Source: Felis catus
Lineage: Eukaryota
Direction of reading: 5' to 3'
Length of the DNA stretch: 64,000 nt
NCBI RefSeq assembly: GCF_018350175.1
Contig: NC_058373.1
Coordinates: 70,804,001-70,868,000, forward strand
Shown: piece after piece, positions 1 through 64,000 of the stretch
Numbering within the stretch: position 1 is the stretch's first letter
Layout of the letters: every line of letters starts with the position of its first letter
Position numbers and translations under genes: made by a program
Notes under the pieces: generated by a model
What the model saw: only the letters and a program-made list of their open reading frames with translations
Told to the model about the DNA's origin: nothing
Databases searched by the model: none

Positions 1-590
1 TAGGGGACTTTAACACCCCAGTTACATCAATGGACAGATCATCCAAACAAAATCAACAAGGAAACAGTAGCTTTGAATGGCACACTGCACCAGTTGGATT
101 TAGCAGACATATTCAGAACATTCCATCCTAAAACAGCAGAATACACATTCTTTTCAAGTGTACACAGAACATTCTCTAGAACAGATCCCATATTGGGTCA
201 CAAAACAAGTCGGAACAAATTCAAAAAAATCAAAGTCATACCATACATCTTTCCTGACCAAAACACTATAAAACTAGAAATCAACCACAAGAGAAAATCT
301 GGGAAGACCACAAATACATGGAGCTTAAATAACATGCTGCTTAACAATGGGTCAACCACAAAATCAAGGAAGAAATAAAAAATTATATGGAAACAAAGGA
401 AAATGAAAACACAATGATCCAAAATCTTTGGCAGGCAACAAAAGTGGTTTTAAGAGGGAAGTCAGAAAGCAAGAAAACCTCCGGAAGCAAGAAAAATATC
501 AAACTAACCTTACACCTAAAGGAGCTAGAAAAAGAACAAGGAAAACCCAAACCCATCAAAAGAAAGGCAATAATAAAAATTAGAGCAGAA

Positions 591-727
591 GGGCGCCTAG
601 GTGGCTCAGTTGGTTAAGCATCCTGATTTCAGCTCAGGTCCTGATCTCAGGGTTTGTGAGATGGAGCTGCACTGACAACATGGAGCCTGCTCGAGATTCT
701 CTCTTTCCCCTCTCTCTGCCCTTCCCC

Positions 728-773
<46 letters not shown>

Positions 774-798
774 TAAATAAATAAATATTAAAAATAAA
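591..798 (+). mobile_element. Carnivore tRNA-derived SINE (SINEC) nested in L1
   Basis: GGGCGCCTAGGTGGCTCAGTTGGTTAAG head, (CT)n, AATAAA tail; target-site duplication (TSD) TAGAGCAGAA at 581-590 and 799-808. Confidence 0.93.
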
Positions 799-920
799 TA
801 GAGCAGAAATAAATGATTTATAAACTAAAACAACAATGGAACAGATCAATGAAATCAGGAGGTGGTTCTTTGAAAAGACCAACAAAATTGATAAAGCAAA
901 ATTGATAAGCTGGACTCATC

Positions 921-923
<3 letters not shown>

Positions 924-973
<50 letters not shown>
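924..973. repeat. (GA)n microsatellite
   Basis: About 25 uninterrupted GA units inside the L1. Confidence 0.95.
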
Positions 974-977
<4 letters not shown>

Positions 978-3900
978 TTTGCAGTCTTAGCCAAATAAAT
1001 AAAATCACTAGTGAAGAGGAGAAGTAACAACAAACACCAAGAAATACAAAGGATTATAACAGAATATTATGACAACCTATGTGCCAACAGATTGGACAAC
1101 TTAGAAGAAACAGATAAATTCTTAAAAACATATAACATGCCAAAACCAAAGTAGGAAGAAATAGAAAATTTGAACAGACCAATTACCAGCAATGAAATTT
1201 AATCAGTAATCAAAAAATAAAAATGCAGGACAAGAAGGCTTCACAGACAATTTCTACCAAAAAGTTAAAGAAGAGTTAATACCTATTCCTCTCAAACTAT
1301 TCCAATAATATAAGAGGAAAGAAAACTTCCAAATTCATTCTATGAAGCCAGTATCACCCTGACACCAAAACCAGATAAAGACACCACAAAGAAACAAACC
1401 ATAGAACAGTATCTCATAAATATAGATGCAAAAATCCTCAGCAAAATATTAGCAAACAGAATCCAGCAATACATTTTAAAAAATCATGCACAACTATCAA
1501 GTGGGATTTATTCCTGGGATGCAAGGGCGTTTAATATTCACAAAACAATCAACATGACAGAGCACATCAACAAGAGAAAAGATAAAAACTGTATGATTGT
1601 TTCAATGCAGAAAAAGCATTTGACATAGTACCACATCAATTCATGGTAAAAACCCTCCGCAAGGTAGGTCTAAAGAGAACATACCCCAATATAATAAAGG
1701 CCATGTGTAAAAAACCCATAGCTAACATCACAGTCAATGGAGAAAAACTGAGAGAGCTCTTTCTAAGGTCAAGAACAGGACGGATGTCTACTCTCACCAC
1801 TTTTATTCAACATAGTAAAAGAAGTCTTACCCACAACAATCAGACAACAGAAAGAATTAAAAGGTGTCAAAAGTGATAAGGAAGAAGTAAAACTTTCAGT
1901 ATCTGCAGCTGACGTGATACTATGTATAAAAGCCAGAAGACTCCATCAAAACCTACTAGAACTGATAATAAACTCAGTAAGGTTGCAGGATACAAAATCC
2001 ATGTACAGAAACCTGTTGCATTCCTATGCACTAATAATGAAGTGGCAGAGAATGAAATTAGGAAAACAATCCTATTTACAATTGCACCAAAACCAAGAAA
2101 ATATCTAGAAATGAACTTACCCAAAGAGGTGAAAAATCTGTACACTGAAAATTATAAAACACTACTGAAAGTCAAGATGACCCAAAGAAATGGAAAGACT
2201 TTTTATGCTCCTAGGCTGAAAGAGTAAATATTGTTAAAATGTCCATACTACCCAGAGCAATATACAGATTTAGTGCAATCACTATCAAAATACCAATAGC
2301 ATTTTTCACAAACTAGAACAATCCTAAAATTTGAGTGGATCCACAAAAGACTTCAAATAGCCAAAGCAATCTTGCAAAAGAAAAACCAAACTTGAAATAT
2401 CACAATTCCAGATTTCAGTTATACTACCAAATGGTAGTAATTAAAACACTACGGTAGAGGCATAAAAATAGACATATAAATCAATGGAATAAAATAGAAA
2501 ACCCAGAAATAAACCTATAATTATGTGGTCAATTAATCTTCTACAAAGAAATGAATACACAAAGGGAAAAAGACAGTCTTCAACAAATGGTGCTGGGAAA
2601 ACTGGACAGCTACATGCCAGAGAATGACACCGGACCACTTTCTTACACCATACACAAATTAGATTCAAAATGGATTAAAGACCTACATGTGATACCTGAA
2701 ACTACAAAACTCCTAGAAGAAATCATAAGGAGTAATTTCTTTGATATGTGCTACAGAAACATTTTTCTAGATATGTCTCCTCAGGTAAGTGAAACAAAAG
2801 CAAAAATGAACCATTTGGGACTTCATCAAAATTAAAAAGCTTTTGTGCAGTAAAGGAAACTGAACAAAACAAAAAGGCAACCTGATGAATAGAAGATATT
2901 TTCAAATGATATATCTGATAAGGGGCTAATATTCAAAATATAAAAAGAACTTATACAACTTCACATAAAAAACTTTTTTTAATTAAATAATGGATGGAGA
3001 ACCTGAGACGTACAGATGGCCAATAGACACATGAAAAGACGTTCAACAACTCTAAACATCAGGAAAATGCAAATCAAAACCACAATGAGATATCATCTCA
3101 TACCCACCAGAATGACTAAAATCAAAAACACAAGAAACAACTGGTATTGGCAAGGATGTGGGAAAACAGGAACCCTCTTGTACTGTTGGAAGGAATGCAA
3201 ATTGGTGCAGACACTGTGGAAAACAGTATGAAGCTTACTCAAAAAGTTAAAAACAGAACTACCCCATGATCCAGTAATCACAGTACCAGGTATTTATCCA
3301 AAAAATACAGAAATGCTAATTAAAAGGGGTAAATGTGCCTCTATGTTTATTGCATCATTATTTATAATAGCTGGACTATGGAAGCAGCCCAAGTGTTCAA
3401 CTGATGAATGAAGATGATGTGATATGCACGTGCGCTCATTGAATACCATTCAATCATAAAAAAGAATGAAATATTGCCATTTGCAACAACATGGATAGAT
3501 CTAGAGAGTATAATTCTAAGCGAAATAAGTCGGAGAAGGAAAAATACTATGATTTCACTCATATGTGGAATTTAAGAAACAAAACAAATTAAAGGGAAAA
3601 AATGAGAGAGAGAGACAGACTGTAAACTAAAGAGAACAAACGGATGGTTACCAGGGGTAACCTGGTAGAGGAGGGGTGAAATAGGTGTTAGGGATTAAGG
3701 AGAGCACTTTAATGAAAATAATAATAAAATAACAAAAGGAGAGGAAAATAAAAACATTTCACTCTAATTTACATCCAGCTCACCAAAGAGAAGGGGGAAG
3801 ACTGTCAAATGGAAAGAATAGAGGAAGAGATACATGATATTATAATAATATAAACAGGAAGGGGAAATTAAAAACAAGAACAATTACAAAAACTATATTA

Positions 3901-4015
3901 AGAAAATAGGAAATGAACATGAAAAGACAGACACGGAAATGCATATTTTGTAAAACCTTATATACAAAAAACTCGACAGTAAAAGAAAGTTATTTTTTTA
4001 AAAAATGACACAAAC

Positions 4016-4455
4016 AGCCTTGGTGTTTGTGGCTCTCCTCTGTGGCCAAGGCGCCACCTGCAGTGTGCCCTGAGACCAGCTCCTTCACAGGCTGCAGGTG
4101 CCCCTGCATGGGGGCCAGGGGGAGCTGGGGCTCCGCCCTCCTCTGCCCTGGAAGTCATGGACCTCCTTGCCTCCCCTGTGCCACCACTGCTTTGTGTGGG
4201 GGACATGGCAAAGCACAGGGAGGAGAGGCCCTGCTTGCAGCCCACCCCAGCCCCTAAGTCAACATCCCTGGGCAGCGGCACCATGACCTGAAAGAACAGA
4301 TCTGTCAGGCAAGAGCTGCTGTAATGCATTATGATAAGGCCATTAAGAAGTGGGTGCCAGCCGGTAGCTCCACAGGGTTCAGCAGAGTTTATACATATCA
4401 TCCTACAGGCAATGACACGCTCAGAATGGTGGGCAAGAAAATTCAGGACCATCAG
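4016..4455 (+). pseudogene. ENAH: ENAH (Mena) processed-pseudogene fragment: GC-rich 5'UTR plus N-terminal EVH1 coding sequence
   Basis: 4300-4455 translates to ICQARAAVMHYDKAIKKWVPAGSSTGFSRVYTYHPTGNDTLRMVGKKIQDHQ, 41/52 identical to recalled ENAH residues 6-57. GGCACCATG at 4277-4285 is joined to it without an intron but with a 2-nt frameshift (ATG ACC TGA). The upstream GC-rich tract has only 3 CpG in 4021-4282. Confidence 0.92.
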
Positions 4456-4696
4456 CATTGCAGTGTGGGGGGTAACCTAGTGATATAAAGATGAAGGAAA
4501 CAACTATATGGATTGGAAAGGAAGAAACAAAGCTGACCTTATTCAGTGACAACACAATTGTCTACATTAAAAACCTCAAGAGTATCTGCAGTTAAAATAT
4601 TAGATTAAGCCTGTTGAGCATGTTTACTGGGTAGAAGATCAATTTATAAAAAGCAGTAGCTTTTTTGTATAACTAGCAATAAACAATTTGAAAATA

Positions 4697-5030
4697 CAGT
4701 TGACCCTGGAATAACCTGGGGGTTAGGGGAACCACCTCCCATGCAGTTGATTCTCCATATATAACTTTTAACTACCCCAAATTTTAACTATTAATAGCCA
4801 ACTGTTGACTGGAAGCCTTACCAATAAACATAAATAGTTGATGAACACATGTTTTGTATGTTATGTGTATTATGCATTATATTCTGACAAGAAAGTAAGC
4901 TAGAGAAAAGAAAATGTTATTAAAAAGATCGTAAGAAAGAGAACATAGACTTACAGTACTGTACTGTGTCAAAAAAATGTCCATGTAGAAGTGAACTTGG
5001 TTTAAACCTGTGTTGTTTGAGGATCAACAG
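4697..5030 (+). mobile_element. Tigger2-family (Tigger2a/MER28-like) non-autonomous DNA transposon
   Basis: Termini CAGTTGACCC... and ...GGATCAACAG, flanked by TA at 4695-4696 and 5031-5032; interior matches recalled Tigger2a sequence (GTAAGCTAGAGAAAAGAAAATGTTATT). Confidence 0.88.
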
Positions 5031-5056
5031 TATAATATTAGAAAGATATTGCTTAA

Positions 5057-5547
5057 TTTTTTGAGGAACCTCCACACTGTTTTCCAGAGTGGCTGCACCA
5101 GTTTGCATTCCTACCAACAGTGCAAGAGGGTTCCCATTTCTCCATATCCTTTCAACAATAGCCAAATTATGGAAAGAGCCTAAATGTCCATCAACTGATG
5201 AATGGATAAAGAAATTGTGGTTTATATACACAATGGAGTACTACGTGGCAATGAGAAAGAATGAAACATGGCCTTTTGTAGCAACGTGGATGGAACTGGA
5301 GTGTGTTATGCTAAGTGAAATAAGTCATACAGAGAAAGACAGATACCATGTTTTCACTCTTAGGTGTATGCTGAGAAACTTAACGGAAGACCATGGGGGA
5401 GGGGAAGGAAAAAAAAAAGGGAGGGAGCTAAACCGTAAGAGACTCTTAAAAACTGAGAACAATCTGAGGATTGAGGAGGGTACCTGTTGGGATGAGCACT
5501 GGGTGTTGTATGGAAACCAATTTGACAATAAATTTCATATTTAAAAA
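5057..5547 (+). mobile_element. Young felid L1 3' fragment with 5' inversion
   Basis: 5057-5150 is antisense L1 ORF2; 5151-5547 is sense ORF2 end, 3'UTR and A-tail; TSD AAAGATATTGCTTAA at 5042-5056 and 5548-5562. Confidence 0.92.
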
Positions 5548-5879
5548 AAAGATATTGCTTAAAGTAGCAACAATGTATCTAAGAATAAATCTAATAAATT
5601 GGTTGTCTTTCAAAAAATAAACAAGAAAAGAAACGAACAATGAAATATGGGGAGAAAACTCATCTTGGAGAATGTTACAGTCTATTGCCACCAAAGACTT
5701 AAAATGTGTGGGTTTTTTTTTTTCATAACTATACATAAACAGGGACCTTGTCTTCTAATGTTTGCCATGGCACTTAAAATTAACCTGATGATCTAAACTA
5801 GTTTTCAGAATGGAGACTTCTTATTTCTGCTGGGAAAAATTTATCATTTTAGACAATCTTAGAAACTAAAATCATGAGC

Positions 5880-6530
5880 TAGTTGGCATTATAGTGTCAG
5901 CAATGTAGCACTGAAGGAGGCAAAAAAAAAAAAAAAGTTCCTGGGAATTTGACATTCAAATGCATGGAGAAGACAATAAACAAACACACCAGAAAGGAAA
6001 CATCTGACTGTGATGAGTGTTGGGTAGAAATATAACCAAGTGATATGCTGGAAAGAGTCAGGGAAGAGGCTGCTGTGCTAGGTGAGCTAGCCAGGGAAAG
6101 TCTTGCTGGACAGCTGGCATTTCAACAGATATCTGAATGTCTGGAATAATCCCACTATGTGGATATCTGAAGAGCTGATAGAAGGCCATGAAGAAGGAAG
6201 ACAATGATGCACTAAGCAGCAGAAAGGAAGAGAAAGAAAGAGAAAGGCCACTATGACAAGAGAGTAGTGGCCAAATGGAATTTTTAAAAAGTGTTAGGCA
6301 AGATAGAGAGGAAGGGCCAGATATGGATCAAATGCCAATTGGTCATCATTTCATTTGAGATGTTATAAACGGTGAGTGACAATATCTGATTTACATTTTT
6401 TAAAGATTATTCTGATACTGGTAAAGAATGGGTTTTAGAAGCCTAGAGTAGAAGCAAGGAGACCAGTTAGGGAGCATTTGAAGTACTGTAGACAAGAGAT
6501 GGTGATAGGCTAGGCTAGGAGGTAGAACAA
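5880..6530. mobile_element. L2-like ancient LINE remnant
   Basis: Purine-rich, L2-like sequence (GCAAGGAGACCAGTTAGGGAG...); boundaries approximate. Confidence 0.5.
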
Positions 6531-6536
6531 GAGATG

Positions 6537-6735
6537 GATGCTTAACCAACAGAGCCACTCAGGTTAAGTGTTGGACTCTTGATTTTGGCTCAGGTCATGA
6601 TCTCACAGTTGTGAAATGGAGCCCCAAGTGGGGCTCAGTGCTGGGCATGGAGCCTGCTTAAGATTCTCTCTCCTTCTCCCTCTGCCCCTCCCCCAACCCT
6701 CACCTCTCATTAATTAATTAATTAATTAATTAAAA
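6537..6735 (+). mobile_element. Carnivore SINE with inverted 5' head
   Basis: 6537-6563 reverse-complements to CCTGAGTGGCTCTGTTGGTTAAGCATC (SINE head); a sense SINE body follows from GGTTAAG with a (TTAA)n tail. Confidence 0.8.
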
Positions 6736-6801
6736 CCTACAAAAGTTTTTCCTCTGCAGGTTAACATCAGACTTCTTTCAATAGCAACATAGAAAGTTGT
6801 T

Positions 6802-7025
6802 TTATTTTATTTTAATTTTTTAAATGTCTATTTATTTTTGAAAGAGAGAGAGACAGAGCATGAGCAGGGGAGAGGCAGAGAGCGAGGGAGACACAGAATC
6901 CGAAGCAGGCTCCAGGTTCTGAGCTGAGTGCACAGAACCTGACATGGGGCTTGAACTCATGAACCAGGAGATCATGACCTGAACCGAAGTTGGACGCTCA
7001 ACCAACTGAGCCACACAGGTGCCCC
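6802..7025 (-). mobile_element. Felid SINE (SINEC_Fc-like)
   Basis: Reverse-strand SINE; imperfect TSD AGAAA(G/A)TTGTT at 6791 and 7026. Confidence 0.92.
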
Positions 7026-7541
7026 AGAAAATTGTTGTTTTTTTAAGTGAAGCAATATTTTCAAAAACTTAAAGTATACAAGGATTTTATATAGTCTAAG
7101 CTATCTTTAAAGTCTCAAGACAGTTTTAAACATGCATTAACCCAGAAATTTATATTCATGCATTTTCCCTGTGTAATATTAAGGACAAATTTCTTCCAAC
7201 CAAGAGAACAGTGAGGAGTCTTCAGCAAACAGATAAAACAGGATAGCAGTATCCTTCTGACCAGAGAGGGGAAAACAATGGGACTAAAGGGCATATAGCA
7301 CACCACAAAGATAATGCTAATACCTTTACTTATAAAGGGTGATAGGGTGTGCCTGGGTTTATATTATTATAATTTCTACGCTCATCATATCCTTTAATAG
7401 ATAATAAGACTCCATAAATCAGAAAAAAAAGAAGTCCTATAACAAAATCCTATTTAGGAGATTAAAAATAAGAGAGTTTATAGTAATTGCTTCATATGTC
7501 ATCTCTAGAAGTCAAAGTCTATTATTAAAGCTGTAATTAAA

Positions 7542-7767
7542 GGGGCGCCTGGGTGGCGCAGTCAGTTAAGCGTCTGACTTCAGCCAGGTCACGATCTCGC
7601 ACTCCGTGAGTTCGAGCCCTGCGTCAGGCTCTGGGCTGATGGCTCAGAGCCTGGAGCTTGTTTCCAATTCTGTGTCTCCCTCTCTCTCTGCCCCTCCCCC
7701 GTTCATGCTCTGTCTCTCTCTGTCCCAAAAATAAATAAATGTTGAAAAAAAAGTTTTTTTTTTAAAA
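7542..7767 (+). mobile_element. Young felid SINE (SINEC_Fc)
   Basis: GGGGCGCCTGGGTGGCGCAGTC head; TSD AAAGCTGTAATTAAA at 7527-7541 and 7768-7782. Confidence 0.95.
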
Positions 7768-10700
7768 AAAGCTGTAATTAAATAACTGAAGTATAAGCAA
7801 TAGAAAGGTAAAATTAAGAATGATAAAACTTTTCATCACTACAATCTGGGTTGAAGAAGAGGAAAGAAAGGTTTATACTAATTTTATCTTTGCTCATAAT
7901 ATGGATCTATTGGTATTATTAAAAATTCCAGAAATTATTTTATTATATGATATAAAGACAAATCCTGGAAAAGTGATGTGGCCATCAGCCATATGTGACT
8001 ATTGAGCACTTGAAATGTGGCTATAAGCTGAGGAAATGAAATTTTAAATTTTGTTAGTTAAAATTTTTAAAGTCATATGTAGCCCATGTATTGCATAGCA
8101 CAATTCTAGGATAATACATGAACTTTAACTAATTTAACTTTATATTCTTTCTAATTTATTTGTTATTTTTCATTTTAACCTTGTTTTTTCAGTGTTCTGG
8201 AGTGTCACCCAAACCTGCAACAGGCCTTATGTAAGTGAGAAGTAAACTTCTGATGTGTAAAACCAATGATCTTTCTTTCTGTGGCATAACCTATTAAGTC
8301 TGATAGTCACCCAGAGTTAAAGTAAACCAGTATCCTCACCATCTTCCTGAAAAATACAAAGACTACTACATTTAACTCCAATCACACAACTCTTACGTAA
8401 ATGCTATTTCCATAAACTTTAGTTCTTACTTTTTCTAAACTTCAGAAGTTTGTTTGTTGCTGTTGGTAGTTAAATACAGAAGTTTGTTTAGATTTACCAC
8501 ATACTTGCCATTCTTTTTCTGTCATCTCAAACCTCCCAGCTGGGATCATTTCCTTATTTCAAGCATATCCTACAAAATTCCTCTTAATTTTTTTTTCTTC
8601 CTAAGGATGTTTTTATTTTATTCTCACAGAGTTGATGATTATTTTGTCTCTGAACATTGAATATAACTCATCGTTTTACATTTTTGCTGTTAAAGCAGTC
8701 TGTTGTTAAGGACCTTTCCCTTGAGGGTAATTCCTGCTTTTCTATTCAGATACTTTCAACATCTGCTCAGTTGTCTTTATGGATTTTATGATGTGTCTCA
8801 CATTGTCTCTTCAAAATTGCCTCTGCCACATTTTGTCTACCCTCTTCTCTGGAAACTCTGAACTTTTATTCAGTTCTCAATGTCTCTTACCCTTTCTTTC
8901 ATCCTTTTTATCCCATTTGGCTTCTGCCCTGCAATGTTGGTAGTTTACTCAACTCTATATTCTAGATTACTATTTCTTCTCTGAATGTGTCTAATTTGCA
9001 TTCAGATGCATCTATGGAGTTTTTTAACTGAATCTAAGTTCTCTTTTTCATATAATTTTCCTATTTGTTTTTATAGTGTACTCCTTTTTCACATTTCCAA
9101 CCCTTTTTCTATTTCTCAAAGAATACTCAATATATTCAATTTATATTCTGTAGTGTTTTTTTTTTCTGCTTTTCTGTTGTTCTTCTGGCTCTCACTCACA
9201 GAGCCTTGCTTTCTTGTGTGCTCATGATGTCAAATTGTAAACTCTTATTTCTTATATGTAGAATACTTTAAAAGTCTTGGGATAATGGCAGCATACTCCA
9301 TATGGTATTTGTCTTTCCTTCTATCATGAGGCATTACAACTCTGGAACCAGAAACTGTAAATAAAATTATCAACTAGCAGTGATTCAGACTACTCAGTAG
9401 TATAAACTCAAACTCAAAAAATATGTGTGATCTCACTTATAGTTCATAATTCTTTTTTCTCTTTTTCGCATTTTGGGTGGTGGTTTTTTTTAAAACTTTA
9501 TTTCACCACTACCCTGAGAATATATCCTTTGAGATCTCAGCTTGTTGTGGAATATTTCCTTGTGTGAGCCCAGGGCTTTGTCTCCTATCCATCTCTGTCC
9601 CTACCACACAAACTCTGGCCTTAAAAACAGAACACAAGTTTTCACAATAAAAGATGGTTTTTATTTACCATTTATTTCTCTGGGTTCCCAATTTCATTTG
9701 ATTTCCAGATTCTCAATATTCTATGCTGTCATTTTTTTTTTGCTAGCTAATCAAAGGATTTCAAAACAATGTTTATCCATCATGTGTATTCATTTTTAGT
9801 GACAGGTTCAGTAAAGCTCTCTAATGTGCCACAGACAGAAATAGAATGCAGCTTTATCATTTCTGCATTACAAGGCATGTGGCATTTCATACTGTTTGAT
9901 CATGCAAATCACATTAGTTTCAGTCTTAGATATAGTGTAATATATTTAATATTCAGTACCCATACTTCTGTCCTAGCTCCTCGATCTTCATGACTGATTG
10001 AAGTTTATTCTGATAGTTTCTTCAAGAATTTCTTGAAAACCACATTCCCAGAATTTTGTTTAATGCTTAAACCTGATGGTAGTCATAGCCTTTTAAATTA
10101 AATGCCAGTTTTGCTAGGTATAAAATCTGAGTTTTACACTTACTTGTCTGAAGACTTTTTTCCACCTCACCTTCACTTAATGTTAGTTTATTGTGTTTTG
10201 TAGCAATGCAGGCAGGTGAACTGGCCTGCTTCCAATTGAGCTGGTTGGGTGAAACTTCACAAACTTTGTTAAACAACAACCCCAATCCCTGGGGAAAAAA
10301 AGACTGCCAATAATGTTTGTTTTTCTACTTACAAGTTCTTATATTTTTTAATTTTTAATGAACCTATTCTATTAATTAAAAAAACAGAAGACCTTTATTT
10401 TTGTTTGGATAATAGAGATGTTTTTACCAGCTGTAACAGTAAAGTCCATCTTATTAATATTGAGATACCGTTAATATTTTCTTTACACTGCTATGTTTGA
10501 TATCTTTTCTTCTTATTCCTAGCTTCAATATTTTCAGCAAATATCCTTCAGTAGTAGCAGTATAATAGTGTTTGAAGAGCATATTGAGTCAGTAGTCTTT
10601 TCCCCAAAAACATTCATTCTACCTAAATGAAGAATAAGTGACCAAATGAATACAAGTCTGTCGGGTTCAGATAGAGAGAAATAACAGTAAGGAAATATAA

Positions 10701-12053
10701 AATCTAGATACATAAATTATTTTTTATTGTGTATGTATGTATCTTTTGTGTGTTAGATGGTTTCTTCATGCCCTGTTGTAAAATATTAGAGACGTCTACT
10801 ATTTTATTCATTTCCAGGCAATGAGAAGTCAACTTATAATTCAGGAATCACAAATTCCATCAGTATATTTGGGTTCTTAGAAGAGAAGTCCCTGTCGTTT
10901 TGAAAATGAAAGAGGGTCATCATAGAGAAAACTTCCCACAGCAAAGAATGAACTTTTTGCACCATTATTCTATCCTGTGTACCTGAGGTTTTCATCATTT
11001 TCATTGTTCATTTATCTATTTTCATTCCTAAAGCTAGTCATATACTATTATCAAAGAAAATATAAGACTAAAGCTCACAACAAATAATATGCTCTTTTAT
11101 GGAGAGAACCCTAGTTTTGAAATTGAAAAGTTAATTTAAGTAAATAAATTTATATGAACTCAAATATTCTTTTATATTCTGAAGCACAGTCAATAATTGG
11201 GTTCTTAGTGTCAGCAATAGTAAATTGATCTCTAATAAATAAATCACTAAAAGATTATTAAAACCAATACATCTAGGTCTCTTCCATATGTACTAATGAA
11301 AAAAAAATGGGTTAATGGGAAAGAACTCTGAATTATACGGCTAACAAAAGCAGCACCCTACTAAACTAATTTAACATGAGAAGAAAAATTAGCAAATACA
11401 GAAAACACACAAAAATGGCAAAGGAGATAATAACCTTTTAAAAATCACACAGCTAGATGTCTGTTCATTCTAGTCAGCCTAGAATCCCTTTCCTCCAAGT
11501 CTGCTTTCACACTGGAGGATGTAAGTAGAGACTGGCTATAAGAAGCACTACTTGGCAGGAGACTTCCGCTGGAAAGAGAGGGGTCTCACAGTCTCACATA
11601 GTAACAAACTCTGCTATGAATTCATAAAAATTGCTGTAGGCTGTGATGACAAAATCTTGAGTCTGTCACCAATACTGTTGAGTGGTTGCCACATGAAATA
11701 GGACTTAAAACAGCTTGTGTAAATGAATCCTCAGTTTCCATCATGAATTCTTGGAGTAGGAAAAGATAAAGTACAAAATAATCTGTTTTTGAGTCCCAGG
11801 AAGGTGGATTACCAAACACCATCCCACTGGGCTAGGACTGAACCATGGGAACAATATTTAATTTGGTCACTTGAAGCTACTCATATTCATATGCTAGCCA
11901 CTTACTTCTTCATATTCATAGACAACATGTCTCCCAGGTCTTATTTATTTTATTATTTCTCAACAAACATTCTCCTCACAGCCAAAGCCCCTTCAGAATA
12001 CTCATTCAATAAACAATTAGTGAAAATGTGTTTAGCAGACCATCACTATATGT

Positions 12054-12274
12054 TTTTTTTAATTTTGTTTTAATCTTTATTTCCTTTTGAGAGAGAGAGA
12101 CAGAGACAGAGCATGAGCAGGGAAGAGGCAGAGAGAGTGGGAGACACAGAACCTGGAGCAAGTTCCAGGCTCTGAGCTGTCAGCACAGAACCTGATGCGG
12201 GGTTCAAACTCATTGCGAGATCATGACCTGAGCCGAAATCAGATGCTTAACCAACTGAGCCACCAGGTGCCCCT
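12054..12274 (-). mobile_element. Felid SINE about 220 bp past the OR4M1 stop codon
   Basis: Reverse-strand SINE body; diverged TSD (ACCATCA(C/T)TATAT). Confidence 0.92.
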
Positions 12275-12493
12275 ACACCATCATTATATCTTAATTTCTA
12301 ATGGTGATCTGCTGTAAGTTTCATGGAGGGTGTGAGTAAACTTATTATCTTATTTTCTTTGTTTTTTCAGTGAATTGAGGGAAAAAATCTGGTAGGAATT
12401 TAAGAACTCAGATGAAAAGCAGTATTATTACCACTGCAAATGCTTCCTACTTTAGGACGATGACCTTCAGAAAGATTCTAGAATATGCCACTT

Positions 12494-13435
12494 TCACTTC
12501 TCTTTACATAAAATATATCTGTTGACCAACTTCCTCATGGCTGTCTTTACTTCCTTATTTCGCAAGGTATAGATAATGGGATTAAGTAAAGGGAATATCA
12601 CAGTATGGAACACTGACACCACTTTATCTAGGGAAAAAGAGTCAAATGGGCGAGCATAAATGTAGATGGATGGCCCAAACATAAATACCACAATGGTGAT
12701 GTGGGAATAGCAGGTGGACATGGCCCGGCTGGTACTCTCATCTGAGCCTGAATGTTTCTTAAGCATGGCCAGGAGGAAGGCGTAGGACATTAAGAGAGCA
12801 ATGAAACATACCACAGAGATCAGACCACTGCTAAAAATCATCACTAATTCCTCCGGGAAGGTATTGGCACAGGCAATCCGGATAACCTGCGTGATGTCAC
12901 AGAAGTAACTGTCTAACTCATTGGGCCCACAGAACGGAAGTCGAACAATGAGAGCCACTTGTATTATAGAATGAATAAAGCCCCCCAACCAGGAGAGAAC
13001 CACCAGGATGCTGCAGAGACGTCGATTCATGATAGTAGCATAGTGGAGAGGACGGCAGATAGCAGCATAGCGGTCAAACGCCATTACTGTGAGCAGGAAC
13101 ATCTCTGAGGCTCCAACAAAGTGCAAGAAAAAGAGCTGTGCAATGCACCCACCAAAGGAAATTCTCTTCCTTTCCACAAAGAAGTCTATGAGCATTTTAG
13201 GGGCTGTGATGGAGGAGTACCAAATGTCAAGGAAGGCCAGATTAGCCAACAGGAAATACATGGGTGAGGTCAAATGAGGGTCAAGCCTGATTGTGCAAAT
13301 AATAAGAATATTTCCTGGAAGGATGAACAAATAGAAGGATAGAAATATAACAAATAGGACTAGTTGTACCTCTCGAGTCTGGGATAGGCCAGTGAGAACA
13401 AACTCTGTCACTCTTGTGTAATTTGCAGGTTCCAT
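12494..13435 (-). CDS. OR4M1: Olfactory receptor family 4 subfamily M member 1, intact 313 aa
   Basis: 7TM OR motifs [39 protein letters not shown]; N-glycosylation site NYT; near-identical to recalled human OR4M1 including RAMSTCYSH and the ILCKEK C-terminus. Confidence 0.95.
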
Positions 13436-13461
13436 TTCTTCACTTTTTAAAAATAATGTGG

Positions 13462-13485
13462 CTATAAAAAAAATAAAGAAATTGC
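13462..13485 (-). promoter_or_regulatory. Predicted splice acceptor upstream of the OR4M1 coding exon
   Basis: Minus strand reads TTTCTTTATTTTTTTTATAG|CCACATT, 26 nt before the ATG. Confidence 0.55.
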
Positions 13486-15874
13486 AATTACTCCAAATGG
13501 CATTATTTTACTGCTTTTGAAATCATCAGATTGGCCTCTGTCACTAAGAGACTGTATTAGGATACATCTGATTGTCCCATTTGATGTCTGATAAGCCAAA
13601 ATAGGGGAAAAGTAAGTGATGACCTGAAAATTAGAAACACTGAAATCATATGAAGTGTGTCACATATCAGAAACCAAAATCCCAATCTATTAATGTTATT
13701 AATTTCTATTTTTTGTGAAACTCGGCAGTGCACTAATTCTTTCCCCATGCATCTACCTTAGTAAGAAATATATGCAGCTACTTATAAGATAAGCCAAATT
13801 GTAGACTGGTAATAAGAAAAACAGCTGTTATTTCTAGATTTTTTTGTCGTTGTTGAGAAATATAGCCAACTTGGAAACTTGCTTGTCTAATATCGGGTAC
13901 ACTGATCTGGCAGTATTTTCTTTTTAATCTTTCAAAAAGATCCCAGGGCTTCATGTGTAATGAATGGACATTTCTTCTTTAACCAAAGCCTATACAGCTT
14001 AATCCTTGGTAATAGGTAAGTAGCCACAATATACAACAATGCAGGGCCATAGATGATAATTCTTTGGGCTGCGATCAGATCTCATTTCTGCACTGACCAT
14101 GCATTTTATTCACTGCCCCAGGAAGGTAGGAAAAAGATATAGAGATCTAAGAAATGGGTTTGCTTACTACCCAAGCTGACTCATTCTGCCATTTTAAGAT
14201 GACAGTGGGAATAAGATTATTGTTAAAATTTTGCTCAAGGCCTAGTCTTGAACCTACTACTATTAGATAAAACAAAACCCATTGAATAAAAATAATATAA
14301 TCATTCACTTTACCAAATATGCTTTCTCTTTTAGGTAATATAAACACTGCCCATCAAAGTAAGTATTTCTTATAGCCAACAAACAATATGAAAGAGTTGC
14401 TTCTGTTCTACTGATGTGCTGTTTTATAATATTGCCTCTCCTCAGGAGGTAAGCATAGAAAAACAAAGTTAAGATTCTATAAAACCAAGTGGATGAAACA
14501 GCATCCAGGCAATAAAGATTATGTATACTATTGACTGAAGTAATCCAGTGTTTCTTCCTTCGAAGCTACCCACTCAATTTGTGCATAATTTTAATGACCA
14601 TAGACATATGACTTTCAGAACTAATATGCTATAAAAGCAAGAAAATAATGCTAAAGAAGGATGGTTCACTATAAGCCAACACATGAGAAAATACCAGTAT
14701 TTGCCAGCAATCTGACACAAAAGGAAGAAAACAAAAACACTGAGAAAGTTCAGCATTGTGGGACTTTTTAGCAAAAGGATAAATATACCCACTCATGAAT
14801 AGCCCAAGGTGAGCCTTAATGAGTTAATTAATCACGTTTAGTAAGACAGTGAAATTTAAAATTCAGTTTGGAAAAATTTTAATCAAAAAAAAGATAATGC
14901 TGCCAATTTTCAATCCTCAACTTTCTTAAAAGCATGGTTATCCAGATTGACATATTTCCTAGGAATCCAGAAAGCAATGGTTTTACTATATTTACCTAGA
15001 GAGGGTGCCTGATAGCCTCCATAAAACATTACACATGATATTGAAAGCTCTATCCCAAAACATATAGCTTCTGTGTCACTTCTATAAATAACCCATTTGT
15101 TTATTCAACAACTATTTAGAGGATATCTACTATGTCTTAACTGCTGAGAATACAACAATGAACAAGAAGACTTGGTTTCTGACTCACTTAAACTTCCATT
15201 TTAGAAGATTGACAGAAAACTAATTAGTAAACAAGCAATAAGTAAATAAATGAATGATAAATAATCAAAACAAATAATTACCACTATTGATAAGAGACAA
15301 GAGTGAAGTAAAAAAGGGATTATGATAGAAAATAAATGGTAGTGGCACATGGTGGTGATGGTGATGGCTTTTTTAGAAGAGCATCTTTGAACTAGTGGCA
15401 TTTCAACCAATTGAAAGCAAGAGAAAAAGCATTCTAGGAATAGGGAAGAGCAAATGCAAAGGCCTTGTGATAGGGAAGGGTTTCTAGGAGCTATAGAAGA
15501 TCTGCAACTTACTGAAGCACAAAAACAGAATGGAGATAGCCAAAGGACCAAGTATTGTGTCTTATAAGAAGAAAATTATATTTTAATAGCTTCCAATATA
15601 TTTTAGAATAAAATCTAAAGAATAACTTAACAAGATTTGTGATTTAGAAATATTACCCTTGCCTCTTTGCAAATAAATTGAAGTAGGATTAGGTGTGGGT
15701 TAACCTACAGATACAGCAACAGCTACTAAGAGAAACGAAGTGTTTTCTTTAGAAAATACTTAGGAGATCCAATTGGCAGGATTTAATGTTGAATTGTATA
15801 ATGTCATTGTCCCACTACCAAAGTCAGTCAGAATTTGAGCACCATAATGGCAAACTATTAAAAAATGTATCTTT

Positions 15875-16113
15875 GGGGCGCCTGGGTGGCGCAGTCGGCT
15901 AAGCGTCCGACTTCAGCCAGGTCACGATCTTGCGGTCCGTGAGTTCGAGCCCCGCATCGGGCTCTGGGCTGATGGCTCCGAGCCTGGAGCCTGTTTTCGA
16001 TTCTGTGTCTCCCTCTCTCTCTGCCTCTCTCTCTGCCCCTCCCCCGTTCATGCTCTGTCTCTCTCTGTCCCAAAAATAAATAAACGTTGAAAAAAAATTT
16101 TAAAAAAATAATA
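15875..16113 (+). mobile_element. Young felid SINE (SINEC_Fc)
   Basis: Canonical head and body with CpGs retained; TSD AAAAAATGTATCTTT at 15860-15874 and 16114-16128. Confidence 0.95.
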
Positions 16114-16481
16114 AAAAAATGTATCTTTAAATCTTCTGTGTCAAAAATGAGGTTCATCCAGCACATTGAGGTTCTTAATAAAATTTGAGTGAATCTGCCA
16201 TAACTATTTAGGGATGCTCTGTCCACCCCCTAAGAAAAGCTTGGGATTGTGCCAATAGAGCCAGGAGCAAGGAATCATGTCTGTGGAAATTCTGCAGGGA
16301 GCGAAGCCACCTATGGAAACTGAGGTAGGGCATTTCCTTCCTAGGCTGCCATTTAGGAAATAACTATTCCAAGCCACTGCTTACTCTTAGAGCAGCTATG
16401 TTGCTTGGTCAAGTGGATTTTAATTCATCCTGCCTACACCTATGCCTCCTAAGTTTCTTGATACAAGCCCTCTCTTCTTTT

Positions 16482-16974
16482 TGTTCTCTTTTAATAAAAA
16501 TTGTATATATTTAAGGTGTACAACATGGCAATCTGATGTACATATTTATAGTGAAATGAGTCCTATTATCAAGTTAATTAATATAATCTCTTCACACAGG
16601 TACCTTTTTTTTTCAGTGACAAGAACACCTAAAAATTACTCTCTCAGCAAATTTTCAGTATTCAGTACAGAATTATTAATGATAGTCATCATTCTGTACA
16701 TGAGATCTCTAGACTTATTCATTCATTCTGCATAACTGCAAATTTGTTTTTGAGCAACGTCTCTCTATTTTCCCCCACCTCTCTGTCCCTGGTAACAACC
16801 ATTCTCCTCTCACATGGCTAAAGAAATTACGATATAATAATATATATAATTCTGTCTTTAAAAAAAAAGAGATCTAACATTTACAACAAGAATGAACTTG
16901 GAGGATGTTATGCTAAGTGAAATAAGCGAGACAAAGAAATACTGCATGAGTTTACTTATATGTGGATTCTAAAA
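16482..16974 (-). mobile_element. Older L1MA-type 3' fragment with 5' inversion
   Basis: 16482-16811 is the L1 3' end on the minus strand; 16812-16974 is the adjacent upstream L1 segment on the plus strand; 14/17 TSD at 16465-16481 and 16975-16991. Confidence 0.8.
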
Positions 16975-18824
16975 AAGCCTGCTCCTCTTTTAACAACATC
17001 TAGCGAATTCCCATTCTGTGCTTAATCTGTAGGGATAGAGTATCTAGAGGATGACTATGGGAGATACCTAGAAGTACAGACACTCTCCCTACAGGTGAAT
17101 GAACTGTGAACTCTCCTCAAGGGAAAAAATGCTTTGGGGAAAATTAAGAATCTGTGCAGAACTTCTTACCAACAATGCAGTGTGCATCCATGTATCTAGC
17201 CAAGCTCTCAGTAATCACATGAAGAATAGATATCTTGCCAATAGATACCTTGAGGAATTAGGGATGCTATCACATAGATCCTGAAATAGTAAAAGATGAA
17301 ACGACTCAAGAGATATGCAGTTACCTTCATACAAGAGGCATTTTTAAAACATTAACTATCATCTATGACCACTGTCAATTCTCTTTCCTTAGAAGAAGAT
17401 GTGAATGAAGAAGCCAGTGTCTTCCAGAGTAAAAGTCACTCATCCTAGCTCCTCCCAAAAACCAAAAACTCACAACCATAAGAACTGCTTTCAGACTCTG
17501 CTTCAATAACATCATGTAGAAGGAGTAAGTTGAAACTGAGAGGCTGGGAAAATGGAAGAAAAGGAAATGTATTGAAGGGGGAAAAAGGCTGTAAAAGAAA
17601 GAGGAGGTTATTAGTCAGGCATTTCTTCTGACGATGAAAACAGTCCATCTTTATGGGTCACGTTGCTACCAGTGAGTATTCATTTAAATGAAAAAGTAAA
17701 ACAGTTTTATAAAATAAATAAAAATGTTCATAAATAGGTTCAAGTGATGATTTATTGAAAATTCTTCCCCAGTACTTTCAATTTATTGAAAGTACTTCCC
17801 CAAAAGTACTTCAGCCTTCCAAACCCACTGATCATGGACAATGGTGAAGACTATGTAGGAGAGCTTTAGCCTTACTAAGCTAGGGGACCTTGAAAAATGG
17901 GGACTAAGGTCAAGTGAGAAAGGGAGGCTATAGGCAAGCACGGCAGGAAGGTACTAGATTTTTAGAAAATAGAGACATGTCGACTTTAATTTTAAAGAGT
18001 ACTCTACCTCAGTAAGATCCATGTTAAAGCAAATCATTAAGAAAAAAAGATATTTTTAGAATAGTAGGATAAGGAATCACAAAAACAAAGTCATTATTTG
18101 AAATCTTTTGTTTTGTCTTTATAACTCTTATATTACATACACATACAGACATATGTATTACATATTCCTTTAATTTCTCCAAAATATTTATAAAGAGGTG
18201 AATTTTACACAGTGTAGGATATTTATATGATGCATACTCCAATTTAAAGGGCATCTATAAAGAGCTCTGAACAAGAATTAAGAAACTTGGATTCCCATGA
18301 CAGCTTAGCCACCAAAATCTGTGTGACCTTAAAAAGGTCATTCAACTTCCCTCTACAGCAGCTTCTTCATAGCAACATGAGGGATTTCAACTAGAATTTT
18401 AATGAATAACCTACTGTACAATTCTCTGATTCTATGAAGATAAAATTAAGAACAATGTGGGTGACGATGTGGAGGGATAGTGATTTAATCACCATTGTAG
18501 ATATACACAGCACATAAAATACATAACTTAAATTCATTTTCCCTATTCCTAAGACATCGAGCTTACCTATCTTATTATGTAAGATAGGGAGGAGGTAAAA
18601 GCATCTTCACCACATTCAGGGGTATGTGGAGACCAGCCATCTTGAGTCTCACAAATAAATCAACAGCAGAGAATACTACAATGTAGTAATTATCTAGATT
18701 TCCTAGATATTTTGTTGCCCACAATAAACTAGGCAAGAAGAAAGCATTGGGATCTGAGAAGGGCTTATTTCAGTATGAGAGGATCATTTGCTGCTTGTGC
18801 ATTTCTCTTAAAATAGACAGATAT

Positions 18825-19020
18825 GTAGTGTGAGTGCCTTGGTTCTAATTGCAGCTGACCAGTTACTAACTATGTGATCTTGAACAACTCACTCACTTCT
18901 CTTCCTTAATGTGTCCATAAGTGCAATGGAGATAGTAATAGTACCAACTTCATAGTTTTTATTGTAGGGATTAATGAGCTAATGCATGTAAAGCTCAGAA
19001 AAATATAGTTCATACTTACT
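18825..19020. mobile_element. MIR element
   Basis: MIR core-like ACTATGTGATCTTGAACAACTCACTCACTTCTCT...AATGGAGATAGTAATAGTACC. Confidence 0.65.
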
Positions 19021-19562
19021 TAAATTACTATTAATGTCATTATTATGATAATGATGATGTTTATATTCCCTTTGCAAAGAATCAAGCTCAATAGAGAAAC
19101 TATTCTTCTTATATATAATTTCTAAAATATTGCCCTTTAATGTCTATTTGTATTTCTCTATCCCCAACTACTCTCCTTGGATCCAGAAGACTAAATTTGA
19201 GAAATAGCTTAGAGAAGAGTTCAAGAACATCTGACTTCTAAACACTACTATCTTCTCCTGTTTTCCCTAGACTCTAATCCTATGTGACTGTTGATAAATC
19301 ACTATTATTAAGTCCTCTGACTAGTCTCAGAGGCCTTTTTCCATAATGACTGAAATCTGTATGAATGATTTCTAACAAACACCAGAGAAATTTGGGCTTG
19401 CATAGTAATGCTCTATTCACATCTATTCACATCAGTTTATATTTTGGCCAAAATGCAACTGAAACTCTACGCCCCTTGAGGACATGAAGCATGTCTCATT
19501 TATATATCTATCTAGTGCCTAAGATAGCTTCTGCCCCACTACAGTCACTAAGATGTGGTTAT

Positions 19563-19610
19563 TGAATGAATGAATGAATGAATGAATGAATGAATGAATG
19601 AATGAATGAA
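19563..19610. repeat. (TGAA)n microsatellite
   Basis: About 12 TGAA units. Confidence 0.92.
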
Positions 19611-19762
19611 TTTATAAGTGAATAAAATAGATGACTTTATAGGAAAAAATGTCAAATACTTCTAAATCTAAATGTTTTATTAATCCATTTGGTGTTTTAT
19701 GACTCTGATTCATGATTCTTGATTTTATTTCCTGGAGTCCCCTTTTTTAAGATACCTATTCT

Positions 19763-20006
19763 GGGGCGCCTGGGTGGCGCAGTCGGTTAAGCGTCCGACT
19801 TCAGCCAGGTCACGATCTCGCGGTCCGGGAGTTCGAGCCCTGCGTCAGGCTCTGGGCTGATGGCTCAGAGCCTGGAGCCTGTTTCCGATTCTGTGTCTCC
19901 CTCTCTCTCTGCCCCTCCCCCGTTCATGCTCTGTCTCTCTCTGTCCCAAAAATAAATAAACGTTGAAAAAAAAATTAAAAAAAAATAAAAATAAAATAAA
20001 ATAAAA
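19763..20006 (+). mobile_element. Young felid SINE (SINEC_Fc)
   Basis: Canonical sequence; TSD AAGATACCTATTCT at 19749-19762 and 20007-20020. Confidence 0.95.
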
Positions 20007-21301
20007 AAGATACCTATTCTACCCATATTAATTTCAAATGAAAGCCTGCTTTTAAGGGTTTTTTTCTATTTTCACTTACAGAGTTATCATGACTACCAAC
20101 TCCAGTCCCTTCAAAATGAAACATGTCAGGCCCTATCTCCCCCATATTCACAGAAATCATCCTGAAGAACTATCATAAGTGAGGTTTTTCCTAACTTCAT
20201 TTCAGGAGTGACAGGATTCAAAATTTTGGAAGGTCCTTTTAATGGTTTGGTACTTACTGAAGATCCATAAGACAGAAAAACCTCCTCTGATTGAGACTGT
20301 TTAAGAATGTCTCATCCTGCAAGTATGAGATGATGAAGTCATCTTCTAAATGTCCAGTTCAGAGTTGGGTTTAAAAATACCTGTGGACATGAAACAAAAG
20401 AAGAAATAGTTTGTCCACCATGGTTAAGGCCGGCTGTATATGATCACCATGTTTCCCTAACACCTTTCCTTACTAGAAGCTTCTGCTTCTTACCACTATT
20501 CTTTGAGTATTTTACATAATCATTCTTATTATTATATCTACCTCATAGTTTCAAAAAATAGAGTGGTTTATGTAAATATTCTAACACCATTATTCCACCT
20601 ACCAGTTTCTAGTGACAGTCTTGGTGTAGTCAAGGACTATAGAGGGGGTAGAGGTGCCTCTTCCCCCATCCACAACAGAAAGCTTTGTTTCTATATTTTG
20701 GTATATATCAGTTCCTTCCCTGATGTAACAATGAGCTAACTAGCATCATGGATTTTGACTAAGAAAATCAATTCTCTGGAGGCCAGGGCCAGCCAGTTAG
20801 GAATCAAAACACTGAGGGAATAATTTAAAAGTTGATGTGTTCTTCATCCAAGGAACAGAGAATCACAATATCTGAATTTTCCAGAATAAGTAAGGAAAAT
20901 GGCTCACTTCCCTAAGTTATAACTACAAAATGTTATGATGTGGGATATGCTCTCTAAACTATGATGTGTAGTTCCAATTCACTTAGAGATGTTGGATCCT
21001 TAGGAAAATGGAGATCTATCAAAATCTAATACTGCCTGAATTACTTGAACAGTTTAGTGATGTTTGCAATAAAGATCTTAAGTAATAACTCCTTAAAATC
21101 TCTAACTTTTATTCAATGTCTTCTTCACGTGCTTAGCTACTATATGTCAATCATGGTAGTAGGCACCAGGCATATAATGATGAGCAAGAGAGTAACTGTC
21201 CCTATTTCCCTAAATCAACCTATAAATGATTGTCCACCTATGAATACACAAACACTTGCCTATACCTCTCATCTAGAAATGTTCTCTGAAAACTTTAGGT
21301 A

Positions 21302-21490
21302 NNNNNNNNNNNNNNNNNNNNNNNNNNNNNNNNNNNNNNNNNNNNNNNNNNNNNNNNNNNNNNNNNNNNNNNNNNNNNNNNNNNNNNNNNNNNNNNNNNN
21401 NNNNNNNNNNNNNNNNNNNNNNNNNNNNNNNNNNNNNNNNNNNNNNNNNNNNNNNNNNNNNNNNNNNNNNNNNNNNNNNNNNNNNNNNNN
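21302..21490. other. Assembly gap (first of seven N-runs)
   Basis: N-runs at 21302-21490, 21806-21998, 22548-22836, 23573-23742, 37837-38100, 49924-50086 and 59107-59242; most lie inside or abut L1/SINE sequence. Confidence 0.98.
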
Positions 21491-21609
21491 TTAGGTTCTA
21501 TCTCAATTTTATTCTATCAGCTTGATCTCCATCTCTTATCTTTCAGATATTTTTCCTCCTAAAATTATCTTTATATTAAACTGTTTGTAAAGTAAGGATG
21601 ACTGAGTTA

Positions 21610-23572
21610 CCTTTAGTAAAGTTGCAGGATACAAAGTTAATATGAAGAAATTGGTTTCATTTATGTACACTAATAACAAATACCAGAAAGAGAAGCTTAA
21701 AAATTATCCCACTTACAACCATGCCAAAAAGAATAAAATATCTAGAAATAAACTTAACCAAAGCTGTTAAACAACTATACTCTGAAAATTATAAAACACT
21801 TATCANNNNNNNNNNNNNNNNNNNNNNNNNNNNNNNNNNNNNNNNNNNNNNNNNNNNNNNNNNNNNNNNNNNNNNNNNNNNNNNNNNNNNNNNNNNNNNN
21901 NNNNNNNNNNNNNNNNNNNNNNNNNNNNNNNNNNNNNNNNNNNNNNNNNNNNNNNNNNNNNNNNNNNNNNNNNNNNNNNNNNNNNNNNNNNNNNNNNNGA
22001 ATAGCTAAATAAATCTTGAGAAAGGAAAACAAAGCTAGAAGTATCACAATGCCATATGTAACTATGTACTATAAAGTGACAATAATTAAAAACAGTATGG
22101 TACTGGAACAAAAGTAGACACATAGATCAATGGAACAAGATAGAGAGCCCAGAAATAAACTCACATTTATACAATTAATCCATGACAAAGGAGGCAAGAG
22201 TGTACAATGAGGAAAAGACTGTCTCTTCAACAAATGGTGCTGGGAAGACTGGACAGGTACATGCATAAGAATGAAACTGGACCACTTTCTTATACCATAC
22301 ATAAAAATAAATTCAATATGGGTAAAAACTTAAATGTGACACCCCAAATCATAAAACTCCTGAAAAGAACATAGGCAGTAATTTCTTTGACATCAGCCAC
22401 AGCAATATTTTTCAAGATATGTCTCCTCAGGCAAGAGAAACAAAAGCAAAAATAAACTGTTAGGACTACATCAAAATAAAAAGTTTCTACACAGCAAAGG
22501 AAACAGCCAATAAAGCATAAAGGCAACCTACTGAATGGAAGACAATANNNNNNNNNNNNNNNNNNNNNNNNNNNNNNNNNNNNNNNNNNNNNNNNNNNNN
22601 NNNNNNNNNNNNNNNNNNNNNNNNNNNNNNNNNNNNNNNNNNNNNNNNNNNNNNNNNNNNNNNNNNNNNNNNNNNNNNNNNNNNNNNNNNNNNNNNNNNN
22701 NNNNNNNNNNNNNNNNNNNNNNNNNNNNNNNNNNNNNNNNNNNNNNNNNNNNNNNNNNNNNNNNNNNNNNNNNNNNNNNNNNNNNNNNNNNNNNNNNNNN
22801 NNNNNNNNNNNNNNNNNNNNNNNNNNNNNNNNNNNNTGGAGAAAAAGGAAACTTTATGCATTGTTGGTAGAAATGTAAATTGGTGCAACCACTACGGAAA
22901 ACAACATGGATGTAACAAAAAACTAAAAACAGAAATACCATATGGTCCAGTAATTCTGATACTGATATCTGATACTGGATATCAAAAGGATATATGCACC
23001 TGTATATTTATTGCAGTATTATATCCAATAGCTAAGATATGGAAGCAACCCAAGTGCCCACAGATAGATGAATGGATAAAAAAAAAAAGGATGTAGTATA
23101 TAGCTACAATAGAATACTATTCAGCCATAAAAAAAGAATGAGATCTTGCCATTTGTAACAACATGTATGGATTTAGAGGGTATTATGCTAAGTGAAATAA
23201 GACAGGGAAAGACAAATGCCATATGATATTACTTACATGTGGAATCTAAAAAACTAAACAAACAAACAAACAAACAGAAACAGACCCATAAATACAGGGA
23301 ACAAACTAATTGGTTTCCAAAAGGAAGGAAGTTTTGGGGATTGGCAAAATAAGTTAAAGGGATTGGGAGATACAGGTTTCCAGTTATGGAATATATAAAT
23401 CACAGGGATAAAAGATACAGCATAGGGAATATAGTTAATGGTATTGTAATAGTGTAAAATGACAGACAATAGCTATGCCAGTGAAGAGCATAGCATAATG
23501 TATAGACTTATTGAATCACTATGGTGCAAATGTGAAACTAATGTGACATTGTGTGTCAATCAGATTTCAATT
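21610..23572 (+). mobile_element. 5'-truncated L1MA-type element (ORF2 3' half plus 3'UTR), gapped
   Basis: MPKRIKYLEINLTKAVKQLYSENYKTL and later ORF2/3'UTR pieces separated by N-gaps. Confidence 0.88.
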
Positions 23573-23742
23573 NNNNNNNNNNNNNNNNNNNNNNNNNNNN
23601 NNNNNNNNNNNNNNNNNNNNNNNNNNNNNNNNNNNNNNNNNNNNNNNNNNNNNNNNNNNNNNNNNNNNNNNNNNNNNNNNNNNNNNNNNNNNNNNNNNNN
23701 NNNNNNNNNNNNNNNNNNNNNNNNNNNNNNNNNNNNNNNNNN

Positions 23743-24070
23743 GGAAAGGGAAAGATGAAAAGGCAGAGCACAGAGGATTTTTAGGGCAGTGAAACTACTC
23801 TGTATAATAATCTACTGATGGATACATATCATTATACATTTTTCCAAGCCCACGAAATATGCAACAGTAAGCGTAAATCATAATGTAAACTAGACTTCGG
23901 ATGATTATGATATGCTCTAACAAATATATCACTCTGTTGGGGAACACTGATAATGAGGGGAGTTATGCATGTGTTGGGGCAGGAAGTATATGAGAAATCC
24001 TAGTACCTTTCCTTTAATTTTTCTGTGAACCCAAAAACTGCTCTAGGAAAATTTAGTCTTAATTTTTAAA
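23743..24070 (+). mobile_element. L1MB/MC-type 3'UTR fragment
   Basis: GCAGAGCACAGAGGATTTTTAGGGCAGTGAAACTACTCTGTAT is typical of old L1 3' ends. Confidence 0.75.
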
Positions 24071-25072
24071 AAATCAGGAGAAAGAAAATCTCTGTCCTTT
24101 CAGGTGTCTGTATCTACTCTCTGCCATTGCCTTCAGGCACAAAGGTATTAACAGCTCTCCTGCTCCTTACCCTTGGTTATATGCTGTCCCATGTGACTCC
24201 TCCATATCTACAATTTTATAGACAGTCCCCCTGTGAATTTCTCTTTGTGAATTATCCTATCTTGAGTGTGTCATCAGCTTTCTGATAAGAGTCCTAAATG
24301 ATACAGTTTTCGATAAATGTGCCCTTAAACCCATCAACTTGCTCCATCCTATTGCCTATACCTTTATAATTAAGATGCTCCATCATCATCTTAAATAATA
24401 TAAATTCCCACTCTCTCTCTGTTTTCCAAAGCCTCCCTTCCTGGGGCTTCTATCCTTCTGCTTTCATCCATTTCTACTGCCCCCTATGCCTGCTTCACAG
24501 CTCTCATCTTAAAAGTGCTTTTGGCCACCCCTGCATTGATTTCTTGAGCCTATCTCCTCTTAGTTGTTTTTCCTGGGACACATCCTCCCATACTTTCAAA
24601 GAAAGTGTACTTATAGAGTAAATTTTATAAATCTTTCCATGACTGAAAATGTGTTATTCTACATTCACACCGGATTGATGGTTTTGTTCTATATAGAATT
24701 CTTGCCTGAGAATCAGTTTCAGTCACTTTTCCACTGTATTGAAGGGACCAGTGTTGTTATTGAATACTCTAGTGCCTTTTGGATTTTGCATACTTTTTTG
24801 TGGCCTGTATTTTTTCCTCTCTCAATAATTTTATGATCTTATCAATCTCTAGGGTAATAAAATTTCATAATAATGTGCCTTAGTTACTGTTTTCTCATCA
24901 CTAGGGTAGGCACTCAGTACATCTTTTGTATCTGCAGACTTAAACCCTCCTGCTCTGAGTTTTCTTTTCATTGTTTCTTTTAAATTCTTCCCCTCTGTCT
25001 TCTCTGTTCTCCTGGGACAAATATGAGTTAAGTGTTTTACCTCTTGACTTGAATTTTCATATTCAGTTGTTT

Positions 25073-25218
25073 GGAGGTGACTGGATGGCTCAGTTGGTTA
25101 AGCATCCAGGTCAGGTCATGATCTCACAGTTTGTGAGATCGTGTCCCAAGTTGGGCTCTCTGCTGACAGTGCAGAGCCTGCTTTGGATTCTCTCTCTCTC
25201 CCTGCCTCTGCTCCCTCC

Positions 25219-25276
<58 letters not shown>

Positions 25277-25306
25277 AAACAAATAAATAAACATTAAAAC
25301 AAAAAG
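25073..25306 (+). mobile_element. Carnivore SINE with long (CT)n
   Basis: Diverged head GGATGGCTCAGTTGGTTAAG, (CT)n, AATAAA tail. Confidence 0.88.
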
Positions 25307-26351
25307 ATATCAATGGTTTTTACAGTGAATTTGTGTTATCTCTGATTCCAAAATTCCCTTTTGCCTTCCTAACAGCTCACGTTTTACTTCAACTACCTTA
25401 TGTATATTAAAGACTTAGGCACCAAAACTTTGACCAAAGGCAGAGATCAACAGAGCAGAGCTTACTGACTGCTGGGCTTCTGATCAAGGTTCTAGCAGAG
25501 AGGCAGCCATTCCATTTGTGATCTCCAAAGGAAGAATGTGAAAGACTTTTCTCTAACATAGTTTAATTTCTTAATGCAAAGATGTCAGTATTCTGTTTGT
25601 GAAGTGTATGCCTGTGTGAGCATCTGAGAGTGAGGGGTGAAAAGAAAAGGTGGTAGACTGAACCATTCCTTTCTCTTAATTGCCCTATAACTAGCCCTGA
25701 ACCCCACTATCATCCTTGCCTGGTGCCCTGGCATCTCAAACATGTCAGGGATTCTGGGAGATAAATCTGTCTATTTCTCCTCAATATTCCTCTCAGTTGC
25801 TACTTTCATGTTAGCCTTCTCTCCTCTGCCTTATCAGTTACCCCGCCTTTGTCTTGTCTTTTCCAAACATATGTTGAAATCTTTTGTCTGCATCTAACTT
25901 CTGTCCTATTCGTGAGTCTAAACTTTTTTCTCGTTTGTTGTTATTGCTATTTTATTTAGATCTTAGGAGGAAAAAGGAAAACTCATGTAGCCCACAATTT
26001 TAAATATAAGTTCAGTATATTTGTTATTTTTTAAAAGGATAGAATGATCCTTTTTCACAGAGGAAAGGTAATATGAAAAATAACTATAGGGAAATGCAAC
26101 AAAAGGTTAGTGGTGGTATTTTAATATTTTAATGGGGTCACCATAAATAATGTCGTCTCTGTTACTAAGGGAAAAAAGAAACAGTGGATACTGGGATAAC
26201 AACAGGTAGACTCTGTCACAAATAGGTATTGTGCATCCAGCTCTGTGCCATACATAGGGAGTAGAAAAAAGGTAAGATATGTTATTTATATCATTAATAA
26301 ATTACAGAAATGAGGTAAAATCCAGTAAGGGAACAAAAACTGGGAAAAAAT

Positions 26352-26547
26352 GTCTGATACCATTTTATAAACCATATGGAGGTGTGCTTAAGGCACACAG
26401 AAAACAGATGTTTGATGAAAACAATCAGGGAAGAATTCTTGAAAGATATAGAGATATAGAAACAAGATTTAAAAAGTTCCTCAGAATAAAATTGCTTTTC
26501 TGAAGTACTGAGACCATCCAGCTATCCTCTGACCTTACTAAGAACAC
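26352..26547 (+). repeat. Copy A of a diverged ~196-bp direct repeat (partner at 29312-29507)
   Basis: Collinear shared blocks CCATTTTA, TCAGGGAA, AATTCTTGAAAGA, TTCCTCAGAATAAAA, GCTTTTCTGAAG, AGCTATC, GAACAC. Confidence 0.85.
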
Positions 26548-27483
26548 AACAGAAAAGAATCTATTCTGTCCCTTTCAAAAATTGAAAATAAATTTAACCA
26601 AAAATGTATAATATATCTCCTTGACTTAGTCATTGCAATAGTTCAAATGTCAATTCATTTTAGTTGTTTTAATTAGTCTGTTCTATGTATTGCAAAAATA
26701 AAAGTAGGATAACTTTTAGTACAAATAATATACTACTAGGATTATAGAGAGTATTCAAATTTTCCAACAGGATCTTTAAAAAATTGCTCCACACAAAATA
26801 TGCAAAATGTACCACTTTTCCCCCTGTAAAGAAACAATCCTTTGGGCAGTTTATGAATGTACACTACTTCTTAATTGTATGCAGCGTATATTTCAATGTA
26901 TGCATTTTCACTGCATTCTATGTATGTATTATCGTTATCTCTTTATGAATCCATTTCCCCTACTAGATTATATGATATTTGTGGGGAAAGACTAGGAAAG
27001 GAAAAAAGAAGGAAAAAAAAGAAGGAAGGAAAGAAAGGAGGAGGGAGGAAGAGAGGGAAGGGAGGGAGATTGGGAGACAAGGAGGCAGTTTCTGGGAAGT
27101 TAGCCTTCTGTTTTTAAGAGAAATGGTCAGATTCCTCAGAGATCTTTCTCTTGTAACATCATTCTACATTGTTGAATTATAGTTTAAGAAAGATTAATTT
27201 GAATTGAAGGGACATAAAGCAGTTAAAGAGATACTGGCTCAGAGTGTTTACTCTCCTACTCTAAAAGTAAGAGAGGATAAACCTTGACAGTATAGAAACC
27301 TAGACAGTATAGAAAGGCTTAAGTTTAGCCCACCTAAACATAGAAAAAAGAGTCTCAAATTATTCCTGGTTAAATGAAAAGTACAAGATAATTGAATTTT
27401 AAGGACTTTTCCTTAAAAATCATTAATAAGTTACAGATAATTGAAGGTATTAGCTAATTCTCTGATTTTGCAATTCTGACAAG

Positions 27484-28422
27484 CTATCCCTTCCCCTTTT
27501 CCTTCAAGGAGAACTTGCGACTCCATATCCGTTTCATGGCATTCTTTACATCCTCATTCCTCAGAGTATAGATGAGTGGGTTTAGCATTGGGGTAATGGT
27601 AGTATAAAACACAGACACAGCCTTATCCAGTGGGAAAGTAGTGGAGGGACGGAGATAAATAAATATACAAGGGACAAAGAAGAAAGTTACTACAGTGAAA
27701 TGAGACCCACAGGTAGAGAGAGCCTTGCGCCGGCTCTCTGAAGATCGCTTACGGAGACTAAACAGAATGACCGTGTAGGAGGCCAGAAGAATGAGGAAAC
27801 ACCCCAGAGAGATGAGACCACTGTTGGCAACCACCAACATATTTACCAGGGTTGTATCAGCACAGGCAAGCTTTAGGACTGGGTGGACATCACAAAAGTA
27901 GTGGTCAATGACCTGATCATTGCAGAAAGGCAGCTGAAAGGTCAGAAGGGTCTGAACAAAGGAATGACCCAGGGCTCCTAACCAGGACAATGATGCCAGA
28001 ACAATACAAACATTGGCACTCATGATGGTAGTATAGCGGAGAGGTTGGCAGATGGCAGCATAACGGTCGAAAGCCATAACAGTCAAAACAAAAATCTCCG
28101 CACACCCAAAAAAGTGGAAGGTAAACATCTGAGTTACACAGCCCCAGTAGGAAATGGTCTTTTTCTCAGAAATAAAGTCTGCAATCATCTTGGGTGCTGT
28201 GGCTGAGGAATAGGCAATGTCCACAAAGGACAGGTTACTGAGGAAGAAATACATGGGCGTTTGGAGCTGGGGATCAGAAAAGACCGTAAGCAAAATGAGC
28301 AGATTTCCCACCATGATCACGATGTAGAAGAGGAGAAATAAGGCAAAGAACATCAGTTGCATTCCAGGATCTTGGGAAAGTCCTAGGAATATAAATTCAG
28401 TGACATTATTAGCCACTTCCAT
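27484..28422 (-). CDS. Olfactory receptor family 4, intact 312 aa; probable OR4H-subfamily gene (position of human OR4H12P)
   Basis: [46 protein letters not shown]; N-terminal NVT sequon. The subfamily call rests on recalled synteny between OR4Q3 and OR4M1. Confidence 0.92.
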   Translation of the reverse strand: MEVANNVTEFIFLGLSQDPGMQLMFFALFLLFYIVIMVGNLLILLTVFSDPQLQTPMYFFLSNLSFVDIAYSSATAPKMIADFISEKKTISYWGCVTQMFTFHFFGCAEIFVLTVMAFDRYAAICQPLRYTTIMSANVCIVLASLSWLGALGHSFVQTLLTFQLPFCNDQVIDHYFCDVHPVLKLACADTTLVNMLVVANSGLISLGCFLILLASYTVILFSLRKRSSESRRKALSTCGSHFTVVTFFFVPCIFIYLRPSTTFPLDKAVSVFYTTITPMLNPLIYTLRNEDVKNAMKRIWSRKFSLKEKGKG

Positions 28423-28460
28423 GGGGACCCAGATGGTACTGGCTTGGTGGCTCTGGTTCT

Positions 28461-28485
28461 CTGCAAAAATAAATAAATATAAACC
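28461..28485 (-). promoter_or_regulatory. Predicted splice acceptor upstream of the OR4H-like coding exon
   Basis: Minus strand reads TATATTTATTTATTTTTGCAG|AGAACC, 38 nt before the ATG. Confidence 0.55.
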
Positions 28486-29311
28486 ACTGTAAGCATGGTA
28501 CAGCCTAAAGGAGAAGTCTTATTAAAATATTTAAGTGATGCTAAATATAGGAGAGTAAACTTCATATTTCTTGAGCATAGTCAATTTTCTTACCACATTA
28601 TTGACTCACATTTGGTTTCTGTTACACTCAGACCTATAGTTCTTTTCTCTCAAATAATAATCTAGAGAATATGACGATTTTTTATTGGATTTAATGTTGT
28701 TCCCTAATCCTCCCTCTCTCTGTCTCTCTCTCTCTCGTATTGCCAGAAATTCTCTTTCAGATGGAAAATTTTAAATCAATTATTAAATAAATTTTTGAGG
28801 CTTAAGGTAAATATAAGAAGTCAGAATCCGAGATTTGATGCCAAATTTCTTAGATGGATCTTTTTTAACATAATGTACAGAGATCAACTTTAGAAGAATA
28901 ACATTCTACTTAATCAAATGATAGACTTTTTAGTTTCTAAATTAGGTTGGGAGTTTCAATACAATTAAAGATTAAGTCATTTTTAGTGATGAACAACAGC
29001 AGAAACAGAGGTCTCCTGCTTACCAAAAACCCATGCTTATAAGTAACATCCTGGGAGTTTGAGTCCTAAGACTTGGTATCCATGTGAAAATTTCATTTTG
29101 CTTGTCAGTAAGGAATACGTGAAGAGTGGTCAACCTATACAGAGAAATGTTTTTCTCTATGTTGCTCTAAAGAGTTGAAAAGCTAAAACATACTGAGGCC
29201 CCTATCATTCTCAACCCCTTTGCCTTGAAATAGCCTTCTGTCCTTGTAATCATAGGTAAGAATCAGTAGTTAAATTTCCATACAGAAAAAGCTGTAAATG
29301 GTAAAGAATAA

Positions 29312-29507
29312 GTCTAACACCATTTTACAAACTATACACAGGGATGCTCAGGGAATACAGATAAAAATATTGAGTTAAAATTATCAGGGAAAAATTCTTG
29401 AAAGAGATAAATCATAAGACAGGATCTAAAGAACTTCCTCAGAATAAAAAATGGCTTTTCTGAAGCATTGCAAATTACTAGCTATCTTTCATCTTTGCTA
29501 GGAACAC
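29312..29507 (+). repeat. Copy B of the diverged ~196-bp direct repeat
   Basis: Collinear with 26352-26547, same length and orientation. Confidence 0.85.
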
Positions 29508-29879
29508 CTTTTTTCTGCCTGGATAGTGAAGCTGAGTGATTTAAGTTTGAACACCCCCACCAAATGGATTACTTTAAGTAAATCTATTTTCTCAATCTCA
29601 GTCTTCTCATTTATAAAAGATGGGTAACAAAAATTATTTTACTTCACAGAACTGTTACAGAAATAAAATGAGATCATTTGTGTAACTTTTTTTGTATTTA
29701 TGAAGTGATTTACTTTGTCATTTGAGTCTGTGAAGTGTGGGATCTTTTTAGTAAGTAGAAGTTTTCATTTGATCTATTCATTATATAAAAATTATATAGA
29801 AAATATTAAAATTTATCCATAATTTTATTCCTGAGATAATAAACGATAATATCTGTCCATCTCCATGGTAGACATATTA

Positions 29880-30110
29880 TTAATAGTGGTGATACTGGTA
29901 GTAAATATCTACTAAGCACTTTACTATGTGCAGGATTATATGCTAAACTATTAGCATATGTTACCCCATCTATCCTCACAGCAACATTTTAATTTCTATC
30001 TCCATTTTAAGGAGCACAAAATTTTGAAGAGATTAGGTAAATTATCTAGTAAAACACAGTCAGTGAAGAGGCTGGTATTTGAATTGAGACATTCTGATTC
30101 CAAAACCCAC
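29880..30110. mobile_element. MIR element
   Basis: TAAGCACTTTACTATGTGCAGG...ATCCTCACAGCAAC...TATCTCCATTTTAAGGAG; boundaries approximate. Confidence 0.6.
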
Positions 30111-30479
30111 ACAACACTCATCCCCCTAAATAAATAATAGGTAGAACAATAAGTGAAAAGATGATAATGCTAGATGATAGATAGATAGATAGATAGATGA
30201 AAGAAAGAACTAGAGATAGAAAAAGAAAGAAAGATAAACTTCTCATGAAAAGGAATTCCTTTTTTTAAAAAATCAACTGCGCTCTTATGGTGTAAAGTCC
30301 TTTGATTAGAGGATATGCTCCAAGTCCTTAACATCTTTGAATATTCTGACACTACAACAGCAAAGCCAAATTGTTCTCAGTTATAGCCAAATGGCAGAAT
30401 CATAAGGGTTGAAAATCATTTAGGTAATAATAGAAAATTTCTATTGTACTTACTATTGTCTAAGTGGTAATAATTCATT

Positions 30480-30625
30480 TAATCCTCATAACATTCTTAC
30501 AGTGTAGGCTATCATCATTATCCCCACTTCAGAGATGAGGAAACTGAAGCACAGAGAAAGTGCATAACTTGCCCAAGGTCACAGAGCTAGGTAATTGACA
30601 GAGTTGGTATTGGAACCTAGGCAAA
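30480..30625. mobile_element. MIR element
   Basis: CCCCACTTCAGAGATGAGGAAACTGAAGCACAGAGAAAG...ACTTGCCCAAGGTCACAGAGCTAG is the MIR core. Confidence 0.85.
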
Positions 30626-30639
30626 AGGACTTTAAAGTT

Positions 30640-30900
30640 TATTTTATTTTTTTATTAATTTTATTTTTTTTTAATGTACATCCAAGTTAGCATATAGTGC
30701 AACAATGATTTCAGGAGTAGATTCCTTAGTGCCCCTTACCCATTTACCCCATCCTCCCTCCCACAACTCCTCCAGTAACCCTCTGTTTGTTCCCCATATT
30801 TAAGAGTCTCTTATGTTTTTGTCCCCCTCCCTGTTTTTATATTATTTTTGTTTCTCTTTCCTTATGCTCATCTGTTTTGTCTCTTAAAGTTCTCATATGA
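30640..30900 (-). mobile_element. Felid L1 3'UTR fragment
   Basis: T-rich tail followed by the reverse complement of a carnivore L1 3'UTR (TAAGAGTCTCTTATG). Confidence 0.85.
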
Positions 30901-31017
30901 TGCATACTCCTGGAGCTGTGGGACTGTGGGCATAAAGTCAGCATGCCTTCTTTCTCATTTAAAAGTCTTAAAATTTCTGTAATAGCCAAAAGACTCCTTT
31001 TCTGCTAATTGTGAAGG

Positions 31018-31214
31018 TTTTTTTGTTTTTTTGTTTTATTTTAAGTTTATTTATTTATTTTGAGAGAGAGAGAGTGGGGGAGGGGCAGAAAGAGAGGGAG
31101 GCAGAGAATCCCAATGCAGGGCTTGAACTCACGAACCATGAGAGAACCATGAGATCATGACCTGAGCTGAAGTCAAGACTTAGACTCTCAATGACTGAGC
31201 CACCCAGGCACCCC
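31018..31214 (-). mobile_element. Carnivore SINE
   Basis: Reverse-strand SINE ending GCCACCCAGGCACCCC; diverged TSD CTAA(T/C)TGTGAA. Confidence 0.88.
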
Positions 31215-31983
31215 TAACTGTGAAATTTTGTAAAGCTGTATCCAGTACTTTGAGGCAAACACTACATTTACAACTGGCAAGATCATCACAACATTCAGAG
31301 TTTGTGCCCAACTTTGCTTAAACTTACACTGAGGATGTCATAAGCGATGTGGTACTGATAATCTTGATGTTATTTCATCGACATGTGTTGCCAGAGGAGG
31401 GGAGGCCCGCATGTAAACCAGCAATCCCAGGTCTAGAGGAGAGTCGGAGACACGTCTCCAGAGAAGGTCTTCACTGAGTGGAATGTTGGAAGGTGAATTA
31501 GAGTTAACCTGATGATGAAGAAGACTGCAGGGTGAGGGCACAGAAGACAGGGCAGGGCAGGAAGGACATTCCAGGCCTAATGGACTGGAATATATGAAGA
31601 CAGTGTAAATCATCATAGCATCCCCACTGGGGAATTCCAACAGGTTTGACATGATTCAACACAGAATACATGAAAGCAAGTGTCAGGAAGTGAGGCTAAA
31701 AAGGAAGAGGAGCTCAGATCATAGTCTTGTATGTTAAGTTGAGGAGTTGGAACTTATTGTGAATGATTTGGCGGATCATGAAGAAAGATCACTCTAGCAG
31801 CAGGAGGGCAGCAGGAATAGGTGCTGAAGAGTAGCTGTTACAAAGAAGCCTGAAACCCAAGTTTCCTAGGTTCAAATTCAAGCTCCCCTATTTGTTCACA
31901 TTAGGACTTTAGGAAAGTTACTTAACTTCCCTTTCCTCAGTTTTCTCAAGCGTTAAATGTAGATAAAAATACCACACAGCACT

Positions 31984-32198
31984 GGGGCGCCTGGGTGGCT
32001 CAGTTGGTTAAGCTTCTGACTTCTGCTCAGGTTATGATCTCACAATATGTGAATTAGAGCCCCACACAGGCTCTGTGCTGACAGCTTGAGGCCGGGAGCC
32101 TGCTTCAGATTCTGTGTCTCCCTCTCTCTCTGCCCCTCCCCCACTCACGCTCTGTCTCTCCTTCAAAAATAAATAAACATTAAAGAAAATTTTTTAAA
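31984..32198 (+). mobile_element. Felid SINE inserted next to a MIR
   Basis: GGGGCGCCTGGGTGGCTCAGTTGGTTAAG head; diverged TSD AAATA(C/G)CACACAGCAC. Confidence 0.92.
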
Positions 32199-35100
32199 GG
32201 AAATAGCACACAGCACATAATTGCTGTAAGGATTAGGTGTGTATCTTATGTAAAGCACTTATGTACATGGCACACTATAAGTGAACACATAATCATCATT
32301 CCCATCTTTGTGACCAGAGAATATGCTGACTGGAAGGAAGGAGAAAAGCCTGGATAGGAGTCATTGTAAGATGCTAAATTCCTTACTACATTCATCTCCT
32401 AATTCCCATTTATATGTATTTCCATGCTTTCCATTTTTACAAAACTAACCTACTGATGACACCCACTTTCTCAAATATATTCTTTGACTTAGAGTAGTAG
32501 CAGAAAATAGTGCATATTTTTTAATCACTTTAAGAGTTCAAGCAAGGATACCAAAGATGTTTGGGCAGCTACAGTATTCTTCTTGAGTAGTGACAATCTC
32601 AACTTTATCTGGGATCACCTCATAAGCTGATTAAGGTAATTCAAGTCTAAGACCAAGATCCTTCTACTATCTTTACTGGGAGAAAGAGAACAGGATTTAA
32701 AGATAGAACAACAGAGCCTGATTCAACAGCTCTGCCTCTTACAGGCTATGTGATCTTAACACCATTTTCCTTACTTCTATTAACTTCAGAGTCCTCTCCT
32801 GTGAAAGAATAATGCCACACATGGTAAGGATCAAATTAATTAATGGACACTAAAACAACAAGTTACCTGTAAAACTAAGTCATAATCATTTCAGTGAAAA
32901 AAATTCAGAAGCATCAGTATCCAATGTCTGAACACTGTGGACCAGGGCTTGTATGGGACTCATCAGCATTTCCACTGGTCTGTACAGGTTCTTAGGTCAA
33001 ATTTTGTCTCTCAGATAATGCCAAAGAATATACACTAGTTATAATGGTACCTCTGCTGTTAAAGAAATAAGATCGCTCATTTATTTAACTCCATAAGCCC
33101 ACTTGAATTATTTCAAATAAAATAAATAGCAAGACTGCAGTGCCCTGAAATTCTCTAAGAAAGAGATTTAGTCTTAGTTTCTTCTGTGAACAATTTGCAA
33201 AGAACAGGGATCAAATATTCTGTTTCTTCTTCCTAACACCAAGTTCCATCCCATGGCGAGTTCTTTGTGCAATAGTATCCTTGACATCAATATCCCTCAT
33301 AGAGACATGTACACAGAAAACATGTATGTTTTCATGCCTCTGGTCATTTGACATCATTTTATTACCTGTAGATACTTTGAACTTTTACCTATAGAAAAAT
33401 TTAAAGTCCTAATTTATCCTGTCCCTCTAATTGTCTACAATTGAGAAAGAAACTTACTAATTATGTGTGGAACTGAGAGATAAGGAATAATAATCTGAAT
33501 AAGGCTTCAAAACAACTTGCAAATGTGTTAATGTAACACCATGTAGGTTATTTAAGGTACCATCCATATCATCTTCTATATTTCAGGCAACACCAATATT
33601 TATTTATCCTTTCACTTAATAAATATTTATTGAGCACATTCTCTGTGTCTGGTGTTATGCCGTGAATATAAAAAAGATAAGTAAAACCCAATACCTGACA
33701 TAGTCATTCATTTTAGAGTAATATGTTTAAAAGGCCTTCTCAAATCCTCTTACATTGAACCATAACTTATGTAAAAAATTATACTTACATAGATAAAAAA
33801 AATATTAGTGATTACTTGACTTTATTCCACTCATCTAACCATGAGTGAAACTAGTGAAGTGTAAGAGGAAATTGAATTATGTAGGCTGCACTGCTAGTGA
33901 TAAAGCTAGAACTAAATTCCAACTGAAATAATATTGATACACACCTTAAACTACAGCAAACTATTTCCTAAATCACTTAAAAGAATTATTATAACAGATG
34001 TTGTAAGTGGATGAAGAATTTAATGATTTCTCTTTATCCCTGAATATGATTTGAATCAATGAAAATTGCCCTTACCTCTCACCCTGGTTGTTAACTTATC
34101 ATTACAGATGGGAAACTTACTCTGGCTGTCTTCTTGAGTGTGGTCCCACGACATGGATTTGGACAACCTGAGATCTTCTTAGATCAATAAACCTTTCTGA
34201 GATGGAAATGTGATCTATATCTAGATATTCACGCTAAAAGATTGAAATGTGTACAGTGATGTTTCTCTTATGTGTGTGTTGCATTTCACAAGACGATTAT
34301 GCCTACAGCCTGAGAAGAGGTCCTGTTTGTTCATTTGTTCTCTCCTTCTTTCTCTCAGGATTTTATGAGCTTATAGCCATGCCATGGCTTCTGATCTTGG
34401 TCTGTAAGACTTTATTTCTGTATTCCTGGCTGCCAGGAGAAAGAAACTGTCAGCAATCTTTATGCATCATCAGAGTCCTGAGGGAATGGCTGGCCAGGTG
34501 ATTAGGTAGCATCTAGAGAGTATTATTAGGCAGGAAAGTGCCAAGTATAATTCCCATTAAGTGACCCCTTGTAAAACCATATGAAGGCTACTTGGCAAAT
34601 TGATAGTTAAAAATAAGCAGGCCATTTTTTGCAGCTTTGCACAATTTACTCATAGCTAAAGTTGGGGCAAAGGAAACTTGGTGATGCTCAGTATCACTAT
34701 ATTGGACCACTAACCCAAGTATATTAGTTTATAAAACTATTAAAGTGTTTTCATTTAAAAATTCATTTTAAAAACTACTGAAGCTCAACTACACAAGCAA
34801 AATGTTTAATTTAGTGACACAGTAAAGATACTGCCTCAGTCCTATTATTACATGCATGAGTTTCTAAGAACTTAGGTCAAGGGGGCTTGACAAAAATTGA
34901 GGATTACACCTCTGCCCTCTAGTATAAAATGTGTTATTGAATTGCAGCATGAACTTCTAGGTCATGCCTAAAGTTCTGTGTGTTTGAATGGCACAACCAC
35001 AACAAGAGAAAATACAGTAATTCAAATAGCATTCACCTCAGTTAGGGTGCTTTTCTAAGGCAGAAAGGATGATCACATTGCAGCCTAGAAAGGCCTTTTG

Positions 35101-35364
35101 TTGTTGTCAGCAACAGTTTATTGTCCCATGACTCTAGGTTATAAATAAAGGGGCTGTTCAGACAAGGAATGGCTAACTGTGAGCATACTGTTTTCACTGG
35201 ATTCCCCACTCAAATTCTTTTTGAGATGAAAAATTGTCATGTGCTTCTCTCTCTTTCTTCCTTATCTTTCTTTTCTTTCCTTTCTTCCTCCCTCCCTTTC
35301 TTCCTGCCTAAGTTCCTTCTTTTATTTCATTTCCTTCATTCCTTTCTTTAAAAACACATTTAGC

Positions 35365-35775
35365 CAGACAAAGAAAGACAAGTGTTGTATGATTTCATTT
35401 ATATGTGGAGTCTAAAAAAGCCAAACTTGTAGAAACAGAGAGTAGAATGGTAGTTACCAAGGGTGGGGGTGGGAGAATTCAGGAGATGTTGTGAAGGGGA
35501 ACAAGCTTACAACTAGAAGATCAATAAGTTCTAGAGATCTAATGTACAACATACCAACTGTAGTCAATAATTACTTCAAAACTGCTAAGAGATTAGATCT
35601 GAAATGTTCTTCCCACAGAAAAGAAATAATAATAACATGATGTGATAGAAGAGTTGGCCAAAGTTATAGTAGTAACCATGTTGCAATATATAAACATCAA
35701 ACTAACATATTTTACATGTTAAAATCACAAAATGTTATAGGTCAATTATATCTCAATTTGGAAAAAAAAAAAAAA
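35365..35775 (+). mobile_element. L1MA-type 3'UTR fragment with poly(A)
   Basis: ATATGTGGAGTCTAAAAAAGCC...GAGAGTAGAATGGTAGTTACC...ATATCTCAATTTGG followed by an A-run. Confidence 0.85.
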
Positions 35776-37644
35776 CCTTATCAAGAATTTATTGGCACTG
35801 GGCACCATGCCAGACACTCCAGATACAACAACCACTGAATAATGGGGCAGCCCAATGAGTGAGGGAACAAAAGTGCAATAACTATGGTGTGTGTTATGCT
35901 GATGAGAGATAAGCACACCAAGCTATGAGAATTCATATGAGGACCAATAAATGAAACTCTACAAGGACAGGCTCAGAGATGACTTGCAAGAAAATAAGAC
36001 TCTTAATCTAAGTACTGAAGGCAAGAAGTAGGTCACTAATTCCAGCAGAGGCAGCAACATCTTCAGAGGCATGAAGATATGAGGAGAACAGCAAGTAGTT
36101 TACAGGCTCAAGCAACGCGACAGGACTGAAACCATAAGGGAGGACTGGGACCATGACTTGGTCTCAGAACAAGCGTAGTCAGTAGACCTGAGCCCAAGGT
36201 TTAGAGTGGTACTGTAGCCCAGTGAATAATGTGGGGACTCCTAGGCATTACCCTAGATTTTCTTATCCCCACGTATACTCTATGTCCCTACAGATTCCAT
36301 GATAATATTTGTACCAGAGTCTAGGACAAGATACAACTTTCAGATAAGAAACTATATATCTAAAGAAAAAAAGAGGACAAGATTGATAGGGACAGGAAAT
36401 ACTTATTCACTTAAGAGAGGAAGCAGACTGTACTGTGAGTGTTTACATTATAGATTTCACCATTTTCTCTAAGTAAAAGAATCTCACCAGGTGCTTTGTT
36501 TATGGGATAATTACAAAAAGCGTCTTGGAAACATAATAAGCATAAAGATAATAATAACTAAAAGTACAATAAATAAAAAATGGATAACTTAGATAAGCCT
36601 ATTCATTAAGGAAAAACTACTGAAATGTAATCTAATAAAACAAATATAAATAAAATATGGAGTTTAGCTAATAGTATGCATCAGCTTTGGCTCATTAGTT
36701 CTGACAAATATGCCATATCATGTAAGATGTTAACAATAGGAGAAATGGTGCAAGCTGTACAGAAACTCTGTACTATCTTTGTAACTTTTCTATACATTTA
36801 ATTAACCAGAACATTTCAAAAACACTTAAAATGTGATTTTTAACATAATTTTGAGAGTGCACATATTGCCCAATATGACATTTCGTGTCAAGGTTGGTTT
36901 CAATGTCAATGGGGGAGTTACCAGGGATTTTACTATCATATGGCATGGATCTGGAGTCAAAAACTCTTAATTCATCTTTCTGTCCTGTGATTCTTCAGGA
37001 TCAAACAATTGTACAGTCTTCTTTCAGCCTCTATTTCCCTTTTAACATAAAATATAATAGTAATGGTAACATAAGCAGTCAATACTTACTGAGTTCTGTC
37101 TTATGCAGAAATGCTTGTTAGGGCTTTACAAGTACTATTTTGTGTTGCTTTCCTGAGAACCTTATGCTCTGTACGCTATTATTGTCCTCACTGTATACTC
37201 AAAGGAGCATTGAGAGATTAAGTTCCTTGTGCCCTAGTAAGTGGTGAGCTGGGCATGATGAAGCTGTCTCACACCAGGGTCCACACTTCTGACTTACTCT
37301 CTCCTCTGTGCTCTATTCTCCCCAATTATCTGGACTTACATACTGTCTTAGAATGCTCTTCACATTCCTCTGGTGTTTATTGGGAGACTTCATAATTAGA
37401 TATTTGGGCAGTCTGTTGATGTTTGGTGGAACACCCAAATGGCAAGATGTCTACCGCATTTCCAGACACACAAGAGGCACTCTGGAAATAGTTGTTAAAA
37501 TAATAAATGGATAATAGATTAATCATGAATTAATGAATTAATAATGAGTGAATGAATATTAAAAGATCAAAAAAATCACCAAGAGTTGTTTATCAGAGGA
37601 TTATCTCCAAGGAAATGTTTTCTATAAATGAAAAGTAAATGTGT

Positions 37645-37836
37645 GGCACTGGGGTGGCTCAGCCAGTTGTGTCTGACCAGCTCAGGTCATGATCTCACAG
37701 TGTCTGAGTTCAAACCCTGCATCTAGCTCTCTGCTGTCAGTGCAGAGCTCTTCAGATCCTCTGTTCCCCTCTCTCTCAGCTCCACCGCCACTCATTCTCT
37801 CACTCTCTCTTTTTTCTCTCTCTCCATCTCCCTCCC
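37645..37836 (+). mobile_element. Carnivore SINE running into a gap
   Basis: GGGTGGCTCAG head, CAGGTCATGATCTC body, CT-rich tract up to the N-run. Confidence 0.8.
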
Positions 37837-38179
37837 NNNNNNNNNNNNNNNNNNNNNNNNNNNNNNNNNNNNNNNNNNNNNNNNNNNNNNNNNNNNNNNN
37901 NNNNNNNNNNNNNNNNNNNNNNNNNNNNNNNNNNNNNNNNNNNNNNNNNNNNNNNNNNNNNNNNNNNNNNNNNNNNNNNNNNNNNNNNNNNNNNNNNNNN
38001 NNNNNNNNNNNNNNNNNNNNNNNNNNNNNNNNNNNNNNNNNNNNNNNNNNNNNNNNNNNNNNNNNNNNNNNNNNNNNNNNNNNNNNNNNNNNNNNNNNNN
38101 CTTCTCTCCAATAATACTTTGTAGTTTCTAGGGCCCTTAAAGGGAGAAATTTGACAAAGGGAAGTGGGATTTTGTCTTC

Positions 38180-38408
38180 TTTTTTTTTAATTGTTTTTAA
38201 TGCTTATTTTTGAAAGAGAGAGAGAGAGAGAGAGAGCGAGCAAGCACAAGTGGGGAAGGGACAGAGAGAGAGGGAGACAGAATCCAAAGCAGGCTCCAGG
38301 CTCTGAGCTGTCCACATAGATCCTGATGCAGGTCTCGAACTCACGAACTGTGACATCATGACCTGAGCCAAAGGCAGATGCTTAACTGACTAAGCCACCC
38401 AGGCACCC
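38180..38408 (-). mobile_element. Felid SINE
   Basis: Reverse-strand SINE with (GA)n, ending GCCACCCAGGCACCC. Confidence 0.9.
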
Positions 38409-40622
38409 TGGAAGGAGGATTTTCTTACCACATTGGCCCATTCACAATGTGTACTTTGGAGCTAGTTTACAAATGTGAAATCTTACTTTCCATGTGTTCT
38501 GGAAATATTAAGTCAATAATCCTCTCATGATATGATAAACCAGGCTTGTCTTTGTCTCCTTTCAGTTATTTCAGTACCCCCTCAAAGGACCACATGATCT
38601 GGAAACAGGGGGCAGACCTACCCCAAATATCCATGGGACCCAGAGCAAGAATACAAATGCAGCCCAAATAACATATGGCTAACAGCTTTAAATCAAGGTA
38701 ACAAAATTTAAATAAACTAAAATTTTCATACTCAGAGAACAATATTCTCATACTCTCATATTTGCTACAAAATCCTCAGACTCCTTGAATTTGTACACCA
38801 GAATGGTAGTGTGGAAAGAGCAAGCTTTGGCCCTTAGTCCCCAGCCCACCTCTTCTTCTGGCTCTAAAGCCCAACACAAGAGGTCTCTCATGTATGAATA
38901 TGGACTCTGAAGCCCAGATTTCCAGGCTCTGTCCCCTACTTTACACACAGTGCCCTCAACCTGAAGGTTCCCATGCCAGTGATATGGTCTGTCCTCAGGG
39001 GGATAGACCCAAAGAAGAGGCTCAGGCAGGCCCTGGAAGTAGGCTCAAGGCATTTAAGAAGAGAACTCTGGAGATGATAGCAATTGTGTACAGTCTGAAA
39101 AATAGAAATGTTATCAACTTATTAATAAAGAGAATTTTAATATAGATAATGGATTAAGCAACTATTGGAGGATTAATAATGCAAAAGGAAACACACACAA
39201 GTCTTGCTTTTCTGAATATAATGCTACCAATCCCAGATATGAACAGGACATTTGAAATGATTTCACAAGACTCTAAATTTTGCTAGGAAAGAGGAACATT
39301 AGAAAAAGGGAGGTTGCATCCAGCTGATATGAAAAGAAAGCCTGGAATTTCATGTCCCTGAAATGTGTCTGGCTAACCCACAACACCACTTAAATATTCT
39401 TGTCAACTCACACATTACTCTGTAGCTAACAATGTCCTGCTGTCTGCTCTTCTAGATGTTCACTACAGGCAAAGGACCTCTGTAGAAATGTTGTGGAGTG
39501 AAAGAGAAGAGTATGATCCATACCAGGGATACTAACCCACTCAAACTATCAAGAAATCATCCAAGCTCTTATATGACCACAGGCATTGCAATTTACCTAG
39601 TAAATCTTAATATTAGGTGGAATTTCGAATATTCTTTCCTTAGTTATGTTTTTTAGCTAAGTGATTTAAAAAACCCTCTCTACTGCAACTGATCAGGAAA
39701 TAAGTGGGTACATACAAAAATATTGCTAAAAACCCATAATTAAAGTATTATTTAGTAAATAGAATTAATACCCTTCCACAGACATAAAAAGTTGCAAAGA
39801 TCCTTATGCCAGAAATAGATAACCTTAAACATAAATGTTTTGTGCATGTTTTTAGTGATCTCCTACCTCTGAAGTTCCTCTCTAGATAAAACACAAAATA
39901 TACAATTAGTCCATCTAATTAAGGTAAAGACTTTCTGGAAAGAAAAATATTAGCTTAATCTTAATTATCTAAAATTCCTACTTTCCTACTTGATCATATT
40001 TTTTCTGAGTGATCTTATGAAAGTCATTTAATAAATCTGCTTGTTTGTAAAATTGAAGTTGAATAATATTACCTACTCCGCAAAGTACTTTTGAGACTTA
40101 GAGGTAATAACTATGAGTACTTTAAACCACAGTTCATTTCTTCACCCCTCCCCTTACAGGTCAGATCTCTTAAACATTATGATCAGTTGAAGAGCTAGCT
40201 TATCAACTTGTCCCAATGTGATTCCACCCAAAGAGACACTCAAGAGGAATGGCATGCCTCCTCTAGAGAAGCCTCCACAGCAGGACACTAGGAGTTTCCA
40301 TCACCTGGCACTTCCTTCCCTTCACACGTAAGCTTCACTAAGAGCATTGCTCACTATGCGAGTTGAATTCAAGTGCATTTCTAAATTTGGCACAATATAA
40401 AACATAGTTCCTGGGTGAACATCAATATGTGGGGTGGTTAGTGCTATTTCATGTTTTGTTAGAGACAAGATGAAAGGGATTCACACTACTTCAGAAGAGA
40501 CTCTGATGATATATCAGAAGGAACTTCCTGAGACTAGGAGTTGTTACAGCCAGAGGACCAGGACAAAAAAAAAGGTGATGGGATACCTTCTTTCATTTGA
40601 AGAGAATTTAAAAGTAAAATGA

Positions 40623-40866
40623 GGGGCCCCTGGTTGGCTCAGTGGGTTAAGTGTCCAACTTGATTTCAGCTCAGGTCATGACCTCATAGTTCCTGAGTTC
40701 TAGCCTTGCATCAGGTTCTGTGCTGACAGTGCAGAGCTTGCTTGAGATTCTCTCTCTCCCCCCCCCCTATCTGCCCCTCCCTTGCTCACACTCACTTTCT
40801 CTCTCTCAAAATAAATAAATACATAAATTTAAAAAAAGGATTGTTTAAAAAATAAAATAAAAAATC
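40623..40866 (+). mobile_element. Carnivore SINE about 300 bp past the OR4Q3 stop
   Basis: GGGGCCCCTGGTTGGCTCAG head; TSD AAAGT(A/G)AAATGA. Confidence 0.9.
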
Positions 40867-41164
40867 AAAGTGAAATGACTTAAATAAAGACTAGTTATAG
40901 ACAAAAGGATAGAAGAGTTGGACTTTCAAGGTGTCCTCTTGAGCCTAGTACTCAATTCCTGGGCCATTACACATTCCTGACTTCCCTATTTAATATTTGA
41001 CATTTGACAAAGTCACTATGCCTCAATAGCAATCAATAGCAATTATAATGTTTATGCTGGATTTTATACCAAAGTCATCAAATTGGTTTCATGCATGTAC
41101 TCATGTACAGGATGAGTCAAGAATGTCCCAAGAAAGTTATGTTTTATAAATCACATCTTCCTGT

Positions 41165-42115
41165 TCATCCTTTAACATGGCAGAAGGATGCCACATGCTT
41201 TTTTCTCAGCTTCTTCATGACAGTCTTCATTTCAGCATTTCTGAGTGTGTAGATGAGAGGATTCAACATAGGTGTGATCACTGTGTAAAAGACAGAGAAT
41301 ACCTTATCCACGGAGAAGCTGCAGAAAGGCCTCAGGTAGATGAATACACATGGCACAAAGATCAGGCTGACCACTGTTAGGTGGGAGGCACAGGTAGAGA
41401 GTGCCTTGCTGTGGCCCTGACGGAAGCGAGTTCTCACGGTGATGAGGATGATGGCATAAGAGAACAGCAAGACCAAAAAGCAGACGAGAGATAACAGACC
41501 ACTATTTGAGACCATCAGTACCTCTACTACATATGTGTCCGTGCACGCTAGCTTGATGACCTGTGGGACATCACAGTAGAAGTTGTCCAGTTCAGTGGGA
41601 CCACAGAAGGGCAGCTGTATGACCAGCGTGACCTGTGTGATAGAATGGATGAAACCCCCACACCAACAGGCAAAAACCAACTGAAAGCAGAGCTGACGAT
41701 TCATGACTGTCAAGTAGTGCAAAGGATTACATATGGCAACATACCTATCATAGGCCATGACTGTCAGCAGAAACATCTCACTGGCTCCCAGAAAGTGCAG
41801 GAAGTAGATCTGGGCCAAGCATCCTGAAAAAGAGATGATCTTGTCTTGCTGTAGGAAATCTCCTAACATCTTGGGCACGGTAACACAGCTCAGGCATAGG
41901 TCAATGAAGGACAGATGGCCCAAAAAATAGTACATAGGAGATTGGAGCAGGTGAGCATCAGCTCGCACTGTTACAATTATCAAGAGGTTTCCCAAAACAA
42001 CAGTCATGTAAAAAAACAAAAATATTAAGAAGAGAAATAGCTGTAGCTCCCAAGAGGATGATAGGCCCAGAAGAACAAATTCTGTCACTTTAGAATCATT
42101 TCTTTTTTTCATCAA
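41165..42115 (-). CDS. OR4Q3: Olfactory receptor family 4 subfamily Q member 3, intact 316 aa
   Basis: Distinctive GLSSSWELQLFLF, HLLQSPMYYFLGHLSFIDLCLSCVTVPKMLGDFLQQ and LRPFCSFSVDK match recalled human OR4Q3; MAYDRYVAIC and PMLNPLIYTLRN are intact. Confidence 0.95.
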   Translation of the reverse strand: MMKKRNDSKVTEFVLLGLSSSWELQLFLFLIFLFFYMTVVLGNLLIIVTVRADAHLLQSPMYYFLGHLSFIDLCLSCVTVPKMLGDFLQQDKIISFSGCLAQIYFLHFLGASEMFLLTVMAYDRYVAICNPLHYLTVMNRQLCFQLVFACWCGGFIHSITQVTLVIQLPFCGPTELDNFYCDVPQVIKLACTDTYVVEVLMVSNSGLLSLVCFLVLLFSYAIILITVRTRFRQGHSKALSTCASHLTVVSLIFVPCVFIYLRPFCSFSVDKVFSVFYTVITPMLNPLIYTLRNAEMKTVMKKLRKKHVASFCHVKG

Positions 42116-42134
42116 GTCAAGAATACCAAGTGAC

Positions 42135-42176
42135 CTAGAGAAAGAAGAATTAAATTGGAAGAAGAAAGATTTAACT
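42135..42176 (-). promoter_or_regulatory. Predicted splice acceptor upstream of the OR4Q3 coding exon
   Basis: Minus strand reads TCTTTCTTCTTCCAATTTAATTCTTCTTTCTCTAG|GTCAC, 19 nt before the first ATG. Confidence 0.65.
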
Positions 42177-42185
42177 TAGACAAAA

Positions 42186-42188
<3 letters not shown>

Positions 42189-42242
<54 letters not shown>
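42189..42242. repeat. (TA)27 microsatellite
   Basis: Perfect TA repeat. Confidence 0.95.
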
Positions 42243-42246
<4 letters not shown>

Positions 42247-42290
42247 TTGGGGTCTGGTGTTTATGGAATCATATTCCAAGATGAAAAACC

Positions 42291-42505
42291 TTTTTTAAAA
42301 AATTTTTTTAATGTTTATTCATTCTTGAAAGACACAGCATGAGTGTGGGAGACACAAAGTGAGAGAAGGAGACACAGAATCCGAAGTAGGTTCCAGGCTC
42401 TGAGCTCAGCACAGAGCCCAATGCGGGGCTCAAACTCATGCACAGTGAGATCATGACCCAAGCCACAGTTGGACGCTTAACCAACTGAGCCACCCAGGCG
42501 ACCCC
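42291..42505 (-). mobile_element. Felid SINE
   Basis: Reverse-strand SINE; diverged TSD AA(G/C)ATGAAAAA(C/T)CTT. Confidence 0.92.
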
Positions 42506-45500
42506 AACATGAAAAATCTTAAGCAATTTCTGTGAGGTAGGAAATATATATTCTGTATAAATAGAACAAGAAATATATTCCTGTATAAATAGAACATTGC
42601 ATTCGTTCCAACCCTTCATTCCTATAATGCTTTTAAGTTACATTTACAACAAACTAGGGAGGGAGAAAATTACCTGGGCATGAGGTGATGAGAACGTGAA
42701 AATCATTCCATTTTTGTAAGAGACAAAACTATAGCCTTTAATGGCAAGAGTTCTGGAATAAAGTCTAGATCCAATGCCCAACTCAACCACTCACCAATTC
42801 AGTGACCTCAGGCAAGGTATCAAACCCAAGTTTCATTCTTTGTTTATTCAATCTAATATAGGCATAATAATATCTTCCAGGGTTGTTTTGAGAATCAAAT
42901 ATAATCTATGAATAAAATGCACTTAAATAAAAAATTACTTAACTCCCTAAAGTGGGGCAGTATTTCTTATTAATCTCTATACTTACACCACAATGCTTAC
43001 TGTGTAATAATTTATCAAATTGAAAGAATAATGCTTTGTACTATAAATTACTATACTGTACAAAGTTAGTAACTATTATAAATGCACATGTTAAGAAACA
43101 AATTATTTAGGGAGGATTGAAAAGAAGCTCATGTTCTTTGTTTTTATTTATTATCATAGGTGATGGAGGTTGGAAAATTTGTAGACACTGGGTAACAGGA
43201 AATTAAATCTTTGTCTTTAAAGTTTAAGGAATCATCTAACTTAAGATGAGTAGGATAGTGGCTAGAACACACTAATCACCAAAAGCAGAGACCAAGGGCA
43301 ATGATCCTTATCATTGAGACAGTTACAAAAGAGGCTCATTATGACCCATTTCTTAGGAAAGGATAATGAGGGAAGTCAGAATTATGCTGCTTTTGGACTT
43401 TTCAACAACCATAGGTACACTTAAAAGAAATAAAGTGTACACTACGATATTGTTTTATCCATTTTCTCCTTCTCTACATTTACATTTACTTGCAATATTG
43501 GGTGAGAATATCTCAGATTACAAATAAAAAAATCAGGGAACATTGGTACATTCTTTCCATTGAAGTGGTTAAGAATTAGCAGATGTTTCTCTGTCTAGAT
43601 TAGATTTTCAGTCTAGAACTAGCTCTTGGTAAAATATTGAGACAAAATTTGTATTTTTCTGTCTTCAGTCTCAGTTATGCACTCCAGGTTGTACTTGGTT
43701 CTCTCAAATAAGTCAGGTAAAGTTATCTGATAATTATTCAGATAATCCAAAAATAAGAATTCTTAATACCAAGAAATTTTGCTTTACACATTGTTTCAAG
43801 ATAAGCAAGTGAGAGAGAGATTTGGGGCCAAAGGAACTTTTGGATGTCTTGATCATACGACATATGTGACCATCCTCTTCACCTGCCTATATCAGGTGCC
43901 CAGGTGCATCTAATTCTACAATCTGATAAATAATGGAGGAAACAATCTCACTCTGTAGATGCATTTTGGAAAACAAAACAAAGCAAAAAAGACAGGAAAC
44001 CATTTTCTGTCATATGTACAGCCCTACTTGAACTCTAATAGAATGGAAGTTTCCCAGTCCTCTTTGGATATACCAAAGATTGTGAATTTCCATATGGAAA
44101 TGGCAATCTGGTGTTCTTTCCAATTATCTAAAATATTTAATTAGACGAGGTCAAGTTTTCATTGAAATTCTGCATCTAATTTCAAACCTCATCTTTGGAA
44201 AATTAGAAAGAGCCTGAGAAAGAACAACCAAAATTATTTTTTAAAAATTCAAAAGAGGTTTCTGAAAACAAGGAAGAAAAAAACAAGTGGAAAAGCAGAA
44301 TCCAAAGCATTCTTATAATTTATGGCTGAGTAATAATGTGATTATTTCCTAATGTGAAAACAATATGCAAAGGGTAGTCACTTGTATTACACACTTATTA
44401 TTTCCATAGGACAGATATAAAGATAAGCTTGTACTAAAACAGACAAAATTAAACCAATCAGAAGGGTAGATTAAGAGTATGTAAAAAATGTTAAAACCTA
44501 ATTACTCCAAAACATTGTTAAGTCTTAGTCTATGATCTAACTTTTTAAAGTAATATTTAATATTCAGGGACTTCAGTACAATAAATATTTTCAGATCATC
44601 CCTAGGACATTAGCATAATAGGACTTCACTAATAGTGATGTTGAAATCATTACATATCATGAGACAAATACAGACAACTCTATATTTGAGTTTTAATTGA
44701 GGTATGGGCTAGATTCTGGTTATTCTTAAATTTCTTACTAACTGAAGAAATTTTCTGCCTTCAGATAATATGAAAACACAATGCCAACCAATACAGAAAG
44801 TTCATTTGCGGTATTAACTGCCATGTTTGGAAGAAATATTTCCAGTTGCTGTATTTCTGAAGTCTCTGCTCACAGTAAGAAATCCAGCCTGTGAGTATTC
44901 TGTGAAGGACAAAACCAGCACTATCTCTAAGCATGAGGGACTGTCCATCACCTAAAAATACCTTCCACCACAACATTTTCCTAGGCTGACCCCCTGCTGG
45001 GATCTGGGAAGCAACATTCACCCTATCAAGTGTTTCATGCTTCACATTCAAAGAATAAACTAAGAATTCGTGAAAGTCAATAAAAATGTTTTTAAGTTGG
45101 CAAAAAGAGACAAAGGAATTGAGGAGAATGCTTAATGAGAAGTGAAAGCCTTTATGGAAGTACCCAAAGCAGCACGGAGGAAAGAGAACAAAACCAAACT
45201 CTTTAAACAATCAAGGGCTATTTGTGGACAGTTAAGCAACTACTCTAGTTTTTCTACACAAGGAACTAGAGAGGTCTACACAGAAAATACTTAAAAAAAG
45301 GAATAAAATTTTCCGTGTGGGAGTGGTTGTGGTTTTTTCAAACAATGTATTTTGCTATTTTGTCTATTTTTGCCTGTGTTGAGCTAAAAGTATTCTCAGA
45401 AAAAGAAATTTGACCACAACAATGACAGAAAGAGATTTACCAGTTGAGGCTTAAATGCTATGTGAACTTCTTTTGGGGGCATTTGATGTATTTTCTAATT

Positions 45501-46872
45501 TCTCCTGTAACACCAGGAAATGTACACCATTCATTGAAGATGATACCTATGATGGTATCTCCAACTGAGAAGGAAGGTATAATCCTTCTGCTCTAATCTT
45601 TCTGCTCTAATCTTTGTTTGAAATATTGCATCTTAAATTTCATTTGGGAGAAATTAAGAATTTAGCAAAAAGCAACTGAAATAAATAAATGGAAAATAGG
45701 ATCTAAGAGGAACTACTGTAGAATTAGGTAATCCTAAGACAATACTGCCATGGGTCCAGTGCTTTTGTTATATTAAGCTGATCCTATTTTATCCAAACCT
45801 TGTTTTTACCTTCCAAGACATCACCAGTCCTAGAATTCCCTGATGCTATGAGAATTTCATTGCTCTGTGAACGCATCTAAGGGTATAAACCTAGAACAAA
45901 CTCAAATGATTTCTTAAATTTAAAAACAATGAATGTCAGAGAGGTATAAATATGGTTTCAGAGATAGAAAGAGGAGCAAATGGGGTGAGTGGAGCTTTAA
46001 AAAAACACATTTTAGAAACTTACATGATTACATATCAGGAGCTATGTGGGTTTGAGGAAGGAATGTGTTACCCTGCTATTCCTCCCACCAATCTCTTCAT
46101 ACTTTCAGACCAGCAAAATTATAAATTCTCAGATGATCATCATAGTTGCCTGAGTCTGTGCCCTAACTGCTTTCTTATAAGTCAAGCTCTAGTTGAGGCC
46201 TGGCTGTACAAATGGAAAGACCTCTTGTCCCCAGGGCTCTGGATGTGCCTGAGGCTTTTATGGTTCTTATGCTATTGCTCAGCCTAATGAGCCTTAGGAT
46301 TCTCTAGGCTGCTGTTGTCTGAATCTCAGTTCTTGCTAAAAAGCTGAGCTTAGACCCCACAGACTCCAAAACAGTCAGACCTTATTGCATAACACAGCCC
46401 ACCCCTTTTACTTACTTTGGATTGATTAATTTGGCACTGGTTATGCTACCAATTTCCATGTGTCAATCTATACCTGAGTAAAATGATTCTCACTGCTTTC
46501 TATATGAAACATGGTCCTGAAGTAGGCAAGGCTGAATGATAAATACTAAGTTAGCACTGCAAGCTATAGAAGCAGAAACACTTCCCTCAAGGTGTTACAG
46601 AGCCTTCATTACAATACCCGAGTCTCTTGATGATGCTTCAAGTAACTAATCTAATTGGTGCCTATGTATGGATCTTATACAGAAAACACAGCTGCTGTGA
46701 TTAGTAATTGAATATTTTTTATAAATTGTTGCTGTCAAATATAACTTTTTAAATGTTATAAACAAAATTCTCAAAAAGGTGCTTAAAACGTCAAAAATTA
46801 TATTTAACTCTTAATGAAGAAGAGCAGGATAATGAAGCCAGTTCAAAAGATAATATAAAAATGTGGCTTCAT

Positions 46873-47476
46873 CTCTGGAAAACAGTGTGGAGGTTCTTTA
46901 AAAAATTAAAAATAGACCTACCCTATGACCCAGCAATAGCACTGCTAGGAATTTATCCAAGGGATACAGGAGTACTGATGCATAGGGGCACTTGTACCCC
47001 AATGTTTATAGCAGCACTCTCAACAATAGCCAAATTATGGAAAGAGCCTAAATGTCCATCAACTGATGAATGGATAAAGAAATTGTGGTTTATATACACA
47101 ATGGAGTACTACATGGCAATGAGAAAGAATGAAATATGGCCCTTTGTAGCAATGTGGATGGAACTGGAGAGTGCGATGCTAAGTGAAATAAGCCATACAG
47201 AGAAAGACAGATACCATATGTTTTCACTCTTATGTGGATCCTGAGAAACTTAACAGAAACCCATGGGGGAGGGGAAGGGAAAAAAAAAAAAAGAGGTTAG
47301 AGTGGAAGAGAACCAAAGCATAAGAGACTCTTAAAAACTGAGAACAAACTGAGGGTTGATGGGGGGTGGGAGGGAGGGGAGGGTGGGTGATGGGTATTGA
47401 GAAGGGCACCTTTTGGGATGAGCACTGGGTGTTGTATGGAAACCAATTTGACAATAAATTTCAAAAAAAATGAAAA
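46873..47476 (+). mobile_element. Young 5'-truncated felid L1
   Basis: Intact ORF2 C-terminus (WKTVWRFFKKLKIDLPYDPAIALLGIYP...FSLLCGS), 3'UTR and A-tail; TSD ATAAAAATGTGGCTTCAT at 46855-46872 and 47477-47494. Confidence 0.95.
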
Positions 47477-47639
47477 ATAAAAATGTGGCTTCATATAGAG
47501 TATTAAAAAAACATTGAAATAAAATTTCTAAGTTATATGTAAACTGGTTAATGTCCTAAAGGGCAACACAATCTTAACCTTTAGGATTACCTTTTCTTTC
47601 TACCACACTAAAAAGAAAATTAACACAATTTAGCAGTTT

Positions 47640-47746
47640 TCTATTACATCTCTCTTCTTAGCATCCAGAACTATGAGAAATACATTTGTTTATATGTCAC
47701 CCAATCTATGGTATTTTTGTTATAGCAGCCCAAAAGAACTAAGACA
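47640..47746 (+). mobile_element. MaLR (MLT1) LTR 3' fragment
   Basis: CCAGAACTATGAGAAATACATTTG...GGTATTTTTGTTATAGCAGCCC...ACTAAGACA. Confidence 0.75.
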
Positions 47747-47752
47747 GTAACT

Positions 47753-47843
47753 AACTTCTATTTCCTCACTAGCACAAACTCTTCTTCAGAAGAAGAAGAA
47801 CAAACTTCTATTTCCTCACTAGCACAAACTCTTCTTCAGAAGA
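47753..47843. repeat. Local duplication of a 41-bp unit
   Basis: Identical copies at 47753-47793 and 47803-47843 with a 9-nt spacer. Confidence 0.92.
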
Positions 47844-49795
47844 GTTGATATTTGAGAATATCTTTCACACAGAAGCATCTCAGCAGATCACCATATTGCA
47901 TACATTTCATAAATGCCTATAATCCCATGCATCTCTTTTTATATTTCTTAAATAGGAAGCAAATTAAATTGGGCCTCACAATCAATATTTTTGTGTTCTA
48001 TATTATTAAGAGTTGTCTAGGTATCCAAAGATTTTTCATCAATTGTCAAGTTAGTCCAAGGCCTTAAAATTAATAAAGGATATTGGCAATTATATATAAG
48101 ATGACATTACAGAGCAACACAATTACTATTTATAAACTATTTATTAGAAAACATTCAATTTGGTTGAACACATAATTTTACATTTTTAATAATGCTAGAT
48201 ATGTGAAAGTAATGCTAGCTCATCTGATCAGTAAAACCAGTAGATGAAGTTTATTAAATTCATATTAACCAATTTTCCTATGTGAAAACAAAGTGGTCTT
48301 ACAAAAAATAAAATGTAAATTTGTGTTATATTCTAATCTATTATAAAATGATGAAGAAAAACTTATAGTTCCTTCTAAACTGAACTAACCAGCCCTTTTG
48401 ATTTGTCCAAGGAATTATTCTGAATACATGAACTTGGATTCTTACATATAAATGCTTCTGAGCTACCAGTTTCTGTTAGAAGCTGTTCATTTTTTTCTTA
48501 AAAGGCTAGAGCATTTAAATTGTTAGAAATTCAGTTTATTTCTTTCCCTTATTTAAAATTTGTGAAAGAACTTATTCTCCATAACCAACTAGAATTAGAG
48601 CACCATTAAATTGAAGAAGCTCTACAATATAATATATAGATTTCTTCTAGGAACAAGAACATATTTAGCACTCATACAAGAAGGATAAAATATTTCATCA
48701 TTTACATACACAAAGAGAACTTTCAGCTGCAGTTAACAAATCCAACCATAGGTTAAAAAAAATATGAACACAGATAACATGTAAAAATTCCTATAGAAAA
48801 ATAAAGAACATGTATTTTCATTCAACAATTATTTATAATGCTACAAATATATGCCAGGCACTATGCTAATGACTGAGTTCATAATTATTTTGAACAGAAG
48901 CGACACTGTCCCTCACAGAGTAAACATTCTAATATGAAAGACAGACAAGGTATAAAATAATTGCAGATTTTGATAACTGCTATGAATGAAAAAAACAGGG
49001 TAATGTAATAGAGAGCAAGTGAGAGGCACCAACGTCAGAGAGCATGGTGACTAAAATACAGTGAAAAGGGGGGAATATGAGATGAGTTTCAATAGGTAGC
49101 CAGAGTCCTATAGGTCATGGTGAGGAGTTTGGACTTTATTCTAAAAAGAGTGGAAAGAATTTGAAGTAATTTTTAAAAAGTAACTGAAATTATTTCATAA
49201 ATTTTTTTATAGTATCACTCTAGAAGGATCAGATAGAGGAAAATGGGAAAGCAGGTAACTGGCTGCCTTCCAGAAAAGAACTAATAATAGTTACACTAGG
49301 ATACTGGCAAAGGAAATAGGCATAAATGGATAGATTTGATATTTTTAAGAGATCAGACATTTTTAAGCATGGATTAATGTAAAAGCAGTAGAAACAAAGA
49401 GAAATGGACAAATTACGATTTTTTTAGAAGTAGAAATGACAAGAGTTGCCTTAATTACTAATAATAGAAACCTAAATTGTTTAGACCTACTACCAACAGA
49501 AAAAAAATGATAAAATGCATCAAAAAACTAACAAGATAGAAGGGAACAACAATACTGGATTCTTTGGGTGATTCAGAACCCAGAGAAATAAACAAAACAG
49601 TGGAGCACGAAACCTTCATTTTCCCTGACAGGATTGTGTCAGGGCAAATGAGGGATTCATTTCAGAAGCTTTGCAAAAAGAAGTTAAGGCCCAGGGTCTT
49701 CCCTACATGGGGAGCCTTATAATAAACACTCTTCATCTTAAGCACACAAAGGAGGACACAAAGAGTTATATCTTTAGGATAAGTAGAAAACAGAA

Positions 49796-50353
49796 CTACT
49801 GGGTATTTACCCAAGGAAAACAAAGACATTAATTCAAAAAGACATGTGCTATATTTATTTCAGCATTATTTACAGTAGCCCAGGTATGGAAGCAATCTAA
49901 GTGTCCATGAGTAGACAAATGGANNNNNNNNNNNNNNNNNNNNNNNNNNNNNNNNNNNNNNNNNNNNNNNNNNNNNNNNNNNNNNNNNNNNNNNNNNNNN
50001 NNNNNNNNNNNNNNNNNNNNNNNNNNNNNNNNNNNNNNNNNNNNNNNNNNNNNNNNNNNNNNNNNNNNNNNNNNNNNNNNNNNNNNAGGACTTGTTGTTG
50101 CCATTTGCAACAACATGGATGGACCTAGAGAACATTATGCTAATAAAATAAGTTGGACTGAGAAAGACAAATATCACATTTTCATTTACATGTGGAACCT
50201 AAAGTACAAAACAAATGAATAAACAAAAAATCATATCTATAAATACAGAGAACAAACTGATAATTGAAAGAGGGGAGGAGGATGGGAAAATGGGCAAAAT
50301 GGGTAAAGGAGATTGGGAGTTGCAGGCTTCCAATTATGGAGTGAATAAGTCAC
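49796..50353 (+). mobile_element. L1MA-type 3' fragment with internal gap
   Basis: CTACTGGGTATTTACCCAAGG...TTTGCAACAACATGGATGGACCTAGAG...; 3'UTR. Confidence 0.85.
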
Positions 50354-51716
50354 AGAACTAGAAGGCAGGAACTAGAGTCTATTTTTCTTCACATTCCTTT
50401 ACAGCTATTATTTTTGTCTTTAGTTTCCATTGTTTATAATTTTAGAGTGTGAATTTTTAATTTTCAGTGTTAGAATGTATTGGACTTACTCTTTGAAGTT
50501 TTAGTTTTTTATGCTTGACCAAATCTAAAAAATTTTTCAGATATGATCTCTTTAAATATTGTTTCTGACTTTTCCTTTCTTCAGGATTACTAATTAAACT
50601 GTTAGACTTCCATATTTAACCTCTCTTCCATTTTTCTCTCTTTTTTGTCTATTCAAAATGCATTAATGTAGAAAGTTTTCTGATGTAGTCTCTAGTTAAT
50701 TTATTTTCTTATTTGCTGTCCCATCCACTATTAAACCTGTCCATAAATTTTTAATTTTCATTATATTTTCATTTTTATTTCATTTTCATTTTTTTTTCTC
50801 AAAAAAAAATATATCCTAATATCCATTAATCAGCATGTTTATACATCTGCCTCGTGTCATTGGATATGGATGTTACACAATAGAGAAGTTGAAATCAATT
50901 GCCATGATGGAAGAAATCTGTTAGGGATGGGAGGGATCGATGTTAAAAAAACGATGCTGACCTTTAGCTTTTATGGAGAAGAAATGCCTGCCAGCTGCTA
51001 ACTCAGTGGTGGGGATGTGTCAGCAAAAAGTGAATCTAAATACCACAGAAAACAAATCTACATGCCAAATGTTACTGTTCACTAAGGCAGAAGAAAATTC
51101 CAGTGAATTTCCAATATCCTTGCAAACTTGATGCTAATAAAAGTATCTCCATCACAGTGGGCAATTCCCCACCATGATGTACACAAATTTTGGAAAAAAT
51201 TTCTTCATTACAAAATGGACATATTTTCATTTGGATTGGTACAAAAGATAATAGTTGACAACCTGTGGTATGTCTACCACAGATGACATTAAGATGGAAA
51301 GAACTGATCCTAGACAAAATTATTAAGTGGGCAACTATATCTTGGTTCCTGTTCACTCTACCTTTTGTAATTCTTCCCAATCACCATATACATATTGTGG
51401 TTCTAACTCACACTGACTCTTGATGCTCAAAGATCCCCGCATTGCACTATAATGACCTATAAATGTTTTATTCTTCAATTTTTTTTTTGCTCAAATGCCA
51501 AATACAAATGGGAATTTGATTATTCTTTGTTACTATGCCTGATTCCAGAAATTCCCTAAAAAGTCAGTCAGATGGTGAGATCTTAAAGAAATATGCAGGA
51601 AACATATTAGAGGAAATATTTTTGTAATATGATTATATGGGCCCCTTATACTCAACAAAAAAAGGATAATTCTTAAAAAAAAAAAAAAGTACATGCACAC
51701 ACAAAAGCTTATAAGA

Positions 51717-51912
51717 GGGATACCTGGATGGCTCAGTCACTTGAGCATCCAAGTCTTGATTTCTGCTCAGGTCATGATCTCAGGTTCCTGGGATCGAGAC
51801 CTATGCCAGGCTCTGCACTGACAGATTCTCTCTCCTCTCTCTCTATCCCTCTCCTGCTCATGCACTCTCTTTCTCTCTATCCCTCTCTCTCAAAATAAAT
51901 AGACTTAAAAAA
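51717..51912 (+). mobile_element. Carnivore SINE
   Basis: Diverged head; TSD ACAAAAGCTTA(T/G)AAGA at 51701 and 51913. Confidence 0.88.
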
Positions 51913-53569
51913 ACAAAAGCTTAGAAGAATGTTAAGAGAATCTTGAGAGAGCTCATCATGCTATGACACTACAAAGCTAATACAATAAGACATTAATTCT
52001 GAAGAAAACCAAAAATGTAAAATGTACCATAATGGATTTACTTCCTGCACTAGAAACAAATATTTCAGTCTTTAAGTTGTCCCTTTTTTTTTCCTCATAA
52101 GCCAGAAATTTTTTTTCTACATCTCTCTGGGGATTGACAATAGGGCTGCCTCCTTTCCCTAGAGGAACCTTGGTTTTACAAAATAAAGGACAATTCATAA
52201 TTAGCTTTGAGTTCAGGAGACACAGCCACATATTCATCTTACACAACTATTTATTTTTCCTAGTTCTTCTACCAAAGACACCTAATCACAGAAGGTAAAG
52301 GCAGATGCTGGCCTGAGAGACTAGCCTACCCAAAGGACTACCAAAGGACTACTGAGGTGAGAAGTCACTTTTGAAAATACACAAGGGGCCAATCTCTGGA
52401 AATACAGACTAGAAATATATAGAGAATAGGGTCCTCTCCAGAACTCCATTTCTATATTAAATGTTTTATGTAGGTGTTACTTGAATCCTTTCATCCAAAT
52501 TAAAAACTGGAAACAATTTCCAATATCTTTCCCACATCATCTTCCAGGCATCTTCCCTGATGAGACTCTGGCAACCACTGCACAGTTAATTGAACAAAAG
52601 AGAGTTTGTTTTTCAGTGAAGGTCTTGGAATCCACACTTTTGAGACTAAAATTGAGACTGAGAAGAAAGGACATAGCTACCAGTATGCAGAAATTGCATC
52701 ATGCTCCTACCTTTTTTTTCCCCTAGAGAAATAATCCTAATTTTTGTTATTGTTCTTAGCATCTTTGATGAAAGATCTGAAGGACAAAATCCAAATAGCT
52801 TTAATTCCTGGCAAAGTCGTGGTGTTTGCCACTAACTGAGGTAAGTATAGATGAATCAGCTTTCTAAAACATTAATTTTTCTAGCTTTTTCACAACTCCA
52901 AGATAGGTTCTTTTGAAAACAAGAGTCAGTTATGACAAGAACTCATAGAAGATAATGTTAAACAGGACTGAAAGCATTGTTTCCCTGATTCCATTTTAGG
53001 AGCTGTATGTACACATCACTCCAGGGGTCCAAAGAGACATAGCACTGAAGACAAAGTCACAATACAAATACCATTCACTAGGAAGTCTTAGCAGGTTATG
53101 AAATTAGGAAAAGCAAATCAGTTTTGAGATGTTTCATAAATGCATTTAAAACTAATGTTGGCTCTTCATGTCGTGTGTATATATATGTAAACACACACAT
53201 ACATATTTAACTCATGAGTAGCCACAGCTGGGAAAATCACAGTAATGGTTTTATCTGGTAAAAATAGATCGTATGATATATCACTGCAAGCTGAGAGAAG
53301 CAGACCCAGGCAGAAAACCTGGCCAAACCAAGATAATGGCATGGAGAAATTAAAAGTCCTGCAGGATATGTCAGACATAAACATACTTAATACCAACACC
53401 AGAAGACTCCTTGGGAAGAGCGAAGTATTTCTTTACCTTAAGTGAAGAAACCAAATCAAACTATTTTAGGTCTTTCCTCTTCCCTGAGTTGCTATACATT
53501 TTCTTCATTAGGTTGGCCACAGAAACCAGATCATTAAATGTTTGGGGAAATAATCAACTCAATCTAGAT

Positions 53570-53668
53570 CAGAACACAAACTCCTATTTCTTCTTAAATA
53601 CTAAGTCAATCTGTCTCACTGGCTGCTTCCTCCAGTTATATTTCTTCTTGGGCTTCATGGAGTACTTT
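53570..53668 (+). pseudogene. Short OR11-family coding relic (TM2 end to TM3)
   Basis: Translates QNTNSYFFLNTKSICLTGCFLQLYFFLGFMEYF, versus PNTLIDFLSETKTISFTGCFLQLYFFFSMGSTECF in the 55010 gene; 13/16 identity across the TK...YFF core. Confidence 0.75.
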
Positions 53669-54974
53669 TCTTCTAATAATACTTTTACAGAAATATGAAT
53701 TGAAGTAGCAACTGTCTGAAGTGGGCCACAAGAGCAGAGAAAAGCAGAGTTTCTCAAAGAAAATCTTCTGGGTCCATAGTGCTGCTTTACTGAGTAATTT
53801 AGTCTTGAGGGAAAGAAATGTATCAGGGCTACATCCACCCACCCTAGGACCTTGATCATGTAGCTGTATTTGATAACTAGAGTATTCAGATGGCACAGAC
53901 ATCAAGAAGTCCTAGGAAAGCAATTGGGGCAGCTCCTCGTTATGGTTCCCAGGTATCTTCTCAGTACTTTCATAGGTTATATTTACAACCTTTCCCTTTT
54001 CTCTGTGGACAACTGAAAGGAATAGGCTTCAATAGGACCCAAAGGAACCAGTGCATATACATTTTTAGTGTAGGCTGGGTCTACTTCAGGATCTCAAATA
54101 GGATGACTAACCATCCATCCTGCTTCCCTGGGCCTAATGGGTTTCCTGAATCACAAGGTGGTCAATGCTAAAATTGGGACAGTTCCAGACAAACAGGTAC
54201 ATTTGGTTACTCTAATCACATACCATATTGGTCTACTGCCTCCTCTTTGTAGTATGCTCTTACTCTCATCTGCCCCTAAAACTTCCCTCCCAGCTTCAAG
54301 GTCTAATGGAATGGTTCTTTCCCTACATACATGAAATGATTAAGGGCTTCTAGATAGAAATCTGAATTAAGATTCAACTGAAGGTATAATGATTTACTCA
54401 TTTAACAATTACATAGTACATATGGCCTAAAACATAATGTATTAGATACAGAAAAAGAATCAAAGATGATTAACAGTTGGTCTCTATTCTCAGAGGTTGA
54501 TAGTCTAGTAGGTAAGCTAAAACATGTAAAGAAATATCCATGATACAAAGTATAAGGTGTAAATTATTTAGTGCAGAAAACTACCAGAGATTTTAGAATG
54601 TTACTTCTCATTCATTCTAGCTTAAAAAAATAATGAGTCATTTGTTTAATGTTGATTCAGCAAATATGTGGGCATGGCTATAGAGGCTGCACTGCACTAG
54701 GCATTGATAATATAGAAATGAAAAACATAACTTCTGTCTCATAAAGCTTATACGCTGAAGAGATAGAAAAGCAAAAAGATAGAAAGAAAGAAGGAAGGAG
54801 CAAAAGACACCTTAGGTAGGGAGAACAGCATGTCATTTGGTGGAAATGCAACTATTCTTACTGGACATTGAGCTCAAAGGTGCACAGGGAAAGAGATGAG
54901 GTTAAATAAGTAGATAAAGATCAGATCATGAAGGACATTGTATGTTATGCTCAGTTGTTAGGATTTGGTCTCAT

Positions 54975-54997
54975 GGTGATGTCTCATTGCTGCACAG
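54975..54997 (+). promoter_or_regulatory. Predicted splice acceptor upstream of the OR11 coding exon
   Basis: GTCTCATTGCTGCACAG|ATTACATCCTAAATG, 12 nt before the ATG; the polypyrimidine tract is weak. Confidence 0.45.
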
Positions 54998-55009
54998 ATT
55001 ACATCCTAA

Positions 55010-55996
55010 ATGAACATCTCTGGATCAGGATCCTCTTCTGAGTCAGTGAGAGAATTCATCCTTCTGGGTTTTCCCTGCAGCAGGGAGATTCAGGTCATCC
55101 TGTTTATGTTCTTCTCCATCATCTACCTCCTGACTCTCATGGGAAATGGAGCCATTATCTGTGCTGTTTTTTGGGATCAACATCTCCACACCCCCATGTA
55201 CATCCTGCTTGGGAATTTTGCATTCCTGGAGATCTGGTATGTCAATTCCACTGTTCCAAACACACTGATCGACTTCCTCTCAGAGACCAAGACCATCTCT
55301 TTCACTGGATGCTTCCTTCAATTATATTTTTTCTTTTCCATGGGCTCCACTGAGTGCTTCTTTCTCTCAGCAATGGCCTTTGATCGCTATTTTGCCATCT
55401 GTCATCCTCTGCATTATGCCACAGTTATGAACAGACAACAGTCTTTCAACCTAGCAATTTCCTGTTGGGTATGTGGCTTTCTCTGGTATCTGGTACCTGT
55501 TATTCTCATCTCCCAACTGCCTTTCTGTGGTCCTAATGCAATTGACCACTTTGTCTGTGACTCAGGCCCACTGCTGACCCTTTCATGTGCTCCTGCCCCT
55601 GTGTCCAAGCTCATCAGCTATACTCTAAGCTCCCTCATCATCCTCCTTAGCTTTTTCTTCATCCTCATCTCCTATGCCCTGGTTCTACTTGCTGTGCTTC
55701 AGTTGCCCTCAGCATCCAGTCGGCATAAGGCCTTTTCAACATGTGGATCCCATTTGTCCGTGGTGCTGTTATTCTACGGGACGATTATGGTGATGCATGT
55801 GAGCCCTGGATCCAGCCATTCTACCCTGATGCCAAAGATCATGACCTTGTTCTATGCAATGGTGACTCCACTCTTCAACCCTTTGATTTATAGTCTTAGG
55901 AATAAGGAAATGAAAAATGCTCTCTGGAAAGTTCTGGAAAAGTTTAAAATGTCTTTAAAAGTCTTTGACAGCAGACCCAGCAGAAGTGTGAAATAA
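55010..55996 (+). CDS. Olfactory receptor family 11, intact 328 aa; probable OR11K-type (position of human OR11K2P)
   Basis: LLGFPCSREIQ, LHTPMYILLGNFAFLEIWY, MAFDRYFAICHPLHY, KAFSTCGSH, PLFNPLIYSLRNKEM are OR11G/H/K hallmarks; NIS sequon. The subfamily call rests on recalled synteny. Confidence 0.93.
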   Translation: MNISGSGSSSESVREFILLGFPCSREIQVILFMFFSIIYLLTLMGNGAIICAVFWDQHLHTPMYILLGNFAFLEIWYVNSTVPNTLIDFLSETKTISFTGCFLQLYFFFSMGSTECFFLSAMAFDRYFAICHPLHYATVMNRQQSFNLAISCWVCGFLWYLVPVILISQLPFCGPNAIDHFVCDSGPLLTLSCAPAPVSKLISYTLSSLIILLSFFFILISYALVLLAVLQLPSASSRHKAFSTCGSHLSVVLLFYGTIMVMHVSPGSSHSTLMPKIMTLFYAMVTPLFNPLIYSLRNKEMKNALWKVLEKFKMSLKVFDSRPSRSVK

Positions 55997-57289
55997 TCTA
56001 GTTTAGTATGATATGGGTGAAATGGCCACCCTTTTACTTTCATTCACTTGAGCAGTCATTCATTGGACATATAGTCACTGAAAGCCTCCTCCATATTAGA
56101 CACTTTGCTTGGCACTGGATTATAAAGATAATTAGGAAGATAATTCAGACCGAGTCTCTTCCATCAAATAACAATCTGGTAGGGGAGACAGACAAGTAAG
56201 AAGATAATCGCCATAAAATGCAATAAATGTTCTTATCAATATACATACAATTTGTCACAGAAACACAAAGAAAGAAATTTTGTGTTTTTTGCCTGGGTTT
56301 TGTGGTGGTAGAAATTAGTGTTAAGGAAAACTTCAGTCAAAGCAATACGAGACATTTGTGTCTGTGGTGGGAATAGGGAAAGCCTTATGTTTCTGTTCAA
56401 CTTCTAGCCATCTAGCAGATGATCAACATCAATTACACTGTGATGTCTTTGAAAGGATATGGGACTTTAAATCAGAAGGTCTGGATAGGAACTCATTCTT
56501 CCATCAATCAACTATGTGAATTTGGCAAGTCACTTAATTTCAACTAAAATTGGAATGGTAATTTCTATACAAGAGAACAATTAGTGTGTGGTTCTAATGA
56601 GATAATGAGACATCTCTTGCACATAGAAAGCATGCAATAAACGTTAAATGAATATGAATATTTATGAATTCTGTGTTTTCATGTTCTTTAACAAAATCAA
56701 AAGAAATCACAGACTCCGCATGTAAGTCACCTCCCATTACTATCGGCAAAGCCCTTTTACAACAGATCTCCTCGACTTTTCTTGGGACATAGAGTAGATT
56801 TCTTTCATTTACATCCAAAATACCCTGTAATTAAGTTTTTCTTTGGATTGGTTTAGTTTTGGTGTACATGCACACACAGTATTTTAAAGAATTAATCCTC
56901 AAACTGGCTTTTGTATATCCATGGGAATACATGAAGACTTTCCAAGAGGTACATAAGCATAGATAGGTCAATTTCCGGATCCTCCACTTACATATGTACA
57001 TTTTCCTAAATCTGCTGTGCCTGAGAACACACAGGTTGCTGGAGCTTCATACGGCCTATTTCGCACACTCACTCTTCTCCCATTTCAAATATAAAGCTTG
57101 CCTTTCACCTATTCTGATCTTAATATTAACATTGCTTAAGTATATATACTTCTAGTTAGGGCATTAAATGAGTCATCTGAAATACTGATCTCTCTACTGT
57201 GAGAGTGAGTGAACTTAACTGTCAGATAATAAATCCTTTTGTTAACAGGTGGTTTACCAATTATTTGTTTCCAACACAATTAAAGTAGA

Positions 57290-57700
57290 ATGGCTTTTTG
57301 GGGTTGTCCCAAAAGAAAAACTGAGGCAAGGCCTTGGGTGCAGGTAGTTTATTGGGAAGTAGATTCAGGAAACAGGAATGAGGACTAAGAAGAAGCTACA
57401 GTAATCACTGAGGGATTGATTCCCCTAGAACCTCTGAGAATTGTCTATCAGAATGGCATGAGGCTAAAACGTTTATCAAATAACTATGGTTGCACCTTTA
57501 CTCCTTATGTTTCCAAAATGTAGTAGCTGGTATGCTAAGCCAGCGACTGTGACTTCAGAAAATGCCCTGGGAAAAAAGCAGAACAACACATGGGTGTGGA
57601 CTGAGGGGGAAGGGATGCCATCAGGCTGATTCTGAGCTCCCAAGGGACTCTATGCAGCCAAAATCAGAGGTGGGTCAGGAAGCTCAAAAACATTCAGTAC
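57290..57700. mobile_element. Ancient MaLR (MLT1J/K-like) LTR
   Basis: CTGAGGCAAGGCCTTGGGTGCAGGTAGTTTATTGGGAAG resembles old MLT1 LTRs; boundaries approximate. Confidence 0.55.
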
Positions 57701-58809
57701 AGAGGCTACTTAATTGATTTGCTTAACAGACAATTACAAATAATTTTGTAGTTAACAAGCAAAATGTGGTAGTGGTAAGAACCAGGCTGTTTGAATTCAA
57801 TTCCTGGCCCCTCCCATCTGCATGACTCCATTATTTCATATTTAAAGAGGTAACAATAAGAGAACTTTCTTTATAGTGCTGTGGTAAGGATAAAGTGAAT
57901 TCATGTACTTGTCAGAGAACCTAGCAAAAGTGAATACTAAACTACCTCCATCATTATGATATTTTGTTCTTCTGTCTGCAGATAATTTATTCTCAGTACA
58001 GGCTCTCATTTGGAAGTTAATTTTCCATCCAAAAGAAAATTCCCAATTACTAGAATGTAGCTGAAAACATAGGCATTAGAACAGAGTTAACTAGTCAAAA
58101 CAATGCATACTCAGATCAGAGTGTGATAGAGTATAGAATATACCAATAATATAGGCATTCCTGAGTCACAAAGCAGAAATATTAGTGTCTTAAAGGAAAA
58201 GCAGACTTTCTCAGCAATACAACTGACAAAGACTATCTTAACATAGCTATGAGCAAATGCACATGCAAATGCTGAATCACCCATATTAAAAGAAAAAAGC
58301 CCTCATGTAAAAGAACATAAGACATGCAGAAAATTACCAGTATAGTCAACACATTGTAAAAACATTTATAAACAAATGTACCCCAGAATGAAACAGATTA
58401 TTATGTTATTATCATAGGCACTTATTTCATGAGAAGGAACTAGAACTTGATATCAGATTTCTACTTTCAGTAGTTTATTGTGTAATACTTATAGTTTAAT
58501 GAATACATTATATTGAAGATCATATACATTTCTTATTTTTATAGGTTGGACTTTCATAGATAATATGCTGTCTTCTTCAAATTCCTAGTTAACCTCTTTA
58601 CTTCAAATATTGCTATATATCATTCTTTCTCAACTAGGAGTATCTATCAAAATCAATAGGACCTTTCTACAAATTATATTTGCCTGAACCCTGTCCCTGG
58701 AGATTCTAATTCAGAAGACGAATGATGTGTCTTAACATGTCAATTTTGTAACAAAATCTCTATAGATGAGTCATGTTCACACAACCCAGTTAAGAAAAGC
58801 AATTTTACG

Positions 58810-59550
58810 AATCAAAACCACATTGAGATAACACCTCACACTGGTCAGAGTGGCTAAAATTAACAACTCAGGAAACCATAGATGTTGGCAAGGATGTGGA
58901 AAAGGGGGAACCCTCTTGCACTACTGGGAATGCAAACTAGTGCAGCCACTCGGAAAAACAGTGTGGAGGTTCCTCAAAAAATTAAAAATACAATTACCCT
59001 ACAACCCAGCAATAGCACCACTAGGAATTTATCTAAAGGATAAAGGAGTACTGATTCATAGGGGCACATGTACCCCAATGTTTATAGCAGCACTTTCAAC
59101 AACAGCNNNNNNNNNNNNNNNNNNNNNNNNNNNNNNNNNNNNNNNNNNNNNNNNNNNNNNNNNNNNNNNNNNNNNNNNNNNNNNNNNNNNNNNNNNNNNN
59201 NNNNNNNNNNNNNNNNNNNNNNNNNNNNNNNNNNNNNNNNNNGAGTGTATTATGCTAAGTGAAATAAATTAGTCAGAAAAAGACAGATATCATATATTTT
59301 CACTCATGTGGAATTTGAGAAACTTAACAGAGGACCATAGGGAAAGGGAAGGGAAAAAAAAGTTACAAACAGAAAGGGATACAAACCATAAGAGACTTAA
59401 ATACAGAGAACAATCTGAGCGTTTAGGGGGGTGGAATGTTTGGGGGGGCAGGGAAAATGGGTGATGGGCATTGAGGAGGGCACTTGTTGGGATGAGTACT
59501 GGGTGTTGTATGTAAGCCAATTTGACAATAAATTACATTAATAAGAAAAA
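58810..59550 (+). mobile_element. 5'-truncated felid L1 with internal gap
   Basis: ORF2 C-terminus ([36 protein letters not shown]), 3'UTR and AATAAA/A-tail. Confidence 0.92.
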
Positions 59551-60274
59551 AACTGTTTCCTGCTCCTATTCAAATCCTCTTCTTCCATTATTCTCATCAG
59601 AGAATAATGACCCTCTGCTGTAGCCCACACTGTCCACATTCCAAATCAGCTAAAATCCCTGTGGCTCTTTTTTAATACAAAGTCAATGCACTAATTGAAG
59701 AGAAAACCTAATCATTCTGTTTACAATACTCCAATTTTAAATTCTTTCTACAGAATCCTAAGCAACTACAGTTCTACCACTCTATTTGCTAATTTGTTAA
59801 ATTACTGCTAAAATCCATGCAAAAGACAGGACTCAATGTGTTCTCCATAAAGTTTTAGAAAAATTTTAGACTGCAGTTACCTATGAGAGTGGTCTCAATC
59901 TCTCTTCCCTTTCCTCTCTTCTGTTTCCTCTCTCTCACTCTCTCTCCACATATTCTCAGGGATCTCTCTGGCTTTTAGCAGAAAAAGAATTTGCCTTCAA
60001 GTTAGGCAGTTTCTAAAAATAGTCTTCTCCACTATACAGATACCATTTACTCTATGATAATTTTGTTGCTACATAACTAAACTTTTTCCTGACTCTCAAG
60101 CCAGAGTTCTATCTAATCATATCATGACCTGTATAAATGCTCTTACATACCAAAACAAAAACTCAATATCTATTATTTGTGAATCAGAGTTGTTTCCACT
60201 GCTAAATCTGGAAAAGATCATTTTTGTGCAGGGGATATGTGTATTCCTTTGCCCTGAAAGCCTTACAACCTTCA

Positions 60275-60609
60275 TGCTATGGACAGAATATTTGTGTTGC
60301 CCCAAAATAATACATTGAAATGCTAATCCTCAGTGTGATGGTACAGTATTGGGAGGTCACAAGAGTGGAGCCATCATGAATGGGATTAGTGTTCTTATAA
60401 AAATGACCCCCGAGAGATCCCTGGCTCTTCCACTGTGTGAGGATTCACAGAGACAACCATCTGTGAATAAGAAGCATGTCCTCACCAGACTCTGAATTTG
60501 CTGGCACCTTGGACTTTCCAGTTTCTGGATTTGTGAGAAATAGATTTCTGTTATTGATATGCCAGCCAGTCTATAGTAATTTTGTTACAGCAGGAAACAG
60601 ACTAAGACA
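60275..60609 (+). mobile_element. MaLR solo LTR (MLT1A-like)
   Basis: TGCTATGG...GACTAAGACA termini (TG...CA) with 5-bp TSD CTTCA at 60270-60274 and 60610-60614. Confidence 0.88.
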
Positions 60610-61208
60610 CTTCAGGAAGTAGATAGCTTTTTAGTAGCATGACCTTTCCAAGCATAAACCCCTCACATACAGCCTGGTTTTTCTGGTGTCATACAATGAC
60701 AAAACCACCCCACATTGGCAACTTTGTGCTATCATAAAATATGTTGAGAATTGCAAAACTCTCTACAGTTTTTAATTCTCTTCCTTGTAGGTATTATGGC
60801 CACACTCAGGATAGCATTTGTCAAATGATGCATTATCATTGTTGAACTATCTTTACCAAATAATGAGGTTTACATATCATTCAGTCACAGATTCTTAAGG
60901 TTGGAAAGAAACTTCTATATAAGCCCATTCAGCTATACATCTAATGCTCCACCCCAACAACTGGTTCTCTAACGTATTGAATTCCCATCCAGTGATGAGA
61001 AAGTTATTTGATTTCTGCCCAAGAAAAAAAAATCCTTGTAATTTTGTGTGGTGATGGTTATGAGTGTTAACTAGACTTATTGTGGAAATCATGTTGTGAT
61101 ATATACAAATATTGAATCACTATTTTCTACATGTGAAACTAACATGTTATATGTTACTTATGTCTCAATAAAAATATTTAAGAGGTCTTTAAAAATTTGG
61201 GGGGACTT

Positions 61209-61427
61209 GGGGCGCCTGGGTGGCGCAGTCGGTTAAGCGTCCGACTTCAGCCAGGTCACGATCTCGCGGTCCGGGAGTTCGAGCCCCGCGTCGGGCTCTG
61301 GGCTGATGGCTCAGAGCCTGGAGCCTGTTTCCGATTCTGTGTCTCCCTCTCTCTCTGCCCCTCCCCCGTTCATGCTCTGTCTCTCTCTGTCTCAAAAATA
61401 AATAAATGTTAAAGAAAAATTAAAAAA
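61209..61427 (+). mobile_element. Young felid SINE (SINEC_Fc)
   Basis: Canonical CpG-rich sequence nearly identical to the 19763 copy; TSD-like AAAAATT(T)GGGGGGAC. Confidence 0.95.
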
Positions 61428-61514
61428 AAAAATTGGGGGGACCTGGGGGGACAATACAATATATATGCTTATAAAATATATTAACAGGTCAAGGCTAAAA
61501 ATAAACTCATCTGA

Positions 61515-61724
61515 GGGGTACCTGGGTGGTTCAGTCATTTGAGCATCAGACTCTTGCTTTCGGCTTAGGTCATGATCCCAGGGTTATGGCATAAAGGCCT
61601 ATGTCAGGCCCTGTGCTGTGCATGGAGCCTGTTTAAGATTCTCTCTCTCCCTCTGCCTCTCTCCCATGCTCATGTACTCTCTCTCTCTTAAATAAAAAAA
61701 GTTAAAAATTTTTAAAAATAAATG
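61515..61724 (+). mobile_element. Older carnivore SINE
   Basis: GGGGTACCTGGGTGGTTCAG head; TSD AAAATAAACTCATCT at 61498-61512 and 61725-61739. Confidence 0.9.
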
Positions 61725-61994
61725 AAAATAAACTCATCTCAACACAATCACTTCATTTACTAAAATGGACAATTAACATCAAATTAATCTAAATCACCAT
61801 TATTTGTTTTTCCTGCTTTGAGCATAAGTCTTCTCACTGACAATACTGTAAAACAAATACTGAGACAACAATAAGGGAAAGAGATCCTATGACTTTGGGC
61901 AGACTTAAGGCAAAGCATATTAGAGAATGAAGAAAAGAAACTAATTGCAGTAGATGTGGGTAGTGACATTATTAATATTTAAACTAGTCCTCTA

Positions 61995-62064
61995 CACTGG
62001 GTGTTGTATGGAAACCAATTTGTCAATAAATTTCATATAAAAAATAAAAATAAAAATAAAAAAA
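61995..62064 (+). mobile_element. Extremely 5'-truncated L1 insertion (70 bp)
   Basis: CACTGGGTGTTGTATGGAAACCAATTTGTCAATAAATTTCAT plus an A-rich tail; TSD TAAACTAGTCCTCTA at 61980-61994 and 62065-62079. Confidence 0.9.
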
Positions 62065-62419
62065 TAAACTAGTCCTCTAGCTATTTGTTGTTTTAGGAAC
62101 TTGTAATAGATGGAGGACACAAGGTCTGAGGGGATGGATCATGAAAACAAAAAATTTTTAGATTGACATTACTTGAGAGAAGCAATTTGTTGACTTGATG
62201 GGTCTCTAATCTGCCTATTTCTTTTTCATTCTCTGGTTCATCCAAAGTAGCTTCCTTACTGTAAGGCTTTCTTCCTTACCCACTCCCATCCTCTCCCTTC
62301 CCCCTCCTAGCATCCCAAAAATTCACATCACAGCTAAACCACCCTTTCCATCAAGGTTCTTTATACACAGTTTCTCCTACCTAGAATGCCCTCCTCATTC
62401 AGGTGAGTTCTACTGTTCT

Positions 62420-64000
62420 CTTTGAACCTCATGATAACTACAAACCCAAAACCTATGACAGACACACAAAAACAAAGAGAAAGAAAGCCAAACAAAACAC
62501 TATGATACTCATCCATTACAAAGAAAGAGGGCAAGAGAAGAAGAAGAAAAGAACAAAAAATAACTACAAAAACAATCAGGAAACAAATTTTAGATTAAAT
62601 GATAATAAGTACATGCCCATCAATAAAGACTTTAAATCTAAATGGAGAATCTTAAATTCTCCAATCAAAAGACATAGAGTGGTGATATGGATAAAAAAAA
62701 AAATAAGACCCATCCATATACTGCCTACAAAAGATTCATCTCAGCCCTAGGGATGCAAACAGACTGAAAGTGAAGTGATGATAAGACATTCACCATGCAA
62801 ATAGAAGTGGAAACAAAAGCTGGGGTAGTAATACTTAGACCAGACAAAATAGACTTTAAAACAAAGAGTGTAACAAGAGACAAAGAAGGGCATTAAATGA
62901 TAAAGGGATCAACCTAGCAAGAGGATAACAATTTTAAATATCTGTGCACCCAACACTGTAATATCTAAATGCATAAAGCAGATATTAAGAGACATAAAGA
63001 GAGAAATTGATGGTTATAAAATAAAAGTAAAGCAGATATTAAGAGACATAAAGAGAGAAATTGATGGTTATAAAATAAGAGACTTTAACATTCCATTTAC
63101 ATCAATGAATAGATCATTCAGACACAAAATTAATAAGGAAATAATGTCTTTGAATAACACATGCACCAGATGAACGGAACATATACATGTAAAATATTCG
63201 ATCCCAAAAGAACAGAATATATGTTCTTTTCAAGTGCACATGGAAAATCCTCCAGATTAGATCACATATTAGGTCATAAAATAAGCCTCAATAAATTTAA
63301 GAAGATTGAGATCATACCATGCATGATTTCTGAGCAAAATGCTATGAAACTAGAAATAAATCACAAAAGAAAAAAAAACTAAGAAAAACACGAACACATG
63401 GAGACTAAATGATACTAAACAACCAATGGATCAATGAAGCAAAGAAGAAATCGAAAAATACATGGAGACAAATGAAAATGAAAATACAACAGTCCAAATA
63501 ATCATTGAGACACAGCAAAAAGAGGTTCTGCGAGGGAAATATAAAGCAAACAGGCTTACCTCAAGAAACAAGAAAAAACTTAAACAGTTTAACCTTACAC
63601 CTAAAGGAACTAGAAAAAAAAGAAAAAACAAAGTCAAACATGAGTAGAAGAAAGGAAATACTAAAGATCAGAGCAGAAATTAATGATGTAAAGACTTAAA
63701 AAAACAACAGAAAAAAATCAACAAAACCAATAGCTGGTTTCCTGGAAAAAAAAAAAAACTAAACTAAACTAAAAACCCTTAGCCAGGCTCATCAAGGAAA
63801 GAAAAAGAAAAGACCTAAATAAATAAAATCAGTAATAAGAGATAAATGACAACTGACACCTCAGAAATACAGAGGATTGTGAGAATACTATGAAAAATTA
63901 TATGCCAACAAACTGGTCAATCTAGAAGAAATGGATAAATTTCTAGAAATGTATAACCTCCCAAAACTGACCCAGGAAGAAATAGAAAATCTAAACGGAT
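62420..64000 (+). mobile_element. Decayed L1 (ORF1 end, spacer and ORF2 endonuclease region), running off the window end
   Basis: LNSPIKRHRVVIWIKK, YMFFSSAHGKSSRLDHILGHKISLNKFKKIEII, LTLHLKELEK fragments with frameshifts. Confidence 0.92.

What the first reader, a model, noticed from the sequence alone, without database searches (positions are those of the whole stretch)
4016..4455. Hidden ENAH retrocopy that keeps the 5' end and stops exactly at the exon-2 boundary
Seen: a GC-rich, CpG-depleted tract, a Kozak-like GGCACCATG, then 52 codons matching the ENAH EVH1 N-terminus, ending at CAG GAC CAT CAG (Q57). The ORF track misses it. Knowledge (recalled): ENAH exon 1 ends just after the ATG and exon 2 ends at codon 57, and L1-made retrocopies are normally 5'-truncated. 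Inference: a copy with 5'UTR, a spliced exon 1/2 junction and an end precisely at the exon-2 donor is atypical. It may record a short ENAH isoform in which exon 2 spliced to a cryptic intronic L1 exon (next bases CATTG are L1-like). Alternatives are an RT template switch at CAG or a later deletion.
Basis: partly seen in the sequence, partly recalled or inferred. Interest (0 to 1): 0.7.

Follow-up and report, generated by a model that had tools for sequence, protein, structure and literature searches.

The report
Fossil of short-stop ENAH message
A dead DNA copy of a messenger RNA from the cell-movement gene ENAH joins the gene's first two exons to a stretch of old transposon DNA in its second intron and ends in a likely poly(A) tail, so it likely records an early-ending form of this message made in ancestral germ cells; this is a clean case of a known phenomenon, and whether the short form is still made or does anything is untested.

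Summary
The parent ENAH gene lies on another contig of the same genome. The copy holds exon 1 (5' UTR, ATG) and exon 2, without the 68.9-kb intron 1. At the exon-2 donor it continues straight into sequence 2.23 kb inside parent intron 2, directly after a pyrimidine-rich AG acceptor. That 651-nt last exon (decayed L1 ORF2 plus a Tigger-like DNA transposon, 80% identical to the parent) ends 13-22 nt after two AATAAA signals, in an A-rich tail the parent lacks. So it is a near-full-length processed pseudogene of a 'skipped terminal exon' intronic-polyadenylation isoform, predicted to encode 67 residues (half an EVH1 domain). The copy is dead (stop at codon 3, neutral decay), likely about 45-60 My old. 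No target-site duplication above chance. The exon shows no excess conservation. Present-day expression is untested. I found no mention of this isoform in the papers searched. The scan has found the same kind of fossil on other DNA (KCTD13, NKD1, TMEM163). New member of a known kind; modest interest.

The parts
4022..4282 (+). 5' UTR copied from ENAH exon 1 (CpG-decayed); the 5' end may reach a few bases further, to about 4016
   Evidence: aligns to G000:C42:1826465-1826185 (-), 174 of 247 ungapped columns; score 74 vs shuffle max 49 of 300; CpG 3 vs 60
4283..4299 (+). ATG and spliced exon 1/exon 2 junction, blurred by small indels (net +2 nt); TGA at 4289-4291 kills the frame
   Evidence: parent intron 1 (68,923 nt) is absent
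4294..4455 (+). ENAH exon 2 (EVH1 residues to Q57), ending at the exon-2 donor position
   Evidence: 138 of 162 ungapped columns identical to C42:1757255-1757091; donor CAG|GTAAGG in parent
4456..4694 (+). start of the cryptic last exon: decayed sense-strand L1 ORF2 piece from ENAH intron 2; carries 10 codons and the stop TAA at 4486-4488
   Evidence: aligns from its first base to C42:1754856, after the acceptor ...TTTTCATTTAG; weak protein match to L1 ORF2p, E 0.0045; aligns with L1 copies, one of them anchored to ORF2p at E 1e-14
4695..5032 (+). non-autonomous DNA transposon (TA ends, terminal inverted repeats; 'Tigger2-like' is a recalled label) inside the last exon, at the same place as in the parent intron
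   Evidence: family of 3563 first-look candidates, 40 scored
5033..5056 (+). L1-derived exon sequence resumes; 5044-5056 is the first copy of the later insertion's target-site duplication
5057..5549 (.). younger L1 3' fragment (493 nt, 5' part inverted) inserted into the copy after it formed; not part of the ENAH message
   Evidence: exact 13-nt duplication at 5044 and 5550; absent from parent; ORF2 C-terminal pieces on both strands
5550..5611 (+). end of the last exon, with AATAAA at 5584-5589 and 5593-5598
   Evidence: 54 of 60 ungapped columns identical to parent over 5548-5607; signals seen in the sequence
5612..5640 (+). A-rich tail (22 of 29 A), read as a decayed poly(A) tail; not templated in the parent
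   Evidence: parent 41 nt downstream are 29% A and 39% T; the right flank does not align to the parent (score 33 vs shuffle max 48 of 50)

Best explanation
The stretch 4022-5640 is a dead copy of ENAH exon 1 and exon 2 joined to a 651-nt transposon-derived segment of ENAH intron 2 and an A-rich tail, likely made by L1 reverse transcription of a spliced mRNA that was cleaved and polyadenylated inside intron 2. Likely order of events. (1) An old sense-strand L1 in ENAH intron 2 took a DNA-transposon insertion (shared structure shown, order inferred). (2) An AA-to-AG change in the L1 created a 3' splice site 2,234 nt from the exon-2 donor, and AATAAA motifs in the A-rich L1 sequence served as poly(A) signals (sequence shown, use inferred from the copy). 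(3) The spliceosome sometimes joined exon 2 to this site, giving a roughly 1.1-kb mRNA predicted to encode 67 residues, the N-terminal half of EVH1 plus 10 new residues; its stop lies in the last exon, so it would escape junction-dependent decay (inferred). (4) L1 machinery in the germline copied this mRNA almost to its 5' end into an olfactory-receptor cluster, likely 45-60 million years ago (inferred). (5) The copy has decayed neutrally since. The isoform itself is most likely a low-level by-product that diverts some transcripts from full-length ENAH, not a selected product.
For: The junction falls exactly at the parent's exon-2 donor on one side and directly after a pyrimidine-rich AG on the other: 14 of 18 pyrimidines, one of 14 such sites among 759 AGs in the 8,825-nt intron, while the normal exon-3 acceptor has 10 of 18. 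Nothing upstream of that AG is in the copy (left-flank control score 40 vs shuffle max 63 of 50). The 651-nt exon aligns end to end (1-646, score 566, 472 of 589 identical) only to ENAH intron 2. The 8 other L1 loci cover at most positions 23-246 (score up to 173), and the 19 other transposon loci start at position 184 or later (score up to 373). Shared derived bases with the parent: 18 vs 1-10 for 6 other L1 copies; 13 vs 1-8 for 19 other transposon copies. The acceptor AG reads AA in 6 of 6 other L1 copies. Homology ends 13-22 nt after AATAAA, at an untemplated A-rich tail. The stop codon sits at the same place in parent and copy. Decay looks neutral: dN 0.114 in exon 2 against half of the last exon's K2P 0.233; 13 non-synonymous changes seen, about 12 expected (P 0.46-0.65). 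No exon 3 or later ENAH in 74 kb and no other ENAH-exon-2 copy in the genome.
Against: No target-site duplication above chance: best 9 of 13, reached by 99 of 266 control 13-mers. The tail is only 76% A, and the exact exon 1/2 junction is blurred by indels. On the L1 piece alone another L1 copy scores higher than the parent (BLAST E 1e-19 vs 4e-12; 167 vs 154), and on the transposon body alone other copies are about as similar (74-83%); only colinearity and shared derived bases single out the parent. Synonymous change in exon 2 (11 of 33 sites, dS 0.45) is higher than 0.23 (P 0.05). No transcript carrying the junction was seen directly.
Confidence: 0.92

Rival explanations
1. A partly spliced RNA (intron 1 out, the first 3 kb of intron 2 kept, polyadenylated at the same site) was retrocopied, and 2.2 kb was lost by a reverse-transcriptase jump at the shared AG or by a later deletion.
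For: The two ends share the 2-nt AG microhomology. Composite terminal exons are the commoner intronic-polyadenylation type: 61.6% of 2675 isoforms (PMC5928244, passages).
Against: Both breakpoints coincide with splice signals: the true donor, and one of only 14 pyrimidine-rich YAG sites in 8,825 nt. AG|AG overlap is built into any splice junction. Three earlier AATAAA motifs lie in the skipped part of the present-day intron (offsets 1258, 1405, 1474).
Confidence: 0.04
2. The copy is a short exon 1-2 fragment that landed in, or was joined to, an unrelated old L1, and the likeness to ENAH intron 2 is only repeat-family similarity.
For: Both parts of the last exon are abundant repeats, and other copies score as well on each part alone.
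Against: Only ENAH intron 2 has the same L1-transposon-L1 order, the same start, the same end and an excess of shared derived bases (0 of 8 L1 loci and 0 of 19 transposon loci span it).
Confidence: 0.01
3. The copy arose as described, but the short isoform is a selected, regulated product: an off-switch for ENAH output, or a 67-residue half-EVH1 peptide, still made today.
For: The parent still has the acceptor, the stop at the same codon and AATAAA motifs at the exon's end. The message was present in the germline often enough to be copied, while no full-length ENAH copy holding exon 2 was found. Transposon-derived intronic poly(A) isoforms can be functional (IL18R1-Short, PMC13232192, abstract).
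Against: The 33 coding-tail bases are no better kept than the rest of the exon (27 of 33 vs 445 of 556, P 1.0). The parent exon has changed faster than the copy (17.4% vs 12.7% from the transposon family majority) and took a SINE insertion. A product of 57 of about 113 EVH1 residues would be unlikely to fold (inference). One copy is no measure of abundance.
Confidence: 0.12

Closest known systems
L1-made processed pseudogenes (retrocopies); hallmarks as reviewed in PMC5470649 (passages)
   Same: introns removed, 3' end complete with an A-rich tail remnant, different contig from the parent, neutral decay
   Different: the template was not the canonical mRNA; the 5' end is nearly complete because the message was short; the target-site duplication is no longer recognisable
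Retrocopies as archives of transcript isoforms (Shemesh et al. 2006; not held, seen only as a citation in PMC4772013 and PMC5470649; content recalled)
   Same: a pseudogene preserves an exon junction missing from the usual gene model
   Different: here the extra exon is a whole transposon-derived last exon with its own poly(A) signal, and the point change that made its acceptor can be read from sister L1 copies
'Skipped terminal exon' intronic polyadenylation isoforms (PMC5928244, passages)
   Same: new acceptor plus intronic AAUAAA near the 5' end of a long gene; ORF under 100 codons, like the 469 5' isoforms called non-coding or micropeptide sources there
   Different: inferred from a DNA fossil, not from RNA; ENAH not found in that paper's 4 searchable supplements
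Poly(A) sites exapted from L1 ORF2 (PMC2553571, abstract and section 11)
   Same: the poly(A) signal comes from A-rich sense-strand ORF2 of an old L1; such intronic sites are described as poorly conserved
   Different: acceptor, coding tail and poly(A) signal all come from the same L1 piece, with a DNA transposon in between

Membership tests
processed pseudogene (L1 retrocopy) | introns of the parent precisely absent | tested here: met
   intron 1 (68,923 nt) absent, junction blurred by small indels; the 2,234-nt donor-to-AG interval absent exactly
processed pseudogene (L1 retrocopy) | untemplated poly(A) remnant after a poly(A) signal | tested here: met
   22 of 29 A at 5612-5640, 13-22 nt after AATAAA; not in parent
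processed pseudogene (L1 retrocopy) | target-site duplication / L1 endonuclease site | tested here: inconclusive
   TTTT/AAAA at about 4000 on the left; best duplication 9 of 13, matched by 99 of 266 controls
processed pseudogene (L1 retrocopy) | disabled frame and neutral decay | tested here: met
   stop at codon 3; 13 non-synonymous changes in 52 codons, dN 0.114
skipped-terminal-exon intronic polyadenylation isoform (the template) | upstream donor joined to a new intronic acceptor | tested here: met
   CAG|GT donor and pyrimidine-rich TAG| acceptor in the parent flank the junction in the copy
skipped-terminal-exon intronic polyadenylation isoform (the template) | cleavage shortly after AAUAAA inside the intron | tested here: met
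   homology ends and the A-rich tail starts 13-22 nt after tandem AATAAA; read from the fossil, not from RNA
skipped-terminal-exon intronic polyadenylation isoform (the template) | junction and 3' end seen in RNA | not tested
functional retrogene | intact frame under purifying selection | tested here: not met
   frameshift and stop at codon 3; non-synonymous changes at the neutral rate

The most novel reading that the evidence does not exclude
Carnivores have kept, for some 50 million years, a transposon-built early exit in ENAH intron 2 that is still used in germ cells or embryos to cut full-length Mena output or to make a 67-residue half-EVH1 peptide. The retrocopy would date this undescribed switch in a well-studied invasion and motility gene.
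Probability: 0.12. Interest if true: 0.6.

Novelty: new member of a known kind. Interest (0 to 1): 0.36.

Why it matters
It yields an exact, testable gene-model prediction for ENAH (acceptor at G000:C42:1754856, cleavage near 1754045, 67-residue product) without any RNA data. It also shows the birth of an exon step by step: L1 insertion, DNA-transposon insertion, an AA-to-AG change, poly(A) use, then germline retrocopying. It explains an apparently 3'-truncated retrocopy as an ordinary copy of a short message. The phenomenon is known, and the evidence does not show function, so the interest is moderate.

Tried and rejected
Sequencing-run search for parent exon 2 plus intron 2: no RNA holder listed among 20 holders (14 only guessed to be RNA; 4 further raw RNA runs added by species label); no evidence either way. 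No read-level result was obtained, so present-day use of the exon is open. Target-site duplication: nothing above chance. Genome searches with the left flank (3735-4015) and right flank (5635-5920) found only the window itself, so no empty-site paralogue; my first impression that the left flank is old L1 continuing across the insertion was not supported. Exon 3 or later ENAH in the window plus 10 kb upstream: none (best tblastn E 0.95). Excess conservation of the coding tail: none. Literature: 'ENAHP1' 0 papers; ENAH + intronic polyadenylation 4 papers, 3 listed, the one with most ENAH mentions concerns exon 11a (PMC8052449, passages); listings showed no title or abstract on an intron-2 ENAH isoform (20 of 150, 15 of 46 and 15 of 124 papers listed). 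Supplements searched for ENAH: PMC8559711 (3 files, 1 not searchable), PMC5928244, PMC11289681, PMC13262950: no hits; PMC6465371 (11 files, 1 unreadable, 2 of the files with hits cut when stored): only expression and phosphosite rows among the 5 places shown of 11. Full poly(A)-site atlases and gene annotations were not available, so the isoform may be on record there. Shemesh 2006 and Podlaha and Zhang 2009 are not held. Searches for EVH1 pocket residue numbers in PMC8639148 and PMC8789275 did not give them, so I make no residue-level claim. No structure prediction was run: a fold of half a domain would not decide anything.

Full report
Observation. The window holds a GC-rich island at about 4016-4290 in an AT-rich, L1-rich setting. 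After an ATG at 4283, bases 4300-4455 translate to 52 residues of the ENAH EVH1 domain (PDB Mena/ENAH E about 1e-23, EVL 1e-13, VASP 2e-10; Pfam WH1). A DNA search of the own genome found 2 matches: the window, and an exon on contig C42 (84% identity). A protein search found 4: these two plus two paralogous exons at 56% and 45% identity, which I take to be EVL and VASP. The C42 exon is 166 nt, has an intron on each side, and ends CATCAG|GTAAGG. Exon 1, ending CACCATGAG|GTGAGG in a CpG island, lies 68,923 nt upstream, and exon 3 lies 8,825 nt downstream. The window's 4022-4291 aligns to exon 1 (174 of 247 ungapped columns; score 74 against 31.7 +/- 4.6, maximum 49, in 300 base shuffles). One correction: the ATG is out of frame with the EVH1 codons (net +2 nt) and is followed by a stop at codon 3.

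What follows exon 2. A genome search with 4456-4700 gave 14 matches. After the window itself, the best by score was an L1 copy on C31 (query 51-241). The next was inside ENAH intron 2 and was the only one that began at query base 1. BLAST against 200 kb of the parent locus showed three colinear pieces: 4454-4819, 4807-5054 and 5548-5599, matching C42:1754858-1754058. The breaks are two later insertions: a 493-nt L1 3' fragment in the copy, with an exact 13-nt duplication, and a SINE of about 200 nt in the parent, with a 10-nt duplication. With both removed, a 651-nt segment aligns from base 1 to 646 (472 identical, 117 different, 79 gap columns; K2P 0.233). In the parent this segment starts right after ...TTTTCATTTAG, 2,234 nt from the exon-2 donor. 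That AG has 14 of 18 pyrimidines upstream, one of 14 such sites among 759 AGs in the intron. At the other end the match stops just after two AATAAA motifs (5584, 5593), and 22 of the next 29 bases are A; the parent has no such run. Neither flank of the copy aligns to the parent above shuffles.

Controls for repeat similarity. Both components are common repeats. The first is L1 ORF2 (weak direct protein match, E 0.0045; alignment with L1 copies, one anchored to ORF2p at E 1e-14). The second is a 338-nt element with TA ends and inverted termini, with 3563 first-look candidates in the genome; 'Tigger2-like' is my recalled label. On each part alone other copies score as well as the parent or better. 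But none of 8 other L1 loci and none of 19 other transposon loci spans the composite (best scores 173 and 373 against 566). The parent also shares more derived bases with the copy: 18 against 1-10 in the L1 part and 13 against 1-8 in the transposon. The loci compared were the top hits returned (8 of 12 non-self, non-parent L1 matches; 19 of 39 scored transposon matches). The two bases before the junction are AG in the parent and AA in 6 of 6 other L1 copies, so the acceptor is a derived point change. Other L1 copies carry similar A-rich words at the position of the first poly(A) signal, which fits L1 ORF2 as a known source of poly(A) sites (PMC2553571, section 11).

How it most likely works. 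Shown: the structure exon 1 - exon 2 - intronic segment - AATAAA - A-rich tail, and splice signals at both sides of the junction in the parent. Inferred: a spliced mRNA of about 1.1 kb, polyadenylated in intron 2, of the 'skipped terminal exon' type (PMC5928244, passages), copied by L1 in the germline. The short template explains why the 5' UTR survived: nothing atypical is needed. In the parent the new exon adds ten codons (HCRGGGNLVT) and a stop after Q57; the copy has HCSVGGNLVI and a stop at the same place. The predicted product is 67 residues, about half of the roughly 113-residue EVH1 domain, without the rest of the protein; I infer that it would not fold as EVH1. The likelier effect of the isoform is a small loss of full-length message.

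State and age. Exon 2 differs at 20 of 52 codons, with 13 non-synonymous and 11 synonymous changes (dN 0.114, dS 0.45). If the parent's protein has not changed, dN measures the copy's own branch; it matches half the last exon's divergence (0.117) and fits neutral decay from the start. dS is somewhat high (P 0.05). In the transposon the copy is 12.7% and the parent 17.4% from the family majority, with a small shared branch, so the copy formed not long after the transposon arrived. With recalled carnivore rates (about 0.1 substitutions per site on the cat line since the cat-dog split, 45-55 My), this suggests 45-60 My; the copy may be shared with dog-like carnivores. A target-site duplication could not be shown (9 of 13 at best; 99 of 266 controls do as well).

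Is the exon under selection? The parent still has the AG, the stop and AATAAA motifs at offsets 3018 and 3027. But at roughly 13% change per site such motifs often survive by chance (inference), the coding tail is no better kept than the rest (27 of 33 vs 445 of 556, P 1.0), and a SINE has inserted into the exon. No RNA-level result was obtained, so present-day use is open.

Comparison with what is known. Retrocopies as archives of isoforms are an established idea (Shemesh et al. 2006, seen only as cited in PMC4772013 and PMC5470649). Intronic polyadenylation with a new last exon near the 5' end of long genes is common (PMC5928244). Transposon-derived intronic sites tend to be poorly conserved (PMC2553571, abstract), though some are functional (PMC13232192, abstract). 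I found no mention of an ENAH intron-2 isoform or of this pseudogene in paper searches or in the supplements of five papers; some files could not be read, and genome annotations and poly(A) atlases were out of reach, so absence from print is not established. Earlier notes of this scan describe the same kind of fossil for KCTD13 and NKD1 in this genome and TMEM163 in another (unchecked AI notes); none concerns ENAH in this sense.

Verdict. Membership: processed pseudogene (three of four features met, duplication inconclusive), template a skipped-terminal-exon intronic polyadenylation isoform (DNA features met, RNA untested). New member of a known kind; interest 0.36. The bold reading, a still-used regulatory exit in carnivore ENAH, has probability about 0.12.

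Noticed in passing
window 12494-13507, 27484-28518, 41165-42175, 55010-55996 (all minus strand), and about 3.3 kb upstream of the window: Five long intact frames that read like olfactory receptors; the copy sits in an olfactory-receptor cluster. Family names (OR4, OR11 type) are recalled, not tested.
   Followed up: no
window 5057-5549: Younger L1 3' fragment with an inverted 5' part and an exact 13-nt duplication, inserted into the retrocopy's last exon; typical twin-priming structure (recalled).
   Followed up: partly
window 1-3730: A long decayed sense-strand L1 (ORF2 pieces, E 1e-14 to ORF2p) ends about 290 nt before the retrocopy.
   Followed up: partly
G000:C42:1754540-1754341 (L009): A SINE with a 10-nt duplication, inserted in antisense into the parent's cryptic last exon after the copy formed; it may have changed use of the exon and gives a relative date.
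   Followed up: partly
G000:C42:1767128-1766791: A second copy of the same DNA-transposon family in ENAH intron 1, same orientation.
   Followed up: no
G000:C42:1754856-1754047: The parent locus has changed faster than the copy (17.4% vs 12.7% from the transposon majority); it lies within 2 Mb of the contig end in CpG-rich sequence, which may explain it.
   Followed up: no
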